Assembly (NCBI GenBank): GCA_964504535.1
Contig: CAZDED010000003.1
Location: forward strand, 70,850 to 134,849
Origin: an uncultured Gammaproteobacteria bacterium
GTDB lineage: Bacteria; Patescibacteriota; Microgenomatia; Levybacterales; GWA1-39-11
Length of the DNA: 64,000 bases
Reading direction: 5' to 3'
The notes under the pieces were generated by a model that searched no databases, was not told where the DNA came from, and worked only from the letters and a program-made list of their open reading frames with translations. The translations under genes and the position numbers were made by a program. This document shows positions 1 to 64,000 of this stretch, piece by piece (position 1 is the stretch's first letter; each line of letters opens with the position of its first letter).

Positions 1-717
1 GTTATTGATATTTCATCTGGCGAGAAGATTGAGAGCATCCTTACCTATTCACCTAAAAAGACGATGGGTGGAAAATTTGTATTCCTAGCTACCAAGAAAG
101 GAACTGTCAAAAAGACCTCTATCGATGACTTCGGAAATATCAGACGCAATGGAATTATTGCCATAAAACTTGACCCAAGTGATCAGTTGACCTGGGTTCG
201 TCTGTCATCAGGAACGGATGATGTTGTGCTTGTCACAAAGAAGGGTAAAATTATCTCATTTAAGGAAGAGCAAGTAAGAGAAACTGGCCGCTCATCGCAA
301 GGAGTAAGAGGTATTAAGATAGGAGCAGATGATGAGGTTGTTTCGATGGATTTGGTTGCTGGTGGCGACCGCGATGCAGAGCTTTTGGTTGTTGCCGAAA
401 ATGGTCTTGGGAAAAGAACAAAGGTTAGTGCTGTCAGAAATCAAAATAGAGGAGGGCAGGGTGTAAAAATTGCAAATCTTAATGTCAAAACAGGAGATCT
501 GATTTTCTCATCTGTTGTACCACAGCATTCTGCTCAAGTAATTATCACCTCCAAAAAAGGGCAGGTTGTAAGAATACCTCTTAAATCAGTCCCAGTTCTT
601 TCAAGAAATGCGCAAGGTGTAATTCTTATGCGCTTTACAGACAAAACAGAAAAAGTTGGATCTGCTGTAATGGTAACTGAAGAAGACAATTCTGAAGAAA
701 CACCAACCACCCCATAG
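1..717 (+). CDS. gyrA: DNA gyrase subunit A, C-terminal part (5' end outside window)
   Basis: Reading frame is open from base 1 into ORF 64..717; repeated GyrA-CTD beta-pinwheel motifs (GRSSQGVRGIKI, GQGVKIANL); acidic C-terminal tail. Confidence 0.8.
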   Translation, partial: VIDISSGEKIESILTYSPKKTMGGKFVFLATKKGTVKKTSIDDFGNIRRNGIIAIKLDPSDQLTWVRLSSGTDDVVLVTKKGKIISFKEEQVRETGRSSQGVRGIKIGADDEVVSMDLVAGGDRDAELLVVAENGLGKRTKVSAVRNQNRGGQGVKIANLNVKTGDLIFSSVVPQHSAQVIITSKKGQVVRIPLKSVPVLSRNAQGVILMRFTDKTEKVGSAVMVTEEDNSEETPTTP

Positions 718-837
718 TCTATTAATTGACCCCAAATAGTAGTATAATTACCTGCTCGTTGACAACGGATACGGTACAGTCTGTTCCTACGCCATTAGCG
801 TAACGTACGGATTGTTTTTCGTGACGATGAAACTGTA

Positions 838-1329
838 TTGAGGTTTAAAATGCAACGTGGATATAATCGTGACAGCAGACTAGCAACGATAGCAGGATTT
901 CTTATGGGTATAGGATTTGCCTTACCCTTCGAACTCCTCTTTGCTATTATTGCTGGAAAGGCCCATAACCGACTGATCTTGGGATGCACAGTAATGTGTG
1001 CAGTCGGGATTACAGGAATCGGATGGGGGATTTGGCTGCAAAGCTATTCTTCACACAAACTGTCCGGGTTCGCTCGGATTACAAGGTCCAGAAAGAGGGA
1101 AGAAGTGAATCGTAACGACAATCGCGAAACAAATCTGATGAGCTTTGGATGGATAATCCGTGCTCTAGGAATTTTCGTTTTGATGGGGGTCTGGTTAGTT
1201 GTGTTTGTTAAATTCACCCAAGGTAACCCCATCAACTTCATGATTGCATCTTACTTTATGCTAGGTGCAATCTTCCTGATGCTGCTCGGATATTGCCTCA
1301 GGAAATGGGGTATACACCGACGCGGCTAA
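838..1329 (+). CDS. small polytopic membrane protein (4 predicted TM helices) with elevated GC content; carries an internal copy of the GATTACAAGGTCC cassette repeat
   Basis: ORF track 163 aa; hydrophobic helices; nucleotide repeat at ~1073-1100 matches ~1345-1372. Confidence 0.4.
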   Translation: MRFKMQRGYNRDSRLATIAGFLMGIGFALPFELLFAIIAGKAHNRLILGCTVMCAVGITGIGWGIWLQSYSSHKLSGFARITRSRKREEVNRNDNRETNLMSFGWIIRALGIFVLMGVWLVVFVKFTQGNPINFMIASYFMLGAIFLMLLGYCLRKWGIHRRG

Positions 1330-1372
1330 CGTCCCCATCGAGTCCAACTCGATTACAAGGTCCTGAAGGAGT

Positions 1373-1552
1373 ATGGTCGTGACAAATGCAGTTAAGAATG
1401 CTGTCAAGGTCCTCATGGGAGAGGCACGCCGCGAGTTCGCAGAACTCAGTGATGAGGAGTGGAAGGAAACGACCATCGTGGTCGAATTTCTCCCAGGACT
1501 CGTCCTGGGAAAGTTTTCCATGAGAAAGTCCCATCAAGAGAAAGGAAAGTAA
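1373..1552 (+). CDS. small GC-rich ORF (59 aa, soluble, charged) inside cassette 1
   Basis: ATG preceded by GAAGGAG, very short spacing; below ORF-track length cutoff; found by manual translation. Confidence 0.2.
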   Translation: MVVTNAVKNAVKVLMGEARREFAELSDEEWKETTIVVEFLPGLVLGKFSMRKSHQEKGK

Positions 1553-1576
1553 CCGTATCCGGTAAAATCAACGACT

Positions 1577-1606
1577 GGCCCCGAAACCCGAGAGGGTGGA
1601 GGGGCC
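1577..1606 (+). ncRNA. nested hairpin motif copy 1: GGCCCC-GAAA-CCC-GAGA-GGG-UGGA-GGGGCC (GNRA tetraloop, tandem G.A internal loop)
   Basis: seen directly; near-identical copy at 2116..2145 with compensatory loop change. Confidence 0.5.
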
Positions 1607-1901
1607 AAAGTCTCTCTTCTTCCATTAAAACCATCTCTAACTTCTGACTACTATTCAAAAAATAAATCTAGCATTGTTTCCAAGATCTAAAACCTAAAAA
1701 CCAACAACCTAAAATAGGGAATGATACATCAGTAGAAAATCCAACTATTACAGCATGAAGTATTATTAACCTATAGTACAGTTTGCCCAAAAGGTATATA
1801 ATACGTAGGTTCGTTGAAATAGGTCACCCACCCAATTTGCCTCAATGCGTAGGCAGAAACAGTGGTAACGTTTTTCCCCATGACGGGACACAAGGAGGAT
1901 C

Positions 1902-2084
1902 ATGCTGCAAGCAATTATAACCATATCCTTATGCATGGGTGGTTCAATCCTAGGAGCTCTGTCATTGGAGCTCCTACAGCGCGGCCTTCATGGCTCGACG
2001 ACACAGCAATTCTTCAGGGCACTCAAGGGGGGAATATCCCTTTCTCTAATTGCCTTGGGGATATTCCTCATCTACACGCTGTAG
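1902..2084 (+). CDS. small 2-TM membrane peptide (60 aa) in GC-rich cassette 2
   Basis: strong RBS AAGGAGGA 5 nt upstream of ATG; two hydrophobic helices. Confidence 0.45.
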   Translation: MLQAIITISLCMGGSILGALSLELLQRGLHGSTTQQFFRALKGGISLSLIALGIFLIYTL

Positions 2085-2115
2085 ACAGAGGAAGTCTTGA
2101 CCCTTCAACGAATAT

Positions 2116-2145
2116 GGCCCCGATGCCCGCAAGGGTAGAGGGGCC
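2116..2145 (+). ncRNA. nested hairpin motif copy 2: GGCCCC-GAUG-CCC-GCAA-GGG-UAGA-GGGGCC
   Basis: seen directly; tetraloop GCAA versus GAGA in copy 1, both GNRA. Confidence 0.5.
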
Positions 2146-2157
2146 AAAGTCCAAAAA

Positions 2158-2205
2158 TAGTAGTTAGTAGTTAGAAGTTAGAAGTTAGAAGTTAGAATAT
2201 AATAC
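2158..2205. repeat. TAG-rich microsatellite-like spacer (agtagttagtagttagaagttagaagttagaa)
   Basis: seen directly; GTTAGAA x3; stop codons in several frames. Confidence 0.6.
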
Positions 2206-2209
2206 AACT

Positions 2210-3043
2210 ATGGAAATTAATGGTAAGCAAATTCAAGAAGAATTACTGGTCGATTTAAAACTTAGAATAGCAAACTTAAAAGAAAATGGAGTGACACCTT
2301 GCATTGCAATTGTGACACTAGGACCTGAAGAAACTTGGGAGGCGTATGTGGGACAGAAAATCAAACTTGCAAAAAAGCTTGATATAACAGCAAAACTTGT
2401 AAATCTTAGGCCCACAAATACGGATGACGTACTAGCGGCTATTTCAGAACTAAATTCCGATCCATCTATTCATGGGCTCATAGTCCAACGACCTTTTCCG
2501 ACATATATTGATACAGAAAGAATAATTCAAAGTATATCAAAAGAGAAAGATATCGACGGCTTTAGAAATGACTCTTTATACGAAGTCCCAGTCTGGTTAG
2601 CAGTCAAACACCTTATCAGTCAGGGATCAAAACTGCTAAATGCTCCTGAAATACAGTTTTGGCTGTCAAATCAATCTATTCTGGTCATTGGGAAGGGTGA
2701 AACCGCTGGTACTCCGATCATAAATGGACTCTCAAAAATGCAAATCAAAACTATGGTTATGGATAGCAAAACGTCTGATCGTAACAGTCTATTTGAAAAA
2801 GCAGACATCATAATTTTCGCAACAGGAAAACATATCGATGTACCCTACGAATTACTCAAAAAAAATTGTATCCTTATAGGAATTGGACTACATAGAACTG
2901 AGGGCAAATTAGTAGGTGATTTCGACGAATTTGAGGCTAAAAGTCACGGCTTATATTATACGCCATCACCAGGAGGGGTCGGACCCCTAAACCTCTATTA
3001 CCTTTTTGAAAATCTCGTAACGTCCGCAGAAAAATCCTCTTGA
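2210..3043 (+). CDS. folD: bifunctional methylenetetrahydrofolate dehydrogenase/cyclohydrolase
   Basis: length ~277 aa; FolD signature YTPSPGGVGPLN; NAD(P)-binding GKGETAG. Confidence 0.8.
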   Translation: MEINGKQIQEELLVDLKLRIANLKENGVTPCIAIVTLGPEETWEAYVGQKIKLAKKLDITAKLVNLRPTNTDDVLAAISELNSDPSIHGLIVQRPFPTYIDTERIIQSISKEKDIDGFRNDSLYEVPVWLAVKHLISQGSKLLNAPEIQFWLSNQSILVIGKGETAGTPIINGLSKMQIKTMVMDSKTSDRNSLFEKADIIIFATGKHIDVPYELLKKNCILIGIGLHRTEGKLVGDFDEFEAKSHGLYYTPSPGGVGPLNLYYLFENLVTSAEKSS

Positions 3044-3390
3044 CACTTTTTCCATTTCTTTATAAAGTAGTAGGAATGTCAGAATTCCCTCCTGCAAAAC
3101 CCGACGTTGAAGTAATCCTTAATGCTCAGTCTTTTTTTCGCAAATACCCCACAACCGGCTGGCTTGATAATTTAGCTGATAATGTTGCGAATGAAGCAAA
3201 TACTAGAAAAGGGGCAGAGGTTGATCTCTCAGTCGTCGAACCAGTCCAAGTTGATTTAGGACTTGCAAGATTTGAAGGTTTTGAAAGAACGAATGGTCAA
3301 ATCTGGTGCGGCACCTTTGTTCTTATTCCGGAGGAAGTACCTTGCCCTATACCCGTCGCCCAGTTTACAGTTTCAGAACCCCAAAGTTAA
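3040..3390 (+). CDS. hypothetical protein (true start possibly M at ~3076)
   Basis: ORF track only; no recognisable motif. Confidence 0.25.
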   Translation: MTLFPFLYKVVGMSEFPPAKPDVEVILNAQSFFRKYPTTGWLDNLADNVANEANTRKGAEVDLSVVEPVQVDLGLARFEGFERTNGQIWCGTFVLIPEEVPCPIPVAQFTVSEPQS

Positions 3391-3410
3391 TTGGTATAAT
3401 AGATATCTTC

Positions 3411-4460
3411 ATGAAGAAAACGACCAAGATTATTTTTAGTTTGGTGATCCTTTTTGCAGTCATTTTTCTTCTCGCGATTTATTTTACAAGAACTACTTCC
3501 AATACAAAAACTTCAGACGAAAGCTTGGCTGATTCAGCCCAAAGTAAGTACGCAACTTTCCCATTGTCCATAGAGTATCAGAGAAATCAAAGTTATCCAG
3601 GAAGTGATTTTAAGATAGAAAGGACTCTTTCTAATGGAAGTAATTACCACCAATACGTCGCTTCGTATGAGTCTGACGGCCTCAAAATATATGGTCTTTT
3701 GTCGGTTCCAACAACCGAAATGCCGGTCGGTGGATATCCGGCAATTATATTTAACCACGGATATATCCCTCCCGAAGAGTACAGAACAAATGAGCGGTAT
3801 GTCGCTTATTTTGATGGCTTTGCAAGAGAAGGGTACATCGTATTTAAACCCGACTACAGGGGGCATGGAGACTCAGAAGGAAAACCTGAGGGAGCATATT
3901 TTTCTCCAGCCTACATGACAGATGTTTTAAATGCCCTTTCGAGTGTTGAGAAAATGAAAGAAGTAAACAAAGAAAAAATAGGCATGTGGGGACATTCATT
4001 GGGCGGTTTCTTAACCCTAAGAGCGCTTGTAATCACAAAAGATATTAAAGCAGCAGTCATATGGGGTGGAGTAGTGGGGTCTTACAAAGAAATGTCTGAG
4101 GACTGGTGGGCGAAAAGAACTGTCCCCTCATTTACTCCATCTCAAAGAGAACTTCAATCGAACAGACCATCCCGTCAGAATTTCATAAAGCAGTACGGCA
4201 ATCCATCAGACAGTGAGTTCTGGAATGCAATATCAGCAACAACTTATACTGATGACATTACGGCTCCTATTCAACTACATCACGGGCTGTCTGATGAAAC
4301 AGTCCCTTCGACACTTTCGCAAAGATTATATGACCGCCTCGTATCGAAAGGAAAGACAATAGAACTATACACTTACGAAGGCTCCGACCATAATATCTCG
4401 CAAGGCTTTGGACTTGCCATGAGTCGTTCTGTTGCTTTTTTTGCAAAATATCTTAAATAG
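3411..4460 (+). CDS. alpha/beta-fold hydrolase (S9 peptidase / dienelactone-hydrolase-like), membrane-anchored
   Basis: N-terminal TM helix after MKKTTK; GxSxG nucleophile elbow GMWGHSLGG; C-terminal Asp/His region; start chosen at ATG 3411 in frame with track ORF 3306..4460. Confidence 0.6.
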   Translation: MKKTTKIIFSLVILFAVIFLLAIYFTRTTSNTKTSDESLADSAQSKYATFPLSIEYQRNQSYPGSDFKIERTLSNGSNYHQYVASYESDGLKIYGLLSVPTTEMPVGGYPAIIFNHGYIPPEEYRTNERYVAYFDGFAREGYIVFKPDYRGHGDSEGKPEGAYFSPAYMTDVLNALSSVEKMKEVNKEKIGMWGHSLGGFLTLRALVITKDIKAAVIWGGVVGSYKEMSEDWWAKRTVPSFTPSQRELQSNRPSRQNFIKQYGNPSDSEFWNAISATTYTDDITAPIQLHHGLSDETVPSTLSQRLYDRLVSKGKTIELYTYEGSDHNISQGFGLAMSRSVAFFAKYLK

Positions 4461-4514
4461 ACGCTCCAATCCCATTGACCCGTCCAGTATTTTTTTGTAT
4501 AGTGGTCTGTATTA

Positions 4515-5306
4515 GTGATAGCTCAAAAAGTTAAAAAACTTTATAAACTTCTTGCCAAAAGACTTCGAAAAAAACGCTTCCCCGTTTTCCTCATCGCAAG
4601 TATTCTCTTCTCGTGCATTCTAATAACCGTTGGGTTGAGCTCTTATCTTTTCGTAAAAGACGTGCGAGGTGAGAGTGTGCTGGGCACTCAAATTGCGAAG
4701 GTCGAAAAAACTACTACTCTTATAAGTCCCGTTGTTGAGATAAGTTTGATACCGACAAGTTCTCCAGTCCCTACACCAACACCTACCCAAATTCCAATCC
4801 CCACCCAGTCAAAACCAACTCCAACAAAAACAGAAATTCCACAAGGAGGCAACACTGCCCAATACACTGCACAAAAAATAAATGACGTTACATGGAAGGT
4901 CAGCAACCTCATTAATGACGATAGGATGTCAACCCCTCAAGAACTTCTCAATGCTTTAAACTCTTACAGAGGAAGCCATGGCATCGGTAATCTTACATGG
5001 GACCAAAAACTTGGAGACTATGCACAGGGCAGGGCAGATCTTTTCTCAAAGAACGGATCCCTTGATTCTCATGCAGGATTTACTAATTTTATGAACAATG
5101 GTGGGTTTGATATTTCTGGATTTAATTCTCTTGGTGAAAATTCCGCCTATCTTTCAGGACCCATGAATTCTGAAAGGATAGTCAAAAGTATATTTGGGGC
5201 AGATGCATCCCATGATGGCAATCAACTCGATGGATCATGGACTCATGTTGGAATTGGAGTAAATGGACGAGCCGTGAATATTAATTTCGGAAAAAACAGA
5301 AAGTAA
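4515..5306 (+). CDS. CAP/SCP (YkwD-like) domain protein with N-terminal TM anchor and Pro/Thr-rich linker
   Basis: C-terminal GENSAY...SHDGNQLDGSWTHVGIGV matches bacterial CAP domain signature. Confidence 0.55.
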   Translation: MIAQKVKKLYKLLAKRLRKKRFPVFLIASILFSCILITVGLSSYLFVKDVRGESVLGTQIAKVEKTTTLISPVVEISLIPTSSPVPTPTPTQIPIPTQSKPTPTKTEIPQGGNTAQYTAQKINDVTWKVSNLINDDRMSTPQELLNALNSYRGSHGIGNLTWDQKLGDYAQGRADLFSKNGSLDSHAGFTNFMNNGGFDISGFNSLGENSAYLSGPMNSERIVKSIFGADASHDGNQLDGSWTHVGIGVNGRAVNINFGKNRK

Positions 5307-5321
5307 GCAAAGAGGACAGGT

Positions 5322-6074
5322 TTAGGAAACAACGTCCAGTCTGGATCTTAACTTTTCTAATTGTCTTTTTCTTAATTTCAAACGCATATCAGAGGCAATA
5401 ACTTTTCCGGCTTCTGAAAGAAGCTGTTTTGCTTTTTCTTTATCCTTTGAAAGTAAAGCTTCTGCCATGTGCATATAGGCTCCTGACTCCCATACTGCTT
5501 TTGCGTAGTTATCCTTGTCCTCTGAAGATTTTAGCTCAGACAGGGCAGACTCAAACCGGTCCATTGCCGATACGTCACCTTTTTTAAACTCCAAAACTGC
5601 AAGACGGGTTTGCATCTCAGCAGTCATTGCTGGCCGGTCAATATTTTGATCTAGAGCATTTCTATAGTTTATTAAAGCCTCATCATCTTCTCCCATACTT
5701 TCCAACACCTTACCGAAGTTATAAAATGCCACCCCTAATATTGATGGGTCATTTTGTACCCTTGCAAGTTCGACAGAAGCCAGGCCACTATGTTTTGCCA
5801 AAACGAGATAATCCCTCACGCCGGTAGATGCAAAAAGATGTCTATACACGAGTGCTTCGGACGCAGTAATATCAACCAACTTTTCGTATTTGCGTTCGTC
5901 AAAGGTAGCTGTGACAGCGTCAGACAAAAGCTCTAAAGATCTTTTAAAATCGCCACGTTCCCGCGCCTGTTCTGCCTGGATTAGTAGTCCTCTCACATCA
6001 TTGTTCATATTGTAATTATACAACTTTTTAGGGGTCCGACCCCTATTATAAAAACAGCTCAAAAACAAGTTCAA
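5322..6074 (-). CDS. TPR-repeat protein (true start possibly ATG at 6008, right after TATAAT)
   Basis: TPR-like helical repeats; upstream extension crosses GC palindromes. Confidence 0.5.
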   Translation of the reverse strand: MNLFLSCFYNRGRTPKKLYNYNMNNDVRGLLIQAEQARERGDFKRSLELLSDAVTATFDERKYEKLVDITASEALVYRHLFASTGVRDYLVLAKHSGLASVELARVQNDPSILGVAFYNFGKVLESMGEDDEALINYRNALDQNIDRPAMTAEMQTRLAVLEFKKGDVSAMDRFESALSELKSSEDKDNYAKAVWESGAYMHMAEALLSKDKEKAKQLLSEAGKVIASDMRLKLRKRQLEKLRSRLDVVS

Positions 6075-6104
6075 TAATGGTAAGGGTCCGACCCCTAAAA
6101 TTAA

Positions 6105-7352
6105 CTAAGGATTTTCTTTTTTGAGGGCATCAACAACACTGTCAGCTGCTGGCTTTTTGCTACCATCAGCCCTAAATATACCAAATTTTTCCTCAATTCT
6201 TTCAAAAAGAGTTTTATCTGACTTTTGATTCGGTTCATCCTTTAACTGATAAGGAAGGAATTTTATTCCGGCTTCTTTGTACGCAATGCTAGCTGCCGTC
6301 AAAACATCCCCTTGCTGTTCTTCGGTATATACTCCCTCTGTCGTCGGCAATCCCACCTCAGCTACCAGAATACCAATGTCTTTATCTCGTTGATGAACAA
6401 AATCACCAAATGCATTTACTAAAGAGGGGAGTGCTTTCGCACTTTCTACGTTTTTAGGATACGTATCTAGAGAATAACTATCTACGTATTTCCCTATGTG
6501 TCCATCGACGCGCTTCCATCTTTCAATGGTTTGTTGATTCATGGGGTAACCAGACAAACTTTGGGTAATTTGAATTGCAGGATTAACACCCCGAATCGCA
6601 GACGAGGCTGCATCAAGCCATCTCTCATATAAATTCAGTTGATCCTCGGTTATCTCTTGGTCAAATGTTCCATAGTTTAGAACATTATGAACATCATACT
6701 CATTACCCGGTTGCAATGTAACTCCGGTAAACTCCTGTGCAATACGAGTATAGTATTCTTTAGTAATACTCAAGTACGTCTCGAAATCAAAATCGTCTGG
6801 TACTTCGGGTGGGGTAGTAACAAAAAAAATTTCAAGTCCCTTAGACTGGGCATAGAGTGAGGCTTCTTTAAAATATTTCAGCTGCTCTTCATTCCATTGG
6901 ACATGTTTTTTGTCCTGCGTCAGACTAGCGACTTCCCATCGGGGAATACCAAACCGTACCTCAGTTTGGTCGTTTTCACTAATGAAGTCTATTTGCTTCT
7001 TAAATTCAGGTAGCTTCGCATAACCAATATTTTCACTGTCATACCCTAAGTGCTGAGTATTAAATCCTGAGTTGATATTATTCTCACCACCAGCAATTTG
7101 CGGGATGGTAATACGATATGGAAGTCCTTGTTTCTGGACCTCAGAAAGTTCTTCTTGTGAAAGAGACAACACGTGATCTGAGGTTTGATCCGTCTGATCA
7201 CCTATTAAGTCCGCTGAATGAGCCTCATTTACGCCCCCCATTAGAAGCGCAGCGGAAGTAAGCAGGGGGATAAATGCCCTTGCTAGTCCTTTTTGTGATT
7301 CGGGCACAGTGGATGGATCTGTTGCTGATAACGACTCTTGAGATGTTTCCAT
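6105..7352 (-). CDS. secreted glycoside-hydrolase-like TIM-barrel protein (GH5-like)
   Basis: N-terminal hydrophobic signal; LQPGNEYD (NEP-type catalytic acid context); size ~415 aa. Confidence 0.4.
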   Translation of the reverse strand: METSQESLSATDPSTVPESQKGLARAFIPLLTSAALLMGGVNEAHSADLIGDQTDQTSDHVLSLSQEELSEVQKQGLPYRITIPQIAGGENNINSGFNTQHLGYDSENIGYAKLPEFKKQIDFISENDQTEVRFGIPRWEVASLTQDKKHVQWNEEQLKYFKEASLYAQSKGLEIFFVTTPPEVPDDFDFETYLSITKEYYTRIAQEFTGVTLQPGNEYDVHNVLNYGTFDQEITEDQLNLYERWLDAASSAIRGVNPAIQITQSLSGYPMNQQTIERWKRVDGHIGKYVDSYSLDTYPKNVESAKALPSLVNAFGDFVHQRDKDIGILVAEVGLPTTEGVYTEEQQGDVLTAASIAYKEAGIKFLPYQLKDEPNQKSDKTLFERIEEKFGIFRADGSKKPAADSVVDALKKENP

Positions 7353-7388
7353 ATTCTAAACAATACTAACACAGATTGGTGTTTTATC

Positions 7389-7490
7389 TTTAGCGTAGCC
7401 AAGTGCTGTTTAAGCGCTTAGCGTAAACGAAGTTTGCGCCAAGCTCTGCTTAGCGTAGCCAAGCTCTGCTTAGCGTAGCCAAGCGTTCAT
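7389..7490. repeat. direct repeats TTAGCGTAGCCAAG(N6), 3 full copies plus 1 degenerate, abutting the recombinase stop codon
   Basis: seen directly at ~7389, ~7449, ~7469 plus degenerate copy ~7415. Confidence 0.7.
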
Positions 7491-8449
7491 GAACGTTTAT
7501 TACCACCATGAAATTTCTGATGAACGTTCTTAAGCTGAGGATTTGTTACGTGAGTGTATATCTGCGTAGTGCTGATATTTTTATGACCCAACATCTCCTG
7601 CACAGACCTCAAATCAGCTCCATTATATAATAGGTCTGTCGCAAAACTATGACGAAGACCATGCGGGCTTATTTTTATCGGCAGCTTTGCTATCCTTACA
7701 TATTTTTCAACAATCCGTTCTATTGAGCGGGGAGTGAGCCTCATTCTTTCACCCTGATTTATTGGATCTACCCCTTTTGCGTACCGTATAAAGATAGGCT
7801 GGAAGTTATCCTCACGAGCATCAAAATACTTAGTAAGCCAAAAAATAGCAGCATCAGATAAAAATACAACCCGGGCTCGTCCACCCTTCCCTATGACTCC
7901 AAATTCCTGTGTTTTAAAATTCATTTGATCACGATTTAGTCTACAAAGTTCGCTGACACGAAGACCGGTAGAGAAGAGTAGTTCCAAAATTGCCCGATCC
8001 CTCAACCCTTTTTCCGACGAAATATCCACAGCATTCATGAGCTCTCTAAGGTGATCCCGTCCTAAAAACTTAAGGCTTTTGCTTTCGCCCTTAGGTAAAT
8101 CTATTTTTTCAGGAGAAAGCGTATCTATATCATTTCTTACACAAAACCGCAAGAAAGAGCGGAGCGCAATAATGTGATAACTTTGAGTAACGCGCATGAG
8201 AGTCATTCCCCTATCATCCACGTAATAAGATAGCCAGATTCTGTATTTACGAATGACGTCGATACTGATTTTTTTGAGGGTGATTTGAGGCTGATTTGAG
8301 GCTAGCCATTCAGAAAAACGTTTGAGATAGAATCTGTAGTTACGAATAGTAAGCTTAGAAGCATTTTTTTCAATTTCCAAATATTCCAAGAAAATATTTA
8401 TTTGTTTATCCAAAGGAGACATTGTTAACATTATACGACATAACAACAA
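7487..8449 (-). CDS. tyrosine site-specific recombinase, XerC/XerD family
   Basis: C-terminal HGLRHSFATDLL...LGHKNISTTQIYTHV (R-H-R-Y catalytic box region); SAM-like N-terminal domain. Confidence 0.85.
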   Translation of the reverse strand: MLLCRIMLTMSPLDKQINIFLEYLEIEKNASKLTIRNYRFYLKRFSEWLASNQPQITLKKISIDVIRKYRIWLSYYVDDRGMTLMRVTQSYHIIALRSFLRFCVRNDIDTLSPEKIDLPKGESKSLKFLGRDHLRELMNAVDISSEKGLRDRAILELLFSTGLRVSELCRLNRDQMNFKTQEFGVIGKGGRARVVFLSDAAIFWLTKYFDAREDNFQPIFIRYAKGVDPINQGERMRLTPRSIERIVEKYVRIAKLPIKISPHGLRHSFATDLLYNGADLRSVQEMLGHKNISTTQIYTHVTNPQLKNVHQKFHGGNKRS

Positions 8450-8498
8450 ACAGTTCCTGATTTGCTTATTTTCGCTTCAAATCATATAATCCAGTTAT

Positions 8499-8768
8499 AT
8501 GTTTGAAAAACTAAGAGGAATATTGAACCCATCATCCAAAGAAACAATTTTTACTGCCATGGAAGCTGGTGAAAGCGTTCGTTTGGATGGGCCATTTCTT
8601 GAACAACCACCCTCTTCCAACGTAACCCATAATAATGCGGACGGCACACTAGTAACAGATGGCAACATCCTTTCTGATTCTATGCCAGCAAATACCGCAA
8701 ATAAAACTCCAAGCAGCATAGAAATCGAAGTTATGGCGCATGCAATGGGACGTTTCCTTCAAGGTTAG
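8499..8768 (+). CDS. hypothetical small protein (divergent from recombinase)
   Basis: ORF track only; no clear SD. Confidence 0.2.
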   Translation: MFEKLRGILNPSSKETIFTAMEAGESVRLDGPFLEQPPSSNVTHNNADGTLVTDGNILSDSMPANTANKTPSSIEIEVMAHAMGRFLQG

Positions 8769-8769
8769 T

Positions 8770-9913
8770 CAGCCTCACTTTATCCCCTCCAGGATGCGAT
8801 TTTAGGCCCCTAAAATATACGAGAGCACTATATGGTCGTCTACTTTTAGTAGCCACGAGTCATTAGACAATAGACAACAGCAAAAAAATCTTTTCCTGTA
8901 TTTTCGAATACTCTAGCAACATCCCATAGTAGAGTAGTGTGCAGGCATAGATAAGCCCGTGCAAAAGAGCGCATGAAACGCTGTAGGGGTGAATTTCTCT
9001 GTAATACAAGACGTAACAACAATTTAACATGCACAGATACCTTAGAGCCAAAATGTTGCTTAGCCTCAAATATCATTTCTATGTCGTAAAAGTATTATTG
9101 TGCGACATAATTGATAGGCACACTCCAAAAGTTTCGACGGAGGAGAAACCGTAGCCTCGTTCTCGTGCGAGCGTCAATAATTGCAGAAATTTGTTAACTT
9201 CCATTTAGCTTCAAATATCACTACTTTCGAGGCGTACGGCAGTCCTCTTACCTCATGATCAGTGCATATAAGTCTAATTGAGGCCAATTTTGGGAGGATT
9301 TAGCCTCAAAATGAGGCTTTTTTCGATTTTTTTTCGTATCTCCTCCTCCATCGTTGAGGCTAACAATTGATTAGTAGCCTCAAAACCGTGAAAAGTTATC
9401 GCAGAAAGCCGTGAAACGGCTTATCCACATTCACCCTTCATGTCGCCATTTATGTTGTAGAATCAATCCAAACTTCACTTTTTGAGGCAAAATGTGTGTG
9501 TTTTATTATATATAATTAACCTGTTGAAGGAGAAGATAAGAGATGGGACTCAAGCTATTCCTATTTTAAAATAATTATCAGCAAAAAACTGGGCAGTGTT
9601 TTGCTGTGAAGCTGGCTGATCTTATGCAGCTTCATAGAACACCCTACTGGTATATCTTTATTATGGGATACTATGGAATAATTATAGGATACCACACTAC
9701 TATATCTAACTATATCATTTGAACCTGCTATTCCACTTTATCACCACACCACTCTGGTTTATTGGTTATTAGCTACTAGCCATTAGACGCTAATAATAAA
9801 ACTAGTTAAATTGCTAAATAGATAAATAATGAATACATCTGATGAACTTGAGTTAATAACTATGGGATACTATAGAGTTATTTTTAGCTTCAAATAGCCT
9901 CAAAATTTGCTTT
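8770..9913. repeat. ORF-free AT-rich region with dispersed TAGC(C/T)TCAAA motifs (>=6), inverted repeat TTGAGGCTA-N12-TAGCCTCAA, terminator-like AGCCTCAAAATGAGGCTTTTTT, one perfect DnaA box TTATCCACA (~9421), repeated TATGGGATACTAT
   Basis: seen directly. Confidence 0.5.
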
Positions 9914-10711
9914 CTAGACTCCCCATTTAGAGAATATAACGAGAAATAATACGGATATAAAGCCCACCCACACATACTCCCAAAGTATTCCTTTAAAGAG
10001 TCGTCTCTCTAGCCATGCATGGCAAAGCCCCGAATAGGTGTAGAATATTCCAGTCAAAAAAAGTGAATACACTGAAGCGTTAACAGGCCACAAAACGAGT
10101 ACATAGGATAGCTGTAGTATTGATATAGCAATTGCCGCTGAGAAAAGCGCTATAGCCTTCACTTGGGTTGTATCCAAACTGTAGGTCCACAATGACTGAA
10201 TATTCATCAAAAATGATAACGGCAGGATAACAAGTGGCGTTAAAAGAACTGGAAGCCGTAGTGAAAATATAAAATTTACCAGAAAATAAAACACCAGAAG
10301 CGTTATGACAAATGCTACTATCCTCGCACTCCGGAGCAGATTTATTGTGCGAATACCAGAAACAGCGAAGATATTTTGTGTCAAAAATAATGAGTACAAA
10401 CCAAATGCATAGATGATAGTTATGATAAGCCGACTAATTAGGCGTGTTGGAACCAGAGTATAGAAAAAAGGAAAGGCAATCGTATAGAAAAATGGCAGAA
10501 CAAGAGTTGGCGCAACAAATGTCCCCTTGATATCCTTCCTCAGGATAAAAAGAAGCATCAAAACAGTAGCAACAGCTATTCCCAGCGACGCAACAAGCAG
10601 CTTTACTCCGCTAAAATATTCGCTCAAAAAAACTCCTGCTGATAAAAGTAAAACTGCGATAACAAATTTCTGACGCTTGTTGAGTTGTACGAGCTTGAGA
10701 AGTGTATTCAT
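9914..10711 (-). CDS. polytopic integral membrane protein, function unknown
   Basis: ~8 hydrophobic helices. Confidence 0.5.
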   Translation of the reverse strand: MNTLLKLVQLNKRQKFVIAVLLLSAGVFLSEYFSGVKLLVASLGIAVATVLMLLFILRKDIKGTFVAPTLVLPFFYTIAFPFFYTLVPTRLISRLIITIIYAFGLYSLFLTQNIFAVSGIRTINLLRSARIVAFVITLLVFYFLVNFIFSLRLPVLLTPLVILPLSFLMNIQSLWTYSLDTTQVKAIALFSAAIAISILQLSYVLVLWPVNASVYSLFLTGIFYTYSGLCHAWLERRLFKGILWEYVWVGFISVLFLVIFSKWGV

Positions 10712-10716
10712 ACGCC

Positions 10717-11229
10717 TTAAACGATTTTCATTGCATGATGAAGAGCTATAGCAAGAGCATCGGCACTATCGTCAAAATCCTTGTCTTTTTTACCGTTAAA
10801 GGCGAGTTTTGTCTCATCGAGATTAAGAAGAGTTCTCACAGTCTCTTGCACTCCTTTCTTTTCAGTCTTCCCACTCCCTGTAAGACTTAATTTCACAGTA
10901 CTAGGAGTATATTCAAAAACAGGTAGATCAAATAATGCAGCGGTCAGCATGATAACGCCACGGGCCTGACTTACCGATATCGCAGTCTTAACATTTCGAC
11001 CAAAAAATATATTCTCGACAATCAAACAATTCGGCTTATGTTTTTGAACCAAAGCGTTGAGGTTGGTGTGCAGGAGAAGCAATCTCTCGGGCATTGTGTT
11101 GATCTTTTCTGTGACTATACAGCCGTGGCCTACATATTTTATATGGAGTTCATCATTTTTGCGGGGTTTTTTTGTAATAACACCCCACCCTGTCCGGTTA
11201 GTACCAGGATCAATTCCGAAGATAATCAT
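10717..11229 (-). CDS. ruvC: crossover junction endodeoxyribonuclease RuvC
   Basis: MIIFGIDPGTNRTGWGVI N-terminus; ~170 aa; adjacent to yebC. Confidence 0.85.
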   Translation of the reverse strand: MIIFGIDPGTNRTGWGVITKKPRKNDELHIKYVGHGCIVTEKINTMPERLLLLHTNLNALVQKHKPNCLIVENIFFGRNVKTAISVSQARGVIMLTAALFDLPVFEYTPSTVKLSLTGSGKTEKKGVQETVRTLLNLDETKLAFNGKKDKDFDDSADALAIALHHAMKIV

Positions 11230-11232
11230 AAA

Positions 11233-11964
11233 CTAAGAACTATACTCCAAATTCGTGTAGACCTTTTGTACGTCATCCAATTCTTCAATTTTCTCTATTA
11301 ATTGTACAACTTTTTCTTCAATCTGAGGCGAAACACTCATCTTAGAATTTGGCTTATACACAAGAGATGCCTCCTCAACAGTAAGCCCACTTCCCTCTAT
11401 TGCTTGGCGGGCAGTTGTTAAGGCTTGTGGTTCACAATATAGTATCGCTACTTCATCTTCCTCTTCAAAATCGGAAATATTATTATCAAGAGCAATTGAT
11501 AGTATCTCATCAGATGATTTACCATTTTTTGAAACAATAATTTCGCCTGACTTCTGGAATAAATAACTTACTGCTCCTTGTCCCGCCATCGTTCCGCCAT
11601 TTTTTTCCATTATGTTTTTGACCTCAGCTACCGTTCTTTGTTTTTTATCTGTAACTGCCTCAACAAGTAATCCTACTCCACCCTGTGCAAATCCTTCATA
11701 CAGTACCTCAAATAGTTCAACTCCGCCGGCTCCACCACTCCCTTTTACAACTGCTCTCTCTATGCTATCCTTAGGCATATTCGCACCTTTTGCTTTGTCT
11801 ATGGCAAATCGAAGAGTTGCATTGAATCCTGGATCAGTGTTACCACCACCCTGCTTAACAGCAATAGTAATTGCATTGGCCAATTTAGTAAAAAGTTGAC
11901 CACGCTTAGCATCATTTGCTCCTTTTTGACGTTTGATTGTATCCCACTTTGAATGGCCTGACAT
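11233..11964 (-). CDS. yebC: YebC/PmpR family DNA-binding transcriptional regulator
   Basis: MSGHSKWDTIKRQKGANDAKRGQLFTKL N-terminus. Confidence 0.85.
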   Translation of the reverse strand: MSGHSKWDTIKRQKGANDAKRGQLFTKLANAITIAVKQGGGNTDPGFNATLRFAIDKAKGANMPKDSIERAVVKGSGGAGGVELFEVLYEGFAQGGVGLLVEAVTDKKQRTVAEVKNIMEKNGGTMAGQGAVSYLFQKSGEIIVSKNGKSSDEILSIALDNNISDFEEEDEVAILYCEPQALTTARQAIEGSGLTVEEASLVYKPNSKMSVSPQIEEKVVQLIEKIEELDDVQKVYTNLEYSS

Positions 11965-12042
11965 AGTGTTGTGATTAGTAATTAGTGATTAGTTATTATA
12001 GGTGTTTATCTATTCAAAAACAAGAATACCACTAATCGTTTC

Positions 12043-12702
12043 TTGACAATTTTTTTTAATTTCTCTACAATGGGACAATCAAAAATTCTGATGCCTAACC
12101 TCAAAGATAACGCAATAAAATTAGCTCTCGAAAATAATTGGGAAGAAGCAATCCTAATAAATAAAGAGATTCTGACAGAATCCCCAAAAGATATCGACTC
12201 ACTTAAAAGGCTAGCATATGCCTACATGCAGTCAGGAAATTTCGTTGATGCAAAGGAGACCTACAACGCCATTATAGATCTTGATAGTACTAATCCCATA
12301 GCTACAAAGAATTTAAGAAAACTTATGGCTCTTTCACAACAGAAAAACGGTGTAGCATCATCATCCCACATCAACCATATGGACAATGTATTCATTCAAG
12401 AGGCAGGTAAAACCAAAACCGTTGATCTGACAAATGTTGCCGATAAAAAGACCCTTATGAGTCTTCAGCATGGAGATGACATACAACTAATCATTAAAAG
12501 ATCAAAGATTTTTGCGTTAACATCCGATAAAACGTTTATAGGAATGCTCCCTGACAACGTAGGTATACGACTCATTGGATTTATGAAAGGTGGAAATGAA
12601 TATCAAGCGTGTATCAAGGGCGTTGATGATAAAAATGTTACTGTTTTTATTAAAGAAACCAAAAGAGCGAAGAAATACACCAATCAGTCTTCTTTTTCCT
12701 AA
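12043..12702 (+). CDS. TPR-like hypothetical protein
   Basis: ORF track; helical repeats. Confidence 0.4.
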   Translation: MTIFFNFSTMGQSKILMPNLKDNAIKLALENNWEEAILINKEILTESPKDIDSLKRLAYAYMQSGNFVDAKETYNAIIDLDSTNPIATKNLRKLMALSQQKNGVASSSHINHMDNVFIQEAGKTKTVDLTNVADKKTLMSLQHGDDIQLIIKRSKIFALTSDKTFIGMLPDNVGIRLIGFMKGGNEYQACIKGVDDKNVTVFIKETKRAKKYTNQSSFS

Positions 12703-12865
12703 CCTAGTCTCTTACATACAAAACTTTCTCATGCTGTAATTCTTTATGGACTGCATGTATTTCTTTTTTTGGTTTTTTGAGTTCTTTTCTCAAAGATAAT
12801 AAAGCAAGAAGAAACGAAACAATAAGCATGACAGAAACCATAACGATAAACATATCTAGAATATA

Positions 12866-13678
12866 TCAGAAACTGAGCATCGAATCCAAATCGTCTCCCA
12901 AAAAAACGGTAACATCTGCTGACTGGGATACCTTCTCTTTTTTTACAGGAAATCCCAATAATCCAGATAATGAGTTCATATAGCTGTCAGGCTTACCAGG
13001 ATAGGCTATAAAGGAATTAGAATTCTTAGTGCTGGTTCTGACAGCAATTACATTGTAGCCCAGTCTTGTGAGGATTCCTGCCACTTCAGTTCCAAGGCCG
13101 TCTATTGATGTTCCATTCTCTACTTCAATTGTATATTCCATATTATTAATCACAGAGTCTTTAAAAAGATCACCTACTTTTTCTTTCATCTGATCCTGAT
13201 TAAAAATATTGATCCTGATTTCGTGAGTGTTGTCAGACAACGAACCATTTACAGCATTTGCCAATTTATAAATGTCGTATTTATCAATATTTTTAAAAAC
13301 CAGATTATCACCTCCAAATACGAGCCGGGAAACGTTTGTGGAAGAAGCAAACTCCTTAAGGTTTACGGGAGGCTTATTGTCAAATATCATGGCGTTTATA
13401 GGTATGCCAAGTGCGATAGAGGACTCGACAGGCCCTTTTCCTTTTACAAAGCTTCGTATGTCACCGATAGCCAAAAATAGAGCTGATTTACTCGCTCTAT
13501 CAACGAATATGATTTTTGAATCCTTTGCAACGATAAGGAGCGAAAAAGAATTATTCCTAAATGAGGACTGAAGAATTTCGTTACCGACCCTAAAAATAAT
13601 AGATCCTATTATTAGCAGGATAACAGCAAGTATAAAAATCTTAAGGTAAAAAAAACTAGCTATTTTTTCTTGGAACAT
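12866..13678 (-). CDS. LytR-CpsA-Psr (LCP) family protein with LytR_C-like C-terminus
   Basis: N-terminal TM; C-terminal SIDGLGTEVAGILTRLGYNVIAV. Confidence 0.45.
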   Translation of the reverse strand: MFQEKIASFFYLKIFILAVILLIIGSIIFRVGNEILQSSFRNNSFSLLIVAKDSKIIFVDRASKSALFLAIGDIRSFVKGKGPVESSIALGIPINAMIFDNKPPVNLKEFASSTNVSRLVFGGDNLVFKNIDKYDIYKLANAVNGSLSDNTHEIRINIFNQDQMKEKVGDLFKDSVINNMEYTIEVENGTSIDGLGTEVAGILTRLGYNVIAVRTSTKNSNSFIAYPGKPDSYMNSLSGLLGFPVKKEKVSQSADVTVFLGDDLDSMLSF

Positions 13679-13680
13679 AA

Positions 13681-15384
13681 TTAGTGCACAAAGTGAAATT
13701 TACGGAGTTTTCTGAGTAGTTCAATCGTATTTTTTTCTGAAAATCCTAACAGCTCAAGCACTTTCTTTCCAATTCGAAGACCTGCCTCAAATTCCGGGAT
13801 GACAATTGTATTTACTCCTAGATTTACCAGTTCATACTTATCTTCATCGATGTGGGATCTACAAAGAACAGTAAGCTTAGGGTTTAGATCAAGTGCAGTT
13901 TTGATAATGACCTTCTGCGAATAACTGTCAGGCAGTGCTACAACTAAAATTTTAGCCGTTTTTATTCCGGCGCTTTTCAACACATCACTATCCGTTGGGT
14001 CACCATACAGCCCATTTTTCATGTTCTTAGAAAGTTCATCTATAATTCTCCTATCAAAATCTATCACTACGTATTCTATCTCCCCCATATCTAAAAGGTT
14101 CCGAACCTCCCTCCCCACCCTTCCATGTCCCAATATAATTACGTGGTTCTCAATTTTTTCATATGTTGATCTCATATAATAATGCGAATCGCCCATGAAT
14201 TTCTTCACGAATTTCGTATTTTTATATTTTTCAAAAATCGACTTAGTTGTCCAGTTAACAACCGGTATCAGTATAAGAGAAGTAATAAATATAGCGAGCA
14301 AATTCTCATAATTTTGAGCAGTTATAAAATGGGAAACAAAAGCTATTTGGGCAACTACAACAGCAAACTCACCGATATTGCTTAAATTAGATGAAATAAA
14401 AATATTAGCACTTGGCAAGAATTTAAAGAAACGTAAAATAAAGAATGCAACAAAAAACTTAACGGTGAGAATAAGTATTGTTGTAACAATAACAACGGGT
14501 AATGACCATAATAATGTTTCTCCATTAACAAGCATTCCTATCATAACAAAGAAGAGAACAAGCAAAATATCTCTTAAGGGTTTTATGGATGCCAATGGTG
14601 CTAGATTTTTCCCCTCTTCTGATATCAATATTCCGGCAAAAAAAGCAGCAATGGTTTGAGGAAGACCTGCAATTGTCAGAATCCCCACAGAAACAACAGC
14701 AGTAAAGATTGTTGCAAGTATTGTCAGTTCTTGTTGTGGATATCTGAATAGTATATGGAATAATTTTGAAAGAAAAACGCGACTAATAATGTACATAGCA
14801 ATAAAGGCTATAAGAGGTTTTATAGACGTTACAATAAAAGTAATAACGGTATCGGGAAATCTAAAATGCGCATTAAAAAGTAATGGAATAAGAAATATTA
14901 CTGGCACGATAAAAAGGTCTTGAATAAGCAGAATTATAAATACGTTATTCCCAGGGAAATTTGAAACCATACCTTTCTCTTCCAAGATTTTTAGAATTAC
15001 AGCAGTTGATGAAAAAGAGAACAATACAGCAAATAATACCGCTATTTGTAAACTAAAATGAAAGAGAAGTAGTATCGGAAAGACTAAAGCACTTGTTATA
15101 AGTATCTGAAAAATGGATGCTAAAACAATTTTTTTATTGACTCGCATAAGAGTCGAAAATGAAATTTCAAAGCCAAGAGTAAATAAAAGAAGGGAAACTC
15201 CAACCTGTGACAAAGAAAAAAGACTCTCGTATGAGGGGATAAAACCCTTTCCAACAACTCCGAAAATTATTCCACTAACAAGATAGCCAACAACGGGAGG
15301 AAGCTTTACGGTCCTTGCAGCAAATCCTCCAATAAAGGCTGCTATAACAAGAATAATTATCTCGTTGATAAATGAAGCATGCAT
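13681..15384 (-). CDS. CPA2-family cation:proton antiporter with C-terminal TrkA-N (RCK) domain (KefB-like)
   Basis: ~12 TM N-terminal domain; VIILGHGRVGREV Rossmann motif. Confidence 0.75.
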   Translation of the reverse strand: MHASFINEIIILVIAAFIGGFAARTVKLPPVVGYLVSGIIFGVVGKGFIPSYESLFSLSQVGVSLLLFTLGFEISFSTLMRVNKKIVLASIFQILITSALVFPILLLFHFSLQIAVLFAVLFSFSSTAVILKILEEKGMVSNFPGNNVFIILLIQDLFIVPVIFLIPLLFNAHFRFPDTVITFIVTSIKPLIAFIAMYIISRVFLSKLFHILFRYPQQELTILATIFTAVVSVGILTIAGLPQTIAAFFAGILISEEGKNLAPLASIKPLRDILLVLFFVMIGMLVNGETLLWSLPVVIVTTILILTVKFFVAFFILRFFKFLPSANIFISSNLSNIGEFAVVVAQIAFVSHFITAQNYENLLAIFITSLILIPVVNWTTKSIFEKYKNTKFVKKFMGDSHYYMRSTYEKIENHVIILGHGRVGREVRNLLDMGEIEYVVIDFDRRIIDELSKNMKNGLYGDPTDSDVLKSAGIKTAKILVVALPDSYSQKVIIKTALDLNPKLTVLCRSHIDEDKYELVNLGVNTIVIPEFEAGLRIGKKVLELLGFSEKNTIELLRKLRKFHFVH

Positions 15385-15449
15385 AATTTATTAGTTAAAA
15401 GTCAGAAGCTAATAGCTAGTAAATAGTAGCTGCTAGCTTTCAATCAAGT

Positions 15450-16184
15450 TTAGGTGAGTTGACCTAAAAAATCAACTAATTCTGAGGTTAATGGAACTAC
15501 AAACGTCACTTTTTTTTCAGTCGTAGGACTGATAAATGATATCGTTGATGCGTGCAGGAAATGTCTCCATAAATGCTTTCTGTCTCGTGCAAATGTCTTT
15601 CTACCTGCATAGAGGCTGTCTGCATAGATTGGGTGACCAGCATACTGCATATGAACGCGGATTTGATGTGTTCTTCCTGTTTGAGGATAAACTTCTACAA
15701 AACTTAATTCTTCAACCGTCTTTCCATCCTTTAATTTTTTGTGTGAGATGGTTTTAAATTTTGTGTATGACTCCCTTCCCTGAGGGATTACACCAAAACG
15801 CATACGGTTCCAGGGTAGTCTTCCAATCGGAACATTAATCTCACCCTCCGACACTAATTTCCCATGCACAAGAGCAAGATATTCTTTTTTGACGATTCTG
15901 TCTTTAAATTGTTTTTGTATAAAATCAAAACTGTTACTATTTAGAGCAACGATCAAAGCGCCACTAGTTTCTTTATCGAGTCTGTGCACTATCCCTCCCC
16001 TCTTCTCAAATTCAGTATCTGTCCCCTGTCCCCTGTCCCCTGTCTCCTGCTTTTCTAAAATCCAATCCTGAACTGTATATTCATCACGCGATGTGTCTGC
16101 GTTATTTACGATCATCCCCGCTGGCTTGTTAATAACCACAAAATTATTGTCTTGGAAAATTACTTGGGGGATTTTGTGATCCAT
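15450..16184 (-). CDS. RluA-family pseudouridine synthase
   Basis: HRLDKETSGALIVA catalytic Asp motif; contains low-complexity insert. Confidence 0.75.
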   Translation of the reverse strand: MDHKIPQVIFQDNNFVVINKPAGMIVNNADTSRDEYTVQDWILEKQETGDRGQGTDTEFEKRGGIVHRLDKETSGALIVALNSNSFDFIQKQFKDRIVKKEYLALVHGKLVSEGEINVPIGRLPWNRMRFGVIPQGRESYTKFKTISHKKLKDGKTVEELSFVEVYPQTGRTHQIRVHMQYAGHPIYADSLYAGRKTFARDRKHLWRHFLHASTISFISPTTEKKVTFVVPLTSELVDFLGQLT

Positions 16185-16185
16185 T

Positions 16186-16845
16186 TTACTGTTTGTTAAA
16201 TGTGTCTCTTTGGACTAAGAACAGCAATACAAATGATACCAATGTTGATATGGTAAGTATTGCATTGTACCAAAGATATTTTTGAGAAAATATTCCATAC
16301 GAGGCAAATGAAAAAGCGAGATTTACGAGTGAATATGTAATGATGGTAAGAAATGTTATAAATCCATCTTTCGTTGTATATTTATTATGAATTTTTATAA
16401 ACCATCCATAAAATCCGAGTAAGACAACCGTAGCAATTATTTTTATGATGAGAAAAACACCACTGTTGCTTTGTAAAAGTATGTCAAACAGTATTATTGG
16501 CGAAAAAGACATAAGATATATGTCAATAATCCTTAACTTGTTTTTCTTTTTTCTAAAAAGAAGCAGAAGAGCTATTATCATCCCGGCAAACCCAATGTAT
16601 GGCACAATCCCCCAATATTTTGTCAGGTAGAAAAACCGCAATGGATTTAGAATTTGCAATGATCCGACATAAAACGAGAATGCAATACGCGATAGAACAA
16701 AAAATACGAATAGACTTATGAAAACATTGTCATACACCTGACGCAACGAGATACTTTGACGAAGTAAAACAAAATCATGCCTAGACACTGCATAAAGAAT
16801 GAAAAGTGACAAAAATATTCCTAAAATATAAAAAAGTAAATACAT
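16186..16845 (-). CDS. integral membrane protein, unknown
   Basis: hydrophobic helices. Confidence 0.45.
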   Translation of the reverse strand: MYLLFYILGIFLSLFILYAVSRHDFVLLRQSISLRQVYDNVFISLFVFFVLSRIAFSFYVGSLQILNPLRFFYLTKYWGIVPYIGFAGMIIALLLLFRKKKNKLRIIDIYLMSFSPIILFDILLQSNSGVFLIIKIIATVVLLGFYGWFIKIHNKYTTKDGFITFLTIITYSLVNLAFSFASYGIFSQKYLWYNAILTISTLVSFVLLFLVQRDTFNKQ

Positions 16846-16849
16846 AGAT

Positions 16850-18139
16850 TTAGCTAAATTTGGATAACAATGTTTCTTTCTTTTTGAACAAAAAGACTTT
16901 TGCTAAACCTAACAATAACAACAAAATGCCCATCCCAATGAGCACTGCCCTAACTCCCAGCACATCTGCAAATACCCCGGCAAGAATAATAGGAATAAAA
17001 GCAAAAATACCAACAACGACAAATAACAATCCGTACACTTTTGATAAAGATTTCCTGCTAATATGAGTTTGTACTATGGTCTGCGCCGGAACAAATATGC
17101 AGGAATTGGCAACACCTGCTAAAAATGTGATTCCCAATGAAAGGAAAACGAGGTTAAAATATTTCTGCTGATCAATCACCCCAAACAAAAAAAGAATGAT
17201 ACTGGAAAGAAATATTCCAAAACTAATAACCTTTTCTTTATTCGCATGGGCGAATTTGCTCCCAATCACAAGCGCTGATAATAAAGTCCCAAGCGCTGCA
17301 GGTGCAAAAATAACGAGAGATATATCTTCTGCGCTGACGTGCAAGGTTTTTTGTGCATAATCAGGAACAAGCGTTGCCAAAACTAAAATGATAACTTGAG
17401 AAAGCGCGAGGAAAAGAAGTGAACTGGTAACATTATTTTTGCTTCTTAAAATTTTTATTACTTCACGAAATTCTTTCCCAACGAGTCTATATAAATGAAA
17501 AACGTTTGCAGCGATCGTTTTTTCCGTCCTCAACTTTCTAACTGATGGGGCTACATCAGGCATCAACTGGACGCAGATATATGCTATGGCAAAAAGTGCA
17601 GCGATGAACAAAAATATTCCCCCTCCGGGAAAAATTCTCATCGCAGGTCCAGCAATAACATATCCAATAAGAATTGATCCAAATAGACATACACCAAAGA
17701 TTGCATTAGCCGACAACAGCTGATCACGTTTGACCAAATGAGGAATGATTGGGGCTTCGGCTGGAATATAGAATTGTGTCACCAGTGCAATTGCCAATTG
17801 AAAACTATAGATAAATACTAAGGTGTCTTTAACAAAAAAGAAAAGGACAAGAATGAGGGCGCGGGAAACATTCCCAAATATCAGTATTTTTCTTTTGTTT
17901 TTAGCATCGGCAATAATTCCTCCCAAAAAACTGAAAAGCACTTGCGGTATAAGAAATGTCATAACAAGTATCGAAACAGCAAAATTTGAATGTGTTAAGT
18001 TATAGGTAATAACGATCAGAACAATCGTTAACATATTTGAAGCAATCTGGGAAAAAATAACCGACAACGAAAATACTACGAATTGAGGACGGAAAAGTGG
18101 GCTGAGAAGATTGTTAGCTTGCGAAAACTTTTTGGACAT
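16850..18139 (-). CDS. MFS transporter
   Basis: 12 predicted TM; MFS-like loop motifs. Confidence 0.65.
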   Translation of the reverse strand: MSKKFSQANNLLSPLFRPQFVVFSLSVIFSQIASNMLTIVLIVITYNLTHSNFAVSILVMTFLIPQVLFSFLGGIIADAKNKRKILIFGNVSRALILVLFFFVKDTLVFIYSFQLAIALVTQFYIPAEAPIIPHLVKRDQLLSANAIFGVCLFGSILIGYVIAGPAMRIFPGGGIFLFIAALFAIAYICVQLMPDVAPSVRKLRTEKTIAANVFHLYRLVGKEFREVIKILRSKNNVTSSLLFLALSQVIILVLATLVPDYAQKTLHVSAEDISLVIFAPAALGTLLSALVIGSKFAHANKEKVISFGIFLSSIILFLFGVIDQQKYFNLVFLSLGITFLAGVANSCIFVPAQTIVQTHISRKSLSKVYGLLFVVVGIFAFIPIILAGVFADVLGVRAVLIGMGILLLLLGLAKVFLFKKKETLLSKFS

Positions 18140-18151
18140 ACCAAGAACTAT

Positions 18152-18706
18152 CTATGCTCTCTTAGTATAACTTCCATCTCTAGTGTCTACAACAATACTA
18201 TCCCCGGAATTAATAAAAAGTGGAACACGAGCCTTAATGCCATTCTCAAGTTCTGCATCTTTATATACATTTGAAGCACTATTACCCTTCACGCCCGGCG
18301 CCGTATCAATAACCTTCAGTGTGACTTTTGGTGGAAGCTGTAACGAAAGAGCTTTCCCATCATTCATTTGGACGATAGCTTCATTGCCCTCTATTAGGAA
18401 TTCGTGTCCTATCAAACTTTTCAACGGTACATCGACTTGCTCGTATGTCCTAGGGTCCATAAAATGTGCTCCTGCTCCATCTTTATATAGAAATTGCAAC
18501 TGGCGGCTCTCAAGATATATATCTTTTATCATGGCGCCATTTATGTAGCTTTTTTCAAGAGTTGCCCCATTGAGTAAATTCCTAACCTTGACCTTAATAT
18601 TCGCACTCCCCCGCCCCATCTTTATATGTTCGTACGACATGACCTGAAGGATTTGTCCATCTTCTTCATAGGCGATACCTTGTTTTAAATCTGTTACTGA
18701 AATCAT
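18152..18706 (-). CDS. efp: translation elongation factor P
   Basis: 184 aa; MISVTDLKQGIAYEEDGQILQV; KPGKG-like loop GVKGNS. Confidence 0.8.
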   Translation of the reverse strand: MISVTDLKQGIAYEEDGQILQVMSYEHIKMGRGSANIKVKVRNLLNGATLEKSYINGAMIKDIYLESRQLQFLYKDGAGAHFMDPRTYEQVDVPLKSLIGHEFLIEGNEAIVQMNDGKALSLQLPPKVTLKVIDTAPGVKGNSASNVYKDAELENGIKARVPLFINSGDSIVVDTRDGSYTKRA

Positions 18707-18763
18707 AGTTCAATTAAAAAATTGTAAGGGTCTTATTGTACCAGTTTTAAGCTAAATCTTCCA

Positions 18764-21370
18764 CTAAAGAACTCCCTTTAGGAATTTTTCGATGCCTTTT
18801 TTATCTCTTCTCAAAAGCTGGGCATTTGTGTGGATCTTCTCGACAGTTTGGGCAACTGTTCGCTCAATACCTTCTGATTTGTTTTTTACGAAGAACTTTT
18901 CAACGGTGTCTGCTTTTTTGTCTGTTGCAAATTTAGAGAACGGCAAGATAAATCTAGAGAACAGATGTCCACCGGCAAACCTTTCTTCCAGATCCTTCCA
19001 GTGAGAAGTCACAAATTCCCATGCTATGCCGATTGCATGTGGGTTAAGAGACATAAGATTTACTGCTTTGAAAGCGTCTTGGGCTCTCACATCTTTTGAG
19101 AAAGCCAAAATAAGCGTTTTTTGCAAGAATTCCTCATTTTTAAAAGAGCATAAAGCTCTCAGTGCTCTATCTTTTTCCTCTTCAGACGGTGCAGTCTTAT
19201 AGATTTTCACAAATTTATCAAACTCTTTTTGTCCTCCATTTTCAGCAACGAGTGAAAAAACTAATGATTTTATATCTGAATCGATTTTTAATCCTTTGTT
19301 CATTTTTTCAAACATTTCTCGTGCTTTTTTTATTGTTTGCTTATCTTCAAAAGAACCGTATGCAAAGGTGGCAGCACTTCGAAGAAGAGTGTGTTGATGA
19401 GACTCTCCTTTTTTCTTGCTCCACCCCACATGGGAAACGATTGGCGAAAGTAGTTGCCTTCCAAATTCAGTGAAAGATTCGTAACAGTCTGATCCATGAA
19501 GCAAAAATTTAATTTCAAAAAGATGGGAAATTATTTCTGACCAGACGATATACCCTTTTTCATTTTTATATCCGGTCAAAAGATCTAAAGCCTCTCTTGT
19601 TGGAATATATCCTGCCTCAGAAAGAGCAAAAGCGTCTCTGACTATAGCAAACCGTGATTCTTCGTTGAGTCGTGTATCTCCTTTTTGGATCGGTAGCTCG
19701 ATGGCATTAAGTAATTCATCGGCGTAGCGAATTCTAACAAAACTAGTATCATCTGCATTTGCTTTAAGCCAATTTGTATTTGAAAAACCAGGAAGTACTA
19801 CTGACTTTTTATCAACAAGCGTTGTCACGGGATTTTTCTTATTGTCAGTAAGTATAGACAACGGAATTAACCACGATGCATTTTCTCTCTTTTTTACAAG
19901 CGGACTCGAATAAAATCTCTCTTGAGTAAGTGTTAATTTACCGTTCTTTTTCTCAACGGTCACGACGGGATACCCCGATTGTGAAGTCCAGTTCTTCATG
20001 ATTTTACCAACAGGTTTGCCTGAGACTTTCTGCAATGCATTCCATAAATCAGATGTTGAGGCATTACTATACTTATGAGTCTTGAGATACCTATTAAGAC
20101 CTTTCTGGAAATTGCGCTCTCCTACGTAGCTTTCTATCATGCGAATTACTGACGCACCTTTAGAGTAGGAAACTGCATCAAAGATCTCGCTTATTTCCCC
20201 AGGATGATGGACAGGTACTTCAATCGGGTGGGTGTTTTCAAGCCCGTCTAATGAGAGTGCTTTGGCCTGTTCTGTATAGACGAATTGGGTCCATATATTC
20301 CATTTAGGAAATAGTTTGTCTACAGCCAAATACTCCATGAAAGAAGCAAATCCTTCATTGAGCCACAAGTGTGTCCACCATTCCATCGTTACTAAATTAC
20401 CAAACCACTGATGAGCCAATTCATGGGCGATAATAAGTGCCACCCATTGCTTTGTAATAAGAGATGAATTCTCCGGATCAACAAGCAGTGCAGTTTCGCG
20501 GTATGTAACTGCTCCCCAATTCTCCATTGCCCCATTTGCAAAATCAGGAATTGCTACAAGATCCATTGTGGAGATTGGATAAGCGATACCGAAATAATCA
20601 TGGTAAAAAGTCATGAGTCTTGCTGCCACATCCAAAGCAAATTTTGCCTGCTCTTTTTTACCAGGAGTGACAAATACCCGAACCAATACTCCTTCTTTTG
20701 TTTTTTTCTCAATATATTCAAAATGACCGATGATAAATGCGAGTAAATAGCTAGACATTTTCGGAGTTGGCGCAAATTTTACGGTCTTAAATCCCCCATT
20801 GTGCTCTAGAATTTCAGTTTCGATGGTATTTGAGATGACTGTCCTGTCAGATGGGACTTTGAGTGAGACTTCAAAAGTTGCTTTGTGAGCCGGCTCATCA
20901 AAATTTGGAAATGCACGACGAGCATCTGTTGATTCAAATTGGGTTACTCCCATGTGATACGTCTTACCATCGTGCTCATATCGGCTTCTGTAAAATCCAC
21001 GCATCTTGTCATTTAGAATTCCTGTAAATTTGATTGTTATTTTTGTATTTCCTGTTTTTATTGGATTTGCAAATGTAAATGTCACAGTCTCTGCCTTTTT
21101 GTTATATGTGATTCTGCTTGCTGTTTGTTTGGCAACCGAAACTTGAAGGACTTCAATCTCTGCGCTGTGAAGTGTGATCTCTTTCGTAGGTTTTAAGACA
21201 TTAACAGAAATGGTCTCCTCACCCTCGAAAATAAAATTATCCAAGTCAGGCGCCAGAAAAATTTCGTAGTGGGTTGGTGTAATATTTTTTGAAAGCCGTA
21301 CGTCCGGAGTTTTACTTTTCGTCATTTTATTGCGGGCAAGCGGTCTAAAGTATATAATATATGAGTTCAA
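18764..21370 (-). CDS. pepN: aminopeptidase N (M1 family zinc metallopeptidase); true start may be ~21325
   Basis: GAMEN motif; HELAHQWFGNLVTMEWWTHLWLNEGFA zinc site. Confidence 0.85.
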   Translation of the reverse strand: MNSYIIYFRPLARNKMTKSKTPDVRLSKNITPTHYEIFLAPDLDNFIFEGEETISVNVLKPTKEITLHSAEIEVLQVSVAKQTASRITYNKKAETVTFTFANPIKTGNTKITIKFTGILNDKMRGFYRSRYEHDGKTYHMGVTQFESTDARRAFPNFDEPAHKATFEVSLKVPSDRTVISNTIETEILEHNGGFKTVKFAPTPKMSSYLLAFIIGHFEYIEKKTKEGVLVRVFVTPGKKEQAKFALDVAARLMTFYHDYFGIAYPISTMDLVAIPDFANGAMENWGAVTYRETALLVDPENSSLITKQWVALIIAHELAHQWFGNLVTMEWWTHLWLNEGFASFMEYLAVDKLFPKWNIWTQFVYTEQAKALSLDGLENTHPIEVPVHHPGEISEIFDAVSYSKGASVIRMIESYVGERNFQKGLNRYLKTHKYSNASTSDLWNALQKVSGKPVGKIMKNWTSQSGYPVVTVEKKNGKLTLTQERFYSSPLVKKRENASWLIPLSILTDNKKNPVTTLVDKKSVVLPGFSNTNWLKANADDTSFVRIRYADELLNAIELPIQKGDTRLNEESRFAIVRDAFALSEAGYIPTREALDLLTGYKNEKGYIVWSEIISHLFEIKFLLHGSDCYESFTEFGRQLLSPIVSHVGWSKKKGESHQHTLLRSAATFAYGSFEDKQTIKKAREMFEKMNKGLKIDSDIKSLVFSLVAENGGQKEFDKFVKIYKTAPSEEEKDRALRALCSFKNEEFLQKTLILAFSKDVRAQDAFKAVNLMSLNPHAIGIAWEFVTSHWKDLEERFAGGHLFSRFILPFSKFATDKKADTVEKFFVKNKSEGIERTVAQTVEKIHTNAQLLRRDKKGIEKFLKGVL

Positions 21371-21378
21371 AAAACAAC

Positions 21379-21463
21379 GCCGCGGTGCTGGAATGGTATA
21401 CAGGTTAGTCTCAAAAACTAATGATCAATTTCGGTCATGAGGGTTCGAGTCCCTCCCGCGGCA
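21379..21463 (+). tRNA. tRNA-Leu (anticodon CAA), class II with long variable arm
   Basis: manual fold: acceptor GCCGCGG/CCGCGGC, anticodon loop CUCAAAA, T-arm GAGGG-TTCGAGT-CCCTC, discriminator A. Confidence 0.75.
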
Positions 21464-21499
21464 CACCATAAAAGCTAAAAGTTATCAATTAAAAGAAGA

Positions 21500-21820
21500 A
21501 TGAAGAAAAGTTTAAACGAATTAAAAGAGGAAACTAAGATAGTCACTTCTCAAATGCCAGACAACGATAAGTGGACTATTCACAACCGCTTTATGGAGCT
21601 TGTTGAAGAAGTTGGGGAATTGGGAAACGCTATTCAAACCAGTGAAGGTTTTAAGTCTAAAAAAAGAAAAAAATCGGAGCTTGTTGACTCGGTATGCGAT
21701 GTTTTATTTGAAATTTTCAATATCGCATCCTACTACAAAATTGATTTAGACAAAGAGTATCCTAAAGTTTTAAAATTTATTGACGATAGAAGAAAAGCTG
21801 GTGAATTCGATCATGAATAG
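21500..21820 (+). CDS. MazG-like nucleotide pyrophosphohydrolase domain protein
   Basis: ~106 aa all-alpha; E-rich metal-binding helices (EEVGELGNAI). Confidence 0.5.
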   Translation: MKKSLNELKEETKIVTSQMPDNDKWTIHNRFMELVEEVGELGNAIQTSEGFKSKKRKKSELVDSVCDVLFEIFNIASYYKIDLDKEYPKVLKFIDDRRKAGEFDHE

Positions 21821-22217
21821 ATTGATTAGAAAGATTAACTTCAAACGCTACGCTCTCTATCTCATCCGCTGGCAGCTATCAACTCCACTACTTGCTCCCA
21901 TTGTTGCTTGGTTTAAGCACTCACCTTCAATGTTTGGGACCTCTGAAGACTGGATTGCTGCAACTATTGCAAATTTTATTGGGGGACTTATTTTTTTCTG
22001 GGTCGATAGTTTTATATTTACGTCAAAATCACTCGACTCCTCTTGGGAAATAAAAGATAACGTTAGGTGCGTAGATTGTGGGAAATTGTGTCGTGGATAT
22101 AGGCTGGTCAAAACGTCAAATTACGATAGAGTTAAAGATAAATACCCAGAATTTAGATGCGAGGTTCATTCAAAAAAGAAAACGTCACAACTTAGAAAAA
22201 AAGGTGTTTCAATTTAG
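21813..22217 (+). CDS. small membrane protein with C-terminal Cys4 zinc-ribbon
   Basis: ATG 21813 (MNRLIRKIN) in frame with track ORF; CVDCGKLC...CEVH. Confidence 0.4.
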   Translation: MNRLIRKINFKRYALYLIRWQLSTPLLAPIVAWFKHSPSMFGTSEDWIAATIANFIGGLIFFWVDSFIFTSKSLDSSWEIKDNVRCVDCGKLCRGYRLVKTSNYDRVKDKYPEFRCEVHSKKKTSQLRKKGVSI

Positions 22218-22236
22218 TAATTTAATCAGCTGTTTT

Positions 22237-22307
22237 GTGGACCTGCGGGGAATTGAACCCCGACCAATGCAATGCGAATGCACTATTGTACCGTTCAACC
22301 ACAGGCC
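22237..22307 (-). tRNA. tRNA-Ala (anticodon CGC)
   Basis: manual fold: G3:U70 identity pair, anticodon loop UUCGCAU, T-arm CGGGG-TTCAATT-CCCCG. Confidence 0.75.
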
Positions 22308-22382
22308 CGAAGGGACAGCCAAGCTTTGCTTACAGGCCCAACGCATCAGTTTCACCCAAATTATATTTGATATGATAAATAT

Positions 22383-22952
22383 ATGAAAGACTCGTACAAT
22401 TATAAATCGGCGTGGACAAGATGGGTAGCACTTTGTAGTTCTGACCTCTCTGAGCGTAAAAAACTCCTAGAGAATCTTCATCCTGAAGTGCGCAAGGGCA
22501 TTGATATTGTTGTCAGAATCGCTTATGAGGAGATCAGCTCACAAGTCAAGGATCTTAAAATACTACAAGATGATATCGAATTGGGACTTTCTTCTCTCGT
22601 ACTAAAGGGGTATCTCTTCTTTCTTGTCACTCAAGAGATTGATCCGTTCGAATCAAATCTTATTGCAAGTAACAAAACAAATGAGTTGGGAAATGTTTGG
22701 ATGGAAAACTATGAGAAAGATCAGGGTAGAAGCATCATCGAAAAAATTGACCCCATCATTTCAATCATCATGCAAAATGAAAAAAACAATCAGTTCATAA
22801 TGCTTCTTAAAGAACATGACGATATTTCAAAAATGCCTTATAATAACATCCGTCTATTTGAACTCTTTTATAGTTGGGCTATCCACCAAGGATTTATCTT
22901 CGGGATGATAGAAAACAACCTTTCAGACGAAAAAAAACATTCTCATGAGTGA
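22383..22952 (+). CDS. hypothetical protein
   Basis: ORF track. Confidence 0.4.
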   Translation: MKDSYNYKSAWTRWVALCSSDLSERKKLLENLHPEVRKGIDIVVRIAYEEISSQVKDLKILQDDIELGLSSLVLKGYLFFLVTQEIDPFESNLIASNKTNELGNVWMENYEKDQGRSIIEKIDPIISIIMQNEKNNQFIMLLKEHDDISKMPYNNIRLFELFYSWAIHQGFIFGMIENNLSDEKKHSHE

Positions 22953-23685
22953 ATATCCCGGTATTAATGTTATCCACAAGAAAAGTGGAATTGTTGAAAC
23001 GACCGTAGGTCGGGTTGGGTCAATCCCTAAAAATGTCCTGCTTGCCACCCCGCAGGCCGTATTCCAAGGACCTGACAAAGAATGGAGTGAAAAATTTGGC
23101 GGTAAATTAAAGCCTCTTAACACTCATGGGAACATTGAAATTTATATGGGACACTCCCCTTTTTTGCGTCAAATGAAGCGTCTTTTTAAGGGTCCAAGAA
23201 GGACTAATTTCTTTTTTAGGATGGGTCTTGGCATCCCAACAACTGTTGCAGGATCTCTTATGGGAAAATTGACTCGAGCTGACTACTACAATCCCTGGAC
23301 TGAGTCTGCGCAGGTTTTTCATCCAAGTAAAGCTATGGCCGCTCGTGGAGTCGGATATGCTCTGCATTTTGATAAGGCCAGCCATCCAACGATGAAAGCT
23401 GTATTCTCGGGCCTCCCATTCATCCATGCAAAAATTGCCTGGAAATCAAGTCAAGAGGGGCTAAAACAACTTGATACGGCAGACGTACATGACGCAAGTA
23501 AAATTTTAGAGCCTGCAATGGGACTTTCTTTAGGGGTTGACGCAGGTGTCTTTGATGGATTGACGAGTCTTGCACTTCTTCCAGCATCAGGTATTGTCGC
23601 GGGAGCAGCAATTCTTGCAGGGCACACACATTCAAGGTTATTTAAGGGTAATATTTTTGGAGTTCCCGCTGCTAAGAAAGGTTAA
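22945..23685 (+). CDS. hypothetical protein
   Basis: ORF track. Confidence 0.4.
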   Translation: MSEYPGINVIHKKSGIVETTVGRVGSIPKNVLLATPQAVFQGPDKEWSEKFGGKLKPLNTHGNIEIYMGHSPFLRQMKRLFKGPRRTNFFFRMGLGIPTTVAGSLMGKLTRADYYNPWTESAQVFHPSKAMAARGVGYALHFDKASHPTMKAVFSGLPFIHAKIAWKSSQEGLKQLDTADVHDASKILEPAMGLSLGVDAGVFDGLTSLALLPASGIVAGAAILAGHTHSRLFKGNIFGVPAAKKG

Positions 23686-25004
23686 ACCTTTGTGGTATGC
23701 TCTACGTTATAAAAACGTATCCTGTCTCCGCGGAACAATAATTCTTTTTCACCAACAGGTCCATTTCTATGCTTTGCAATGAGTACATTTACAATTCTTT
23801 GTGAAGTAAATTCTTCATCCCCAGAATACAAAAACATTACAACGTCAGCATCTTGCTCAATTGCTCCTGATTCACGAAGATCAGCAAGTTGCGGCTTTCC
23901 TCCACCTCGTTGCTCAACCGCACGCGAAAGCTGAGATACACCAATTACTGGAATCTTTAGCTCTCTAGCCATGTTTTTAAGTGACTGAGATATATAACTC
24001 ACCTCGTTGACACGATTCTCAAATTTCTTTCCCGGATTGGCCAACTGCAAGTAGTCAACCACCAGAAGTTTTAGATTGTGTTCGGATTGAAGCCGTCTCG
24101 CTTTTGTTCTCATTTCAGGAATTGAAAGTCCAGGTGTATCATCAATAAAAATTGGAGCTTCAGCAAGTTGGCCCATGGCAACTGACAGCTTATCAAAATC
24201 CTCTTCTCCAAGTCTTCCTGTTTTTAATTTCCATGCGTCTATATCACTTTGGGATACCAACATACGATCCACCAACTCTTCTTTACTCATCTCAAGCGAA
24301 AAAACACCGACAGGTTGTTTGTTTGCGATCGCAACATGCTGGGCAATATTGATAACAAATGCAGTTTTTCCCTGACCGGGACGGGCAGCAAGAATTATTA
24401 AATTTGAAGCTTGAAGCCCAGATAGAAGATTGTCAAGATCGGTAAATCCTGTTTCTACACCACGAAGACCCGCACCCGTTTTTTGCAGCTCCTCAAGCCT
24501 ATCAAAACTCTCTGCCAATGTCTCTTTGATGTGAATAAATCCTTGTTTGACGTGTTCTTGTGAAATCTTAAATATTTGCTGTTCGCTTACTGACAATATT
24601 TCGTTAGCCTCGCGGTCTTCAGTAAATGCATCTTCGGTTATCACTGAGCTGATTTGGATAAGACTTCTTCTCACATATTTCTCACGGATAATTCCTGCAT
24701 AATATTCGCTATTGGCGGCAGTTGGAACGACGTTAGTTAAGGAAGACAAATATGAACTCCCGCCAATTTTGTCGTATTTTTTCTTCTTTTTCAGATAGTC
24801 TGTGAGTGTCAGAAGGTCGATTGGCTTTCTTTCTTCATACAATGTGTTCATCGCATCATATATTTCTTTATGTCGATCATCATAGAAGTGGTCAGCATCA
24901 ATAAGTTGTGACACGGAAATTATAGCGTCCTTATCTATCAAGATGGCGCCTAAAACAGCTTGTTCAGCTTCTGCATCATGAGGGGGTATTCGAACAACTG
25001 CCAT
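23682..25004 (-). CDS. dnaB: replicative DNA helicase DnaB
   Basis: N-terminal PHDAEAEQAVLGAIL; Walker A GARPGQGKTAF; 440 aa. Confidence 0.9.
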   Translation of the reverse strand: MAVVRIPPHDAEAEQAVLGAILIDKDAIISVSQLIDADHFYDDRHKEIYDAMNTLYEERKPIDLLTLTDYLKKKKKYDKIGGSSYLSSLTNVVPTAANSEYYAGIIREKYVRRSLIQISSVITEDAFTEDREANEILSVSEQQIFKISQEHVKQGFIHIKETLAESFDRLEELQKTGAGLRGVETGFTDLDNLLSGLQASNLIILAARPGQGKTAFVINIAQHVAIANKQPVGVFSLEMSKEELVDRMLVSQSDIDAWKLKTGRLGEEDFDKLSVAMGQLAEAPIFIDDTPGLSIPEMRTKARRLQSEHNLKLLVVDYLQLANPGKKFENRVNEVSYISQSLKNMARELKIPVIGVSQLSRAVEQRGGGKPQLADLRESGAIEQDADVVMFLYSGDEEFTSQRIVNVLIAKHRNGPVGEKELLFRGDRIRFYNVEHTTKV

Positions 25005-25124
25005 ATTTCTTTTTCGTAGAAAAAGAAATTCTAAATTCGAATATCGAAATTCGAAACAGAATTGTTTGAGATTTTATTTTTGAAATTTGTCTCGTGCTTC
25101 GAAATTCGTGCTTCGTGCTTTTAC
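25005..25124. promoter_or_regulatory. conserved ~120-bp upstream element (copy A) with 4 TTCGAA palindromes, CGTGCTTCG repeats and a start-codon-abutting inverted repeat ATTTCTTTTTC-GTA-GAAAAAGAAAT
   Basis: seen directly; near-identical to 32019..32147. Confidence 0.6.
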
Positions 25125-25622
25125 TTATTTCTTTTCCAAATATACTACGTTACTACTTAGCTCTTCTTGTTTTTTGAGATTTATTTTATTGGTCTTGGTA
25201 GCCATAAGAGTCTCAGGTATATAACTGGGATCTCCATACACTACTACTCTTTTTGAAGAAAGTGCTGCCAGCGTCGCTTCATCAACCAAAGCTGTTGCTT
25301 TCACAATCACAGCATCATATTCCTCAACATCTGTGAGTTTTGCAATAGAATTTGAAGAAACGAGAAGCGCTCTTCCATCTCCCGTATCAATAGAATACAT
25401 CGTCTCGGTCTCAGGTCGGGTGCCCTTGATCAGTATCCCACTACCTTCAAAATCACCTGGCCCAAATATCACGAGATTTTCAGGAGTCTGGATGATGTCT
25501 TTCTCAGACCCATCACTAAGTATTACCACCTTCGCATCTTCTGATGTTTCGGGATCAACAAGAATGTACCCACGCTTTGAGCTAATCTTTAAAGTGTTGA
25601 TTGTTGGGGAAGTCAATTCCAT
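25125..25622 (-). CDS. hypothetical protein
   Basis: ORF track. Confidence 0.4.
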   Translation of the reverse strand: MELTSPTINTLKISSKRGYILVDPETSEDAKVVILSDGSEKDIIQTPENLVIFGPGDFEGSGILIKGTRPETETMYSIDTGDGRALLVSSNSIAKLTDVEEYDAVIVKATALVDEATLAALSSKRVVVYGDPSYIPETLMATKTNKINLKKQEELSSNVVYLEKK

Positions 25623-25770
25623 AAATTTTGTGTGTTACATCTTACCACTATACCCTCTTCCTTGACAAGATGGATACAATTTACTAATATCACTAAGCTA
25701 CGTCGCCTCGTATTTATCCAATTCATTAGGGCGAAAGCTGCCCCCAAATAGATTTGCTTATAGAATAACT

Positions 25771-26196
25771 ATGAAAGAACGTTTAATAATAATTATTGTC
25801 GCAATCATCGCCGGTCTTTTTATCACCTCCGCTGGTTTTTTCATATATCAATCCACAAAAAAAGCATCTGACACTCCCGTTGTTAAAAACGGACCAAAAA
25901 CTACAACTGCTCCTTCTTCAAATGGGTCTATATTTGTAAGAGTATCGGAACCAAATGACGAATCTTTAACTGCAAAAAGGACTGTTTCCGTAAAGGGATC
26001 AACTAACCCTGAGAATATAGTAGTAATTTCAAGCAATCTGGAAGATATCGAGGTAAAACCGGATCAAGAAGGCAACTTTTCTACATCAATTGATATCGAC
26101 GCTGGAGCAAATGAAATTGTAACAAGAGCGATAGCACCTGATGGTAGCACCACCCTAGACATCAAAACGATTACATACTCGACAGAGGAGTTCTAA
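25771..26196 (+). CDS. hypothetical exported protein (N-terminal TM/signal)
   Basis: ORF track; hydrophobic N-terminus. Confidence 0.45.
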   Translation: MKERLIIIIVAIIAGLFITSAGFFIYQSTKKASDTPVVKNGPKTTTAPSSNGSIFVRVSEPNDESLTAKRTVSVKGSTNPENIVVISSNLEDIEVKPDQEGNFSTSIDIDAGANEIVTRAIAPDGSTTLDIKTITYSTEEF

Positions 26197-26234
26197 ATAG
26201 TAGTTAGCAGACAACAGACAGTAGTAATAGAATT

Positions 26235-26996
26235 ATGAAATACCTAAGTAAATATACAAAAACATTTACATCTTTTATCCTGCTGTCTTTTGTCTTCTGT
26301 CTAATGACTACTCAAATTTTTGCTGCTACTCCTACCCCCCGTCCTTCTCAAAATCAAATCTCAAGTGATAGTGCTGAGCTTGAAAAAATACAAAAAATAA
26401 AAGATATTGTTGCCAAAAAAGTAACTGAGCTCAACCTTGTAGAAAAAAGAGGGATTATAGGTACATTAAAGGATGTTTCCGGAATGCAATTAACGGTTAC
26501 CGACATAAAAGGCAATATCAGACATTTCGAAGTGGACGAACTGACAAAGTTCAGTTTTAGTACAAAAACAACTGTCGGAATATCTGATCTTGAGAAAGGC
26601 TCAAGGTATTCATTCATTGGACTCTACAATAAGGAAACACAAAAACTACTGGTTCGAGATATTGATAGTGTTGACACGATTCCTGTTTATTTTGAAGGGG
26701 CAATTTCTGATGTTGACAGTGATAATTATCAGCTTACAGTCGTAAATGAGCGCGGAGAAAAAAAGAAAGTTGATATTCAAAATTCTACAAAAACGAGTCT
26801 GGCTTCAACCGATGGAGATCTTACAAAATCTGGTTTTTCAAAATTAGCGGTCAATGAAAGAGTTTTGGCTATTGGATTTTGGGACAAGAAAGATAAAGAC
26901 CTCCTTTCATCTCTCAGGGTAATTCATTTCAAAAGCGTTCCTCCATCAAAGGAAATGCAATCTCATATTAATGTCGCGAGCGCGTCGGCAAAATAA
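26235..26996 (+). CDS. hypothetical exported protein
   Basis: ORF track; signal-like N-terminus. Confidence 0.45.
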   Translation: MKYLSKYTKTFTSFILLSFVFCLMTTQIFAATPTPRPSQNQISSDSAELEKIQKIKDIVAKKVTELNLVEKRGIIGTLKDVSGMQLTVTDIKGNIRHFEVDELTKFSFSTKTTVGISDLEKGSRYSFIGLYNKETQKLLVRDIDSVDTIPVYFEGAISDVDSDNYQLTVVNERGEKKKVDIQNSTKTSLASTDGDLTKSGFSKLAVNERVLAIGFWDKKDKDLLSSLRVIHFKSVPPSKEMQSHINVASASAK

Positions 26997-27020
26997 TAAT
27001 TAGTAGTTAGAAGTTGGAAT

Positions 27021-28403
27021 TTAGATTTTTCTCAAAATCTTTGGAGGACCTTTCTTCTGATCATCAATCTCATAACCCATATTTTCTATCTTGTGTCTTA
27101 TCTGATCTGCCAACATATATCGTCCTTCTTTTCTTAACTTTTCCCGTTCGTTTGAAAGCTCTAATACATCAGGTGGAATTGCAGTCATTTTTTCAGAAGT
27201 TTCAAAAATCTGAAGTCCTAATACCTCATCCATGCGTCTTAAAGCAGCTGCCTTTGCTGCCTCACTCTCGTCAGACCGTATCATTTCCCACATGACCGCC
27301 AAAGCTCGTGGCATGTTAAGGTCTTGTCCCAAAACATGCAAAAATTCTACTTCATATTTATTGGCATACCCCTCAGGTTGTGGTAATTTTCCTGCAATCT
27401 CATATAATTTTCGCAAAGCAGTTGAAGCTCCGTCTAAGCCGTCCCATGTAAAATTCATCTTCGCTCGATAATGTGTCTGATATGTTAAATATCTGAAAGC
27501 AGCAGGTGCAAACCCTTTTTGTACAACGTCAGACAAAGTGAAAACATTTCCTTTCGACCGTGACATTTTTTCCTTATCTACTGAAAGAAAACTCGTATGT
27601 ACCCATTTCCCGGCAAATTTCTCCCCTGAAAAAGCTTCGGCTTGAGCAATCTCATCCTCATGATGAGGAAATATAAGGTCTTCTCCTCCCGCATGAATAT
27701 CCAAAGAAACTCCTAGATATTTCATAGACATGACACTACACTCTATGTGCCATCCAGGAACTCCCATTCCCCAGGGAGACTCCCATGACATAACTCTGTC
27801 TTCTGCTTTTTTCCAAAGAGCAAAATCTGCACTATCTTTCTTGTCAGTCTCAACAGATATCCTAACTGCTTCGAGCAGTTGATCCATTTTATCTAACGTA
27901 TTTCCAGATAATTTCCCGTAATCAGCAAATTTTTCAACTTTAAAATACACATTTCCATCTATCTCATAGGCAAACCCTTTATCTAGCAGTATCTTAATCA
28001 CTTCGATCATCTCTTCTATGTGATCTGATGCTTTTGGCATAACATCATGATCTAAAATATTGAGTTTTTTGGCATCCTTCAGGAATTTGTCAGTATAAAT
28101 CTTTGAGAGTTCAAGAGCAGTTATTCCCAATTTGTTGGCCTCTTCAACAATGGGATCAATTGCCTTATTTTTGTCTGCTCTAAATCTGAAATGTCCAACG
28201 TCTGTTATATTCATGACTGAAGTTACTTCAAATTCATTTGCTTTGAGGACTCTGCGCAAAATATCTGTCGTCAGATACGTTCTGAGATTGCCGATATGGA
28301 TGTCTCTGTATACTGTCGGTCCACAAGTGTAAATTGTCACTTTTGGAGGATAAAGCGGACTAAACTCTTCGAGTTGACTAGTAAATGTGTTGTATAGTTG
28401 CAT
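27021..28403 (-). CDS. cysS: cysteine--tRNA ligase
   Basis: HIGH region CGPTVYRDIHIGN; KMSKS as KMSRSKGN. Confidence 0.9.
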   Translation of the reverse strand: MQLYNTFTSQLEEFSPLYPPKVTIYTCGPTVYRDIHIGNLRTYLTTDILRRVLKANEFEVTSVMNITDVGHFRFRADKNKAIDPIVEEANKLGITALELSKIYTDKFLKDAKKLNILDHDVMPKASDHIEEMIEVIKILLDKGFAYEIDGNVYFKVEKFADYGKLSGNTLDKMDQLLEAVRISVETDKKDSADFALWKKAEDRVMSWESPWGMGVPGWHIECSVMSMKYLGVSLDIHAGGEDLIFPHHEDEIAQAEAFSGEKFAGKWVHTSFLSVDKEKMSRSKGNVFTLSDVVQKGFAPAAFRYLTYQTHYRAKMNFTWDGLDGASTALRKLYEIAGKLPQPEGYANKYEVEFLHVLGQDLNMPRALAVMWEMIRSDESEAAKAAALRRMDEVLGLQIFETSEKMTAIPPDVLELSNEREKLRKEGRYMLADQIRHKIENMGYEIDDQKKGPPKILRKI

Positions 28404-28456
28404 GTGAGTTCAATTTTAACAGAATGAGGGTGAAAAAGTAAGGGACAGTAGTATAA

Positions 28457-28930
28457 CTATATTAGTTGCTCAAGGAGTGGAAGCATTTCTCTCAAATGAT
28501 TTATGGTCTCGTTCGGAATCTGCAATGTCGTTTCTGGCATAAAGTTACCCAACAACCTTTCTTTTGTCCAAACGGTGAACGCTCCTACTTCATTTCCTGG
28601 GGCTATATCTCTTTTTAGATTATCACCAACAACCATTGAGTCTGCAGTCTCCACATTCAATTTTCTTGCAATTAACCTAAAATCTTTTACTGGATTGCTC
28701 CGTGGAATTACTTGAACTTCGTCAAAGAAGTGTTTAATGCCTAGCCTTTCAAGATCTGCTACTCTTTCTTCGGTATTGTCTGTCAGTGCAATAGATACAA
28801 GACCTATAGCCAAACCTCTCGATCGTATATTTTCAAGAACATCAACAGTATTTGGAAATAAACCCTTTTCGACAGGGTCATAAAGCGTTCTTCCAAAATC
28901 AAAAAAAACAGCTTCTAATTGTCTACTCAT
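28457..28930 (-). CDS. HAD-superfamily hydrolase
   Basis: N-terminal FFDFGRTLYDP (DxD-type motif I); VVGDNLKRD motif. Confidence 0.55.
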   Translation of the reverse strand: MSRQLEAVFFDFGRTLYDPVEKGLFPNTVDVLENIRSRGLAIGLVSIALTDNTEERVADLERLGIKHFFDEVQVIPRSNPVKDFRLIARKLNVETADSMVVGDNLKRDIAPGNEVGAFTVWTKERLLGNFMPETTLQIPNETINHLREMLPLLEQLI

Positions 28931-29840
28931 GTGCTCCTTCTTTTAATTTTGCTAATTGGGTACGTATAAATTCCTCCTCATCTTCTATTCTCTCTGTGTC
29001 TTGGTTTCTATGATAGTAATATGTTCCTCGGTGACGGTAAGTGCCATCCTCTTGTCTTACCATGAGAGGAAGTATGCCAATAACAATGTCTCTTTCAAAT
29101 AATTTATTCCCTAAAAATCTTAATGCGTCAGAACTTCTTCTGTTTAAAGGTACTCCAAATCCTTGTAAAGTATGGAGAAATGAAACCAAAGTTGGAGTTT
29201 TACGCAATGCTAGACGTTCAAAATAAGACTTGGTCATTTCGTTGAAGTACTCCTTCAATTTTTCCGGAGAAATATCTGGATTTTCTATCTGCTTTCTTCT
29301 AGCTTCTATTTTACTTATTTCTGGTCTGTTGAGATCATCAGGTATTTTATATCCATAAAAGGTCAATTTCCTACGAACCTCTCCAAACCCAACATCAGAA
29401 CCCAGTGTCTGAACTATTGAATCTCTACTTATCTCCCCACCTCTTTCCAAAAAATCGAGTAAAGGAACAATCGGATCTTCTTTTTCTCTTGCAATATACC
29501 TTCTTCTCTCGTATGTATGTGGCCTTTGGACATATGCTACCTGCAATTTATCTTTAGTAAAACAGTCAAACTCACTATTATGCGAACTCAATGCAATGTC
29601 CTCAATCTTCAATCTTCTTGATTTGCTTCCTGCATCACTCACATTGAACATTTCACTAACCTCCTTTAAAGTTGCTTCTGTGTTAAATGCGAGAACAGCA
29701 AATGCCTCCACATGATCATCCCATATCAATTGAGGTGTTTTTGCAGGTTTTGCCTCATGAACACCTTGTTCAAAAACCCTTGTCGCAAACGCCTGATATG
29801 TGTCGAATGGTTGCGGTTGTTGCTCTACCATAATAGGCAA
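28923..29840 (-). CDS. hypothetical protein
   Basis: ORF track. Confidence 0.4.
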   Translation of the reverse strand: MPIMVEQQPQPFDTYQAFATRVFEQGVHEAKPAKTPQLIWDDHVEAFAVLAFNTEATLKEVSEMFNVSDAGSKSRRLKIEDIALSSHNSEFDCFTKDKLQVAYVQRPHTYERRRYIAREKEDPIVPLLDFLERGGEISRDSIVQTLGSDVGFGEVRRKLTFYGYKIPDDLNRPEISKIEARRKQIENPDISPEKLKEYFNEMTKSYFERLALRKTPTLVSFLHTLQGFGVPLNRRSSDALRFLGNKLFERDIVIGILPLMVRQEDGTYRHRGTYYYHRNQDTERIEDEEEFIRTQLAKLKEGAHE

Positions 29841-29873
29841 TATTATAAGCCCATATGTGGTGTTTTGGTAGGA

Positions 29874-31133
29874 TTATTTTGTGAGTTCTGATACAGCGCG
29901 GATTATTTGATTGTCAGGCACTTCTTTGAGCTTACTACTAACTGATGCATCATATGCGACTGAAATATCCGGAGTAAGTCCCTTTCCATGTACCCATCTC
30001 TCTTTTGGAGTCAACCATTTACCAACTGAGATGTGGACACTACCACCGCCATCCACCTCAACAGCCTGCTGGATGGTTCCTTTTCCAAATGACTGCTCTC
30101 CGATAAGTTTTGCCCTTCCATAATCCTGCAATGCTCCACTCACTATTTCTGATGCTGAAGCAGACCCCTTATTCATGAGGACAACAAGAGGTGTATCAAG
30201 TAATACGCCTGTTCTATTTACGTCCATAGATTCTATCAATCCATTTCCATCCTGTTGCTTCACTATCGCACCACTTTTAACAAATTCTGAGGCGATGTAA
30301 ACTGCGTCATTGAGATATCCACCGGGATTATTACGAACATCCAAAATAAGTCCTTTAAAATTTGATGCAGACTTCATCTGGGGCATTAATTTATTAATAG
30401 CCTCAAGCCATTCTGTATTTGTTTTGTCACCGAATTGGGAGATCTTTATGTAAGCAACAGAACACTTCCCAACCTTACAGTCAAATTGCTTTATCCAACT
30501 TGTAACACTCTTTACCTGAATCGTGTCTCTGACGATAGTTATATCTTTTAGTTCTTTCTCTTTTGGATGTAGCACAGAGATCGTAACTTTTGTACCTTTG
30601 TGTCCTCTGATTTTTTCGATTGCTTGAGCAAGTGTCCATCCTGCGGTATTTGCTCCATCAACTTTGGCAATGATATCTCCGCTCTTAACCCCACCTCTCT
30701 CTGCAGGTGAACCATCTAGGGGTGCCATAACAATAATTTGATTTTGATCGTTGAGTGAAAGTTCCGCTCCGATCCCTGAAAATTCTCCTGCCATTTGTGT
30801 CTTAAACGCAGTATTTGCGACAGGTGGGAAATACGAGGTATACGGATCACCAAGACTAGCAACCATGCCGAAAATCGCCCCAGTCTCCATTTTCTTAGCA
30901 TCGATCTTTGACTTGTCATAATACATAGTATTGAGCTTTCCTATCACATCATAAAAGAGTCTCATGTCAAGCTTTGAGGCTGTAGGAGGATTTTGGTTAG
31001 CAAAACCTAATATTGGTTTGTAATTTTTCCATTCAGTAGTAATTTTATAGTTTCCTAGAATGTAACCAAGACCAATAGCAATAATAATAATAAGAAATAG
31101 TTGGAAAACTCTGATTTTTAGTTGTGTACGCAT
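29874..31133 (-). CDS. S41-family C-terminal processing peptidase with PDZ domain
   Basis: N-terminal TM; PDZ (GGVKSGDII); catalytic GSASASEIVSGAL. Confidence 0.75.
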   Translation of the reverse strand: MRTQLKIRVFQLFLIIIIAIGLGYILGNYKITTEWKNYKPILGFANQNPPTASKLDMRLFYDVIGKLNTMYYDKSKIDAKKMETGAIFGMVASLGDPYTSYFPPVANTAFKTQMAGEFSGIGAELSLNDQNQIIVMAPLDGSPAERGGVKSGDIIAKVDGANTAGWTLAQAIEKIRGHKGTKVTISVLHPKEKELKDITIVRDTIQVKSVTSWIKQFDCKVGKCSVAYIKISQFGDKTNTEWLEAINKLMPQMKSASNFKGLILDVRNNPGGYLNDAVYIASEFVKSGAIVKQQDGNGLIESMDVNRTGVLLDTPLVVLMNKGSASASEIVSGALQDYGRAKLIGEQSFGKGTIQQAVEVDGGGSVHISVGKWLTPKERWVHGKGLTPDISVAYDASVSSKLKEVPDNQIIRAVSELTK

Positions 31134-31264
31134 TGCATTAATAGATATTAGATATTAGTTAATAATTAGTAGCTGAAAAATAACTTAATTTAACTAAGGG
31201 AAGCGTGAATCGAACAAGTTATATATTACTATGAAGGAGACTATTGTGACAAGAGGAAATCGAA

Positions 31265-31516
31265 TTATTCTGCCCTGACGATGAATGGAAGGAGGGCAAT
31301 AAGTCTTGCTCTTTTGACAGCAACAGTTAGTTTTCTCTGATGCTTACTACACACTCCACTTCTTTGTCTACTATTTATCTTGCCACGTTCTGAGATAAAT
31401 TTCTTAAGGGTTTCAGAATCCATGAAGTCTGGATTTCTTTTTTCCTTACAGAAGAAGCATTCTTTAACTTCCTCGCGCATGTTTCTCTTTTTTTTAATAA
31501 TCTTTTTCTTACTCAT
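31265..31516 (-). CDS. rpsR: 30S ribosomal protein S18
   Basis: CFFC...; rpsF-ssb-rpsR synteny. Confidence 0.8.
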
Positions 31517-31526
31517 ATTTGTTTAT

Positions 31527-32018
31527 TTAGAAAGGTATGTCGTCTGGATTTACATCCTCTTCTACCTTTTCTTCTTTTTTCTTACTTGTCGCACTTTTCT
31601 TCTCTGTTTTTTCCTCTTTTTTCTCTTCTTCTTCCTCTCCGTACGACATGTCGGCATCTGTTATGGCTGCTGCTGCTCCTTCTTTCCGTGAATCAAGGAT
31701 GATCATATCATCAATCACTATTTCAGTGGTTGATTTTTGTACTCCATCCTGACCAGTCCAGCTTCGTGTCGAAAGTCTTCCTTCGACGTAAACTTTTCTT
31801 CCTTTTGTCAAAAGTTGAGAGCAAAGCTCTCCCAACTTATTCCATGCAACAATCTTGTGATATTCCGCTTCTTCCTTTTTATCCCCATTGTCTGTTGTCC
31901 AACTCCTGTTAGTTGCAAGTCCAAATGTGCAAACCCCGGTTCCCTGCGGTGTATACCGCAATTCAGGATCTCGTGTCAAATTCCCAATTAATTGTACTCT
32001 ATTCAGACTTCGTGCCAT
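31527..32018 (-). CDS. ssb: single-stranded DNA-binding protein
   Basis: OB-fold N-terminus MARSLNRVQLIGNLTRDPELRYTPQG; acidic tail DDIPF. Confidence 0.9.
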   Translation of the reverse strand: MARSLNRVQLIGNLTRDPELRYTPQGTGVCTFGLATNRSWTTDNGDKKEEAEYHKIVAWNKLGELCSQLLTKGRKVYVEGRLSTRSWTGQDGVQKSTTEIVIDDMIILDSRKEGAAAAITDADMSYGEEEEEKKEEKTEKKSATSKKKEEKVEEDVNPDDIPF

Positions 32019-32147
32019 ATTGCTTTTTTCTTCGAAAAAAGAAATCCGAAATTCGAAATTCTAAATTCGAAACATATTGTATCCTATTTGATTTTCAATT
32101 TTGAAGCTTGGAACATTTTAATTTGTTTCGTGCTTCGAAATTCATGC
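32019..32147. promoter_or_regulatory. conserved upstream element (copy B), between rpsF stop and ssb start
   Basis: aligns over ~110 nt with 25005..25124. Confidence 0.6.
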
Positions 32148-32426
32148 TTAATTATCCCTAATTAAGAGATGTCTTAAGACATCATCGTTAATTCTTGTTT
32201 TTGCTTCAAGCTCTGGAGAAACAGCTACGCTTTCAAATTCCATAAGAACATAATCGCCCTTAAGATTGCCCTTTATGGGATAAGCAAATTTCTTTTCTCC
32301 AAGTTCGGTAACCTTATCTCCTGAAAGCTTTCCGCCCCAAGATTTTATGCTCGAAAGAAGTTTTTCTTTCGCTTCTTTTTTAAGATCGCTTTTTAAGATC
32401 AGAACCAACCGGTATTTTCTTAGCAT
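32148..32426 (-). CDS. rpsF: 30S ribosomal protein S6
   Basis: 92 aa; MLRKYRLVLIL; synteny with ssb and rpsR. Confidence 0.8.
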   Translation of the reverse strand: MLRKYRLVLILKSDLKKEAKEKLLSSIKSWGGKLSGDKVTELGEKKFAYPIKGNLKGDYVLMEFESVAVSPELEAKTRINDDVLRHLLIRDN

Positions 32427-32560
32427 AGCTTCATATGATACCCTACCAGGATCAAAATTACAAGTAGAAAGTGCAAATTAAATATTGACTAGTCTATATT
32501 TCAGTACTAAACTGTATCCGTTTTAAGGAATTTTTAAGAACCTTCTGATTTACTATAGCT

Positions 32561-33682
32561 ATGAAAAAACTTCTTGTTTTACTCATCATTCTCCTTATTT
32601 TTGCATTTTCTTATGATGCTCTTACACATTCAAAATCTATCCCAAATCCTTTCACAAAAAATAAAAATGAAACTGTAACTGTTGTCCGTGAAGAATCAAA
32701 TGTAATATCGGTTGTTAAAAAAGTTAGCCCAAGTGTGGTTACGATCGGTATCAAAAACTCCCCAGTCCAAAATAGAACCTTTTCTTTTTTCTTCAATGGA
32801 CAAGACCAAACTCCTGATAATAATCAAACCGAGGAACAATATATAGGAACTGGATTCGTAGTCAAGAAAGAAGGGATCATTGTCACTAACAAGCACGTTG
32901 TTTCTTCCTCATCTGAATACTTCGTAACCGATGAAAAAGGAAATAAATACGATGTAGACAAGATATACAGGGATCCAGCAAATGACATAGCGATTATTTC
33001 TATAAAAAATTCTCCCTCATCAGGTCTCAAAGAAATTACTCTTGGCACCTCTTCAAATCTGCAGGTTGGACAATCAGTTATTGCTATAGGTACTGCTCTT
33101 GGAGAGTTTAGAAATACTGTCACAACCGGTGTGGTTAGTGGTCTTGGACGGGGGATCACAGCAGGCAGTGCTTTTGCCGGATTTGCTGAACGACTAGACA
33201 ACGTTATCCAGACAGATACTGCAATAAACCCTGGCAATTCCGGAGGTCCTCTTCTAAATGCCAAGGGACAAGTTATCGGAATTAACACCGCCGTGTCAGA
33301 ACAGGGTCAAAATATCGGTTTTGCAATCCCTATTGATCTTGTTAAAGAATCTCTTAATAATTTTAATAGCACTGGTCAATTCTTACGACCGTTCTTGGGA
33401 ATTTCCTACAATATCATCTCAGAACGCGCTGCTCTACTCAATGAGATGCCGAGGGGCGCTTTGGTGCAAAATGTTGTAGCCGGCTCCTCAGCTGAAGATG
33501 CGGGAATTGAGGTTGGGGACATTGTAACAAAGGTGGATGGAAAACAAGTTAATGAGACAGATAGCACCCTTGCGATTCTTATTTCTAAGAAAAAGGTTGG
33601 AGATAAAATTGTTCTTACAATATATAGAAATTCTGAAGTAAAAGACATTCAAGTAACCCTCAAAGAAGCCCCAAGTCTGTAG
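32561..33682 (+). CDS. HtrA/DegP-family trypsin-like serine protease with PDZ domain
   Basis: GNSGGPL catalytic Ser motif; His/Asp upstream; C-terminal PDZ. Confidence 0.85.
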   Translation: MKKLLVLLIILLIFAFSYDALTHSKSIPNPFTKNKNETVTVVREESNVISVVKKVSPSVVTIGIKNSPVQNRTFSFFFNGQDQTPDNNQTEEQYIGTGFVVKKEGIIVTNKHVVSSSSEYFVTDEKGNKYDVDKIYRDPANDIAIISIKNSPSSGLKEITLGTSSNLQVGQSVIAIGTALGEFRNTVTTGVVSGLGRGITAGSAFAGFAERLDNVIQTDTAINPGNSGGPLLNAKGQVIGINTAVSEQGQNIGFAIPIDLVKESLNNFNSTGQFLRPFLGISYNIISERAALLNEMPRGALVQNVVAGSSAEDAGIEVGDIVTKVDGKQVNETDSTLAILISKKKVGDKIVLTIYRNSEVKDIQVTLKEAPSL

Positions 33683-33777
33683 CTGATAGCTATTAGTTGT
33701 TAGTTATTAGTCTTTGATTCAGTTTTATTATTTCATATATACTATTAACTGTTAGCTACTAGCTAATAAATACTAAT

Positions 33778-34155
33778 ATGAGTGATGGAGATAGTATCGC
33801 AGGAGCAGTTGCAGATAGTGCAAAAGATTTTGGGAAAGGACTTGTTAGCGAAGTCATAAATTCCGCAACCGCTTCCGTCAAAAATGTAAGTCAACAGCTA
33901 GTTGGAGCCAAAACCGAGGAAGAGGAATTAAAGAAAAAACAGGATCAGATAATAACTTTCAATAGAATAAAGCAGATAGAGGCAGAAATGGCCCAGATCA
34001 GGCAACAGGAAGCAAGAAAAAAAGGTCCTCAAATTATTCAGAAACAACAATCTGCCGTTGAATTTGAAGATTCTGATGGAAAGCCAAAAATACTGGATGA
34101 AGCATCACGGCAAGCAGTCGGCCGCGCAGAACAAGGCCGCAACTTCAAAGGTTGA
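33778..34155 (+). CDS. hypothetical coiled-coil protein
   Basis: ORF track. Confidence 0.35.
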   Translation: MSDGDSIAGAVADSAKDFGKGLVSEVINSATASVKNVSQQLVGAKTEEEELKKKQDQIITFNRIKQIEAEMAQIRQQEARKKGPQIIQKQQSAVEFEDSDGKPKILDEASRQAVGRAEQGRNFKG

Positions 34156-34197
34156 GCACTACTTGTTAGAAAACACCACAAAAGGTACAATACATAT

Positions 34198-35379
34198 ATG
34201 AAAATTGAACCAAGAACACTGAAAGGATTTCGTGATTTTTTACCAAAAGAAGCACGAAAAAGACAATACGTCATAGACACTTTGAAGAAAGTGTTTGAGT
34301 CCTATGGTTTTGAACCGTTAGAAACCCCTGCCTTGGAATACGAAGACATCCTTTTAGGAAAATATGGCGATGAAGGCGACAAATTAATGTACCGGTTTGA
34401 GGATAATGGAGAACGTCGAGTTGCTTTAAGATACGACCAAACAGTCCCTCTTGCTCGAGTTGTGGCTCAGTACCAAAATGACCTTCCCCTACCCTTCAAA
34501 AGATACCAGATCCAAAACGTTTGGCGGGCAGAAAACACCCAAAAAGGAAGATTTCGGGAATTTTTACAATGTGATATCGACACCATTGGCGAGAAATCAG
34601 TTGGGTGCGATGTAGAAATATTAATTATTGTCGATTCATGCTTAAAAAAACTCGGATTTGAGACTTTTAAAGTCATAATAAATGATAGAGCTAATTTTGA
34701 AGGGATTAACCCTCAGGCAATTTCGATAATTGACAAGCTTAAAAAAATAGGACCTGAAGGGGTCAAAGAAGAACTAAGACAAAGAGGTCTTGATGAAAGT
34801 TTACTTGAGCAAATCCAGTCAAAACCACCTACTGAATGGATCCAAACACTCCTTAATAATAAAGAACTCGTAAGTGGTAATTTGGTATACGAACCAACAC
34901 TTGCACGTGGCCTAGACTACTACACGGGGGTTATTATTGAGGTTGAAATTGAGGGGTTTGATGCAGGATCTGTTGGTGGTGGAGGTAGATATGACGATTT
35001 GATTGGTATGTTTGAAAACAATTCTCTTCCATCTGTTGGGTTTGCTTTTGGCTTTGACAGACTCATGGAGGCCATGGAGGAAAAGAACTTGTTCCCACAA
35101 CTCTCAACAACGAAAGTCCTAGTCACAGTGCCATCGTCTGAGATTGAAGACACTGCATGGAATATAGGCATCCTACTCCGTTCAAAAAATATCAATGCCG
35201 AAACCTATCTAAATGCGATTCCTATGGAAAAGCAATTTAAATATGCAGAGAAGAAAGAAATTCCATATGTCGTTATACCTATCAACGAAAATGAAGTAGA
35301 ACTTCGGACGAAATCTTCGGCAGGGGAAATCGTCAAACAAACAATGTCTTTAGAGGACCTGCCAAATGCAATTAACTAA
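34198..35379 (+). CDS. hisS: histidine--tRNA ligase
   Basis: N-terminal KGFRDFLP; class II motifs; GGGRYD. Confidence 0.8.
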   Translation: MKIEPRTLKGFRDFLPKEARKRQYVIDTLKKVFESYGFEPLETPALEYEDILLGKYGDEGDKLMYRFEDNGERRVALRYDQTVPLARVVAQYQNDLPLPFKRYQIQNVWRAENTQKGRFREFLQCDIDTIGEKSVGCDVEILIIVDSCLKKLGFETFKVIINDRANFEGINPQAISIIDKLKKIGPEGVKEELRQRGLDESLLEQIQSKPPTEWIQTLLNNKELVSGNLVYEPTLARGLDYYTGVIIEVEIEGFDAGSVGGGGRYDDLIGMFENNSLPSVGFAFGFDRLMEAMEEKNLFPQLSTTKVLVTVPSSEIEDTAWNIGILLRSKNINAETYLNAIPMEKQFKYAEKKEIPYVVIPINENEVELRTKSSAGEIVKQTMSLEDLPNAIN

Positions 35380-36274
35380 ATCCCAGCTTGCTGTTGTCGC
35401 GCTTATTGTAGCCAATATGATTTGGGGTGCAGCCCCACCTATCTTCAAGTGGGCACTTGCCGACATTCATCCCTACACGCTTGCTCTTCTTCGCTTCGTC
35501 GTGCCCGCCCTTATCATGTACCCATTTGTCAGGGGAAAACTAAAAATCAACAAAAAAGACTATTTTAATATCATTTTGATCGGTTTTTTTGGGATCACAG
35601 TCAACATTATTTTCTTTTTCCATGGTCTCATGCAGGCCCCAAGCATAAATGCAGCGCTTATTGGAAGCTCTGGACCGATATTTATCATCTTTTACTCTCT
35701 TCTATTTCTACGGGAAAAACCAAAAAGAAAACTCATTCTAGGTGCCCATATAGGACTTTTGGGTGTGCTTTTTGTGCTTATCACACCGCTCTTTAAAAAT
35801 GGAAATTTGGCTGCAATTGGAAATTTCTACTACTTAGTCTCGATGCTTGGGGGTGTTGTGGCTGTCCTTTTGGTTAGACGGGTCATGAAAAGAAATGATC
35901 CAATAGCTGTCACTTTTTGGTCCTTTGTAACGGGGTCTATCGGATTCATACCGTTTTTTATCAATGAAGTGCAGTCATATGGTTTTCTGCAAAACCTCAA
36001 TCCACAAGGGGTAATCGGACTTATTTTTGGTATCTTTCTTTCAACGCTAGCTGCCTATTTCTTTCAGATATGGGCACTAAAATACCTCACTGCCGCAGAT
36101 GTTAGCGTGTTTACCTACATAGACCCTGTCGTTACACTGCTTATTGCAGCCCCTCTTCTAGGTGAATTCCCCGACTCAACTTTTGTTTTTGGAACCGTAT
36201 TTGTTCTACTTGGAATACTTATGGCAGAGGGAAGATTTCACTGGCACCCATTCCATTTGTTTTTAAAGAAATAA
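35366..36274 (+). CDS. EamA/DMT-family transporter
   Basis: 10 TM; two EamA-like halves. Confidence 0.6.
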   Translation: MQLTKSQLAVVALIVANMIWGAAPPIFKWALADIHPYTLALLRFVVPALIMYPFVRGKLKINKKDYFNIILIGFFGITVNIIFFFHGLMQAPSINAALIGSSGPIFIIFYSLLFLREKPKRKLILGAHIGLLGVLFVLITPLFKNGNLAAIGNFYYLVSMLGGVVAVLLVRRVMKRNDPIAVTFWSFVTGSIGFIPFFINEVQSYGFLQNLNPQGVIGLIFGIFLSTLAAYFFQIWALKYLTAADVSVFTYIDPVVTLLIAAPLLGEFPDSTFVFGTVFVLLGILMAEGRFHWHPFHLFLKK

Positions 36275-36323
36275 AAAAGAATTAGATTGCATTTTCAGTA
36301 CAAATAAACTATAATTAGCCTTA

Positions 36324-36614
36324 ATGAAAACAGCGATTCACCCAAAATATTTTGATGCAACTGTTACCTGCTCCTGCGGGAACTCCTTTAAAGTGGGTTC
36401 AACAGTCGAAAAAATTACTGTCGAGCTTTGTTACAATTGTCACCCTTTCTACACTGGACAGCAAAAATTCGTTGATACAGCTTCAAGAATTGAAAAGTTC
36501 CAAAAGAAAATGGAAGCTGCACGTCCACTCGTTAAAAAAGCTCAAAAGGAAGACACATCAGATAACTCTCCAAAGACCCTCAGAGAGATGCTTGAAGCCT
36601 TGAAAAAAGGTTAG
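36324..36614 (+). CDS. rpmE: 50S ribosomal protein L31
   Basis: MKTAIHPKY...CSCGNSF...CYNCHPFYTG zinc-ribbon. Confidence 0.8.
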   Translation: MKTAIHPKYFDATVTCSCGNSFKVGSTVEKITVELCYNCHPFYTGQQKFVDTASRIEKFQKKMEAARPLVKKAQKEDTSDNSPKTLREMLEALKKG

Positions 36615-36635
36615 CTGAATCCTACTACCCCCTTT

Positions 36636-37580
36636 ATGGAAAAGGACGCAATCCTTGCACAAATTTACGAATTGGATTTTAAAATCTCAGAAGCTGAAAA
36701 ATTAACATCAGATCCTGAAATGTCTTCTTTGGCTTATGAAGAGATCGCAACTCTAAAAAAACAAAAGGAAGAACTCGAAAGTCAGGTAGATACTTCCCAA
36801 TTCGATGTTCAATCCTATGACGACAAGCCAGAAGCAGGAAGTTCTTTAGACACCAGAAACGCTATTATTGAAGTAAAAGGTGCTGCTGGGGGAGATGAGG
36901 CAAATATATTTGCCAAAGAACTACTTCGCATGTATGTCAGGTATTGTGAAAGAAATAACATCCAGAAAGAAATGTTAGATGAATTTAGTGTAAAAATTAT
37001 CAACAAACGCGCTTTTGGAACTTTCAAATTCGAATCTGGGGTTCACCGAGTCCAACGTGTTCCTCTTACAGAAAAGCGCGGACGGGTTCATACTTCAACA
37101 GCAGTTGTTAGCATTTTGCCGGAACTTCAAGATATTGATCTCCATATTAGGCCAGAGGATATTGAGTTTGAGGCATTTCGGGCAGGAGGACATGGTGGAC
37201 AAAATGTTAACAAAGTGTCAACGGCAGTAAGGGTCAAGCATATCCCATCAGGTATTATTGTCACCGCATCAAGAGAACGGTCACAAAACCAGAACCGAGA
37301 AAACGCTATGGAAGTTCTTCGTTCTAAATTATGGGAGGCAGAAGTTGAAAAGCAACATTTGGAAGTTGCAGAACTTAAGTCTACCCAGGTAGGAAGTGGC
37401 ATGAGAAATGAGAAAATCCGTACATACAATTTCCCCCAAGATAGAGTGACAGACCACAGAATTGGAAAGTCATATCACAACCTCCCTACTTTTATGGATG
37501 GAGAGATTGATGAAATGTTAAAAGATCTTCAGAATTCCGAAAATACAGATTCTTCAGAAACTTTACAGGAAAAGGAATAA
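36636..37580 (+). CDS. prfA: class I peptide chain release factor, RF1-like (PLT tripeptide, GGQ), shortened N-terminus
   Basis: [16 protein letters not shown]; [10 protein letters not shown]; no RF2-type frameshift site upstream. Confidence 0.7.
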
Positions 37581-37584
37581 CGAT

Positions 37585-38115
37585 ATGGAACAAGGTAAAT
37601 ATACTCCTATTGATTGGAGCACACAGGACTTTAGTGTCATTCCAGAAGGCGGAGTATTACTTCAGGGAACCAGTCTCAACAGGGCACTGGGGATAAAAAC
37701 AAATTGGTTTGACCCTCTTCAAGCAAGAGGTTTTACCATAGATAAGTTCGCCAATCATTTTTTCTACTTCAATCCTTCAGAAAAATTCATGAAAGGAGAA
37801 CATACCTCTTGGACTCTTAGATTTAATGCAGAGGGAATCTATCACTACGCATCAGAGGCAGTTAGAGGGGACATTGCAGAAGGTAAGGAACAGGCTGTTA
37901 TACTCGTTATGCAAAAACCGCCGTCAGTGAAATTCGATCAGGAAACGATGGATCGTGCCAGACGATTACCTGTTATGGTAAGTCTAGGTGATGTGCCAAA
38001 AGAAACAAAATTACGTATTGCTCCACTTTCGATTGATAGAAAAAGGTATGATCTGAGCGACAAAGAATCTGATAACGTAATAAAAGCCATCTGCAAAGCA
38101 CTTAAAAAGTTGTAA
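37585..38115 (+). CDS. hypothetical protein
   Basis: ORF track. Confidence 0.4.
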   Translation: MEQGKYTPIDWSTQDFSVIPEGGVLLQGTSLNRALGIKTNWFDPLQARGFTIDKFANHFFYFNPSEKFMKGEHTSWTLRFNAEGIYHYASEAVRGDIAEGKEQAVILVMQKPPSVKFDQETMDRARRLPVMVSLGDVPKETKLRIAPLSIDRKRYDLSDKESDNVIKAICKALKKL

Positions 38116-38134
38116 TGTGTGGTAAAATCCTCGA

Positions 38135-38479
38135 ATGGAACTTGATTTCCGCTCATATCAATTGTCACAAGAAAGGTTAAGAGTTGAACAAGAAGTTTTA
38201 GCGCTCGCTGACCCTAACGTAGGACTACATGGTATATCTACATTCCGTGACGGGTTAATAGATATTGCTAAGCACTATGACCCGCAACAAACACCTGAAG
38301 GCGATGATTCTAGATTTACTTACTATGCGCCTATTGATCCTGCTCGCATGAGACAACACGTTGTTCACCCATTATTCTTCACGCATACCATCCTGTGGGC
38401 ACGTACTTTCGCTCAACGTGCAGTTAAAAGACTTGGAAAGAGGTGTCTCATCACGTCCAGTCTTACGGGTTATGACTAA
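38135..38479 (+). CDS. hypothetical protein
   Basis: ORF track. Confidence 0.35.
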   Translation: MELDFRSYQLSQERLRVEQEVLALADPNVGLHGISTFRDGLIDIAKHYDPQQTPEGDDSRFTYYAPIDPARMRQHVVHPLFFTHTILWARTFAQRAVKRLGKRCLITSSLTGYD

Positions 38480-38708
38480 TATGCATCCTGTAGATGTCAT
38501 GGAAGACTTTAGACTTGGCAGTGATAGACAACTACTTCTTGCTGATTTTGAAGCAAGAGAGGATCATCATGGACTTTATGAAAGAACCGTAGGAAAAATT
38601 GAGGAAGTTGATTATGATATTGATGAAAATGTAGTAGAAAATGATACACGCGTACTACAAAAGCTTATTCCTATACTTTTAAGACCTCAATCACCTCGGC
38701 AAGGGTGA
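38473..38708 (+). CDS. hypothetical acidic small protein; ATGACTAA start/stop overlap with upstream gene suggests translational coupling
   Basis: manual start choice MTNMHPVDVM in frame with track ORF 38361..38708. Confidence 0.3.
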
Positions 38709-39564
38709 GTGCGCTCCCTTTCATCTCTGGATTTTTGGAAGAGCCATTAAGAAGCATCCTCTTTGAAGCGTGAAGGAACCATGAAGAATCAGGATCCATT
38801 TCCCGTATTTTCTGGTATGTCTCAGTCAGATCAATATTCAGACTTTCCCCTCCCCTTTTGTCAGGAAGAGCTTTGATACGAACAAATCCTACGCTAGGAT
38901 CCTTCCGCACTGATATCCTGTATCCCATCATCTGTGCACGCTTCAATACTTCATCATTAATTGTCTCAACTCCAATTGCTTTTCCCCACTTCGACTCGAA
39001 TTCTATTCCTTTCTCCTTTATCTCACTTTCAGCCCAAATTTTGGCTTCTAAATTGTGTAAAATGTCATCTAAAATTTCGAAACAAAACTCAACAAGGGCC
39101 ATGTCCTCCCCTTTATGTAAAATCTTGTATCCCTGAATTATTCCAACGATACCCGCTTCATAAACATCTGCATTGCTATCGGGATAATATACCTCTTGAA
39201 AATGATCGTCATCAATAACAAGCTCAACAATCCTTTTGACAGCTTCTCTTTTGTTGTCGTGCTTTTGAAGAGTTGACTCTTGATTTGATAAGACAAAATC
39301 CAAGGTCAGGCTGGCACCACAAATAGTGTTATCCCCTGTCTGATGATGATCAAGCGCACCAAGCCCGGTATCAACGTGTATCACAGGGATCCCATCAACT
39401 GCTTCGATAGCCTGTCCCTCATTTCCATATTGTCCAGGCAATTTCTCTCCAGCGTTAACAAAAGCTATCTCTGCCTCTTCCCAGCCAGGCATGAACCGCT
39501 TGAGTAGCCAGACGCTTGTTATCGCATCAAGATCAGATGATTTATGGGTAACGATTTTTCTCAT
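38671..39564 (-). CDS. DHH-family phosphoesterase (NrnA-like)
   Basis: DHH motif VIHVDTGLGALDHHQTGD; start taken at MRKIVTHK. Confidence 0.65.
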   Translation of the reverse strand: MRKIVTHKSSDLDAITSVWLLKRFMPGWEEAEIAFVNAGEKLPGQYGNEGQAIEAVDGIPVIHVDTGLGALDHHQTGDNTICGASLTLDFVLSNQESTLQKHDNKREAVKRIVELVIDDDHFQEVYYPDSNADVYEAGIVGIIQGYKILHKGEDMALVEFCFEILDDILHNLEAKIWAESEIKEKGIEFESKWGKAIGVETINDEVLKRAQMMGYRISVRKDPSVGFVRIKALPDKRGGESLNIDLTETYQKIREMDPDSSWFLHASKRMLLNGSSKNPEMKGSALTLAEVIEVLKV

Positions 39565-39593
39565 ATGTTTTAGTATAGCCGATTCCGCTAAAG

Positions 39594-40223
39594 TTGAGTA
39601 GTATATCGCATACTGCCTCTCTTGACAAGCAAACTGCCTCAAGGCTAAACTTAATTACTGCCATGGATGCCAAAAAAACAAATCTTACACCTGAGTTAAA
39701 AGAAATTTACGATAGAGTCATGAATACATCTGGTGCCAAGGCGGCAGCAACAGCTGGCACTACCCCACCACTACCCACTTCAGCCCCATCAGAACAGATT
39801 CCAACAGGTTCTTCTCAACCCGCGATGCCTGTCGGAGCATCTCCTGCCTCAATGCCAGGAATGCCTCCACCCCCAGTACCTCCATCCCTTAGCATGCCTC
39901 CCACACCAGTAGCACCTGTCGGAGCACCGGAACAACCTTCATCACTTCCCCCAATGAGTGGAATGCCTTCTATGGACAGTACGGCAGAACAAGCACTTAG
40001 TAGTACTCCAGCAAGACCAGTGAGCGAGGGTAATACTTTTTCATTTAGCGGTACTGCTCATCAACGCCCTACTGCTCCAGCAGTTCCAGGAGCGACACCA
40101 GCTGCAACGACAACAAAAAAGAAATCAAAAATTTCTCTACCGGTTCTTATTGTTCTAGGACTTGTATTTATAATCGTCTGGGGACTCTTCTGGGCAATTA
40201 TCTTTGGCTTTATTAAACGTTAG
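39594..40223 (+). CDS. Pro-rich protein with C-terminal TM anchor (start may be ATG ~39663)
   Basis: low-complexity PPPP/PAxP; C-terminal hydrophobic helix. Confidence 0.35.
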   Translation: MSSISHTASLDKQTASRLNLITAMDAKKTNLTPELKEIYDRVMNTSGAKAAATAGTTPPLPTSAPSEQIPTGSSQPAMPVGASPASMPGMPPPPVPPSLSMPPTPVAPVGAPEQPSSLPPMSGMPSMDSTAEQALSSTPARPVSEGNTFSFSGTAHQRPTAPAVPGATPAATTTKKKSKISLPVLIVLGLVFIIVWGLFWAIIFGFIKR

Positions 40224-40231
40224 TTGACGGG

Positions 40232-41464
40232 TTAACGCATTAACGAGTATAAGAGTTCGTCTTTGGATACGATTGAAACCTCATTTTCGGTTCTTTTTTT
40301 AACTTCTACCATTCCTTCTTCAAGCTTTCCGGACAAAACAACGCGGGTTGGAATACCCAACAAATCACAATCTCCAAATTTTTCTCCAGGATTTTTATCC
40401 CTGTCATCATAAAGAACACGTATGCCCTTTTGCTTTAGATCTTCATACAAATCGTTTGTCTCCTCATTTTTTCCGATAGATATTACGTACACTTGAAAGG
40501 GTGCGACCTCTTCTGGCCAAATGATCCCCCGCTCATCATTAAATTTCTCAACAATGACTCCCATCGCTCTTGAAATCCCTATTCCATAACAACCCATGAC
40601 TGGATATTGCTTTTGTCCATCTCTGTCCAAAAAGCCCAATTCAAAATCTTTCCCGTACTTTTGTCCAAGATCAAAAACATTACCGACTTCAGAAGCCCTA
40701 GCCTTTAATAAGTTAGATTCATTACACCGTGGGCATGTATCTCTCTCATTTTTCCCTTCAGCTACTTCGATATTTACACAGTAATCACATTTTTCACAAT
40801 ACAAAATGTCATCCTCTCCTGCATCAGTTAAGACCATAAATTCATATGAGATTTTTTTACTAAAACTTCCTCCCGATGCCTCTGTTACTTTTGCAGTAAG
40901 CCCGAGTCTTTTATATATCTTTAGATATGCTTCTTTTACTTCTTGGTAAAACCTGTCAAAATCCTCCTGATTCTCATGGAATGAATACATGTCTTTCATA
41001 AAAAATTCTCTTCCCCGCAAAATCCCCGATTTTGCTCTCAACTCATCTCTATATTTCCAGTGGATTTGATAGACAGCTACCGGCAAATCTTTGTAGGTGT
41101 TAACTCGAGACATAACAAGTGGAGTCACTACTTCTTCCTCGCTTTGTCCGAGAGCATAATCCTTTTCTGTTCTCGATTTAATCTTGAATAAAACGTCGAT
41201 ACTGTCCCACCCTCCAGTCGTTTTCCAGACATCACTGGGGTGCAGTATCGGCATGAGTATCTCAGAGCCACCGACATTATCCATTTCTTCCCTGACAATT
41301 TGTTCTATGTTACGAAGCACTTTCAGTCCTAATGGGAGATACGAGAATACTCCTGCCATAAGCTGGTCTACATAGCCTGCCTGGACTAGAAGTTTGTGGT
41401 TGGTTGTTTCTGCCTCTTTAGGAGCTTCTCTAAGAGTTGAAACGAAAAGTTGAGAATATTTCAT
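40232..41464 (-). CDS. proS: proline--tRNA ligase (short, archaeal-like form)
   Basis: N-terminal MKYSQLFVSTLREAPKEAE; class II motifs; zinc-binding CEKCDYC...CPRC. Confidence 0.75.
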   Translation of the reverse strand: MKYSQLFVSTLREAPKEAETTNHKLLVQAGYVDQLMAGVFSYLPLGLKVLRNIEQIVREEMDNVGGSEILMPILHPSDVWKTTGGWDSIDVLFKIKSRTEKDYALGQSEEEVVTPLVMSRVNTYKDLPVAVYQIHWKYRDELRAKSGILRGREFFMKDMYSFHENQEDFDRFYQEVKEAYLKIYKRLGLTAKVTEASGGSFSKKISYEFMVLTDAGEDDILYCEKCDYCVNIEVAEGKNERDTCPRCNESNLLKARASEVGNVFDLGQKYGKDFELGFLDRDGQKQYPVMGCYGIGISRAMGVIVEKFNDERGIIWPEEVAPFQVYVISIGKNEETNDLYEDLKQKGIRVLYDDRDKNPGEKFGDCDLLGIPTRVVLSGKLEEGMVEVKKRTENEVSIVSKDELLYSLMR

Positions 41465-41520
41465 AGTTTATCCTGAGCGAAGTCGAAGGACATGAGGATA
41501 GTATATCAAAGAAAGTTGAA

Positions 41521-42216
41521 TTAGGCAGCTGTTAGCATTCCGTTTTTCTGAAGGTACTCCATCATTTTTACTACATTTCTTTCATCTGTCTCCTCTTCTT
41601 CCTGTTCTTTATACTCCTTCGGTTCCAATTTCTCCAATGCTTCGGGATCTGCAATAGATTGCATAAAGGTTCCAACAAGTTTTATAAGAAAAAGAAACAT
41701 ACTCCCCTTTTTCTTTTTGCTTTTTTCTTCTTTTGCAAATTTATACATCAAAATAATCATGTCAAAGAAGTCTTTTGCATTCATCCGAATCTCTTGTGGC
41801 AATTGGTCTAATTTGTCCGCTATTACTTTTGTGGTATCGATAAGCGTGTCGACTTTCTCCTCTAAAATCACGAATTCTTCATGTGTGATCATTTCATCCT
41901 CAAACTCTTCATCCTCTTGTAATTCGGCTTCTTGCACCTCAATTTCACTTGAAACTTCCTCGTCTTCAAATTCACCGTCAGCAATTTTTTCTAAAATATC
42001 TTCAAATCCTTCCCCGTTTTTCTGAGCATTCTCTAAAAGTGTGTCAATTGTATGGGATTCTGTTCGCATCTCGTCATTGCGAGGAGAATCTGAAGCAATC
42101 TCAAAGACTGCTTCACTATCATTTGTAGTGACAGGAACTGTGTTGATTTCAGCTTCATCAAACGATGTCGTTGCTACAGTAACTCCAGATGTCATTGGCA
42201 TTTCTACAGTTTCCAT
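41521..42216 (-). CDS. hypothetical highly acidic protein
   Basis: ORF track; E/D-rich. Confidence 0.35.
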   Translation of the reverse strand: METVEMPMTSGVTVATTSFDEAEINTVPVTTNDSEAVFEIASDSPRNDEMRTESHTIDTLLENAQKNGEGFEDILEKIADGEFEDEEVSSEIEVQEAELQEDEEFEDEMITHEEFVILEEKVDTLIDTTKVIADKLDQLPQEIRMNAKDFFDMIILMYKFAKEEKSKKKKGSMFLFLIKLVGTFMQSIADPEALEKLEPKEYKEQEEEETDERNVVKMMEYLQKNGMLTAA

Positions 42217-42218
42217 AG

Positions 42219-42521
42219 TTAAATGATTCCTCCTTTCAATATTTGTCGTACATTGGTTAGTTTTTCTTCCACGTTTTCTTCTTCATATTCCGGCACTACT
42301 TTAAGAAAACTTTCCCTTATTTCTATGTAGTAAGGAGCAATTTTTGAAATTTCTTGCAGGAAACTCTCAGGATTTTCTGCATTTCGCAAGACTTCCAAAA
42401 ACTCTTTTGCGATTTTTTGCCCTTGCTCTTTGGCGATCTTTTTTCTTTTTAGACTGAAGATCAGATGGAACAAAAGTTCTTTTTCAAAATTTGTTTGTAA
42501 TGTTTTGTATGTCATAATCAA
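42219..42521 (-). CDS. hypothetical protein
   Basis: ORF track. Confidence 0.3.
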   Translation of the reverse strand: MIMTYKTLQTNFEKELLFHLIFSLKRKKIAKEQGQKIAKEFLEVLRNAENPESFLQEISKIAPYYIEIRESFLKVVPEYEEENVEEKLTNVRQILKGGII

Positions 42522-42760
42522 CCAGCAAGTTCTGCTATTTTTTCAGATGTTTCTTTTCCGTTGCGCTCTGTTTCTTCTTTTTTCTCATGTGTCGCTTCTA
42601 TTTGTTGCAAAAGAAGATCTAGCGTTCTTGCATCTTCCTCTACCTCATGGAGTTTTAACTCCTCTGATGACGCTGTATTTTCCGCTTCATGAATTCTGTC
42701 TTTTAAACTTACTCCCTCAGCGCTATTCTTTTTTAGGATCTCTGCATTTGTCAGTTTCAT
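42518..42760 (-). CDS. hypothetical protein
   Basis: ORF track. Confidence 0.3.
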   Translation of the reverse strand: MKLTNAEILKKNSAEGVSLKDRIHEAENTASSEELKLHEVEEDARTLDLLLQQIEATHEKKEETERNGKETSEKIAELAG

Positions 42761-42870
42761 GATGCTAGTTTATAGCTATAAGTCCATTTGAACTTGATAT
42801 CTATCTCTCAAAAACTTCACAAAAAAAAGACGAATATTGACTTTTTCGCTGTAAAGACTAAACTCATAGT

Positions 42871-43197
42871 ATGAATGTGAGAGAAAATCTTACAAGCGCA
42901 GTTTCAATCGATTTTATTCAGTCAGCTTTACGAAGCAAAACATTTAAGCTAATCTGTGCTGCAGGAATTGTATCATCAGCTTACGATAGTTATGTTGGTA
43001 TCAAAAATCTAGAGGATCATGAATATATGGATACGGCATCATCAGTTATACATGTCGCTACAGAACTCTCTGTAACTGCTGGTCTTATGGGTTTGAGAAA
43101 ACTTGCATCAGATGTCGCAATCACAATAGATGATCCTAATGTTGTTTTTGAGACAATTCTTCCACACCAAGACCCAACAAATAGTGTGGTATCATAA
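42871..43197 (+). CDS. hypothetical protein
   Basis: ORF track. Confidence 0.3.
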   Translation: MNVRENLTSAVSIDFIQSALRSKTFKLICAAGIVSSAYDSYVGIKNLEDHEYMDTASSVIHVATELSVTAGLMGLRKLASDVAITIDDPNVVFETILPHQDPTNSVVS

Positions 43198-43201
43198 TCT
43201 C

Positions 43202-43978
43202 ATGGATGAATTCAAAAGAGTCGCTATAGAAGCGGCTAAAGAGGCAGGCGCCCTCGCGCTTGGGCTGTCAGGACAAGAAATCAAATTTCAAGACAAAGGA
43301 CCATATGATATTTTGGCTGAGGCGGATACTAAATCTGAAAGTCTTATCGTCAAAAAGATAAGAGAAAATTTCCCCGACCACGCTATCCTTTCTGAAGAAA
43401 GTGGACAAAATGATATATTTTCCAATTACATGTGGGTTATCGATCCCGTCGATGGAACGATCAACTTTGAAAAACACATCAATGAATATTGTGTCTCAAT
43501 AGCTCTTGAAAAAGATGGAGTACTCGTCCTTGGTGTAATTTATCAAGCAGCCTACAACAAACTTTTTGTCGCTGTTAGGGGTGAAGGAGCAACACTCAAT
43601 AGCAGCAAAATATCCGTTTCAACGGAATTAAATCTTTTGAAAACATTATTTGCGACAGAAAACTCATCAAAAATGGAAACACGGGAAAGTGATTTTGATC
43701 TCTTATATAAAATCCGCGAGAAAGTACGAGGAGTAAGGATTTTTGGAAGCGGTGCCTTGCATTTGGCATCTGTTGCAGAGGGACACTTGGATTTTTACTT
43801 TAAAACAAAATTTAATTACTGGGACATTGCAGCAGGAACCGTCCTCATACGTGAGGCCGGCGGAAAAGTGACTGACTTTGATGGAAATGACCTTGTCCGC
43901 ACTTCACCAAATATCGTAGCTACAAACAATGTACTACACAATCAAGTCCTACAGCTCCTTGCTGATAATAGAGGCTAA
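43202..43978 (+). CDS. inositol-monophosphatase-family protein (SuhB-like)
   Basis: WVIDPVDGTINF motif; start chosen at MDEFKRV. Confidence 0.75.
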   Translation: MDEFKRVAIEAAKEAGALALGLSGQEIKFQDKGPYDILAEADTKSESLIVKKIRENFPDHAILSEESGQNDIFSNYMWVIDPVDGTINFEKHINEYCVSIALEKDGVLVLGVIYQAAYNKLFVAVRGEGATLNSSKISVSTELNLLKTLFATENSSKMETRESDFDLLYKIREKVRGVRIFGSGALHLASVAEGHLDFYFKTKFNYWDIAAGTVLIREAGGKVTDFDGNDLVRTSPNIVATNNVLHNQVLQLLADNRG

Positions 43979-44848
43979 GGAAATAACTTCTAGTTTTTTG
44001 AATCTTTTTTCAGAACCTACCGGAATACTATCTGTAACAATAATTTTTTTGGCAGCTGATTTTTGTAGTAATTGAGGTGCATTACCTGAAAAGACCGCAT
44101 GAGTTGCGAGTATAAATACATCTTTTGCTCCACCCTCCCGCAAAGCCTTCATCGCACTAAGAACTGTGCCTCCACCAGCAATTTCATCATCAATTATGTA
44201 GCAGTTTGGTGACACCACATCTTTAAATGTTCCTATTTTTATTTTTCCAGTTCTGTGATCTCTCTTTTTCTCGAGTGAAATATATGGAGATCCTGAAAGA
44301 TGATCAGAAAGCGCCATCACTCTTCGAAGTCCTCCCTTGTCAGGACTTACAAGAACTGAATTTTTTGGGTCAAACCCGAGGGATTTTATTTTTTGGGCAA
44401 ACAGTTGAGTAGCAGAAACATTAACTGATTTTACGGAGAACATCTCACTCATTTTAACGGTATGGGGATCGACAAATACCGCTTTTGTAAGCCCTGATGA
44501 TTCAAGAATCTTGATTACAACTTCCAACGGCACTGCCTCTCCATCACCAAACAAATGGTCTCCACGACTGTACGGGAAATGGGGAAAAATACCGGTAATT
44601 GACTTTGCCCCACTTCTTCTTAGTGCATCAATAATAAAAGCTGATTCAACTACGAGGGAATCTACATTTGGAGTAACCGAAACGGTCTTTAAAAAAACTA
44701 CATCCTTGTTAAGGACGGATTGCTTAAGACGAATTCTTCTTTCCCCATCTGAAAAAACGGTAATTTCAGGAAAAATTGGTACAACCGAGAGTGCACGAGC
44801 TATGCCTTCGGAAAGGGGCATGTTCTGTCCATCTCCAAAAAAAACCAT
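43949..44848 (-). CDS. prs: ribose-phosphate pyrophosphokinase
   Basis: PRPP-binding DDEIAGGGT; FSDGE N-terminal motif. Confidence 0.8.
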   Translation of the reverse strand: MVFFGDGQNMPLSEGIARALSVVPIFPEITVFSDGERRIRLKQSVLNKDVVFLKTVSVTPNVDSLVVESAFIIDALRRSGAKSITGIFPHFPYSRGDHLFGDGEAVPLEVVIKILESSGLTKAVFVDPHTVKMSEMFSVKSVNVSATQLFAQKIKSLGFDPKNSVLVSPDKGGLRRVMALSDHLSGSPYISLEKKRDHRTGKIKIGTFKDVVSPNCYIIDDEIAGGGTVLSAMKALREGGAKDVFILATHAVFSGNAPQLLQKSAAKKIIVTDSIPVGSEKRFKKLEVISLASIISKEL

Positions 44849-44882
44849 AGGAATTATTACTTCTCAATTTTAAATCACAGCT

Positions 44883-45170
44883 CTACTTGCCTAGTCCAGC
44901 AAGCATTTCCTGGAGTCCGCCTCCCATTTGCTGCATTTTTTGTGCAGATTTTTTCTGTGCACGATCTACTGCTTCATTGAATGCTTCTCGAGCATCCTTC
45001 ATTTCCTCACCATTGATCTCAACAGATTTTACTTTCATATCCCCGGACATGACGACTTTTACTCTTCCCTTTTCAGACTCTACTTCTATCTGTGCGAGTT
45101 CTTTTTGAATAGCATTTGCTTGATCCCGAAGTTTTTTGATCTCTGCTGCTTGTTTGAATGGATTTATCAT
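44883..45170 (-). CDS. ybaB: YbaB/EbfC nucleoid-associated protein
   Basis: 95 aa; characteristic MINPFKQAAEIKKL...VKVVMSGDMKV. Confidence 0.75.
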   Translation of the reverse strand: MINPFKQAAEIKKLRDQANAIQKELAQIEVESEKGRVKVVMSGDMKVKSVEINGEEMKDAREAFNEAVDRAQKKSAQKMQQMGGGLQEMLAGLGK

Positions 45171-45246
45171 AAAATACTAACACCTCCTAACTTTATGTGT
45201 AATAGAGTAACAATTTTTCACTTCATGCGCAAGAAGTTATATTAAA

Positions 45247-45828
45247 TTACTTGGAAACATCATGATGGCTTTCTCTCGCTTTCGCATGTCGCGAAGGAGA
45301 AAAACGATCCAAGCCCGACATTGGCTTTGAGAAATGTCCATTTAGGTATCCTTTTGCTTTCGCATGCTCAATAATAACCTCTGCATATGGTCTTAACTCA
45401 CAGGCTCCGAGCAGTTCTTCGGTATTCATCCACCTGAGATCTCCCATGTCAGTTTGTGCCTGAAGAAAGGGGTTTCTTTCAGGATCACCTATCCAACGGA
45501 ATACTGCAACAGCCGCACTTATATCATTCTCTGGATCAACGACTACTGGAGTTTCAATAATACCTAACGTGTGCAACCCGTCTTTTAATTCCATTATATT
45601 TTGGTCTGTTGCAACTTCGGCAAGACTTGCCAACATTAAACCTCGCATATTGGTTCTCTCGAAGGGTTTTACCGTTTCGATGGGCACAGAAATCATGCCT
45701 ACGGCTCTTTTATGAGCGGGCTTATCTTCCATTTCCGTTCCCACCAACATCTGGTCTTTAGTATTTAGAATTATTGTTCCAATACCCTTAATACAACTAA
45801 AGTCGCTTTCTAACATATTATGTGACAA
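45247..45828 (-). CDS. hypothetical protein
   Basis: ORF track; no canonical NUDIX box found. Confidence 0.4.
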   Translation of the reverse strand: MSHNMLESDFSCIKGIGTIILNTKDQMLVGTEMEDKPAHKRAVGMISVPIETVKPFERTNMRGLMLASLAEVATDQNIMELKDGLHTLGIIETPVVVDPENDISAAVAVFRWIGDPERNPFLQAQTDMGDLRWMNTEELLGACELRPYAEVIIEHAKAKGYLNGHFSKPMSGLDRFSPSRHAKARESHHDVSK

Positions 45829-46594
45829 TTGTACCTTTTATTACTTTTCCTTGTAGTACTTCGATTAGTGTGTCCTTTTGCAATCCATTTACGATATATG
45901 TCTTTACCCCCATGCTCGAAATCTCAAGCGCATTTTCAATCTTGTGCTTCATTCCCCCTGTAACATCTGTTCCCCTCGATTCGAATATGTTTTTTTTCAA
46001 CACCTTATAACTTGATTTACTAATTTCAGGTATAGTAACTCCATCTAAATCATAGACGCCATCCGTTATGCCTACTTGTATTACTTTATTTACTCTCACA
46101 TTGTTGTCCTGTAAAAAATCCACCAAATACTTGGTCGAAGTTTCACCTGAAAAAATTGTTGTATTCCAACTTTGATCTAAGATCACGTCCCCATAGAGAA
46201 CAGGTACAAGACCTTGCTTGAGTGCTTCTAATACTGTTGTGAGATTGTGGGATGCGAGTTGTCCTTTTCGGGCAACAAATAAGCTATTTGGTCTAAATGA
46301 AATAGCGGGAATTTTCGCATAGATAAGCTCATCAATCATAATTTGATCTAATGCTTGCGCATCACGTGCCACCTTTGCAACCCCCCACAGTGAGCTATAG
46401 CCTTTTTTTCCACCATACTTTTTCGCACTTGTATGTGCAAAACTTCCCGCACCGTGCACTATAATTACAGGGATATTCGCTTTTTTTATCTCTTTAGCAA
46501 GTTTTTTTATAACCGGCAAATTTAGCGTATAAGGCTTGGATTTATCAGTGATAATTGACCCACCAAGCTTTATAATTGTGATTGTATTTCTCAT
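45818..46594 (-). CDS. isopentenyl phosphate kinase (amino-acid-kinase family)
   Basis: IIKLGGSIITDK; VHGAGSFAH; DVTGGMKHKIE, matching archaeal-type IPK motifs. Confidence 0.7.
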   Translation of the reverse strand: MRNTITIIKLGGSIITDKSKPYTLNLPVIKKLAKEIKKANIPVIIVHGAGSFAHTSAKKYGGKKGYSSLWGVAKVARDAQALDQIMIDELIYAKIPAISFRPNSLFVARKGQLASHNLTTVLEALKQGLVPVLYGDVILDQSWNTTIFSGETSTKYLVDFLQDNNVRVNKVIQVGITDGVYDLDGVTIPEISKSSYKVLKKNIFESRGTDVTGGMKHKIENALEISSMGVKTYIVNGLQKDTLIEVLQGKVIKGTIVT

Positions 46595-46601
46595 TTAGCC
46601 T

Positions 46602-47183
46602 TTGGGATTATATACTAAAAAAGACACTCTTACAAATATTATGAGCTCATATTACCAGCAAAAACAAATGATTGCCACCTGCGACAAGAATGGAAATATT
46701 ACTGGGGAAGTTGAAAAATGGGAGGCGCATAAAAAAGGAATTTTGCACAGGGCATACACTGTAGCTATTATGCACAAAGGGAAACTTTTGCTCCAGCACA
46801 GAAAACATCCTGCCTTTGGAGGGGTTTTGGATGCAACTATTTCTTCGCATCAACTCGTTATTAACGGAAAACTTGAGGATACTATAGAATCTACAATAAG
46901 GACTCTTGAGCGTGAGTGGAACATCACAAAAAAAGATCTGTTAAAACCTATTAGAAATGACGGGTGGGTATATTACAAAGCAAATGATAAATTTTCGGAT
47001 TTTATTGAGCATGAAGTATGCGATATCTTGATCGCTGAGATCAAATCAATTAAGGAACCGAATTTTGAATTCGCATATGGATATTCTGTCGTTACTCTGG
47101 ACGAATTGCACGACACATCGACGCTACTATACACGACACTCGCTCCATGGGTACAAGTCATGATTCAAAAAAAACTTCTCTAA
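46602..47183 (+). CDS. idi: isopentenyl-diphosphate delta-isomerase type 1-like (NUDIX fold)
   Basis: LHRAYTV / LLLQHRKHPAFGGVLD / HEVCDI correspond to IDI-1 conserved blocks; catalytic Cys appears replaced by Ser. Confidence 0.5.
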   Translation: MGLYTKKDTLTNIMSSYYQQKQMIATCDKNGNITGEVEKWEAHKKGILHRAYTVAIMHKGKLLLQHRKHPAFGGVLDATISSHQLVINGKLEDTIESTIRTLEREWNITKKDLLKPIRNDGWVYYKANDKFSDFIEHEVCDILIAEIKSIKEPNFEFAYGYSVVTLDELHDTSTLLYTTLAPWVQVMIQKKLL

Positions 47184-47315
47184 TTTCTAAAAAATAAAGA
47201 TATTTTCTACCTTTAGTAGTATAATCTAGCTAAATTTGAGGACAAACTAGCAGAAATGCTCTCCTAGCACGTTTTCATTTTTTATTTTACTTGCACATTG
47301 AAATTATTGGGAGAA

Positions 47316-47367
47316 GTCATATTCGACAATCAGGTTATATGCTTGTAGTTTGATTGTCGAATATGAC
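47316..47367. promoter_or_regulatory. perfect 17-bp inverted repeat GTCATATTCGACAATCA-N18-TGATTGTCGAATATGAC immediately upstream of RBS
   Basis: seen directly. Confidence 0.6.
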
Positions 47368-47384
47368 ACAGGAGGAAGTGAACT

Positions 47385-47531
47385 TTGTCTAGGAAAAAGG
47401 AGGTGGCACCACCCCTACCCAACTCGAAGGCTGCCCGCCAGGCTGCGTACAGGAAGATGACGAATTATGCACTGAGCATCGTCTTAGTACTGTACGTTGC
47501 CATCATGGCTACGGGCGCCATCATCAAGTAG
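47385..47531 (+). CDS. small GC-rich ORF, 48 aa, TTG start, single C-terminal TM helix
   Basis: GGAGG 9 nt upstream of TTG; GC-rich codons; hydrophobic YALSIVLVLYVAIMATGAII. Confidence 0.35.
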   Translation: MSRKKEVAPPLPNSKAARQAAYRKMTNYALSIVLVLYVAIMATGAIIK

Positions 47532-47679
47532 TCGTCTTCGTCTATGAGGACGTTAAAAATGGCGAAAAGGAGGGCTGGCTAACCGAGCCGCATCATAAGT
47601 GACTGAGGGAGTTGCACGAACACGCCCCGGGTTTTCCCGGGGCAACAGAACCACCCCGCGCAACGGGGGGAGGGAGAAC

Positions 47680-48021
47680 ATGTCACTCTTAAGAATCTTC
47701 GGATCGAAGAAGGCTCCAGCTGCGACCAAGGTCGTAGAAGCGCCTTACGTGCCGAAGAACACGCCGCCGCCTGGCTTCGTGCGCCTTTCCAAACCGGAAG
47801 GTGCAGACGACAAGGATCTTTGCGGAGATTACAACGGCTGGATTTGTCCGCCCGATCCGGATTGCACGATCTGCTTTTACGGCGGGTACATGAAGGTCGA
47901 CAACGACATCCAGGTTTGCGCCTGCCGACGCGCTGACGACAAGGTCAGAGCGAGCACGGCAGCTGCATCTGCAGCTGCAGAATCGCACAAGCTCTCCATG
48001 TCCAAGGGAAGCAAATCCTGA
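47680..48021 (+). CDS. GC-rich Cys-rich small protein (113 aa, 7 Cys)
   Basis: RBS GGGAGGGAG 4 nt upstream of ATG 47680 (internal Met of track ORF 47599..48021); CGDYNGWICPPDPDCTICF...CACRR. Confidence 0.5.
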   Translation: MSLLRIFGSKKAPAATKVVEAPYVPKNTPPPGFVRLSKPEGADDKDLCGDYNGWICPPDPDCTICFYGGYMKVDNDIQVCACRRADDKVRASTAAASAAAESHKLSMSKGSKS

Positions 48022-48061
48022 AGGCAGTCTTCCAACTCCCAGAGTTCTCTGTGCAAATCAG

Positions 48062-48094
48062 GCCACCTCCACCCAGGAGGTGGCCTTTTTTGTA
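48062..48094 (+). terminator. intrinsic terminator GGCCACCTCC-ACCCA-GGAGGTGGCC + TTTTTT
   Basis: seen directly. Confidence 0.75.
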
Positions 48095-48132
48095 TTGTGA
48101 TAAGGACCCCACATCAAGTACAGGGTGACAGT

Positions 48133-49545
48133 CTAGCTGGAGATATTGATTTCAACTGTCACTTTTTTCCCTATAATATTTTCTGCTGATTTCAGAAGAT
48201 CCGGATATACTTTTTCAGACTTTAGACGCTCGGCATGGATCGGAAATGGCGTTTGAATCAACAAAGCCCCACCGTCCAAACTTGCTTCTTTTGCCGAACG
48301 TAATAATGCAGCACCCGGCTTGTTGACCTCATTGAGACTTGCAATCAAATCCGCTAAAAGATTGGAATTAGAATTAGGGGTTTTGGATTCTTTCTTTTTT
48401 TCTCCTGACTCTTGCCTATTTCCTTCTGTCTTGTGACTAGTGTCTAATGTCTTTTGTCTTGCGTCTCCCGTCTCCTGCTTACTATCCCCTGCACCCTGTA
48501 CCCTGTCAATGATGCAGTACTTAACCGTCATAAGCTCTAAAGGAAGCTGGGGGATAACAGACATTCTGAGCTCTCCATATGCTTCGTTGGCAAGTTCCAA
48601 AAGATTTTTGATGCTACTTATCTCCAAACCTTTAATGTCCATTACATCACTTTCTATCCCGTTTCTTATCATAAGTAACCCCCTAAGATGATCAACTAAT
48701 TTTTCAATAACTATCTTAAAATCCGCACCAGAATCATTTAACGTGCTTATTGTACGAAGAGCCTCTCTTGCATTCTTTGAAGCATATGCCTCAAGTAACG
48801 CAACTACTTCATTGTTCATTCCCTTTATACGGAATGTTTTTTCGAATAGATCAATTGTAATCTGCTTGCCTTTCGAAGAAAGGGATAACTCTTCCAGTAG
48901 CTTTGCTCCATCCCGAAAGCTACCTTCAGAAATTTTATATATCTCTTTCAGAACTTCTTCATCAATTTTTAATTTTTCGCCCTCAACAATCCTTTTTAAT
49001 GAGTGGACCAGCTCCTCTTCGGTTGGTTTTTCGAATTGGACCTGGAAAGTTCGAGATATTACAGTTGCTGGCAGCTTTTGGAGTTCTGTAGTTGCCAAAA
49101 CAAAAACAACATGGGAAGGTGGTTCTTCCAAGGTCTTAAGTAATGCATTGAAGGCACCAGTTGATAACATATGCACTTCGTCGATGATGTATACCTTTTT
49201 TTTAAGGGTTGACGATGCAAATTTTACCCGCTCACGAAGCGTACGCATCTCCTCTACTCCCCCATTTGAAGCAGCATCAATTTCTAAAACATCAATATTT
49301 GAACCATTGGTGATGGAAACGCAATTTTCGCAAACATTACACGGCTCAATTCCTTTGGGAGTTAAACAGTTGATTGATTTTGCTAAAATTCGGGCTGATG
49401 ATGTCTTCCCAAGACCCTTACTACCGGTAAATAAAAATGCATGTGGAATTTCTTTTGAGGAAAGAATGGCGGTCAACTTTTCCCGGACGCTAAAAAGATC
49501 AAGATCTGAGATTGTTTGGGGGCGGTATTTTCGATAGTAAACCAT
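48133..49545 (-). CDS. dnaX: DNA polymerase III subunit gamma/tau
   Basis: MVYYRKYRPQTISDL; Walker A GSKGLGKTSSAR; Zn module CNVCENC. Confidence 0.9.
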   Translation of the reverse strand: MVYYRKYRPQTISDLDLFSVREKLTAILSSKEIPHAFLFTGSKGLGKTSSARILAKSINCLTPKGIEPCNVCENCVSITNGSNIDVLEIDAASNGGVEEMRTLRERVKFASSTLKKKVYIIDEVHMLSTGAFNALLKTLEEPPSHVVFVLATTELQKLPATVISRTFQVQFEKPTEEELVHSLKRIVEGEKLKIDEEVLKEIYKISEGSFRDGAKLLEELSLSSKGKQITIDLFEKTFRIKGMNNEVVALLEAYASKNAREALRTISTLNDSGADFKIVIEKLVDHLRGLLMIRNGIESDVMDIKGLEISSIKNLLELANEAYGELRMSVIPQLPLELMTVKYCIIDRVQGAGDSKQETGDARQKTLDTSHKTEGNRQESGEKKKESKTPNSNSNLLADLIASLNEVNKPGAALLRSAKEASLDGGALLIQTPFPIHAERLKSEKVYPDLLKSAENIIGKKVTVEINISS

Positions 49546-49644
49546 AGAATATGACTAGTTATAAGGATTAGTTGTTAGTTTATAACTTAATTACATTAAA
49601 GAATCAAACAGCATTCAACTATTCGTATTCCTGACAGCTAGTAA

Positions 49645-50031
49645 CTATCTGTGATGAAATCCTAGAAGGTGCATGAGGCTATGTTCTACTAATTCGTCAA
49701 CTCGGTCGTCAATGAGCATGTTGTCACGAGCACACTCCTCTATAACTTTAGGGTAAGAAAGGACAATATCTCCCAGATAGAGCTTGTCTGGAGGTTGCAT
49801 GACACCATCCCCTTCGGTTTGGGAAAATGAAAGAACATTTGTTGATTTGTCGATATCTCTATATTTCTTATTGAGAGCCCTCATCTTTCGGTTTCCGATA
49901 ACGGCAATACTGACATCCACAGGACTTGTTATGTGCTGTTTTAACAGAACTTTAATAACGGTATCCTTAATCCTTTTTCGATTAATTTTATACCGGCTTT
50001 CCACATAAATCGGGATAGAGATAGAATTCAT
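49645..50031 (-). CDS. ybeY: rRNA maturation endoribonuclease YbeY
   Basis: HSLMHLLGFHH zinc motif. Confidence 0.7.
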   Translation of the reverse strand: MNSISIPIYVESRYKINRKRIKDTVIKVLLKQHITSPVDVSIAVIGNRKMRALNKKYRDIDKSTNVLSFSQTEGDGVMQPPDKLYLGDIVLSYPKVIEECARDNMLIDDRVDELVEHSLMHLLGFHHR

Positions 50032-50053
50032 GATAACTATTAACTTCTGACTG

Positions 50054-50239
50054 CTAGTATTGATTGTGCTTTGCCATTTTTTGCTTCAGTGCTTTTTTGA
50101 ATTTTTTTGCCAATGAAGGCTTAAGATGAAATTCTCTTTTTTTCATCTCATGAATAATACCCTCGCTCATAACTTTGCGAGAAAATTTTCTGATCATAGC
50201 ATCTGGGCTGTCGCCAGGTTGTTTTTTAATAAAAACCAT
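50054..50239 (-). CDS. rpsU: 30S ribosomal protein S21
   Basis: 61 aa basic; MVFIKKQPGDSPDAMIRKFSRKV; RBS AAGGAGGTG. Confidence 0.8.
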   Translation of the reverse strand: MVFIKKQPGDSPDAMIRKFSRKVMSEGIIHEMKKREFHLKPSLAKKFKKALKQKMAKHNQY

Positions 50240-50479
50240 AGAATAAAAACACCTCCTTAAAACACTTGTACTTACTACAAGATACGGTAATTATACCTCA
50301 AAAGCTTTTCAAAAAAAACTAATAGATTTTGAGGTACTAGCTTTGCTTATATCTCAACTTCATCAAAATATAAATACGTGCATTGAGATAGAGAACGATA
50401 GGGCTCATACCTCAAACTCATTTTCAAATAAAACTACCTTGAAATATGTTTATTCATATCCTATAATCTCTTTACCGTA

Positions 50480-51250
50480 AACGCTTTCCCGCTTATACGG
50501 GCACTTTTATATACATTTGCATGTTCCACCCGCTTGTCGGGTGTTTCATAATCCATATGAAGAGGTTAGACATGTAGGAGCGCCCACACAGCCGCATCAT
50601 CATCAGAAGCAGGCAGACACCCGTAAGGGTCTGTCCGACAACATCAAGCCTGCCATCTTGGCGGTAACGTCTGAATACTCAAGTGGGTGATGGACGGGGG
50701 GACTGACCCCGTCCTGATCCTCAGATAGGGATTTAGTGGGTTACCTGATTCACGAATATCAGGTAATTTTCGCTGAGTTTCTACCAACACCCTTGATCGC
50801 ACGTGATCCAGAAGTTTTAGTTGCACATAGATGTGACTATTCCTCCGACTTGAGTTATAGGCTGGATCTCTGGCCTAGCCCTATCCGCTTTTCCCGCTGC
50901 AGATAAGCAGCACGATTTAGGAAAGTGGGAGAGGCCACTTTCAAACGGGACGAGCCAACTACCTCTGGGTTTCTACCGTCTTGTCGGCTCGTCCCACCTC
51001 TAGACGGGTTCAGTGCAGGCGTAAGGGCCTGCACTTCCCCTCTTCCCGGGGGGAGGTGGGTGCGATACCACCTCCCCCTATGGGGACATGCAAATGACTA
51101 GACACATCCTGTCTGCCATCGCTTAATGAGCGCAAGCGAAATTGGGCGGACCGTGATTGATCAGGGAGCTTTTTTAGGCTCCCAATTCTTGCTCCCGCCG
51201 GCGCCTCTGACAGAGAACCGGCGGGAGTCATACAACAATTTCCCACACAA
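50480..51250 (+). ncRNA. GC-rich, ORF-free, hairpin-dense candidate large structured ncRNA of unknown class (strand assigned from GNRA tetraloop orientation)
   Basis: >=8 stem-loops seen directly (e.g. 50614-50633, 50694-50716, 50925-50945, 50947-50995, 51010-51035, 51163-51183, 51192-51222); GUAA/GCAA loops. Confidence 0.45.
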
Positions 51251-51285
51251 AAATTTCTGTTTAAAGTTTGAAATAATCGTTTAGG

Positions 51286-51618
51286 TTACTTAATTGGCGC
51301 TTGTAGCCCCGTTGGACCAATGAGGTGAAAATGAAGATGATTGATGACTTGCCCGCCTCCGGCATTTACTAATATTTTATACCCTTTTCCAACCAAATCT
51401 GTTTCATCAACTATTTTTTGGATACCTTTCCTAACAGAAGACAAAACATCATCGTCATGCAAATCTTCAAAAGCTCCATAATGCTCTTTACTTATGAAAA
51501 GCACATGGATTTTTGCAACAGGATGGATATCATCAAATGCCAAGACATTTTCGTCCTTAAATCTAAAGTCCTTCGGAATTTCCCCTTTAACAATCTCGCA
51601 AAAAATACAATCATTCAT
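51286..51618 (-). CDS. HIT-family (histidine triad) nucleotide hydrolase
   Basis: HLHFHLIG histidine triad. Confidence 0.8.
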   Translation of the reverse strand: MNDCIFCEIVKGEIPKDFRFKDENVLAFDDIHPVAKIHVLFISKEHYGAFEDLHDDDVLSSVRKGIQKIVDETDLVGKGYKILVNAGGGQVINHLHFHLIGPTGLQAPIK

Positions 51619-51653
51619 AATATAGTTATATTAACCAATGCTACTTAATATGT

Positions 51654-52211
51654 CTACCACCCGCTACTTTTATTTACAGTTTGAGAGACTAAAGGATGTG
51701 GGGCGGTTTCAGAATATGTAATGCCCCCACGCCCAGAGTCTCTAGCAAAAGCCAAATTTACATCCACAAGTTCGGGCAAATACAGCATATCCCTTCGCAA
51801 AACACTATTCAATGCATCTAACTCAACTACTGAAAGGGAAAGGGACACATTGCCGTCTTCATTTAGGACTGCATCCGAGATACACGTTAACATGCTTCCT
51901 TTTCTACTTTCACAAAGCGGATACTCTAGATCCCTTCTCATCGGTTCATTCTTAGAACCGTATGCAGCATTTTTGATATTCGCATAAGTATCGTAACTTA
52001 AAGTAAAAGGAATTCTCATATCATCTTTGTGAGGAGTTCCAGACAAAAGGCTGACTCCTGTTTCAACACTTCTTTTCCATTCTTCCATCTGATCTTTAAC
52101 TTTCTTGTCGACAGCTTTTGAGGTTTCCTCCATTTCGTATATACCACTTGCAAGCTTTTCAGCTTCAGCAACTGCTCTTCTCTTTTCTCTTATTCTTTCT
52201 ATTCCGAACAT
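51654..52211 (-). CDS. hypothetical protein
   Basis: ORF track. Confidence 0.4.
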   Translation of the reverse strand: MFGIERIREKRRAVAEAEKLASGIYEMEETSKAVDKKVKDQMEEWKRSVETGVSLLSGTPHKDDMRIPFTLSYDTYANIKNAAYGSKNEPMRRDLEYPLCESRKGSMLTCISDAVLNEDGNVSLSLSVVELDALNSVLRRDMLYLPELVDVNLAFARDSGRGGITYSETAPHPLVSQTVNKSSGW

Positions 52212-52213
52212 AT

Positions 52214-53314
52214 TTATCTACCAATTTTAAACTCCACTACGTCTCCATCGTGCATAGTGTATTCTTTCCCTTGAAGACCTGCTTTTCCTTTTTCCCGTGC
52301 CCCTTTCCATCCTCCACACTCCACAAAATCGTCGTATTCCACAATTTCTGCCTTTATAAATTTTGCCATAAAATCAGTGTGTATTTCCCCAGCTGCCTCA
52401 ACTGCTGTAGCTCCAATTTTGATAGTCCATGCTCTTACTTCTTTTTCTCCACAGGTCAGAAAACTCATAAGCCCCAATTTCTCGTACGCTTTCTGGATAA
52501 GACGCTCTAACCCGGACCTTTCAACACCTAGCTCTTTGAGGTATTCTTTTGCATCCTCATCCCCAAGCTCAGCAAGCTCACTCTCGATCTTTGCTGACAC
52601 TACAACCATGTTACTTTTTTCCATTCCTAAAATCTTGCTGTATTCCGCGATGACAGCGTCAAATTTACTTTCAGAATACGAGTCTTCACTAACATTCAGG
52701 ACCATAATTTCAGGTTTTGAAGTAAGGAGAGACAATTGGATGACTACTGCCTCCTCACCTCTAGTAAGAAGTGCCGTTCTGGCCGGAAGTCCTGTATTCA
52801 TATGCATCCTGAGTTTTGTAACTGCAGAACTCAGAACGGTATCAGTTCTTAAAGTTTTTTCATTAATTTTGGAAAGCGTGTCAAGATCAGCTAAGATAAG
52901 CTCAGTTATAATTGTTTCATAATCCTCTTTAACCCCGACTGACCCTTCCCGAATCACATCTTTATCTTCAAAAGCACGAACAACGTGAGCTATAACCCGC
53001 ACTTCCCTGATGTGTGACAGAAATTTATTTCCCAATCCCTCTCCAGAGGATGCGCCTTTGACAAGTCCTGCAATATCAACAAACTCAACCATTGCCGGTT
53101 TTATTGGGGGAAGATCACTCATGCCTACTTCCTCTTTAGTAATTTCTGCCAGACGGGTAAGTCGATCATCGGGAACGGGAACTATCCCAACATTTGGTTC
53201 TATCGTTGCAAAAGGATAGTTTGCAGCCAGAGCTGCCTGTTTTTTGAGAAGTGCATTGAACAATGTTGACTTTCCAACATTTGGCAACCCAACAATCCCG
53301 ACAGAGATATTCAT
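52214..53314 (-). CDS. ychF: ribosome-binding ATPase YchF (Obg-family GTPase)
   Basis: [18 protein letters not shown]1 motif; start taken at [10 protein letters not shown] (track ORF extends to 53458). Confidence 0.85.
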
Positions 53315-53487
53315 GAGGGTAATTATAGCATGCTTAAGACTCTGCCTATATCTCATGTCTCTCACCCAGTAGGATTTATGTCCTCCTTTACCCTTGTGGT
53401 ATAATCGGACAGTTATTGTGCACTCTGCGACTTGAGCGGAAAATGCACGACAGCACATTCAAAATTGGTCGAAAGAAAGGGCACTCA

Positions 53488-54015
53488 ATGCTCACTGTCA
53501 TTCTCGTTGCTCTCACAGGACTACTTCTTGGCGTGTACCTTGCTCGCCGCCATCATGAACAAACCGGAACCAGTATCTGGTTCGGCATGATCGGTATCAT
53601 GTTCGGAACAACCGTTGGACTCATCATCGCCACAGTCTGGGGCAACTCCAGTCCCACGAAATGGGAGGAAGTCAACAGGAGAGAGCTTTACGGCCTCTCA
53701 AACGGCCTCAGCGCAACGGGAGGAGGACGCGTATATGTACGTATCTCTCCTACCAACGCGTACACCTATTGGTATCCTGTCAAGAATGACATCAACGGTA
53801 TTCCCGTTGAGGACTCGTTCCGCTCAGAAACCGCTTGGGGAAACGTTCAGATCATCCAAGAGGAGCGCCAAGGCGGTATTCTGGTCATCTATCAAAAGGT
53901 GTGCGCCAAAAATGCTTATGATCTGTGGAGATTCTGCAGTATCGAAAGCAACAACCGCCAATACTCCTTCTATGTTCCGAAAGGAACAGTAGCTGGAACG
54001 TACGAGCTCAAGTAA
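53488..54015 (+). CDS. GC-elevated membrane-anchored protein (2 N-terminal TM plus beta-rich domain), unknown
   Basis: ATG 53488 with AAGAAAGGG upstream; followed by 12-bp GC hairpin at ~54018-54045. Confidence 0.45.
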   Translation: MLTVILVALTGLLLGVYLARRHHEQTGTSIWFGMIGIMFGTTVGLIIATVWGNSSPTKWEEVNRRELYGLSNGLSATGGGRVYVRISPTNAYTYWYPVKNDINGIPVEDSFRSETAWGNVQIIQEERQGGILVIYQKVCAKNAYDLWRFCSIESNNRQYSFYVPKGTVAGTYELK

Positions 54016-54190
54016 TCGACCAACGCCGGGGTATGCACAAGCATATCCCGGCACCCACACTGTTTCCTCAAAATGCTTTGCATTTTTAAACGTTCACAAA
54101 AGTTTATTTCGGGATATTTTTCTCGATATGATTTCCCCATGCCTAAATAGACCAGATAAAATTCTGGTCCATATTTACCATTCGAAATAG

Positions 54191-54634
54191 TCACTCATTT
54201 TTTCTACGTATATCTAATAGATGTTGGTATTGCCATTCCCTTTCTTTTGAGATCTGCTCATCAGTAGCACCATTTCCTTCGAGAGCTTTTATGGAATAGT
54301 AAACAGGCCCTAGGGCATGGGTCTTCACATGCGCAGTTGCTACAGCCTGTCCGCATGCACGTGCTGCAAAACGTGCTGGACTGTCCTTTCCTACTTCTCG
54401 GGCTGCAGCATGTGCATTAAGCGATGCTTTTCTAATAACTAACATATGAAATTCACCAGTTGAAATCCAGTCCTGCAATGTTTGCAATGCAATTAGTGGC
54501 CGCTTGTCTTTTGGGAGTTCTTTTTCAAAAAGAGGAAGTATGCGACAGGACACATCATATGCCCACATCGCCAAAATTTTCTTATCACACTCTCCTACCA
54601 ATTTTTCGAGTTCTTCTGGAAAGAAGTTTTTCAT
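54191..54634 (-). CDS. hypothetical alpha-helical protein
   Basis: ORF track. Confidence 0.4.
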   Translation of the reverse strand: MKNFFPEELEKLVGECDKKILAMWAYDVSCRILPLFEKELPKDKRPLIALQTLQDWISTGEFHMLVIRKASLNAHAAAREVGKDSPARFAARACGQAVATAHVKTHALGPVYYSIKALEGNGATDEQISKEREWQYQHLLDIRRKNE

Positions 54635-54804
54635 TAAAGCTTTAGCATTTCCAGTACTTTATAAAGTACTACTCCCGGCCAGAAAAATGCCTGAATTATA
54701 CCAACAAGTCCATCGATAAAAGATGTTGCGTGTTGGAGAAAGTATACGAGTGCACCCAAAACTCCAAGTCCATAAATAGCTCCTGATCCTGCATTATTTT
54801 TCAA
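54634..54804 (-). CDS. small TM peptide (56 aa, TTG start), TAATG-overlap coupled to downstream gene
   Basis: manual translation; GAGGTGA 8 nt upstream of TTG. Confidence 0.25.
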   Translation of the reverse strand: MKNNAGSGAIYGLGVLGALVYFLQHATSFIDGLVGIIQAFFWPGVVLYKVLEMLKL

Positions 54805-55033
54805 TTTTTACTCACCTCATTTCATTATGTAATATACTTTTAGTTGTAACGCAATCAGTTCTGAAATGCAACGATTCTCTTAGAAGTACCATCCCTCAAG
54901 AAAGTCATTACGTAACAATACAAACTTTCCTAAATAAAAGGATGGCAAATAGCGCAACAATCAGCTATATAAAAATATTAACCATCATACACTGAAGGGT
55001 AAACTGCTCTAATTAAGTAATGCTTCAGTGTCT

Positions 55034-56620
55034 CTACGAAATATTCAAAACTCCTTGTTCATTTAAATATCGAATTGACTGCTTGGCTTGCTCATTGTCG
55101 CTTGCGAGTATAGCCTGTAATTCACTGACGGGTATTGGTATTTCAGAAGATATGCCATTCTGCAATTCAACGGTCCCCAGTCTCGCCAAAATCTTAGATT
55201 TAGTCGCGTCAAAGCGAGAATAACCTTTCTTATTATACCGGGCCAAGGCATCTCTTGCTAAATCCAAGTAACCATTGTCTGTCAGCTTCTCTACCATTTC
55301 TGCTAGGTAAGACCATTTTAAATCCCAATGATCTTCGTCTTTTGGTATAGTTTCTACTGCATCTAGAGCTTGCGTAAATATTTCTGAAGCATCAAATCCT
55401 GCATCATGAGCGGCAATCGCCAGATCAAATATCATTGTAGGGGTGAACAGCCAATCATCAAATTTCTTAATAACCTCCCATGCTTTGGAAAATTGGATCT
55501 TCGCAGCTTCGAAATTTCCCACCATCGCTTCTGCATTTCCAAAAGACGAAAGAATGAAAGCATAATCAGCAGAATGCATACTGAATCTTACCTGATTTTT
55601 AGGGTCAACGGTATTTAAGACTTTAATCTCATCAACGCTCCACTTTCCATCTCCTAGGTATTCAGCTCCTTCAATTACCTTCTGAAATTGCCCTACTGTT
55701 TCTTCTATTGGTTTTCCCTGAGTAGCTTCTATCACAGCTTTACTTGCCAAAGCTTTAAGATATAAAATGCCTCCAAATTTACTTGCTAACTCAACAGCAT
55801 CATCAACTAATCCATGATCCAACTGATTTTTAATGATGTTAGTTTCCAATCCAGAAACCTTAAAATTATCATCTTCCTTTAACTTATCTACTAGTCTTAC
55901 TGCATCATCATACCATCCTACGTCTATATAAGTAGACGCCAACATACTATACCCATCGGCAACCCAAGCATCATCAAGTCGGCTCCCCAAAGCCTCTTTA
56001 AATTCCAGATTGAATTCATTTCTTGAACTATCAAGTAAATTTTCGGCAATCTCAAAACTACGTCTTGCTTCATCTACAAAGCCTGCTTGAGCATAAATGT
56101 CACCAAGTGAGTTATAGCAATAAAACTGGTCAGTATTCGCGGAAGTTGAATCTTCAACAATCTGAAGTTGCATTGAGGCTTCAGCTTTTTGAAGCATATT
56201 TGTCGGGTCCTCACCTTGGCTTGCAATGGTTCTTCCAGCTAAAAGATACCCACTATATTCCGGACGAAATGCAGAAACATTTCTTTCGGCAGTTTCATAA
56301 TTGCCCATCAAAGCATCAATATGTGCCATTCCCCATTCAATGCTACTTTTTTTATGACCACTATCGTTTATCATTCCCCGCAGCGATAAAAATACTTCTC
56401 TGTTTGTGTTTGGGGACATACTGGTGGCTGCTGCATTAATAACAGCTATCTCGACAACCCCTGGTATATGGATAGAACCATCACTGAAAGTCGTAGCTTT
56501 AACCGCTTCATTAATATGAACTTTGCCAAAATGTGTATTTATTATTCGTGCAGCAAGATCTGAATCGAGTGGTGAGATTTCTTCAGGTATCCTTTGTAAA
56601 TTAAATTCACTTTCTACCAT
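55034..56620 (-). CDS. large TPR-repeat protein
   Basis: multiple TPR-like helical hairpins. Confidence 0.5.
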   Translation of the reverse strand: MVESEFNLQRIPEEISPLDSDLAARIINTHFGKVHINEAVKATTFSDGSIHIPGVVEIAVINAAATSMSPNTNREVFLSLRGMINDSGHKKSSIEWGMAHIDALMGNYETAERNVSAFRPEYSGYLLAGRTIASQGEDPTNMLQKAEASMQLQIVEDSTSANTDQFYCYNSLGDIYAQAGFVDEARRSFEIAENLLDSSRNEFNLEFKEALGSRLDDAWVADGYSMLASTYIDVGWYDDAVRLVDKLKEDDNFKVSGLETNIIKNQLDHGLVDDAVELASKFGGILYLKALASKAVIEATQGKPIEETVGQFQKVIEGAEYLGDGKWSVDEIKVLNTVDPKNQVRFSMHSADYAFILSSFGNAEAMVGNFEAAKIQFSKAWEVIKKFDDWLFTPTMIFDLAIAAHDAGFDASEIFTQALDAVETIPKDEDHWDLKWSYLAEMVEKLTDNGYLDLARDALARYNKKGYSRFDATKSKILARLGTVELQNGISSEIPIPVSELQAILASDNEQAKQSIRYLNEQGVLNIS

Positions 56621-56830
56621 AGTTTAACTAGCATAAGAAAGAATAGCTTTATTATACACGATATGCCCATAATGTAAGAATAAACTTGTAGCGCCCTGTC
56701 ACTTAGACCATCCTGCGCTGACCCAAAATTAGACTACTTAATCGCTTTTGAAATTTAATATAAATGAAAAGGTGAGATAAAATAGCTCATTTAATTTCAA
56801 CAATACTTGAGATAAAATACGACAATTGAT

Positions 56831-58132
56831 ATGAGGTATTCAAAAAAACAACTTCTAATTATCTCTAGGAAGATTTCAACAGGTGGCAAGATAACGCCAA
56901 AAGAAATGGAGCTTATCCTTTCTTTTGAGAGGAAAGACGAAGAAGTAAAATTGGTTGGTCTTCTAAAAAAATCTGCTGTACCCCTTGGACTCACCTTAGG
57001 ATTTGCAATGGCAGTCTTTCCGCAAGTTGCTGACAATGTTTCGCACTCTCTCCCACAATGGACCAATCTTCCAGACCCTATTCATGATGGATTAAACTAC
57101 ATATGGAATATAATTGGAGACACTGTTGACCAAAAAAATGTCTTGTACCACATTCCAAATATCATTCTCTACTCTTTCGGCTTTTTGGGAATCAAAAAAT
57201 TGTTTGATGCAATTGACAGACGTACATGGGTTGATAAAGTAAATTTTGCAAAAGGAGTGCTTACCAAAAGCCTTTCTAACGGGACTCTCGATCTTGATCT
57301 TTCAAAAGGACACTCGGTTCTTTTTTCAGGAAATGGGGATTTTGTTGCTACCCAATTCGTACTCAATCACAAGACATCTGACGCAGTGACAATAGCAGGT
57401 GTAAAACCTACTTACACTAATGTATGGAATTATTATGATGCAAATTCTTCATATGACGCTCTTGAAAAAGTGATAGCAAGGGTTTGTGATAAAACAACGG
57501 GTGAATATATTTTCTTTCCTGTTAAGGATGACCAAATTTTTCTTCCTGGCTTTAATTCTTATGATCTCTCTCCACACAAACTTGATATTCTGTGTCAAGA
57601 TCTTCGGACTATTGAAAAGAACGCTAAGTGGAAAGCGAAAAGAATACTTATAGTTGGTGATAGATTTCATAAGTCCTTTGTCCAATCGGAGGACAGACGG
57701 GGAAAAATAAAAAAGAGTGAAGATGTCATATCATTAGAAACGATATCAAAGAAATATCCAAATGTGACAATTGTAGATCCGACAGATATAGTCCTTAGAA
57801 AAGTTATTGAAATTGCCAAAGGAAGAGTTATTGCATTTCGAGCAACGAAAGAAGGAATTAGTGAATACAAGAAAAGATTTTATCAAAGGCTTGATGTCTT
57901 AAATTATCAACCAAGGAAAAATTCCAAAGGGATACTAACCATCGGTTATGACCTGTTGGAGGACCAAACAGAACAACAGACATTATCTCGAAAAATAGAT
58001 GACTACTACCCGGTTGTTCTTTCAAAAAGCGTTTCAGATGCTTTGTTACGAAATGGATACTCAAAGAATGACTTTATTTATGTACCAAATCTTGTTATTG
58101 AATATCTTTCACACGAGGCCTCCCGTCAATAA
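56831..58132 (+). CDS. hypothetical protein with N-terminal TM
   Basis: ORF track. Confidence 0.4.
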   Translation: MRYSKKQLLIISRKISTGGKITPKEMELILSFERKDEEVKLVGLLKKSAVPLGLTLGFAMAVFPQVADNVSHSLPQWTNLPDPIHDGLNYIWNIIGDTVDQKNVLYHIPNIILYSFGFLGIKKLFDAIDRRTWVDKVNFAKGVLTKSLSNGTLDLDLSKGHSVLFSGNGDFVATQFVLNHKTSDAVTIAGVKPTYTNVWNYYDANSSYDALEKVIARVCDKTTGEYIFFPVKDDQIFLPGFNSYDLSPHKLDILCQDLRTIEKNAKWKAKRILIVGDRFHKSFVQSEDRRGKIKKSEDVISLETISKKYPNVTIVDPTDIVLRKVIEIAKGRVIAFRATKEGISEYKKRFYQRLDVLNYQPRKNSKGILTIGYDLLEDQTEQQTLSRKIDDYYPVVLSKSVSDALLRNGYSKNDFIYVPNLVIEYLSHEASRQ

Positions 58133-58539
58133 TTATTGATTGGGGTTAGGGGTTTGCTACTATAGCACTCTGTTGCTATGTCCGCACTGATAAAAGACTC
58201 TCTGTGCTTGAAATTAATATCTGCAGTCCTTTCAGTTGTATTATCAAAAACTACTATTTCATTATTTGGGAACATCTCCTGTTTTATACCACCCACACTC
58301 CATTCAAGTGCACCCGTCTTTTGGTTTCTTACAAAAACATTCTCACCTAGAACTAATTTATAATTTACCAAACCATTTGTAGTATCAAGCAAATAAACCG
58401 GACTACCGGGATCGGTATTTTGAGGCTCAGTGTTGAAGGAGCATTTCATAAAATTGGTGTCTCGCTCCATCTCACAACCTGAAAATAACATACCCGAAAC
58501 AACAATAGAACCAACAACAGCTTTTCTAATTTCCAACAT
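58126..58539 (-). CDS. lipoprotein (lipobox LFSGC)
   Basis: signal plus Cys lipobox. Confidence 0.5.
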   Translation of the reverse strand: MLEIRKAVVGSIVVSGMLFSGCEMERDTNFMKCSFNTEPQNTDPGSPVYLLDTTNGLVNYKLVLGENVFVRNQKTGALEWSVGGIKQEMFPNNEIVVFDNTTERTADINFKHRESFISADIATECYSSKPLTPINNY

Positions 58540-58562
58540 AAGGTGGTAATTATAACGTAAAG

Positions 58563-59198
58563 TTACGTGGTTGTCCCAAAATACCTATCACCAAAATCTC
58601 CAAGACCTGGAACGATATATTTTTTGTCATTAAGTCCCTGATCTATTGAGGCAACAATAAATTTAACATCTGAATAAGATTTTTGAATTTTTTTAATACC
58701 AAATATCGTTGATACAACAGAAATTATGCGGATTTCTTTCGGATTTTCAGGAATAATTCTTTTTATAACATGTAAAATTGTCCCTCCAGTAGCAAGCATT
58801 GGGTCAACAATAAGAATTGTGTCTTTTGAAGTTATTGGGGGAAGTTTCCAATAATATTCATGCGCAGTTGCGTTTTTTTCGTCTCTATAGATTCCAGCAT
58901 ACCCAACTGAAGCATCAGGCAGCATATCTAACACAGATGGTAACATGGCTATCCCAGATCTTAGAATTACAACAACGACAAAATTATCAGTAATTTGTCT
59001 TCCTGTCGTTAGCTTTATAGGAGTTTCAATATCAACAGATGATGTATCCTTTTTTAGGATACTATTACTAATCAATTGCCTACACAAGCGCTCTGAAAAA
59101 TATCTAAATTGTTGTACTCCAGTATCCTTGCTTCGTATATGTGAAAGTGCATCGTCAACAATTGGGTTTGAAACGACAGTTACATTTGCAGGTATCAT
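58563..59198 (-). CDS. upp: uracil phosphoribosyltransferase
   Basis: PRPP loop IVDPMLATGGT; C-terminal YIVPGLGDFGDRYFGT. Confidence 0.85.
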   Translation of the reverse strand: MIPANVTVVSNPIVDDALSHIRSKDTGVQQFRYFSERLCRQLISNSILKKDTSSVDIETPIKLTTGRQITDNFVVVVILRSGIAMLPSVLDMLPDASVGYAGIYRDEKNATAHEYYWKLPPITSKDTILIVDPMLATGGTILHVIKRIIPENPKEIRIISVVSTIFGIKKIQKSYSDVKFIVASIDQGLNDKKYIVPGLGDFGDRYFGTTT

Positions 59199-59560
59199 AT
59201 TTTTTTCCCAGTATTCTTTAAATAACTATTAAGTATAAATAACCCACCAATCAGAAAAATAGGAAATGATATCAAAAAGAAATTCAGATAAAAGATATAC
59301 GTCTTAAATAAAATGGTAAAAATGAATGCTAATAAAATAAATATAACTCCTCCAATTTTTTCATATTTCCAAGCATAAGCTAACAAAATAGCAAGGATAA
59401 AATTGGGTATAAGATGCATAAAAAGAGCTACCGCGTAATATCCAAATGATTTTCCGGAAGTGAAAACATCAAGTGAAAAAATTGCAAGAAATAATATCAT
59501 TGCAACCCCCAATAATCTTGGGATCCAATATAAGTATCTGTATATTTTCATTTCTTTCAT
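59195..59560 (-). CDS. small integral membrane protein
   Basis: 4 TM. Confidence 0.4.
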   Translation of the reverse strand: MKEMKIYRYLYWIPRLLGVAMILFLAIFSLDVFTSGKSFGYYAVALFMHLIPNFILAILLAYAWKYEKIGGVIFILLAFIFTILFKTYIFYLNFFLISFPIFLIGGLFILNSYLKNTGKKI

Positions 59561-59575
59561 TATTCCTCCTTTGTC

Positions 59576-59815
59576 CTATTTGAACTTTGGATACATTATA
59601 GACTTTGATTCATCATCCTGTTCATCAATGTCGATATATGTATATTCGTATTCGTCATTATTGGTGAGAGATTGAATCTGATGACTAGTATTCACACTTA
59701 AATTTTCTCCATCAAACCATACCGCTCCGCAAGTATCACATAGATAACCACCTTTTGAGTTAACTTTAAATAGTATCTTCTTGATTGTATCTTCATCACA
59801 ATTCGGACATGTCAT
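59576..59815 (-). CDS. zinc-ribbon (TFIIB-type) domain protein
   Basis: CPNC...CDTCG Cys4. Confidence 0.45.
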   Translation of the reverse strand: MTCPNCDEDTIKKILFKVNSKGGYLCDTCGAVWFDGENLSVNTSHQIQSLTNNDEYEYTYIDIDEQDDESKSIMYPKFK

Positions 59816-60489
59816 AAAAAATCACCTTCTTCCGTTTTATTTTTCTTAAAATGCTCTTTATATTGTTTTAATAAATTGATTATTTCTTCGTCAGTAATTT
59901 GCTTGAAAGCATCATAATAGGCTCCGACAGAACCTAGATAGATATCATCCGTCGGGATCAGAAGCGCTACAAGCTCCTCTACTTCTCTGATAAGAATATC
60001 TGCTGTAGATCTTGACACTACAGGCACTGCAACAATTATTTTTTTGGGATTGCGATATTTGAGTTCTGAAATAGCAACTCGCATAGTCAAGCCGGTAGCA
60101 ACACCATCATCGACAAGAATTACAATTTTATTTTCAGGGGACGAAATATATTCAGTTGAAGAATATATTTTTCTCCTACTTATTGCCAACTGATGTTCCT
60201 TTTCAATCTCTCTTTTCAACCAGTCTTCGTCAACTGTCACTGATTCATTTCTATTAATAATTACCATCCCATTTTCAGAAACTGCAGCTATGGCATACTC
60301 AGAATTATTGGGATGCCCAATTTTGCGAGTGACTACAATATCAAATAAAGCATTTAAATACTTAGCAATCTCTATTCCACACACAACTCCTCCCCGGGGA
60401 ATCCCGTATACCACTGTATTCATGCCATAATATTTCTTCAGCTTGCGGGCAAGTAGTGCTCCTGCCTCAACTCTATTAGTAAATTGCAT
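59812..60489 (-). CDS. type I phosphoribosyltransferase-family protein
   Basis: PRPP motif VILVDDGVATGLTM. Confidence 0.6.
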   Translation of the reverse strand: MQFTNRVEAGALLARKLKKYYGMNTVVYGIPRGGVVCGIEIAKYLNALFDIVVTRKIGHPNNSEYAIAAVSENGMVIINRNESVTVDEDWLKREIEKEHQLAISRRKIYSSTEYISSPENKIVILVDDGVATGLTMRVAISELKYRNPKKIIVAVPVVSRSTADILIREVEELVALLIPTDDIYLGSVGAYYDAFKQITDEEIINLLKQYKEHFKKNKTEEGDFL

Positions 60490-60515
60490 AATCCCTTTTA
60501 GTAAAAAGCTATTAA

Positions 60516-60929
60516 TTACGAAATTTTAACTGCAATTTTCTTGGGTTTTGCTTCTAACGCTTTTGCAAAAGTGACTGTCATCACTCCATCCTTGCAAGTC
60601 GCATGTGGCTCTGCTTTTGGGTCAACATCGCCTGGTGACACCCTATAGAGAAAAGATCTTGTTGCACGTCTTTGATATGTCTTCCCCTTTTCTTCTTCTT
60701 TCTTCTCACCCTTTATTGTTAATACACCCTTAGTGAAGGTGACATCCACTTCTCTAGGATCTACCCCAGGAACTGCAGCCTCAACAAATACATTCTTGTT
60801 ATTTTCTGAAACAGTCAACCCATTTAAGTAATTGTTGGTTGGTAACATATCCTCTATCTCTTCGATGAAAGTAGGAAAAGATATCATTGGCAATCTCCAA
60901 AAATTTTTTGGTATCAAATCACCCGTCAT
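60516..60929 (-). CDS. Hsp20/alpha-crystallin small heat-shock protein
   Basis: ACD consensus ...GVLTIKGEK...DGVMTVTFAK. Confidence 0.75.
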   Translation of the reverse strand: MTGDLIPKNFWRLPMISFPTFIEEIEDMLPTNNYLNGLTVSENNKNVFVEAAVPGVDPREVDVTFTKGVLTIKGEKKEEEKGKTYQRRATRSFLYRVSPGDVDPKAEPHATCKDGVMTVTFAKALEAKPKKIAVKIS

Positions 60930-61447
60930 ATTTTTTCACCTCCTATCGTCGAAGGTCTTACCGTTAATACTGGACATTCTGCGTGTTGTATTATGTGTTT
61001 TGCTACTGATCCCAAAAGAACACCGCCAAGCCCAGTACGCCCATGCGTCGACATTGCTATCAAATCGACCTTCTCTTTTTTTGCAACATATAATATCGCT
61101 TCCTGGGCAAATCCCTCCCTAACATCCATTTTGATTTTCATTACTCCTTGGTCTTCAAACTCTTTTCTGATTTTATTAAGATTGTTTTTAGCTTTTTCTT
61201 TTATGACTTTTGTCAGCTTTAATAATTCTTCACCTAATGGGGAAATTGGTGGGTACATAGAAATGTTTGGGATTGCTATCCCAGAAGCCTCCTGTTTTGC
61301 TGAATCAATAATTTGAAGCAATAAAATTTCCGAATCGTATACTTTTGCTAATGAGACAACATATGGAATAATTGCTGATGCGCACTTAGAAGCATCATGA
61401 GTCATTAAGATTCTCTTGTAATTTATATTCCTACCCATATAGCACAT
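60926..61447 (-). CDS. universal stress protein (UspA family); true start may be ~61405
   Basis: C-terminal ATP motif MSTHGRTGLGGVLLGSVA...PVL. Confidence 0.75.
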   Translation of the reverse strand: MCYMGRNINYKRILMTHDASKCASAIIPYVVSLAKVYDSEILLLQIIDSAKQEASGIAIPNISMYPPISPLGEELLKLTKVIKEKAKNNLNKIRKEFEDQGVMKIKMDVREGFAQEAILYVAKKEKVDLIAMSTHGRTGLGGVLLGSVAKHIIQHAECPVLTVRPSTIGGEKI

Positions 61448-61499
61448 TTATAGAACTTATATTGTGAAAAGTCGATGATCCAAATCACAATGGACTATA

Positions 61500-62756
61500 T
61501 TACTTCGGGAGGACTTTTACTTGTGGGAGAGGGACAATAAATTTTGTTCCATTATTTACTAATTCTTTTTCACGAGCCATAAACCCATCGACAAAACTAT
61601 ATGGCAGTGCCAAAAGATAATCCGGCTTTGTTCTACGAAGTGCTTTCTCATCTTTTATCAAAATGTCAGCTCCGATAATATATTTCCCGAATTTAAAAGG
61701 ATTGCTGTCAGCTGCTGCATCAATATCTTTATTCGTGATATCACAATATTGTAAAATCGTACTCCCTTTGGTGGAAGCGCCATAAATCCAAATGCTTTTA
61801 TTTTCTTTTTTAAGTTTTGTTATAAGTTTTTGAAGATCAATCTTAGTCTTTTCTATCCTTTGCATAAAGTCTTTATAAGTTTTTACACTATTTAGTTTTT
61901 GTTTTTTTTCATTACTTAATATTTTCTTAAGCCTTTTTGTAGTTTTAAGTTTTAAGTTTGAAGTTTTTTTAACGAAAATTCGAAAACTCCCTCCATAAAC
62001 GTCATTGAGCATCACATCAAAAACCTCAAGCCCTGCTTTTTCCATAATCCATACCATATTTGTAGCAGTGTAATACCCTGCGTGTTCGTGGACGATATTG
62101 TCATACATATTTGTTGTTATCATCGTAGGCAGATATGCCATCTGTATGACCCACACACTATCCTCGTCCATAACATCTCTCACTTCTTTCGAAAAAGCCA
62201 CTGGGTCTGACAGATGATAGAACATAGCGATACTAAAAATTAACTTTGCCTTTTTGGCTGTTACCGTGTCGTATGTTTTTTTATTGAAGAAATCACAAAT
62301 ATAACGGTATCTAGTAGATTTGAAAACCGGCTTTATTTTTTGAGCGGGATCTATTGTTAAAAGATCCAATTTTTCTTTAGCAAAAAAAGAAAGAAGTGTC
62401 CCATCATTGCCACCGATATCTAAAATAAGATCATCCTTCTTCATTTGGACTAACGGATATGCACTGTCAACAACGTCTTTAAGAATTCCCACCATTGAAG
62501 AATTCGTTGAACTTGAGTATGGATACAATTCATACATTGAATCAAGGTTAATAAAATGCGCAAGCTGTAATGCACCGCAGGTGTTTTTTGTTTTTTTACA
62601 AAGTACGAGATCTAGGGGATACTTTTGCGCTTTCTTTCTGTAAGAAAGATTTTCCGGAAATACAGAGGAAAGATATTGGTCACCAAGATCTATGACCGGA
62701 AGAAGATCTGTATTTTTACAGACTCTACATTTTTTGACTTTTGTAACGTTGATCAT
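61500..62756 (-). CDS. SAM-dependent sugar C-methyltransferase-like (N-terminal Cys zinc ribbon, class I MTase, C-terminal C-MT domain)
   Basis: CRVCKNTDL; DIGGNDG glycine-rich SAM motif. Confidence 0.55.
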   Translation of the reverse strand: MINVTKVKKCRVCKNTDLLPVIDLGDQYLSSVFPENLSYRKKAQKYPLDLVLCKKTKNTCGALQLAHFINLDSMYELYPYSSSTNSSMVGILKDVVDSAYPLVQMKKDDLILDIGGNDGTLLSFFAKEKLDLLTIDPAQKIKPVFKSTRYRYICDFFNKKTYDTVTAKKAKLIFSIAMFYHLSDPVAFSKEVRDVMDEDSVWVIQMAYLPTMITTNMYDNIVHEHAGYYTATNMVWIMEKAGLEVFDVMLNDVYGGSFRIFVKKTSNLKLKTTKRLKKILSNEKKQKLNSVKTYKDFMQRIEKTKIDLQKLITKLKKENKSIWIYGASTKGSTILQYCDITNKDIDAAADSNPFKFGKYIIGADILIKDEKALRRTKPDYLLALPYSFVDGFMAREKELVNNGTKFIVPLPQVKVLPK

Positions 62757-63451
62757 ATATTTTTTATTCTTTCATTTAGATACTTTAGAATTTCTCTCGC
62801 ATCCGGAAATTCGGGCAACGGATTTTTGACAATTTGATGATCTAATTTCCCTTGAAATGGTACAACAATTTTTAAGTGTTTTGCAATTGCCTCAAGTGAT
62901 AGTGAATTTCTTGCACCTACCTCTACGATCCCAGTCGTATCCAAATTTTTTGCGATCCAATCTGTCACAAAATCAAGACTGGCAAAGCTATAGCGACTTC
63001 TACCGTCAACCCAAACTTTCTGCTTATTGAGTATATCAATGACGGATCCTTTTGAAAGCGTGTCTCCAAATGTTGATGTAAGACGCACTATTAAATTGTT
63101 GCCAAACAAACTTATCTTTTCGGCAGCCGCTTTGTTTCTACCATATACTTTATCCAATTCTGATCGAGCTGAAATTGTACTGATCTGAACAAACTTCTTA
63201 TATTTCCATGTGTAGACAAGATCTGCAGTTTTTCTTACTGTCTCAATGAAATCTTTTTCAGGATTTTGTTCTGCCCACAGCCTTTTTGCCGGCATTGCTG
63301 CATTGATCACAATATCAAAAGATCTTTTTGAAAAGTATGAATAATTGTCCCGTGTTACTCCTGTGACTTTGTATTTTTTGTCTTTTTGTAATTTCTCAAA
63401 AAGAGCACTTCCAATATAACCGCCAGAACCTATCACCGCCACCTGCTTCAT
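62753..63451 (-). CDS. NAD(P)-dependent sugar epimerase/reductase (short, RmlD-like)
   Basis: Rossmann VIGSGGYIGSAL. Confidence 0.5.
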   Translation of the reverse strand: MKQVAVIGSGGYIGSALFEKLQKDKKYKVTGVTRDNYSYFSKRSFDIVINAAMPAKRLWAEQNPEKDFIETVRKTADLVYTWKYKKFVQISTISARSELDKVYGRNKAAAEKISLFGNNLIVRLTSTFGDTLSKGSVIDILNKQKVWVDGRSRYSFASLDFVTDWIAKNLDTTGIVEVGARNSLSLEAIAKHLKIVVPFQGKLDHQIVKNPLPEFPDAREILKYLNERIKNI

Positions 63452-63864
63452 GAAGACTTCTGAATAACATCAATCCTAACAATAGGAGTCTTACAATCAT
63501 CCCAAGGTTTTGTCAGCAACGCAATTGCCGTCACGTTTGTTATTGCTTGGAAAGCATGCGCTACTCCGGGAGGAGTCCGTACGCAAGTACCGCGACTCAT
63601 ATGCACTACATTTTCTGGAGTCCCTTTCTCCGCTTTATAAACCATTGCCCCTGATCCTTCAACAACTAAAAAATATTCAACAAATTCAGGATGGTAGTGA
63701 TTTCCACGAATTATTCCTGTATTAAAATAGAGAAGATTGAATTCACGAATAGCATCCGGAGGTACCCAGGTAAATATCCCACCTCGCCCGTCTAACAACG
63801 TCTTGGTATCACAACTAGGTCTTAACAGGGTTGGTTTTTCTTTCTTTGGAAGACTTTTTTTCAT
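63448..63864 (-). CDS. cupin-fold sugar 3,4-ketoisomerase/epimerase (WxcM/FdtA-like)
   Basis: RGNHYHPE...VEGSG cupin motif. Confidence 0.5.
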   Translation of the reverse strand: MKKSLPKKEKPTLLRPSCDTKTLLDGRGGIFTWVPPDAIREFNLLYFNTGIIRGNHYHPEFVEYFLVVEGSGAMVYKAEKGTPENVVHMSRGTCVRTPPGVAHAFQAITNVTAIALLTKPWDDCKTPIVRIDVIQKSS

Positions 63865-64000
63865 TAAAGCAAGTCCCAGTATAGCAAGAGGTTATTAAGA
63901 ATACAAATGAGATTTTCTAGATTTAGCAAGGAGAATCGATCTAATATCCACTGTTATCAGAAGCACTGTCTTATTGACCTTCTTGTGGCACATATTGTTG

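What the first reader, a model, noticed from the sequence alone, without database searches (positions are those of the whole stretch)
838..2160. Tandem array of GC-rich mini-cassettes: small membrane peptides with a shared 5' repeat and a covarying nested 3' hairpin
Three consecutive units have higher GC than the backbone. A 22-nt repeat CGATTACAAGGTCC(A/T)GAA(A/G)GAG occurs at about 1073-1100, inside the 163-aa membrane ORF, and again at about 1345-1372, where it supplies the RBS for a 59-aa ORF. Cassettes at about 1330-1612 and about 1850-2150 begin with TAACGT(C/TTTT)CCCCAT and end with a near-identical 30-nt nested hairpin, GGCCCC-GAAA-CCC-GAGA-GGG-UGGA-GGGGCC versus GGCCCC-GAUG-CCC-GCAA-GGG-UAGA-GGGGCC. 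The GNRA tetraloop and a tandem G.A internal loop are preserved through compensatory changes, which argues for selection on RNA structure. Each cassette encodes a different small protein of about 60 aa. Two of them are two-helix membrane peptides, and the 1902..2084 one has a perfect AAGGAGGA RBS. The RBS context GACACA(A)GGAGGA recurs at the 47.3-kb island. This architecture is typical of type I toxin/antitoxin arrays, holin-like peptides or bacteriocin/immunity cassettes. The sequences match nothing I recognise.
Basis: partly seen in the sequence, partly recalled or inferred. Interest (0 to 1): 0.75.

Follow-up and report, generated by a model that had tools for sequence, protein, structure and literature searches.

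The report
End-paired mRNA frame carrying small-protein cassettes
Between gyrA and folD this uncultured bacterium and its closest relatives carry a small operon whose RNA is closed by conserved pairing of its two ends; inside that fixed RNA frame, small membrane peptides are swapped or duplicated between strains, next to a conserved 57-59-residue protein of unknown function.

Summary
There are two transcription units, not three cassettes. U1 (about 743-1612) has a promoter and a structured leader. It encodes a 159-aa ORF that is two 2-TM peptides fused through an intercistronic module, then a 59-aa soluble protein B. U2 (about 1797-2151) has a promoter, a leader and a 60-aa 2-TM peptide.

Seven related lineages carry the same unit upstream of folD. 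In all of them the first ~20 nt of the transcript (H1, H2) pair with the ~25 nt between the last stop codon and the GGCCCC hairpin, with compensatory changes. In U2, H2 is replaced by an unrelated complementary pair.

The outer stem of the 30-nt hairpin never varies.

B is under purifying selection and has no known relatives. The peptides evolve fast, and the coding interior is exchanged between near-identical strains.

The closest analogy is the hok and AapA1 type I toxin mRNAs. No antisense promoter or SD switch was found, so membership is not established. No database matched. Function is inferred, not shown.

The parts
743..748 (+). U1 promoter -10 box TATAAT, within AGTAGTATAAT, which all related units share
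   Evidence: Read from sequence. GTAGTATAAT is conserved in every related locus that reaches that far (28 of 30).
756..775 (+). U1 5' closing strands: H1a UCGUUGA (756-762) and H2a CGGAUACGGU (766-775). They start about 8 nt after the -10 box, at the inferred 5' end of the transcript.
   Evidence: Cofold -26.8 kcal/mol against -11.8+-2.6 for shuffles. RNAalifold predicts the pairing on an alignment not fitted to structure. Covariation counted. The exact 10-mer inverted repeat is found.
776..820 (+). U1 leader nested hairpin: outer stem 776-784/807-815, inner stem 788-792/798-802, then U5 at 816-820. It looks like a terminator or attenuator.
   Evidence: helices 3 and 4, 98-99% of cells paired, 8 pairs with changes on both sides. 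Folds of the isolated leaders.
850..1329 (+). 159-aa ORF with four hydrophobic segments. It reads as two 2-TM peptides, A1 and A2, joined in frame through intercistronic module IC1. An internal GTG at 1105 follows AGAGGG and could start a separate 74-aa A2.
   Evidence: The layout matches L144, which has A-IC-A'-IC-B. No homologue beyond identical copies. No family match.
1063..1089 (+). Intercistronic module IC1: hairpin UCCGGG-UUCG-CUCGGA followed by UUACAAGGUCC. Here it is translated as part of the fused ORF.
1338..1371 (+). Intercistronic module IC2: hairpin UCGAGU-CCA-ACUCGA, then UUACAAGGUCC, then SD GAAGGAG before the ATG of B.
   Evidence: 98% of cells paired, 3 of 6 pairs changed on both sides across 10 copies.
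1373..1552 (+). Protein B, 59 aa, soluble. It is conserved in all related units.
   Evidence: dN/dS 0.07-0.45. The family has only 7 clusters among 5.8e9 and 2 representatives among 1.84e9. The AF2 model has pLDDT 75, with a long helix, a short helix and a beta hairpin. No fold match.
1552..1574 (+). U1 3' closing strands: H2b ACCGUAUCCG (1552-1561, starting in the stop codon of B) and H1b AUCAACGA (1567-1574).
1577..1612 (+). U1 3'-terminal nested hairpin GGCCCC-GAAA-CCC-GAGA-GGG-UGGA-GGGGCC plus tail AAAGUC. GUC at 1610-1612 pairs with GAC at 1573-1575. There is no U tract.
   Evidence: (columns 636-638 with 674-676: GAC/GUC changes to AGC/GCU).
1613..1796 (.). AT-rich spacer between the two units. 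It holds an inverted copy (1636-1655) of the TAGTAGTTAGAAGTTAGA repeat found at 2156-2196.
   Evidence: I1-I4.
1797..1802 (+). U2 promoter -10 box TATAAT
   Evidence: Read from sequence.
1809..1826 (+). U2 5' closing strands: H1a GUUCGUUGAA (1809-1818) and H2a GGUCA (1822-1826).
   Evidence: (present in the MFE of the whole unit).
1828..1875 (+). U2 leader hairpin (CCAC/GUGG and UUUGCCU/AGGCAGA), followed by UAACG and then U5 at 1871-1875.
   Evidence: R2 match at 50 bits.
1902..2084 (+). 60-aa ORF with two hydrophobic segments. AAGGAGGA lies at 1892-1899, which is very short spacing. No homologue was available to test whether it is coding. Another gene caller chose a 78-aa frame at 1931-2167.
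2098..2113 (+). U2 3' closing strands: H2b UGACC (2098-2102) and H1b UUCAACGAAU (2104-2113).
2116..2151 (+). U2 3'-terminal nested hairpin plus AAAGUC.

Best explanation
The region holds two copies of a clade-specific small-protein transcription unit. Its RNA is built as a closed frame.

Shown:
- A strong -10 promoter is followed within about 8 nt by two strands, H1a and H2a.
- These pair with two strands, H2b and H1b, lying between the last stop codon and a very stable GC hairpin at the 3' end.
- The 5' end is therefore buried in a bipartite helix of 15-18 bp that stacks next to the 3'-terminal hairpin.
- Behind H2a sits a nested hairpin, followed in most lineages by a U-run.
- Each downstream cistron is preceded by a hairpin, then AUUACAAGGUC, then an SD.

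The cargo is one to three fast-evolving peptides of 60-100 aa with two hydrophobic segments. In U1-type units there is also a conserved 57-59-aa soluble protein B.

Inferred:
- The end pairing and 3' hairpin define and protect the transcript ends. They block 5'-end-dependent RNases and 3' exonucleases, and perhaps help termination without a U tract, as reported for AapA1. This would keep a compact, long-lived and tightly controlled mRNA.
- A ribosome finishing B would have to melt H2, because the stop codon overlaps H2b. Translation and closure would then be coupled.
- The conserved frame serves as homology arms that let strains swap the peptide cargo.
- The peptides are probably membrane-active effectors of a toxin-like or competition kind, with B as their partner. 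This last step is the weakest.
For: Synteny and homology:
- Seven distinct lineages have the unit directly upstream of folD. gyrA precedes it in most of them, and another gene intervenes in L148 and L150.

End pairing:
- Cofold energies are -19 to -29 kcal/mol, against -10 to -13 (sd about 2.5) for shuffles.
- RNAalifold predicts it on a sequence-only MAFFT alignment of full-length units. Compensatory pairs are 12/630 (CG, UA, AU), 16/622 (GC, UA, AU) and 17/621 (GC, AU).
- On the nine-copy alignment, 96.7% of cells pair. 15 pairs change on both sides, against 4.0+-1.5 in shuffles (0 of 500). Partners slid by 1-3 columns pair in only 31-42% of cells.
- In U2, H2 is replaced by GGUCA/UGACC while H1 is kept.
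- The MFE structures of whole U1 and U2 contain the closure, with z-scores of -5.8 and -6.2.
- The ensemble keeps the 5' 25 nt 77-89% paired.
- 21 G.U cells make the + strand 96.9% paired against 90.3% for the - strand, which points to RNA rather than a DNA repeat.

Other points:
- The intercistronic hairpin covaries.
- Coding: B has dN/dS 0.07-0.45, A has 0.2-0.68, and L146 has an in-frame 48-nt insertion.
- Cargo swap.
- One 5' element and one 3' element occur per unit and nowhere else.
- Precedents for end-paired toxin mRNAs: PMC9841398, PMC5416894.
Against: - There are no expression data, so transcript ends and processing are inferred from a -10 box and a hairpin.
- The 3' hairpin lacks a U tract and its outer stem is invariant, so it could equally be a protein-binding or DNA-level site.
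- Predicted accessibility of the A and B ribosome-binding sites is the same with and without the 3' partner strands. A translational role for the closure therefore has no computational support.
- Only about 7 lineages exist, several of them closely related.
- The U2 row of alignment A8 was fitted by hand to the structure.
- Nothing indicates what the proteins do. No family or fold match was found.
- The U2 ORF has no homologue to confirm that it is coding.
Confidence: 0.6

Rival explanations
1. It is a true type I toxin-antitoxin locus of the hok/Sok or AapA1/IsoA1 kind. The membrane peptide would be a toxin. The full-length end-paired mRNA would be inert, 3' trimming would activate it, and an undetected small antisense RNA would neutralise it.
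For: - The mRNA has 5'-3' end pairing, which is the hallmark of hok and AapA1 (PMC9841398, PMC5416894).
- The peptides are small and hydrophobic.
- H1a has an alternative proximal partner just upstream of the first SD in 6 of 7 isolated U1-type leader folds. This resembles tac/ucb.
- The locus is strain-variable.
- U2 consists of only the frame plus a peptide.
Against: - No -10-like hexamer is shared by three or more of five lineages on the minus strand, and there is no minus-strand terminator.
- RBS accessibility is unchanged when the 3' strands are masked.
- The peptides are 60-100 aa with two TM segments.
- The unit is polycistronic and includes a conserved soluble protein.
- Toxicity is untested.
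Confidence: 0.2
2. The RNA itself is the product, a structured regulatory RNA of 350-900 nt, and the ORFs are incidental.
For: - Folding z-scores are very negative, -5.8 and -6.2.
- GC is enriched in an AT-rich genome.
- The frame is more conserved than the interior.
- Gene callers skip or disagree on the ORFs.
Against: - B has dN/dS as low as 0.07-0.12 at dS about 0.65.
- The one long indel in A is in frame (48 nt), and every ORF has an SD at the proper distance.
- The interior can be replaced by unrelated coding sequence while the frame persists.
- There is no Rfam match.
Confidence: 0.1
3. H1/H2 are a processing stem, like the RNase III stems that flank rRNAs. Cleavage there would release or destroy the mRNA rather than protect it.
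For: The two ends form a long, nearly continuous duplex of 10 plus 7-8 bp. Its sequence is conserved beyond what pairing needs.
Against: The helix is shorter than two full turns and is interrupted by an asymmetric internal loop.
Confidence: 0.07
4. It is a DNA-level mobile cassette, such as an integron attC-type cassette, a MITE, or an IS with terminal inverted repeats. The inverted repeats would be recombination sites.
For: Inverted repeats bracket an exchangeable interior. The window has a second unit flanked by inverted AT-rich repeats. A tyrosine recombinase gene lies about 5 kb downstream in all loci.
Against: - G.U pairs are tolerated only on the + strand.
- The helices begin right at the inferred transcription start.
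- There is one unit per locus at a fixed genomic site, and no other copies in 64 kb or in the relatives' flanks.
- There is no GTTRRRY core site at the unit ends.
- There are no relatives in viral contigs.
Confidence: 0.03

Closest known systems
hok/Sok type I toxin-antitoxin mRNA (tac/fbi fold-back)
   Same: A small hydrophobic peptide is encoded on a compact mRNA whose extreme 5' end pairs with a 3'-proximal element. The 5' strand also has an alternative proximal partner. Described in PMC9841398.
   Different: No Sok-like antisense gene was found. There is no mok-type overlapping reading frame. The peptides have two TM segments and 60-100 aa. There are several cistrons separated by a dedicated hairpin module, plus a conserved soluble protein. 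Predicted SD accessibility is independent of the closure.
AapA1/IsoA1 of Helicobacter pylori
   Same: The 5'-3' end pairing is about 11 bp, and there it is reported to drive termination. Successive local structures form in the nascent leader (PMC5416894). Here the equivalents are a 10-bp H2 plus a 7-8-bp H1, a 3' end without a U tract, and a local leader fold.
   Different: AapA1 is a 30-aa monocistronic toxin with a mapped antisense RNA. Neither feature is seen here.
Staphylococcus aureus RNAIII (from my own knowledge, not checked here)
   Same: It is a highly structured RNA of several hundred nt whose 5' and 3' regions are joined by long-range helices. It also encodes a small membrane-active peptide, delta-haemolysin.
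   Different: RNAIII acts mainly as an antisense regulator, and nothing here suggests trans targets. A search for H2a with up to 1 mismatch found two other near-matches (15799 and 32511), which were not examined. There is no sequence or Rfam similarity.
Rho-independent terminator
   Same: A GC-rich hairpin lies at the end of the last cistron.
   Different: No U tract follows it. The hairpin is nested with a purine-rich 4x4 internal loop, usually has a GNRA loop, and is extended by a GAC/GUC helix. Its sequence is almost invariant across lineages.
Integron gene cassettes
   Same: Short promoterless-looking ORFs are bracketed by conserved structured sequence, and the content is exchanged between strains.
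   Different: There are no attC R'/R'' core sites at the unit ends and no dispersed array. IntI was not examined. The pairing is RNA-like (G.U) and begins at the transcription start.

Membership tests
Type I toxin-antitoxin (hok/Sok-like, AapA1/IsoA1-like) | Small hydrophobic toxin ORF, typically under 60 aa with one TM helix | tested here: inconclusive
   The ORFs are hydrophobic but have 60-102 aa and two hydrophobic segments (four in the fused 159-aa ORF).
Type I toxin-antitoxin (hok/Sok-like, AapA1/IsoA1-like) | Cis-encoded antisense RNA antitoxin with its own promoter | tested here: not met
   No -10-like hexamer is shared by 3 or more of 5 lineages on the minus strand inside the unit. 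There is no minus-strand hairpin plus U-run (and sequence). This is in silico only and RNA-seq is needed.
Type I toxin-antitoxin (hok/Sok-like, AapA1/IsoA1-like) | Long-range 5'-3' pairing that closes the full-length mRNA | tested here: met
Type I toxin-antitoxin (hok/Sok-like, AapA1/IsoA1-like) | SD sequestered in the closed form and released after 3' processing | tested here: inconclusive
   The unpaired probability of the RBS is 0.24-0.57 and is essentially unchanged when the 3' strands are masked. This is thermodynamic prediction only.
Type I toxin-antitoxin (hok/Sok-like, AapA1/IsoA1-like) | Peptide is toxic when expressed | not testable with these tools
   Needs inducible expression.
Rho-independent terminator (the 30-nt hairpin) | GC-rich stem immediately followed by a U tract | tested here: not met
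   The stem is present, but the tail is AAAGUC(U/C)C in all copies. A canonical terminator exists elsewhere in the window at 48061-48092.
Integron cassette / attC | R''/R' core sites (RYYYAAC ... GTTRRRY) at the cassette ends | tested here: not met
   GTTRRRY occurs only at 1207, inside an ORF. RYYYAAC occurs at 1342 and 1739. Neither lies at a unit end.
Dispersed repeat (REP/MITE) | Many copies at unrelated sites | tested here: not met
   Covariance models R1 and R2 find only the copies belonging to the units, in 145 kb of window and relatives. The hairpin pattern occurs twice in 64 kb.
Any Rfam 15 family | Score at or above the gathering threshold | tested here: not met
   Only two tRNAs are found in the window. 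Nothing relevant appears at E up to 10 in 600-2400.
Holin, bacteriocin or defence protein families | Match to a Pfam, NCBIfam, PHROGs or PADLOC model | tested here: not met
   no hit reaches a curated cut-off or is significant.

The most novel reading that the evidence does not exclude
The conserved 5' leader and 3' clamp form a reusable RNA expression frame. This would be a new kind of cassette system in which homologous recombination between the frame halves swaps small membrane-peptide genes among strains. The frame itself would gate expression. A short leader RNA ending at the U-run carries H1a and H2a and could compete in trans for the 3' clamp of full-length transcripts. That would make it a sense-strand, self-derived regulator in place of the antisense RNA of type I systems. 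Translation of B through H2b would reopen the loop.
Probability: 0.15. Interest if true: 0.8.

Novelty: new variant of a known kind. Interest (0 to 1): 0.55.

Why it matters
- Conserved pairing of the two ends of a bacterial mRNA is documented for few systems, essentially the hok-type and AapA1-type toxins. This case is supported by covariation, is polycistronic, and comes from an uncultured lineage, so it would widen that class.
- It shows a modular grammar of leader, intercistronic hairpin module and 3' clamp that could be searched for elsewhere.
- It adds an orphan, clearly selected 57-59-aa protein family and a set of fast-evolving small membrane proteins that gene callers mostly miss. No gene was called in the gyrA-folD interval of L140 or L144.
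- The frame-and-cargo pattern between near-identical strains marks this locus as being under diversifying selection. That is useful for studying strain-level competition in the communities these metagenome contigs come from.
- The distribution is narrow, limited to relatives with FolD at least 83% identical. That limits general importance.

Tried and rejected
- **Loose hairpin pattern against genome contigs.** It returned 120 GC-rich, mostly actinobacterial chance hairpins, and none had the full motif. That scan was wasted, so the organism's name could not be recovered.
- **Specific hairpin pattern against JGI metagenomes.** No hits.
- **Viral contig scans with the hairpin and with the H2b-H1b motif.** Chance hits only.
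- **Homology search with the 159-aa ORF.** Only itself.
- **B profile against 1.84e9 representatives.** No distant relatives. The two weak hits, at E 4e-6 and 8e-4, are to long proteins over 20-30 residues.
- **Prior reports.** A literature search for type I toxin-antitoxin together with Patescibacteria found no paper.
- **hok-like SD switch.** Not supported by partition-function calculations.
- **Antisense promoter search.** Negative.
- **Link to the 47.3-kb island.** Rejected. The two share only the promoter consensus and an SD context.
- **Local hairpin ACCG-UAUC-CGGU as an alternative to H2.** Rejected, because L140 breaks it (ACCG..AGGU) while compensating in the long-range helix.
Full report
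**1. What the sequence shows**

Window 1-717 is the C-terminus of GyrA and 2210-3043 is FolD. Between them lie 1.5 kb with GC of 0.45-0.53, against 0.39 for the window.

They are embedded in a 37-nt repeat. The 21-nt repeat is at 1077-1097 and 1351-1371.

The ORFs are 850-1329, 1373-1552 and 1902-2084.
- 850-1329 is 159 aa from the ATG that has a well-spaced GAGG.
- 1373-1552 is 59 aa.
- 1902-2084 is 60 aa.

Rfam, Pfam, NCBIfam, PHROGs and PADLOC give nothing.

Contigs from five independent samples are 100% identical over this region. This rules out an assembly chimera.

**2. Relatives**

The 159-aa ORF has no homologue. I therefore reached relatives through FolD and fetched their contigs.

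Relatives with FolD 83-90% identical keep the order gyrB-ppa-gyrA-[670-940 nt]-folD. Gene callers called no gene there in two lineages and only the first peptide in a third, yet it is homologous to window 730-2200.

Searching with protein B added more loci. This gave seven distinct versions:
- the window
- L148
- L150
- L140
- L144
- L146
- the L147/149/160/161 group

More distant relatives have no unit. Those with FolD 72-75% identical have only 53-97 nt between gyrA and folD. One with FolD 80% identical has a helicase gene next to folD. The unit is therefore a clade-specific insertion.

**3. Anatomy of a unit, about 612-624 nt in the simple form**

The elements, in order:
- a promoter, AGTAGTATAAT
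- strands H1a (UCGUUGA) and H2a (CGGAUACGGU), starting a few nt after the -10 box
- a nested hairpin, followed by U5-8 in most lineages
- an SD and a peptide A of about 70 aa with two hydrophobic segments
- an intercistronic module: a 6-bp hairpin, then AUUACAAGGUC(C), then an SD
- protein B, 56-59 aa
- strands H2b (ACCGUAUCCG, overlapping the stop codon) and H1b (UCAACGA)
- the GGCCCC...GGGGCC hairpin and the tail AAAGUC
- the folD promoter 15-25 nt further on

L144 has A, a second peptide A' and B, with two intercistronic modules.

Window U1 has the same three-cistron layout, 862 nt against 888 nt. The stop codon before the first module is missing, so A1, the module and A2 read as one 159-aa ORF. 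An internal GTG at 1105 lies behind AGAGGG.

Window U2 (1797-2151) is a second, shorter unit. It has a promoter, H1a, a different H2a, a leader hairpin with a U-run, a 60-aa 2-TM ORF, H2b, H1b and the hairpin. It has no B.

L148 is among the closest relatives (B 81-83% identical). It has a single unit whose 3' flank matches the flank after window U2.

**4. The end pairing**

H1a/H2a are complementary to H2b/H1b in every lineage.

| Lineage | H2a (start) | H2b (end) |
|---|---|---|
| window, L147, L148 | CGG.. | ..CCG |
| L140 | CUG.. | ..CAG |
| L144, L146 | CAG.. | ..CUG |
| L150 | CGA.. | ..UCG |

In window U2, H1 is 9-10 bp (UUCGUUGAA/UUCAACGAA). H2 is replaced by the unrelated pair GGUCA/UGACC.

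Supporting numbers:
- Cofold energies are -19 to -29 kcal/mol, against about -10 to -13 (sd about 2.5) for shuffled partners.
- RNAalifold on a MAFFT alignment of seven full-length units, not fitted to any structure, predicts H1, H2, the leader hairpin and the intercistronic hairpin. It also predicts a 3-bp helix, GAC/GUC changing to AGC/GCU, that explains the conserved AAAGTC.
- On a nine-copy alignment, 96.7% of cells pair. 15 pairs change on both sides, against 4.0+-1.5 in shuffles (0 of 500). Slid controls pair in 31-42% of cells. The U2 row of that alignment was placed by hand.
- The intercistronic hairpin is 98% paired, with 3 of 6 pairs changed on both sides.
- 21 G.U cells make the structure fit the + strand (96.9%) better than the - strand (90.3%). 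This argues for RNA rather than DNA inverted repeats.
- Whole U1 and U2 fold with the closure in the MFE, at z = -5.8 and -6.2.
- Covariance models of the 5' leader and the 3' element find exactly one of each per unit and nothing else in 145 kb.

The tetraloop is GNRA in all lineages except the L147 group, which has a 4-bp inner stem and a triloop.

**5. Coding**

B is under clear purifying selection. Its dN/dS is 0.07-0.45, for example dS 0.67 and dN 0.08 between the window and L148.

A evolves faster, with dN/dS 0.2-0.68, and has an in-frame 48-nt insertion in L146.

B has 7 clusters among 5.8e9 proteins and 2 representatives among 1.84e9. Its AF2 model has pLDDT 75, with a long helix, a short helix and a beta hairpin. 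It matches no solved fold.

The window's A1, A2 and U2 peptides have no detectable similarity to the canonical A.

L144 and L146 have folD 100% identical, the leader 94.5% and the 3' end 98.8%. Their interiors are 47% identical, and B is only 23-25% identical. The frame is fixed and the cargo is exchanged.

**6. Mechanism**

Shown: a transcript-sized RNA frame whose ends pair, a leader hairpin that usually carries a U-run, and a modular hairpin-plus-SD element before each downstream cistron.

Inferred: end protection and definition of the 3' end. In AapA1 the 5'-3' helix is reported to drive termination. In hok the tac/fbi helix stabilises an inert full-length mRNA.

Isolated U1-type leaders fold with H1a paired to the segment just after the U-run in 6 of 7 cases. 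H1a therefore has a proximal and a distal partner, as tac does.

Two results count against a strict hok-like model:
- Masking the 3' strands does not change the predicted accessibility of either RBS.
- No antisense promoter is conserved.

I therefore describe it as working like an end-paired type I toxin mRNA, but I do not file it as a member.

The stop codon of B overlaps H2b, and in L146 the ORF runs through H2b. A terminating ribosome must therefore open H2. This suggests that translation and closure are coupled.

**7. Novelty and verdict**

This is a new variant of a known kind, the end-paired mRNAs for small hydrophobic peptides. Its unreported features are:
- a polycistronic layout
- a dedicated intercistronic module
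- an orphan conserved partner protein
- cargo swapping inside a conserved frame

Function is unknown and the distribution is narrow. The organism could not be named with the scans I had left.

Noticed in passing
window 50500-51260: A GC-rich stretch of about 750 nt (0.53-0.62) with no convincing ORF and many GC hairpins. Rfam gives nothing near threshold (best hit ar7 at 28.6 bits, against a gathering score of 60), and ARAGORN finds nothing. It is probably an unidentified structured RNA.
   Followed up: partly
window 47218-48095: A second GC-rich island. It has a TAGTATAAT promoter and a perfect 17-bp inverted repeat (about 47318-47366) immediately before GACACAGGAGGA. It encodes a 48-aa peptide with a C-terminal hydrophobic segment (47385-47531) and a Cys-rich ORF (140 aa as listed from GTG 47599; about 113 aa from ATG 47681) ending at 48021. 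It ends in a canonical terminator (about 48061-48092). It is not homologous to the gyrA-folD unit.
   Followed up: partly
window 2198-2212 and the equivalent sites in L140, L144, L147: The folD ATG lies only 6-7 nt after its TATAAT box in the window and in the relatives L140, L144, L147 and L150. The folD mRNA is therefore probably leaderless.
   Followed up: no
window 2156-2196 and 1636-1655: A 7-nt tandem repeat (TAGTAGT/TAGAAGT) lies upstream of the folD promoter. An inverted copy at 1636-1655 means that unit 2 is bracketed by inverted AT-rich repeats. L148 has a related TTAGAAGTTAG tract at the same place.
   Followed up: partly
L144:4171-4917 versus L146:206-688: Two contigs have 100% identical folD and 99.7% identical downstream DNA, but their peptide and B cassettes are unrelated (47% identity) inside the same RNA frame.
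   Followed up: yes
L166:1660-1821 and L167:955-1775: In these two short ENA contigs the unit and its downstream TATAAT are not followed by an intact folD. L167 has a TPR-protein gene there. L166 diverges from folD after its first few codons. This could be a rearrangement or a misassembly.
   Followed up: no
window 39650-40225: An ORF rich in Pro, Ala, Ser and Thr, of low complexity, with a C-terminal hydrophobic segment. It accounts for the GC peak at 39.7-40.0 kb.
   Followed up: no
window 1078-1089, 1352-1363 and all related loci: AUUACAAGGUC(C) after every intercistronic hairpin is almost invariant, yet no conserved pairing partner was found for it. CAAGGUCC also recurs at codons 11-14 of B (1405-1418).
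   Followed up: partly
L148:1-900 and L150:945-2045: In the L148 and L150 lineages a minus-strand gene of about 366 aa with no Pfam hit sits upstream of the unit, between gyrA and the unit in L150. The unit therefore stays with folD rather than with gyrA.
   Followed up: no

What the first reader, a model, noticed from the sequence alone, without database searches (positions are those of the whole stretch)
47200..48095. GC-rich two-gene island between idi and dnaX: 17-bp perfect palindrome, 48-aa TM peptide, 113-aa Cys-rich protein, strong terminator
GC rises abruptly at about 47370 and falls again after the GGCCACCTCC-loop-GGAGGTGGCC-T6 terminator at about 48062-48094. Immediately upstream is a perfect 17-bp inverted repeat with an 18-nt spacer (47316-47367), suitable for a dimeric repressor or an RNA hairpin occluding the RBS. 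The first ORF (TTG start, GGAGG RBS) is a 48-aa single-TM peptide. The second (RBS GGGAGGGAG) is a 113-aa protein with seven Cys in CGDYNGWICPPDPDCTICF...CACRR and no signal peptide. An extended -10 TAGTAGTATAAT (about 47208) is identical to the one upstream of the cassette array at about 738. The codon usage looks foreign, perhaps acquired from a GC-rich host organism. It could be a small toxin/immunity or redox module.
Basis: partly seen in the sequence, partly recalled or inferred. Interest (0 to 1): 0.65.

Follow-up and report, generated by a model that had tools for sequence, protein, structure and literature searches.

The report
GC-rich closed-loop small-protein operon
The GC-rich patch next to dnaX is not foreign DNA. 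It is an old, lineage-specific two-gene operon for two tiny proteins, and its messenger RNA appears built to fold back on itself, with untranslated ends far better conserved than the proteins it encodes.

Summary
GC jumps from 0.33 to about 0.60 over 47370-48095. The 17-bp perfect inverted repeat, both ORFs and the terminator are all present. ORF2 has six Cys, not seven.

Both ORFs are real coding genes. For ORF2, dN/dS is 0.15 and codon-position differences are 16/12/45. Both ORFs have in-frame indels. Neither matches a known family.

The unit lies beside dnaX (convergent) in every relative where that flank is on the contig (dnaX 62-86% identical). Where the upstream flank is held it usually follows the idi-like gene. 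It is GC-rich in every relative with an AT-rich genome (GC3 0.57-0.73 against a genome median of 0.33). Recent transfer and mis-assembly are therefore rejected.

The proteins evolve fastest (ORF2 30-78% identical where idi is 96%). The 5' leader (90-92%) evolves slowest, and the 3'UTR is 77-90% identical.

The palindrome behaves as a plus-strand RNA hairpin. A leader box (47291-47313) is predicted to pair with the 3'UTR (48036-48056) in all eight lineages folded. There are some compensatory changes, but statistical support is modest. The same architecture recurs in two unrelated GC-rich units, one of them in this window (53406-54065).

Best reading: a nuclease-resistant, translation-limited closed-loop mRNA. 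What the two proteins do is unknown.

The parts
47214..47225 (+). Promoter region: -10 TATAAT at 47220-47225 inside the 12-mer TAGTAGTATAAT. The upstream AGATATTTT block is conserved in relatives.
   Evidence: Homology with relatives begins here, even where the upstream gene differs (L001).
47226..47315 (+). AT-rich 5' leader, 90-92% identical across relatives. It contains a small 5'-terminal hairpin (about 47229-47251), a CUCUCCUAG element (47260-47268) and a U-rich tract.
   Evidence: G-C to A-U covariation at the base of the 5' hairpin was read by eye in L117. The sequence is unique in the window.
47291..47313 (+). Leader box UUGCACAUUGAAAUUAUUGGGAG: the 5' strand of the predicted long-range closing helix.
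   Evidence: It pairs with 48036-48056 in the MFE of the full 870-nt transcript and in 7 other lineages. Duplex z-scores are -2.5 to -4.7 in the close lineages.
47316..47367 (+). Perfect 17-bp inverted repeat, read as an RNA hairpin directly upstream of the ORF1 SD.
   Evidence: Alifold gives 18 pairs, 3 with changes on both sides. The G.U pairs are valid only on the + strand, and the loop varies from 18 to about 45 nt.
47370..47375 (+). Shine-Dalgarno AGGAGG of ORF1.
   Evidence: Conserved in relatives.
47385..47531 (+). ORF1: 48 aa, UUG start, basic N-terminal half and one hydrophobic C-terminal segment, suggesting a tail-anchored single-pass membrane peptide.
   Evidence: In-frame indels and dN/dS of 0.26-0.46. 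Homologs in L015, L103/L119, L112 and L117. The TM segment was judged by inspection only.
47532..47679 (+). GC-rich structured spacer. It holds a conserved nested hairpin just after the ORF1 stop, an orphan SD-like AAAAGGAGGG (47565-47574), and hairpins at 47624-47643 and 47654-47668.
   Evidence: In L103/L119 the equivalent SD is followed by an extra 77-aa paralog of ORF2.
47680..48021 (+). ORF2: 113 aa, an orphan small protein with a conserved CxxC[FY]GxG[YF]...CxC core (C62, C65, G69, C80, C82) that probably binds a metal.
   Evidence: dN/dS 0.15 and codon-position differences 16/12/45. The family has only about 10 clusters. The AF2 core has pLDDT of about 80-85, with no fold match.
48036..48056 (+). 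3'UTR element CUCCCAGAGUUCUCUGUGCAA: the 3' strand of the predicted closing helix.
   Evidence: The core elements CUCCCA, UUC and UGUGCAA are invariant in window/L001/L098/L117/L112 although ORF2 falls to 30% identity; the short spacers between them vary.
48061..48091 (+). Intrinsic terminator GGCCACCUCC-ACCCA-GGAGGUGGCC plus U6. The stem is nearly invariant in close relatives (one compensated pair in L112), and the loop is invariant.
48107..48125 (-). Hairpin at the 3' end of the convergent dnaX gene. It is a neighbour, not part of the unit.
   Evidence: L001 has a perfect stem. The window copy keeps it only through G.U pairs on the minus strand (read by eye).

Best explanation
The island is a vertically inherited, lineage-specific bicistronic operon.

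Layout: a sigma-70-like promoter (-10 at 47220-47225) drives a transcript of about 870 nt. It encodes a 48-aa tail-anchored membrane peptide (ORF1, UUG start) and a 113-aa CxxC...CxC protein that probably binds a metal (ORF2).

Main inference: the high GC content is an old, maintained property of the mRNA, not a trace of foreign origin. The transcript appears built as a compact, strongly base-paired closed loop made of four elements:
- a small hairpin at the very 5' end;
- a leader box (47291-47313) that pairs with a 3'UTR element (48036-48056) just before the terminator;
- the 17-bp palindrome, which forms an RNA hairpin stacked next to that closing helix and immediately upstream of the ORF1 ribosome-binding site;
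- a nearly invariant terminator hairpin.

Inferred function: this design protects both RNA ends and the body from ribonucleases, giving a long-lived message. Translation stays low or conditional because of the weak UUG start, the structured RBS surroundings, and a local alternative partner for the GGGAG box at 47260-47268.

Shown: the genes are coding, the synteny and GC content are conserved, the UTRs are ultraconserved while the proteins evolve fast, and the hairpin covaries.

Predicted with partial comparative support: the closing helix.

Inferred only: the stability and translation-gating function. What the two proteins do is unknown.
For: Coding:
- ORF2 has dN/dS of 0.15 and codon-position differences of 16/12/45. 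ORF1 has dN/dS of 0.26-0.46. Both have in-frame indels.

Old and vertically inherited:
- The unit lies beside dnaX (convergent) in every locus where that flank is held, and after the idi-like gene in P0010, L015, L016, L098-L099, L117 and L120-L122.
- ORF2 dS is 0.9, against 0.52 for dnaX.

GC content is maintained:
- GC3 is 0.57-0.73 in every relative from an AT-rich genome, against 0.33-0.37 in flanking genes.

Structure inside the coding region:
- The native ORF2 folds more stably than synonymous-codon permutations in all five independent lineages. The z-scores are -2.5, -1.3, -2.25, -1.1 and -3.0.

UTRs are constrained more than the proteins:
- The leader is 90-92% identical and the 3'UTR 77-90%. 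ORF2 is 30-78% and ORF1 44-53% in genomes whose idi is 96% identical.

Hairpin:
- 18 pairs, 3 with changes on both sides, G.U pairs valid on the + strand only, and a loop of 18 to about 45 nt.

Closing helix:
- It is present in the MFE of all 8 full-length transcripts folded.
- Divergent lineages keep it with different sequences: L015 UUGGGAUU/AAUCCCAA, L119 UUGGGUGAGAU/AUCCCACCCAA (read by eye; duplex), and L016 UUGGAAAUU/AAUUUCCAA.
- The cognate partner is best for the L015 and L119 3' segments.

Recurrence of the architecture:
- L119 unit 2 has UGAAAUGUUGCGU/ACGCAACACUUCA.
- The window unit 53406-54065 has UUGGUCGA/UCGACCAA.
- A covariance model of box plus hairpin plus SD finds non-training leaders in L015 (E = 4e-4) and L119 (E = 0.019).

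Experimentally shown analogues of 5'/3' UTR pairing:
- hbs (PMC5737220), icaR (PMC3868564) and hok (PMC9841398).
Against: - The closing helix rests mainly on prediction. On a hand-built alignment of 5 distinct sequences, only 2 pairs change on both sides, and 53 of 500 shuffles do as well.
- Shuffling the 3'UTR still gave 15-16 long-range MFE pairs in 3 of 20 trials, against 17 observed.
- Duplex z-scores for L015 and L016 are only -1.3.
- The ORF1 SD is no more paired (P unpaired 0.2-0.35) than the transcript average (0.36-0.39), so no specific translational occlusion is shown.
- Selection for RNA structure alone may not explain a 30-point GC3 excess.
- The leader box is conserved in sequence even between unrelated units. 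Pairing alone does not explain this; it hints at an unidentified protein or RNase partner.
- There are no expression data, no mapped transcript ends and no RNA half-life.
Confidence: 0.55

Rival explanations
1. A hok-like type I toxin-antitoxin module. ORF1 would be a small membrane toxin whose full-length mRNA is kept inert by a 5'-3' fold-back (tac/fbi-like) and activated by 3' processing. ORF2 would be an accessory protein or an antidote.
For: - ORF1 is a 48-aa peptide with one hydrophobic segment.
- The weak UUG start is conserved in all lineages.
- A 5'/3' closing helix is predicted.
- The GGGAG box has an alternative local partner, so a refolding switch is possible.
- Both proteins evolve fast.
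- hok uses exactly this kind of long-distance 5'/3' closure (PMC9841398).
Against: - No antisense promoter matching the consensus lies within the leader or ORF1. The only minus-strand site (47245-47218) overlaps the sense -10 and points away.
- There is no overlapping mok-like frame.
- The unit is a fixed, syntenic core feature in every relative, not patchy like TA loci.
- L016 keeps ORF2, the closing helix and the GC content but has no ORF1.
- No PADLOC or Pfam toxin family matches.
- The same architecture precedes unrelated proteins.
Confidence: 0.12
2. A horizontally acquired island from a GC-rich donor (host or phage), either recent or refreshed repeatedly by allele exchange, so that the GC content reflects the donor's composition.
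For: - GC3 of 0.65-0.71 against 0.33 in the genome.
- One family member (P0008, L104) sits in a contig of about 65% GC, next to a sigma-factor-like gene, and is 55% identical to P0010 from the syntenic AT-rich context.
- ORF2 identity falls far faster than that of the flanking genes.
- L001 and L003 share an identical ORF2 but differ in ORF1 and the hairpin. This is a mosaic and implies recombination within the locus.
Against: - The locus, promoter, leader and terminator are the same in lineages with dnaX 62-86% identical, and all are GC-rich.
- ORF2 dS is at least that of dnaX.
- There are no mobility genes, no direct repeats at the borders, and only a weak 24-nt 71% inverted repeat.
- No relative was found in viral contigs.
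- The AT-rich leader is the best-conserved part.
- L104 is an 851-nt contig and could be chimeric.
Confidence: 0.12
3. The palindrome is a DNA operator for a dimeric repressor, and the conserved leader is a DNA-level regulatory region rather than an RNA structure.
For: - The repeat is a perfect 17-bp inverted repeat in the window.
- The arm sequence itself (GTCRTATYCGACAAYC) is conserved, not just the pairing.
- The leader box is conserved in sequence between unrelated units.
Against: - The spacing between half-sites varies from 18 to about 45 nt.
- In L001, L003, L098 and L117 the symmetry is broken at positions that remain G.U pairs on the + strand RNA only.
- The repeat lies about 90 nt downstream of the -10, inside the transcript.
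- No regulator gene is linked.
Confidence: 0.1
4. The GC-richness is a by-product of GC-biased gene conversion at a recombination hotspot, with no role for RNA structure.
For: - Mosaic alleles exist (L001 versus L003).
- ORF2 divergence is steep and uneven relative to dnaX.
Against: - The leader, which lies in the same recombining unit and carries the most conserved flank, stays at about 33% GC.
- Native ORF2 sequences fold better than synonymous permutations of the same composition.
- An ORF-less GC-rich RNA island lies in the same genome.
- The size of the effect (+30 points of GC3) is large for biased gene conversion (my judgement).
Confidence: 0.08
5. Artefact: a mis-assembly, or a non-coding structured RNA with chance ORFs.
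For: GC-rich DNA produces long ORFs in several frames. The region folds strongly.
Against: - Identical junctions appear in independent assemblies from ENA, Logan and JGI samples.
- There is an excess of third-position substitutions, and indels are in frame in the annotated frames.
- Protein homologs are detectable at 30-48% identity.
Confidence: 0.02

Closest known systems
B. subtilis hbs mRNA 5'/3'-UTR interaction (Braun, Durand and Condon 2017, PMC5737220)
   Same: A long-range helix joins the 5' leader and the 3'UTR of one small-protein mRNA: 14 bp in hbs and about 17 bp predicted here. In both cases it lies in a highly structured leader next to a strong SD. In hbs it modulates RNase Y cleavage and so couples stability to translation. 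That is the function I infer here.
   Different: There is no sequence relation. Here the message is bicistronic and the whole body is GC-rich in an AT-rich genome. The leader box is shared by several unrelated units. No RNase site or half-life is known.
hok/sok tac-fbi fold-back (type I toxin-antitoxin; PMC9841398 and references therein)
   Same: A small single-TM peptide is encoded on a stable, highly structured mRNA closed by pairing between the 5' and 3' ends. Alternative local pairings could allow refolding.
   Different: No antisense RNA or promoter was found and there is no mok-like overlapping frame. There is a second 113-aa cistron. The locus is fixed, syntenic and vertically inherited. 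One lineage keeps the architecture without ORF1.
S. aureus icaR 3'UTR anti-SD / 5'UTR pairing (Ruiz de los Mozos et al. 2013, PMC3868564)
   Same: A C-rich 3'UTR motif (CUCCCA here, UCCCCUG in icaR) pairs with a GGGAG-type purine box in the 5'UTR of the same mRNA.
   Different: Here the paired GGGAG (47309-47313) is not the functional SD, which is AGGAGG at 47370-47375. The 3'UTR is short (about 70 nt). An RNase III role is unknown.
DnaJ-type CxxCxGxG zinc-finger modules
   Same: The conserved ORF2 core C-x2-C-[FY]-G-x-G-[YF] resembles one CxxCxGxG repeat. Four Cys could bind one metal.
   Different: There is only one such repeat, and the second ligand pair is CxC. The Pfam scan gave no zinc-finger hit at E up to 10, and there is no structural match. 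The resemblance is my reading of a motif, not a test.

Membership tests
Horizontally acquired genomic island | Composition atypical for the host genome | tested here: met
   GC 0.54-0.60 against about 0.38. GC3 0.65-0.71 against a median of 0.325.
Horizontally acquired genomic island | Patchy presence: absent from the same locus in related genomes | tested here: not met
   Present beside dnaX in every relative whose contig reaches that flank, with dnaX 62-86% identical.
Horizontally acquired genomic island | Mobility signatures: integrase or transposase, a flanking tRNA, or direct repeats | tested here: not met
   No such genes between idi and dnaX. tRNAs lie only at 21.4-22.3 kb. Only a 24-nt 71% inverted repeat lies at the borders. 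No viral relatives.
Type I toxin-antitoxin (hok/sok-like) | Small (<60 aa) hydrophobic membrane peptide | tested here: met
   ORF1 is 48 aa and residues 27-48 are almost all hydrophobic (by inspection). No TM predictor was available.
Type I toxin-antitoxin (hok/sok-like) | Long-range 5'-3' pairing that closes the full-length mRNA | tested here: inconclusive
   Predicted in 8 of 8 lineages with some compensatory change. Controls give weak support.
Type I toxin-antitoxin (hok/sok-like) | Cis-encoded antisense RNA with its own promoter overlapping the toxin leader or RBS | tested here: not met
   The consensus scan finds no minus-strand promoter between 47250 and 47700. The scan covers only sigma-70-type consensus.
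Type I toxin-antitoxin (hok/sok-like) | Toxicity of the peptide on expression | not testable with these tools
   Needs an experiment.
icaR-type 3'UTR anti-SD control | The 3'UTR motif pairs with the functional SD of the same mRNA | tested here: not met
   The partner of CUCCCA is GGGAG at 47309-47313, about 60 nt upstream of the functional AGGAGG at 47370-47375.
hbs-type 5'/3'-UTR stabilising interaction | Helix of 10 bp or more between the 5' leader and the 3'UTR of one mRNA | tested here: inconclusive
   17 pairs in the MFE and a summed pair probability of about 18. This is a prediction only.
hbs-type 5'/3'-UTR stabilising interaction | The helix overlaps and masks an endoribonuclease site and alters mRNA half-life | not testable with these tools
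   Needs RNase mapping and half-life measurements.
DnaJ-type cysteine-rich domain (CxxCxGxG repeats) | Paired CxxCxGxG repeats, recognised by the Pfam model | tested here: not met
   One CxxC[FY]GxG plus a CxC. No Pfam hit for any of 11 members at E up to 10, apart from one weak DUF5351 hit.
Any Rfam RNA family | Match at the family's gathering score | tested here: not met
   No hit in the window region or in relatives.
Dimeric-repressor operator | Fixed half-site spacing and DNA-level symmetry kept in relatives | tested here: not met
   Spacer 18 to about 45 nt. Symmetry is replaced by G.U-compatible changes.

The most novel reading that the evidence does not exclude
This lineage, which has no close relative among the GTDB species genomes scanned, may carry a previously undescribed class of transcription units. 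Fast-evolving small membrane or metal-binding proteins are carried on GC-rich mRNAs. These share a conserved leader module (5' hairpin, U-tract, GCACAUUGAAAUU box, long hairpin, SD). Each closes on itself through a unit-specific pairing between the leader and the 3'UTR.

The shared box would be the handle for a dedicated RNA-binding protein or RNase. That partner would control a whole regulon of closed-loop messages, and GC content would be selected as an RNA-level trait in protein-coding genes.
Probability: 0.3. Interest if true: 0.8.

Novelty: new variant of a known kind. Interest (0 to 1): 0.6.

Why it matters
Three points would matter if the reading is right.

1. A strong compositional island in a small AT-rich genome can be old, native and selected. 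GC or codon-usage screens for horizontal transfer would misclassify it.

2. The conservation pattern is the reverse of the usual one. The untranslated ends (leader 90-92% identical) are held almost fixed while the proteins fall to 30% identity. This points to RNA-level function as the dominant constraint on a protein-coding operon.

3. The same design (leader box, long hairpin, GC-rich body, 3' complement, terminator) recurs at unrelated genes. That suggests a lineage-wide post-transcriptional control system resembling the few 5'/3' UTR interactions shown experimentally in bacteria (hbs, icaR, hok). It would be testable with Term-seq, structure probing and recoding.

The two proteins themselves form new, very rare families: about ten clusters among billions of predicted proteins.

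Tried and rejected
- Known RNA families: none in Rfam at gathering or E-value thresholds.
- Known protein families: none in Pfam, NCBIfam, PADLOC or PHROGs for either protein. The only weak hits have E of 0.02-0.3.
- GTDB species genomes: no ORF2 relative. The best dnaX relatives are only 39-44% identical.
- JGI metagenome scan with the P0008-P0010 profile: found nothing.
- Viral contigs: no relatives. The two leader-box hits are chance matches inside coding genes.
- The shared 12-mer TAGTAGTATAAT: weak. The unit at 737 has no leader box.
- Non-coding RNA with chance ORFs: rejected on codon-position evidence.
- Specific sequestration of the ORF1 SD: not supported.
- A first shuffle control with partition functions timed out. 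The MFE-only rerun gave only modest support.
- MAFFT misaligned the divergent closing-helix strands, so the pair count used a hand-registered alignment. This biases the count towards the structure.
Full report

Yes. In 200-nt windows, GC rises from 0.33 (47200-47399) to 0.54-0.605 (47400-48099), then falls back. The bin 47501-48000 is the most GC-rich 500-nt bin of the 64-kb window, at 0.576 against a typical 0.33-0.43.

The inverted repeat 47316-47332 / 47351-47367 is 17 nt long, 100% complementary, with 18 nt between the arms. Its arm sequence is unique in the window. The terminator GGCCACCTCC-ACCCA-GGAGGTGGCC (48061-48085) plus T6 is found by the scan and is also unique.

ORF1 is 47385-47531 (TTG start, 48 aa, AGGAGG at 47370-47375). 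ORF2 is 47680-48021 (ATG start, 113 aa).

Three corrections apply:
- ORF2 has six Cys, not seven.
- The 12-mer TAGTAGTATAAT lies at 47214-47225. It does recur at 737-748, but 5 of 100 shuffles also give two or more hits, and it lacks the TGn of a true extended -10.
- The hairpin ends 3 nt before the SD and does not cover it.

Upstream lie an amino-acid-kinase-fold gene (isopentenyl phosphate kinase-like) and an IPP-isomerase-like gene that scores below the NCBIfam cut-off. Downstream lies a convergent dnaX.

**2. Are the ORFs coding?**

A 99%-identical copy and a 76%-identical copy of ORF2 exist in other assemblies.

Against the 76% copy, ORF2 differs at codon positions 1/2/3 by 16/12/45, with dN/dS of 0.15. 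ORF1 has dN/dS of 0.26-0.46. Both carry only in-frame indels and keep their stop codons in place. Both are therefore genes under purifying selection.

The long ORFs in other frames are by-products of the GC content.

**3. Is it foreign or mis-assembled?**

No. Both junctions appear in independent assemblies from ENA, Logan and JGI samples.

The unit lies beside dnaX (convergent) in every relative whose contig reaches that flank. Usually the order is IPK, idi-like gene, unit, dnaX, ybeY, rpsU. These are lineages whose dnaX is 86, 85, 78, 69 and 62% identical to the window's. In L001 the upstream gene differs, and homology starts exactly at the promoter.

Every copy from an AT-rich genome is GC-rich. 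GC is 0.55-0.62 and GC3 is 0.57-0.73, against 0.33-0.37 for flanking genes and a median of 0.325 for 63 long ORFs of the window.

ORF2 dS (0.9) is at least that of dnaX (0.52). These lineages have diverged to 30-48% protein identity. I infer that a neutral foreign composition would have ameliorated over that span. The GC content is therefore maintained.

There are no mobility genes, border repeats or viral relatives.

One homolog (P0008) lies on an 851-nt contig of about 65% GC, next to a sigma-factor-like gene. Ancient exchange with a GC-rich organism cannot be excluded, though that contig may be chimeric.

**4. The proteins**

ORF2 belongs to a very small family. A profile search of 1.84 billion representatives gave 8 proteins at E of 0.001 or better, two of which are repetitive chance hits. 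Word-indexed searches of 5.8 billion clusters added three more.

The invariant residues are C62, C65, G69 and C80, with C82 and P39 nearly invariant. The core reads C-x2-C-[FY]-G-x-G-[YF]-x(8-12)-C-x-C. By my reading this resembles a single DnaJ-type CxxCxGxG repeat, with four Cys available for a metal.

No family in Pfam, NCBIfam, PADLOC or PHROGs matches. The AF2 core (residues 30-90) has pLDDT of about 80-85 but no PDB fold match.

ORF1 has a basic N-terminal half and a hydrophobic C-terminal segment of about 21 residues, judged by inspection. It always starts with UUG. Homologs are present in most lineages, but L016 has none. L103 and L119 carry an extra short paralog of ORF2 between the two genes. 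It sits after an SD that survives as an orphan AAAAGGAGGG at 47565-47574 in the window.

**5. An inverted conservation pattern**

Percent identity to the window copy:

| Relative | idi (aa) | dnaX (aa) | ORF1 (aa) | ORF2 (aa) | Leader (nt) | 3'UTR (nt) |
|---|---|---|---|---|---|---|
| L117 | 96 | 78 | 44 | 30 | 91 | 84 |
| L098 | 96 | 85 | not measured | 48 | 90 | 77 |
| L003 | not on contig | 86 | 53 | 78 | 92 | 90 |

Within the first pairwise alignment, the leader and 3'UTR were 93-95% identical while the ORFs were 62-79%.

L001 and L003 share an identical ORF2 but differ through ORF1 and the hairpin. The locus is therefore mosaic.

The two proteins are the fastest-evolving features of the neighbourhood. 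Their untranslated ends are the slowest.

**6. The palindrome is an RNA hairpin**

Across five lineages the 18-pair stem is kept:
- Three pairs change on both sides (G-C to A-U, U-A to C-G, A-U to G-C).
- Several changes are to G.U pairs, which work only on the + strand RNA.
- A few mismatches occur.
- The loop varies from 18 to about 45 nt.

Variable half-site spacing and G.U substitutions argue against a dimeric-repressor operator. However, the arm sequence is itself rather conserved.

**7. A predicted 5'-3' closing helix**

The ultraconserved leader box UUGCACAUUGAAAUUAUUGGGAG (47291-47313) is complementary to the 3'UTR element CUCCCAGAGUUCUCUGUGCAA (48036-48056). That element ends 4 nt before the terminator stem.

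Evidence in favour:
- In minimum-free-energy folds of the full transcripts (about 500-920 nt), this helix appears in all eight lineages tested. Summed pair probabilities are 10-21.
- Divergent lineages keep it with different sequences: L015 UUGGGAUU/AAUCCCAA, L119 UUGGGUGAGAU/AUCCCACCCAA, and L016 UUGGAAAUU/AAUUUCCAA (the L119 pairing was read by eye).
- In a cross-duplex matrix, the cognate 5' strand is the best partner for the L015 and L119 3' strands.

The statistics are modest:
- Duplex z-scores are -2.5 to -4.7 in the close lineages, which are not independent, and -1.3 in L015 and L016.
- On a hand-registered five-sequence alignment, 88.9% of cells pair, against 25-46% in slid registers. 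Only two pairs change on both sides, and 53 of 500 shuffles match that.
- Shuffling the 3'UTR gave fewer long-range pairs than the observed 17 in 20 of 20 trials, but three trials reached 15-16.

The strongest extra support is recurrence in unrelated units:
- In L119, a second GC-rich unit with different ORFs has a leader UGAAAUGUUGCGU pairing with ACGCAACACUUCA. That element lies just after its stop codon and just before its terminator.
- In this window, the other GC-rich coding unit (ORF 53488-54015, GC3 0.57) has UUGGUCGA (53465-53472), next to a GCACAUUCAAAAUUGG box. It pairs with UCGACCAA (54016-54023), immediately before a terminal hairpin.
- A covariance model built from box plus hairpin plus SD finds full-length matches, outside its training set, in front of the second units of L015 (E = 4e-4) and L119 (E = 0.019).

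**8. Why GC-rich?**

- The native ORF2 sequence folds more stably than synonymous-codon permutations in all five independent lineages. The z-scores are -2.5, -1.3, -2.25, -1.1 and -3.0. This is a consistent but moderate signal.
- The spacer between the ORFs is a string of conserved hairpins.
- The same genome has an ORF-less, GC-rich island of about 780 nt (about 50461-51240). It is conserved in relatives, with compensatory changes read by eye, and is absent from Rfam. In this lineage, high GC therefore marks structured RNA.
- The AT-rich leader, in the same recombining unit, has stayed AT-rich. This counts against biased gene conversion as the sole cause.

**9. Mechanism proposed**

Inferred, with overall confidence of about 0.55. 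The operon is transcribed as one RNA of about 870 nt. The RNA is protected at both ends and throughout its body by four elements:
- a 5'-terminal hairpin;
- the closing helix;
- the long hairpin stacked beside the closing helix, at the ORF1 ribosome-binding site;
- the GC-rich body and the nearly invariant terminator.

The result would be a long-lived, nuclease-resistant message whose translation is kept low or conditional. Three features point that way: the UUG start, the structured surroundings, and a local alternative partner for the GGGAG box (CUCUCCUAG at 47260-47268).

The closest experimentally shown analogue is the 14-bp 5'/3' UTR interaction of B. subtilis hbs mRNA, which modulates RNase Y cleavage (PMC5737220). 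icaR (PMC3868564) and hok tac/fbi (PMC9841398) are related designs.

I could not show specific SD sequestration. The box is also conserved in sequence between unrelated units, which suggests an unidentified protein or RNase partner.

What the two proteins do remains unknown. A membrane-anchored peptide plus a small metal-binding partner under rapid diversification is compatible with a toxin/antidote pair or a host-interaction role, but nothing here tests that.

**10. Rivals**

- hok-like type I TA (0.12). Against it: no antisense promoter, no mok-like frame, a fixed syntenic locus, and L016 keeps the rest of the unit without ORF1.
- Acquisition or repeated allele exchange from GC-rich donors (0.12).
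- DNA operator (0.10).
- Biased gene conversion (0.08).
- Artefact (0.02).

**11. Novelty and score**

The individual elements are known kinds: 5'/3' UTR pairing, leader hairpins and small orphan proteins. The combination is not described in anything I could find:
- persistent GC-rich coding islands in an AT-rich genome;
- UTRs conserved far above the proteins they flank;
- a leader module reused at unrelated units, each with its own 3' complement.

I rate it a new variant of a known kind, with interest 0.6.

Noticed in passing
window 50461-51240 (+), between rpsU (50054-50239, -) and a HIT-family gene (51286-51618, -): A second GC-rich island (GC 0.51-0.58) with no ORF longer than 78 aa in any frame. 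It has a CCTATAAT promoter-like box, many GC-rich hairpins and a terminal hairpin. It is conserved in L098 and L120, with compensatory changes and variable loops read by eye. It is absent from Rfam; the only hit is a weak ar7 match of 28.6 bits. This is a candidate for a large (about 780 nt) undescribed structured RNA. L098 carries about 620 nt of extra GC-rich sequence after it.
   Followed up: partly
window 53395-54065 (+): A third GC-rich unit. It has an extended -10 (TGTGGTATAAT, 53395-53405), a leader with a GCACATTCAAAATTGG box, and an ORF at 53488-54015 encoding a two-TM protein (GC3 0.57). An 8-bp perfect leader/3'UTR complement, UUGGUCGA (53465-53472) with UCGACCAA (54016-54023), lies just before a terminal hairpin (54025-54052). 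This is the same closed-loop design as the unit under study.
   Followed up: partly
L119 1000-1875; L015 1840-2272; L103 900-1029: In these relatives a second GC-rich small-ORF unit sits in tandem between the first unit and dnaX. It has its own -10 and a leader that matches the covariance model R1. In L119 it has its own leader/3'UTR complement. Its ORFs include a 75-aa CxxC...CxxC protein.
   Followed up: partly
L103 306-540 and L119 392-577; window 47565-47574: An extra 77-aa paralog of the ORF2 metal-binding core (CNLC...YCLC) lies between ORF1 and ORF2 in this lineage, right after a GAAAGGAGG SD. The window keeps the SD-like AAAAGGAGGG with no ORF behind it, which may be a remnant.
   Followed up: no
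L104 1-851: ORF2 family member P0008 sits on a contig of about 65% GC, 27 nt downstream of a gene with a sigma-70 region-2-like N-terminus and a SHOCT-like motif (both my reading). There is no ORF1 and no long leader. This could reflect exchange with a GC-rich organism or a chimeric short contig.
   Followed up: no
L001 versus L003, alignment A1 columns about 190-480: These two strains have identical sequence from mid-spacer through ORF2 and the 3'UTR, but clearly different hairpin loops and ORF1 (47 versus 48 aa). This indicates a recombination breakpoint inside the operon.
   Followed up: partly
whole window: No GTDB r232 species genome yielded an ORF2 relative. The best dnaX matches were only 39-44% identical and were spread over several phyla. 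The lineage seems unrepresented among species genomes, and its phylum is unverified.
   Followed up: partly
window 48107-48125 (-): The hairpin after the dnaX stop codon is a perfect stem in L001. In the window it survives only through three G.U pairs on the minus strand. This indicates it functions in the dnaX transcript. The 48061-48085 terminator, flanked by an A-run and a T-run, may act in both directions.
   Followed up: no
window 46602-47183 (+): The 'idi' gene has no Pfam hit and reaches only 56 bits against the NCBIfam IPP isomerase model, whose cut-off is 127. It is therefore a divergent relative rather than a confirmed idi.
   Followed up: no
window 38997-39092 (-): A marginal full-length match to the leader model R1 (16.1 bits, E = 0.89). 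It is probably chance and was not examined.
   Followed up: no

What the first reader, a model, noticed from the sequence alone, without database searches (positions are those of the whole stretch)
50480..51250. ORF-free GC-rich island packed with GNRA-capped hairpins: candidate large structured ncRNA or ribozyme of unknown class
About 700 nt with GC well above the roughly 35% backbone and no credible ORF on either strand. I can read at least eight stem-loops directly. Examples are CAGACaCC-GUAA-GGGUCUG, GGACGGGG-N7-CCCCGUCC, GAAAGUGG-N6-CCACUUUC, a 10-bp GGGACGAGCC...GGCUCGUCCC helix enclosing about 29 nt, GCAGGC-GUAAGG-GCCUGC, GGGAGC-N8-GCUCCC and CCCGCCGG...CCGGCGGG. The tetraloops GUAA, GUAA and GCAA are GNRA only on the plus strand, which orients the transcript. 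The island lies between the HIT gene and rpsU-ybeY-dnaX. Short matches to RNase P CR-I and CR-V (AGGAAAGU, ACAGAGAACCGGC) exist, but no P4 long-range pairing can be formed, and there is no tmRNA TTCGAC or T-arm. So it is not an obvious housekeeping RNA.
Basis: seen in the sequence. Interest (0 to 1): 0.8.

Follow-up and report, generated by a model that had tools for sequence, protein, structure and literature searches.

The report
Undescribed large structured RNA gene
The GC-rich gap is a real, promoter-driven RNA gene of about 0.77 kb, folded into some two dozen helices and conserved in about ten lineages of Levybacteria (tiny CPR bacteria); it matches no known RNA family, and its 5' end carries a ribosome-loading site that in relatives encodes a mini-peptide of the ribosome-stalling type.

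Summary
Window 50470-51270 has 51% GC against a backbone of about 39%. It folds far better than shuffles (z = -7.7) and has no conserved ORF. It is a gene on the + strand: a near-consensus sigma-70 promoter (50439-50467) is conserved in every homolog, and helices contain 31 G·U pairs against 3 A·C. Homologs occupy the same HIT-rpsU gap in about ten Levybacteria lineages and are absent from most others. Covariation supports about 24 helices, including a 14-bp long-range helix (50514-50527 with 51082-51096) that closes a core of about 555 nt. No Rfam family matches, even at E<=10 (RNase P, tmRNA, introns, OLE, GOLLD, ROOL and HEARO included). There is no match in phage, plasmid or viral collections. 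A new finding is that every member has an SD and start codon about 100 nt from the 5' end. In relatives this opens a 16-18 codon ORF under purifying selection, with RAPP-like arrest motifs (KGPP, RGPP, RPPP-stop). In this window it has decayed to AUG-UAG. The best reading is a new family of large stand-alone structured RNAs whose synthesis or folding is coupled to a paused leader ribosome. The trans function is unknown.

The parts
50439..50467 (+). Sigma-70 promoter: -35 TTGAAA (50439-50444), 17-nt spacer, -10 TATAAT (50462-50467). The inferred transcription start is at about 50474-50476.
   Evidence: It matches 11 of 12 consensus positions. Both hexamers are conserved while the spacer varies in all homologs.
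50475..51250 (+). The RNA gene, A type, about 755-790 nt. The 5' end is inferred from the promoter. The 3' end is not mapped; it lies somewhere after the terminal hairpin that ends at 51227.
   Evidence: nhmmer and covariance-model homologs are found in L011, L020/L179, L171/L172, L175, L177/L178, L012, L013, L014 and L015. The full-length alignment is 92.3% paired, with 22 pairs changed on both sides against 10.2 +/- 2.2 in shuffles.
50477..50510 (+). 5' hairpin P1. The outer stem pairs 50477-50483 with 50504-50510 and the inner stem pairs 50488-50491 with 50498-50501.
   Evidence: RNAalifold helices 1 and 2; the inner stem has 5 of 6 pairs changed on both sides.
50501..50511 (+). boxA-like element: GCACUUUUAUA here, GCUCUUUUACA or GUUCUUUGAAA in relatives. 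This is a lead only.
   Evidence: Its position is conserved after P1. The published boxA consensus is GYTCTTTAANA (PMC5725501). The window copy matches 9 of 11 positions, and the short motif occurs at chance frequency in the window.
50514..50527 (+). 5' strand of the long-range helix (CAUUUGCAUGUUCC).
   Evidence: It pairs with 51082-51096. The same pairing is recovered by duplexfold in 8-9 A-type members, with covariation U-A / U·G / C-G in the close group and differently spelled helices in L012 and L014.
50527..50543 (+). Hairpin P3 (CACCCG-CUUGU-CGGGUG), followed by the conserved GUUUCA.
   Evidence: Six pairs are kept in 12 of 12 sequences, and 4 of the 6 show changes on both sides.
50559..50577 (+). 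Ribosome-loading site: SD-like GAAGAGG (50559-50565), AUG (50572-50574) and UAG (50575-50577), a 'start-stop'.
   Evidence: An SD and start codon sit at the same place in all 12-13 members. In relatives they open a 16-18 codon ORF with KGPP, RGPP or RPPP motifs that is under purifying selection: pN/pS 0.41, p = 9e-5; in the motif part pN 0.05 against pS 0.47, p = 1e-7. The window and L171 share AUG-UAG.
50612..50636 (+). Hairpin GGCAGACACC-CGUAAG-GGUCUGUCC with a GUAA loop at 50623-50626.
   Evidence: The stem is invariant in 6 of 6 close homologs. The loop is GUAA or GCAA in some homologs and different in others.
50648..50665 (+). Hairpin GCCUGCC-AUCUU-GGCGGU, followed by the conserved AACG.
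   Evidence: Helix 8.
50686..50720 (+). Hairpin GGACGGGG/CCCCGUCC set on a symmetric UGAU/UGAU internal loop. Read from the sequence, this loop would form tandem G·A pairs. It is nearly invariant.
   Evidence: Helices 9 and 10 are 100% paired and the sequence is invariant in the close group. The loop interpretation is inference.
50741..50766 (+). Variable-region hairpin UUACCUGAU-N8-AUCAGGUAA.
   Evidence: Read directly from the sequence. This stretch varies in length and content among homologs.
50846..50942 (+). Conserved module made of hairpin 50859-50881, UUUUCCC, hairpin GCUGC-AGAUAA-GCAGC (50896-50911), GAUUUAGGAA, and hairpin GAAAGUGG/CCACUUUC (50921-50942).
   Evidence: Helices 13-15. 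The module is present twice in tandem in L011, L020 and L178.
50947..50996 (+). Helix of 10-13 bp, GGGACGAGCC...GGCUCGUCCC, enclosing a variable insert.
   Evidence: Helix 16 is 97% paired, with C-G to U-A changes.
51013..51079 (+). Two hairpins: GUGCAGGC-GUAAGG-GCCUGCAC (51013-51034) and GGGGGGAGGUGG-N8-CCACCUCCCCCU (51048-51079).
   Evidence: Read directly from the sequence. In the alignment the consensus helix here (helix 17) has 5 pairs changed on both sides.
51082..51096 (+). 3' strand of the long-range helix (GGGGACAUGCAAAUG).
51097..51227 (+). 3' domain: a small hairpin, helix GUCUGCC (51111-51117) with GGCGGAC (51145-51151), inner helix UCGC/GCGA, hairpin GGGAGC/GCUCCC (51164-51183), and the terminal 10-bp hairpin at 51192-51227.
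   Evidence: Covariance model R1 finds the domain in L012 (E = 8e-9) and L014 (E = 7e-13). The model-fitted alignment is 97.1% paired, with 18 pairs changed on both sides and 0 of 500 shuffles reaching that. The terminal hairpin is wholly respelled in L020.
51228..51262 (+). G-poor, C/A-rich tail (UCAUACAACAAUUUCCCACACAAAAAUUUCUGUUU). There is no U-tract terminator.
   Evidence: The UCCCACA...AAAAA motif recurs next to the HIT stop codon in most members. A role as a Rho entry site is inference only.

Best explanation
This is a stand-alone gene for a large, highly structured RNA of a family not described before. The family is restricted to a subclade of Candidatus Levybacteria (CPR/Patescibacteria).

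Shown:
- It is transcribed from its own sigma-70 promoter on the + strand, divergently from rpsU and convergently with HIT.
- It folds into about 24 helices.
- A 14-bp long-range helix closes a core of about 555 nt, which is followed by a 3' domain of about 130 nt.
- The bulk of the sequence is non-coding.
- About 100 nt from the 5' end sits a conserved SD and start codon. In relatives this opens a 16-18 codon ORF under purifying selection that carries RAPP-like motifs. In this window it is reduced to AUG-UAG.

Inferred mechanism: a ribosome loads on the nascent leader and pauses there, either by nascent-peptide arrest in relatives or by slow start-stop turnover here. The paused ribosome couples synthesis of the long untranslated RNA to translation status. 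It would shield the RNA from premature termination or decay and would order the folding of the core before the 3' strand of the long-range helix is made. The finished RNA then acts in trans as a scaffold, RNP component or catalyst. Its target is unknown.
For: - Conservation and synteny in about ten lineages.
- Conserved promoter.
- Strand: 31 G·U against 3 A·C pairs.
- Covariation: full-length alignment not fitted to a structure, 22 pairs changed on both sides against 10.2 +/- 2.2 in shuffles and 8-13 in slid controls. 3' domain, 18 such pairs, 0 of 500 shuffles. P3, 4 of 6 pairs. Long-range helix.
- Not coding.
- No known family.
- Not viral or plasmid.
- Leader ORF: SD and start at a fixed place in every member, 16-18 codons, motifs KGPP, RGPP, RPPP-stop, RSPP-stop and RYPG-stop; pN/pS 0.41 (p = 9e-5), and in the motif part pN 0.05 against pS 0.47 (p = 1e-7).
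- RGPP and RAPP are experimentally the most versatile arrest motifs. RGPP is the most under-represented tetrapeptide in 10 of the 17 major bacterial groups analysed (PMC12992588).
- AUG-UAG with its SD is kept in two lineages whose DnaX proteins are about 79% identical.
Against: - There is no expression data, so transcript ends and ribosome occupancy are inferred.
- The window copy has no peptide, so arrest cannot operate here. The start-stop could be a decaying relic.
- KGPP has Lys where tested motifs have Arg, and it has not been tested.
- There is no downstream protein gene, unlike all known arrest-peptide systems.
- The distribution is patchy, the gap is variable, and relatives such as L180, L016, L017 and L049 lack the RNA. 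It is therefore accessory, and its trans function is entirely unknown.
- No partner protein was identified.
- The covariation rests on 6-12 sequences.
Confidence: 0.5

Rival explanations
1. It is a cis-acting regulatory transcript rather than a trans-acting RNA. The structured RNA and its leader ORF would control read-through antisense transcription into the convergent HIT-ychF operon, or interfere with the divergent rpsU promoter.
For: The RNA ends 40-60 nt from the HIT stop codon and has no U-tract terminator. Leader peptides of the arrest type normally act in cis (PMC12992588). The element always sits in the same gap.
Against: About 750-1000 nt and 24 covarying helices is far more than an attenuator needs. 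In L171 and L175 a second unit with a canonical intrinsic terminator lies between the RNA and HIT, which blocks any read-through. Most Levybacteria keep HIT and rpsU 13-300 bp apart without the element.
Confidence: 0.12
2. It is a precursor built like an rRNA operon. A boxA-type antitermination signal in the leader and a long-range 'processing stalk' (50514-50527 with 51082-51096) would be cut by RNase III to release the core and/or the 3' domain as the mature species.
For: The order of elements (promoter, hairpin, boxA-like GCUCUUUUACA or GUUCUUUGAAA, 5' stalk strand, large core, 3' stalk strand) mirrors rrn leaders. The boxA consensus is GYTCTTTAANA, and boxA is used on other long non-coding transcripts (PMC5725501, PMC7665894).
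Against: The window copy matches boxA at only 9 of 11 positions, and the core 9-mer occurs at chance frequency. No Levybacteria rRNA leader was available for comparison. A 14-bp stalk is short for RNase III (my own knowledge, not tested here). This rival is compatible with the main explanation rather than exclusive of it.
Confidence: 0.12
3. The functional product is the small peptide. The transcript would be an mRNA for a 16-18 aa peptide with a long structured 3' UTR, and the window copy would be a pseudogene.
For: Purifying selection acts on the ORF in relatives. The ORF is disrupted here by a 1-nt loss (ATGGTAGG to ATGTAGG) plus a deletion of the ORF body.
Against: After losing the ORF, the window and L171 lineages still keep the promoter, the SD-AUG and about 700 nt of structure, at 76% nucleotide identity and with compensatory changes. 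The downstream RNA is more conserved than the N-terminal half of the peptide.
Confidence: 0.06
4. It is a very divergent housekeeping or mobile-element RNA that Rfam models miss, such as RNase P RNA, tmRNA, a group I/II intron remnant or an IS/TnpB guide RNA.
For: CPR RNAs can be atypical.
Against: No hit to any of these families at E<=10 in the window or at E<=5 in five homologous loci. ARAGORN finds no tmRNA. The CR-I-like and CR-V-like strings lie in local hairpins that covary or are replaced. The 5' and 3' ends do not pair. The RNA is absent from many close relatives and is present as tandem paralog-like units in others. No transposase, reverse transcriptase or recombinase lies beside it.
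Confidence: 0.04
5. It is a non-functional remnant of foreign GC-rich DNA, and its hairpins are incidental.
For: The gap is a variable hot spot holding different cargo in different lineages. The window has other GC-rich islands.
Against: There is a conserved promoter, compensatory changes and a G·U/A·C strand bias. Nucleotide identity of 66-76% between lineages is in the same range as the 79-82% protein identity of their DnaX.
Confidence: 0.03

Closest known systems
Large 'ornate' bacterial ncRNAs of unknown or recently glimpsed function: OLE, GOLLD, ROOL, raiA
   Same: It is a stand-alone gene of 0.6-1 kb with many conserved helices. It appears as a GC-rich intergenic island in an AT-richer genome, has a narrow or patchy phylogenetic distribution, and has no obvious coding capacity. 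Like those RNAs, it was found by intergenic GC and structure.
   Different: There is no sequence or structure match to their Rfam models. It has no phage association, unlike many GOLLD and ROOL copies. No partner genes such as oapA/B/C were found. Those classes are not known to me to have a conserved translated leader mini-ORF.
RAPP-type ribosome arrest peptide leaders (SecM, ApdA, ApdP, ApcA, CruR)
   Same: It has a short ORF with a strong SD and an R/K-x-P-P/G motif at or near the C-terminus (RGPP, KGPP, RPPP-stop, RSPP-stop, RYPG-stop). The motif part is under purifying selection. RGPP is the strongest known motif of this kind (PMC12992588).
   Different: Known arrest peptides sit upstream of a protein gene whose SD they unmask. 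Here what follows is a non-coding structured RNA of about 650 nt. The ORFs are only 11-22 codons long. The window copy has lost the peptide altogether (AUG-UAG). Arrest has not been tested.
rRNA operon leader with processing stalk (boxA/Nus antitermination, RNase III stalk)
   Same: The element order is the same: promoter, hairpin, boxA-like U-rich element, 5' strand of a long-range helix, large structured core, 3' strand.
   Different: The boxA match is imperfect and not statistically distinguishable from chance. The core is not rRNA. A ribosome-loading site lies inside the closed domain.
Bacterial RNase P RNA
   Same: It is a comparably GC-rich multi-helix RNA, with strings resembling CR-I (AGGAAAGU) and CR-V (ACAGAGAACCGGC).
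   Different: No covariance-model match. No P4 can form. The two strings lie in local hairpins. There is no pairing of the termini. The RNA is twice the size, accessory, and sometimes duplicated.

Membership tests
RNase P RNA (bacterial type A/B, Rfam RNaseP clan) | Score at or near the curated threshold of the covariance model | tested here: not met
   No RNase P match at gathering score, at E<=10 on 50250-51350, or at E<=5 in five homologous loci.
RNase P RNA (bacterial type A/B, Rfam RNaseP clan) | P4 long-range pseudoknot between CR-I and CR-V, and P1 pairing of the termini | tested here: not met
   The CR-I-like GGAAAGUGG pairs locally with CCACUUUC and covaries (ACCGU.../...ACGGU in L011). 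The CR-V-like string is inside the terminal hairpin, which is respelled in L020. The only long-range helix pairs nt ~40-53 with nt ~608-622, not the termini.
tmRNA | tRNA-like domain formed by the 5' and 3' ends, and a tag reading frame without SD or AUG | tested here: not met
   ARAGORN finds no tmRNA in the window, and Rfam gives no tmRNA match. The mini-ORF here has an SD and AUG and ends in Pro-rich rather than Ala-Ala motifs.
Group I / group II introns | Match to the catalytic core (group I P3-P9; group II domains V/VI), and location inside a host gene | tested here: not met
   No Rfam intron match at E<=10. The element lies between genes and has its own promoter.
OLE, GOLLD, ROOL, HEARO, raiA (large bacterial ncRNA families in Rfam) | Match to the family covariance model | tested here: not met
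   No match at E<=10 in the island or at E<=5 in homologous loci, and none at gathering score in 11 loci.
RAPP-like ribosome arrest peptide | Short ORF with an R-(A/G/S)-P-(P/G)-type motif near the C-terminus | tested here: not met
   In this window the ORF is AUG-UAG, with no peptide. In relatives the feature is met: RGPP (L015), KGPP (L011, L020, L175, L178, L013), RPPP-stop (L012, L014), RSPP-stop (L181 unit 1) and RYPG-stop (B type).
RAPP-like ribosome arrest peptide | Demonstrated elongation or termination arrest, and regulation of a downstream gene | not testable with these tools
   This needs in vitro translation, toeprinting or reporters. No downstream protein gene exists on this strand.
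boxA / Nus-factor antitermination site | Match to the boxA consensus (GYTCTTTAANA in gamma-proteobacteria) that also matches the organism's own rRNA leader boxA | tested here: inconclusive
   Relatives match 9-10 of 11 positions and the window copy 9 of 11. The 9-mer core occurs at chance frequency. No Levybacteria rRNA leader was among the fetched loci.
Intrinsic-terminator-ended sRNA gene | GC-rich hairpin followed by a U-tract at the 3' end | tested here: not met
   The terminal hairpin 51192-51227 is followed by UCAUACAACAAUUUCCC. The one terminator-like site from the scan (51164-51183) is an internal, conserved helix. B-type units in L171 and L175 do end in a canonical terminator.

The most novel reading that the evidence does not exclude
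This is a new class of large structured RNA whose biogenesis is gated by a ribosome paused on a leader mini-ORF (RAPP-like arrest, or a start-stop). It would be an arrest-peptide switch that controls a non-coding RNA instead of a protein gene. The mature core of about 555 nt plus the 3' domain would act as a ribozyme or RNP scaffold specific to these CPR bacteria.
Probability: 0.3. Interest if true: 0.85.

Novelty: categorically new. Interest (0 to 1): 0.72.

Why it matters
Very few bacterial RNAs of this size and structural complexity are known. Each one that has been characterised (rRNA, RNase P, group I and II introns, tmRNA, and more recently OLE, GOLLD and ROOL) has turned out to perform sophisticated biochemistry or to assemble in unexpected ways.

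A new family of 0.75-1 kb in genome-reduced CPR bacteria, kept with compensatory changes, is a strong candidate for another such function in organisms whose biology is largely unknown.

The conserved leader ORF adds a second point of interest. It would be the first case I know of in which a RAPP-type stalling peptide, or a start-stop, precedes a structured non-coding RNA rather than a protein gene. That would link arrest-peptide sensing to ncRNA production or folding.

The family also gives a concrete, small test set: about 13 sequences, defined helices and a defined ORF for covariance-model searches, toeprinting, probing and cryo-EM.

Tried and rejected
- Known RNA families were rejected by Rfam at gathering score and at permissive E-values, in the window and in 11 homologous loci, and by ARAGORN.
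- A protein-coding reading was rejected. The island ORFs have no Pfam hit. A gene caller's 73-aa ORF on the - strand has no Pfam hit. Substitutions show no periodicity and indels do not preserve frame.
- A repeat or MITE reading was rejected. There is no second copy in the window by blastn or by the leader covariance model.
- Phage or plasmid origin: two pattern scans of viral contigs and blastn against phage and plasmid collections found nothing.
- The single metagenome scan was wasted. More homologs had to be fetched one protein at a time; one of these returned no DNA.
- The K-turn idea for GGUGAUGGAC...GUCCUGAUCC was dropped. The loop is symmetric (UGAU/UGAU) and has no 3-nt bulge.
- boxA remains only a lead, and no rRNA leader was available.
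- A sequence-only profile of A-type leaders does not detect the B-type units. An A-only covariance model finds them as the best non-training hits, but weakly: E = 5e-4 and E = 0.1.
- L013 and L015 are joined to the family by the leader and by a long-range helix in L013. Their 3' domains were not recovered by model R1.
- Literature searches for Levybacteria/CPR large ncRNAs found nothing relevant. One 2026 preprint on mining non-coding elements could not be opened.
Full report
**1. The observation**

GC content is 0.51 over 50470-51271.

As single-stranded RNA the + strand folds to -320 kcal/mol against -254 +/- 8.6 for dinucleotide shuffles, z = -7.7. The - strand folds about as well, z = -8.7. 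Energy therefore shows structure but not orientation.

ORFs in the island are at most 78 aa and none matches Pfam. The neighbours are as stated: HIT (51286-51618, -), and rpsU, ybeY and dnaX (50239 down to 48133, -).

**2. Organism and homologs**

DnaX homologs and GTDB record titles place the window in Candidatus Levybacteria/Levyibacteriota, within CPR/Patescibacteria. Contigs from several samples carry the identical island.

In 80 species-level Levybacteria loci fetched through DnaX, HIT and rpsU are usually adjacent, 13-300 bp apart with a low-GC spacer. Five loci have a gap of 0.9-2.2 kb at 50-54% GC: L011, L012, L013, L015 and L020. A sixth, L014, is cut by its contig end and HIT was not found in it.

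- nhmmer with the island finds L011 (E = 5e-39) and L020 (E = 5e-28).
- A three-sequence profile adds L012, L014 and L015.
- Contigs fetched through other DnaX relatives add L171/L172, L175, L177/L178 and L179.
- Relatives at similar distance lack the RNA at this site. L180 has a GDSL-like ORF instead. L016, L017 and L049 have short AT-rich gaps, and L018 holds only a small ~300-nt unit (section 8).

The element is therefore conserved but accessory, and it sits in a variable gap. It has no second copy in the window. It has no match in IMG/VR pattern scans or in the phage and plasmid collections.

**3. It is a gene on the + strand**

A TTGAAA-17-TATAAT promoter at 50439-50467 matches 11 of 12 consensus positions. 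Both hexamers are conserved in all homologs while the spacer between them varies. In the 3' domain, across eight sequences, helices contain 274 Watson-Crick pairs, 31 G·U pairs and only 3 A·C pairs. On the opposite strand each G·U would be an A·C mismatch.

**4. Structure and covariation**

A MAFFT alignment of six close homologs, not fitted to any structure, gives an RNAalifold consensus of 166 pairs in 24 helices.

| Measure | Observed | Shuffled | Slid registers |
|---|---|---|---|
| Cells paired | 92.3% | not compared | 39-51% |
| Pairs changed on both sides | 22 | 10.2 +/- 2.2 (0 of 500 reach 22) | 8-13 |

Further support comes from individual parts:

- A covariance model of the 3' domain (R1) recovers the distant L012 (E = 8e-9) and L014 (E = 7e-13).
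- On that model-fitted alignment, 97.1% of cells pair and 18 of 41 pairs change on both sides, reached by 0 of 500 shuffles. Being fitted to the model, this alignment leans towards the structure.
- The terminal hairpin CUCCCGCCGG...CCGGCGGGAG is replaced in L020 by GGGACCCUGCUG...CAGCAGGGUCCC at the same position.
- Hairpin P3 after CAUGUUCC keeps six pairs in 12 of 12 sequences, four of them with compensatory changes.
- A long-range helix, CAUUUGCAUGUUCC (50514-50527) with GGGGACAUGCAAAUG (51082-51096), is the best duplex for the 5' strand in eight or nine A-type members. It shows U-A / U·G / C-G variation in the close group and differently spelled helices in L012 and L014. It closes a core of about 555 nt.

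Some homologs carry a tandem duplication of an internal module, so lengths range from about 755 nt (this window, the shortest) to about 1000 nt. Between homologs there is no 3-base periodicity, and 70-90% of indels are not multiples of three.

**5. Not a known RNA**

Rfam 15 gives only two tRNAs in the whole window at gathering score. On the island at E<=10 it gives only sub-threshold, irrelevant matches, the best being the alphaproteobacterial sRNA ar7 at 28.6 bits against a threshold of 60. It gives nothing at gathering score in 11 homologous loci, and nothing relevant at E<=5 in five of them. ARAGORN finds no tmRNA.

The RNase P-like strings are parts of local hairpins that covary or are replaced. 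Literature searches found no description of such an RNA in Levybacteria or CPR.

**6. The leader mini-ORF**

Every member has an SD-like GGAG(A)GG followed 5-9 nt later by a start codon, 105-135 nt after the -10 box. In relatives it opens an ORF of 16-18 codons (22 in L020):

| Locus | Peptide |
|---|---|
| L011 | MVIQAYSHGPNKGPPRL |
| L175 | MVGKLHTCDPNKGPPRV |
| L178 | MEKMTNGYGPNKGPPRS |
| L013 | MSLTGLSGNKGPPGSAS |
| L015 | MKDTTGLFGDRGPPGSAS |
| L012 | MPRHALGCPFVGRPPP |
| L014 | MSYHALGCPYVGRPPP |

Over five independent pairs, pN/pS is 0.41 (Fisher p = 9e-5). In the motif part, pN is 0.05 against pS 0.47 (p = 1e-7). Some of the synonymous changes are also compensatory in a hairpin, so both constraints may act at once.

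The motifs belong to the R/K-x-P-P/G type of RAPP-like arrest sequences. RAPP and especially RGPP stall ribosomes in many sequence contexts and are refractory to EF-P. RGPP is the most under-represented tetrapeptide in 10 of the 17 major bacterial groups analysed. RSPP and RAPG are related motifs (PMC12992588; see also PMC10951233 and PMC7897499).

In this window and in L171 the ORF is AUG-UAG. Relative to L175, ATGGTAGG has become ATGTAGG and the ORF body is deleted. The SD, the spacing and the start-stop are nevertheless identical in these two lineages, whose DnaX proteins are about 79% identical. The peptide is therefore dispensable for keeping the RNA, but the ribosome-loading site has been kept.

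**7. Related units**

In L171 and L175 a second unit follows the first in the same orientation. It has:

- its own promoter and a 5' hairpin;
- (U/C)AUGUU(C/U)C, a P3-like hairpin and GUUUCAUAA;
- an SD and an 11-codon ORF, MVHVGPHRYPG. The two genomes differ in it only by synonymous changes, and L175 carries a second copy with a different N-terminus;
- about 500 nt of GC-rich sequence and a canonical terminator.

A covariance model built from A-type leaders alone finds these as the best non-training hits, at E = 5e-4 and E = 0.1. A sequence-only profile does not find them. I treat them as probable paralogs, labelled B type. L181 holds two further divergent units, one with an ORF ending in RSPP-stop.

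**8. How it most likely works**

Shown: promoter, strand, structure, non-coding bulk, conserved ribosome-loading site, selection on an arrest-type peptide in relatives.

Inferred: a ribosome loads on the nascent leader and pauses there, by arrest in relatives or by start-stop here. This couples production of a long untranslated RNA to translation, protects the RNA from premature termination or decay, and orders folding before the 3' strand of the long-range helix appears about 570 nt later. The finished RNA then acts in trans.

Two features fit a Rho-related logic but are not established. One is the boxA-like element after the 5' hairpin. It matches 9-10 of 11 positions of GYTCTTTAANA (PMC5725501) in relatives and 9 of 11 here, and its core 9-mer occurs at chance frequency. 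The other is the G-poor, C/A-rich tail without a U-tract.

I put about 0.85 on 'a genuine structured RNA gene of an undescribed family' and about 0.3 on the ribosome-gating mechanism. The single confidence figure of 0.5 reflects both.

**9. Rivals and novelty**

The rivals are a cis or antisense regulator, an rRNA-like precursor, a peptide mRNA, a divergent known RNA, and inert foreign DNA. Each is weighed in its own entry.

No defining feature of any known family was met, so I file this as a new family rather than as a member or variant of a known one. It resembles OLE, GOLLD and ROOL in kind only: a large, ornate, narrowly distributed RNA. Its leader resembles arrest-peptide leaders only in the ORF.

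Noticed in passing
window 47190-48132 (+), between the 46602-47183 ORF and the 3' end of dnaX: This is a second GC-rich island (0.54). It has a conserved promoter, a conserved 5' leader (GCACAUUGAAAUUAUUGGGAGAAGUCGUAU... plus a hairpin) and a nearly invariant 3' end with an intrinsic terminator (GGCCACCUCCACCCAGGAGGUGGCCUUUUUU). Between the leader and the terminator lie two small ORFs that diverge very fast: a hydrophobic peptide of about 24 aa and a Cys-rich protein of about 110 aa. Gene callers leave about 1 kb unannotated here in all relatives, including L180, which lacks the main RNA. Rfam has no match.
   Followed up: partly
window 1233-2179 and 53418-54062: Two more GC-rich islands (about 0.50). 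They look like small protein genes with strong SDs and hairpin terminators, for example a 199-aa ORF at 53416-54015 with hydrophobic segments. They suggest that GC-richer accessory cassettes are scattered through this genome.
   Followed up: no
window 50378-50415; L016 4862-5218; L017 4947-5218: A unit of about 75 nt (…UUUAAACnnnAAUGnGAUAGAGCACGUUAGGGCUCAUA…) is repeated three times in tandem in the HIT-rpsU gap of L016 and L017, which lack the RNA. A single related copy (UGAGAUAGAGAACGAUAGGGCUCAUACCUCA) lies between the rpsU start and the RNA promoter in the window.
   Followed up: no
L018 4817-5200 (reverse strand): This is a unit of about 300 nt in the same gap. It has a promoter, an SD plus AUG-UAA start-stop (GGAGAUGGGACAUGUAAGGAG, very like the window's GAAGAGGUUAGACAUGUAGGAG) and a terminal hairpin. 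It lacks the CAUGUUCC/P3 leader and is not found by the covariance models. It may be a reduced relative or a convergent element.
   Followed up: partly
L011, L020/L179, L178 (alignment columns ~470-700 of A2/A4): The internal module (hairpin, UUUUCCCGCGGCA-AUAAGCCGC, GAU-GAGGA) is tandemly duplicated in these homologs and single in the window. L177 carries long poly-G/poly-C runs inside this region that look like an assembly artefact.
   Followed up: partly
L012 ~4000-5150, L014 ~900-2050, L180 2959-4008: A protein of about 350 aa with a weak GDSL-lipase match is inserted between the RNA and rpsU in L012 and L014. It replaces the RNA in L180. Other relatives have unrelated ORFs of 413-453 aa there. 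The HIT-rpsU gap is a hot spot for variable cargo.
   Followed up: no
L181 ~1505-1600 (next to the HIT stop codon): A run of more than 15 tandem copies of the heptamer CCAUUAG follows the second RNA-like unit.
   Followed up: no
L171 1-600: A large serine recombinase gene (Resolvase/Recombinase/Zn_ribbon_recom) lies just upstream of ychF in this relative only. No link to the RNA was established.
   Followed up: no
L011 sORF end, about 45 nt after the KGPP codons: GGCUCUAG occurs twice, flanking GAGCC. This gives two mutually exclusive hairpins, one of which includes the ORF's stop codon. The layout is attenuator-like but is not conserved in L020 or L178.
   Followed up: partly
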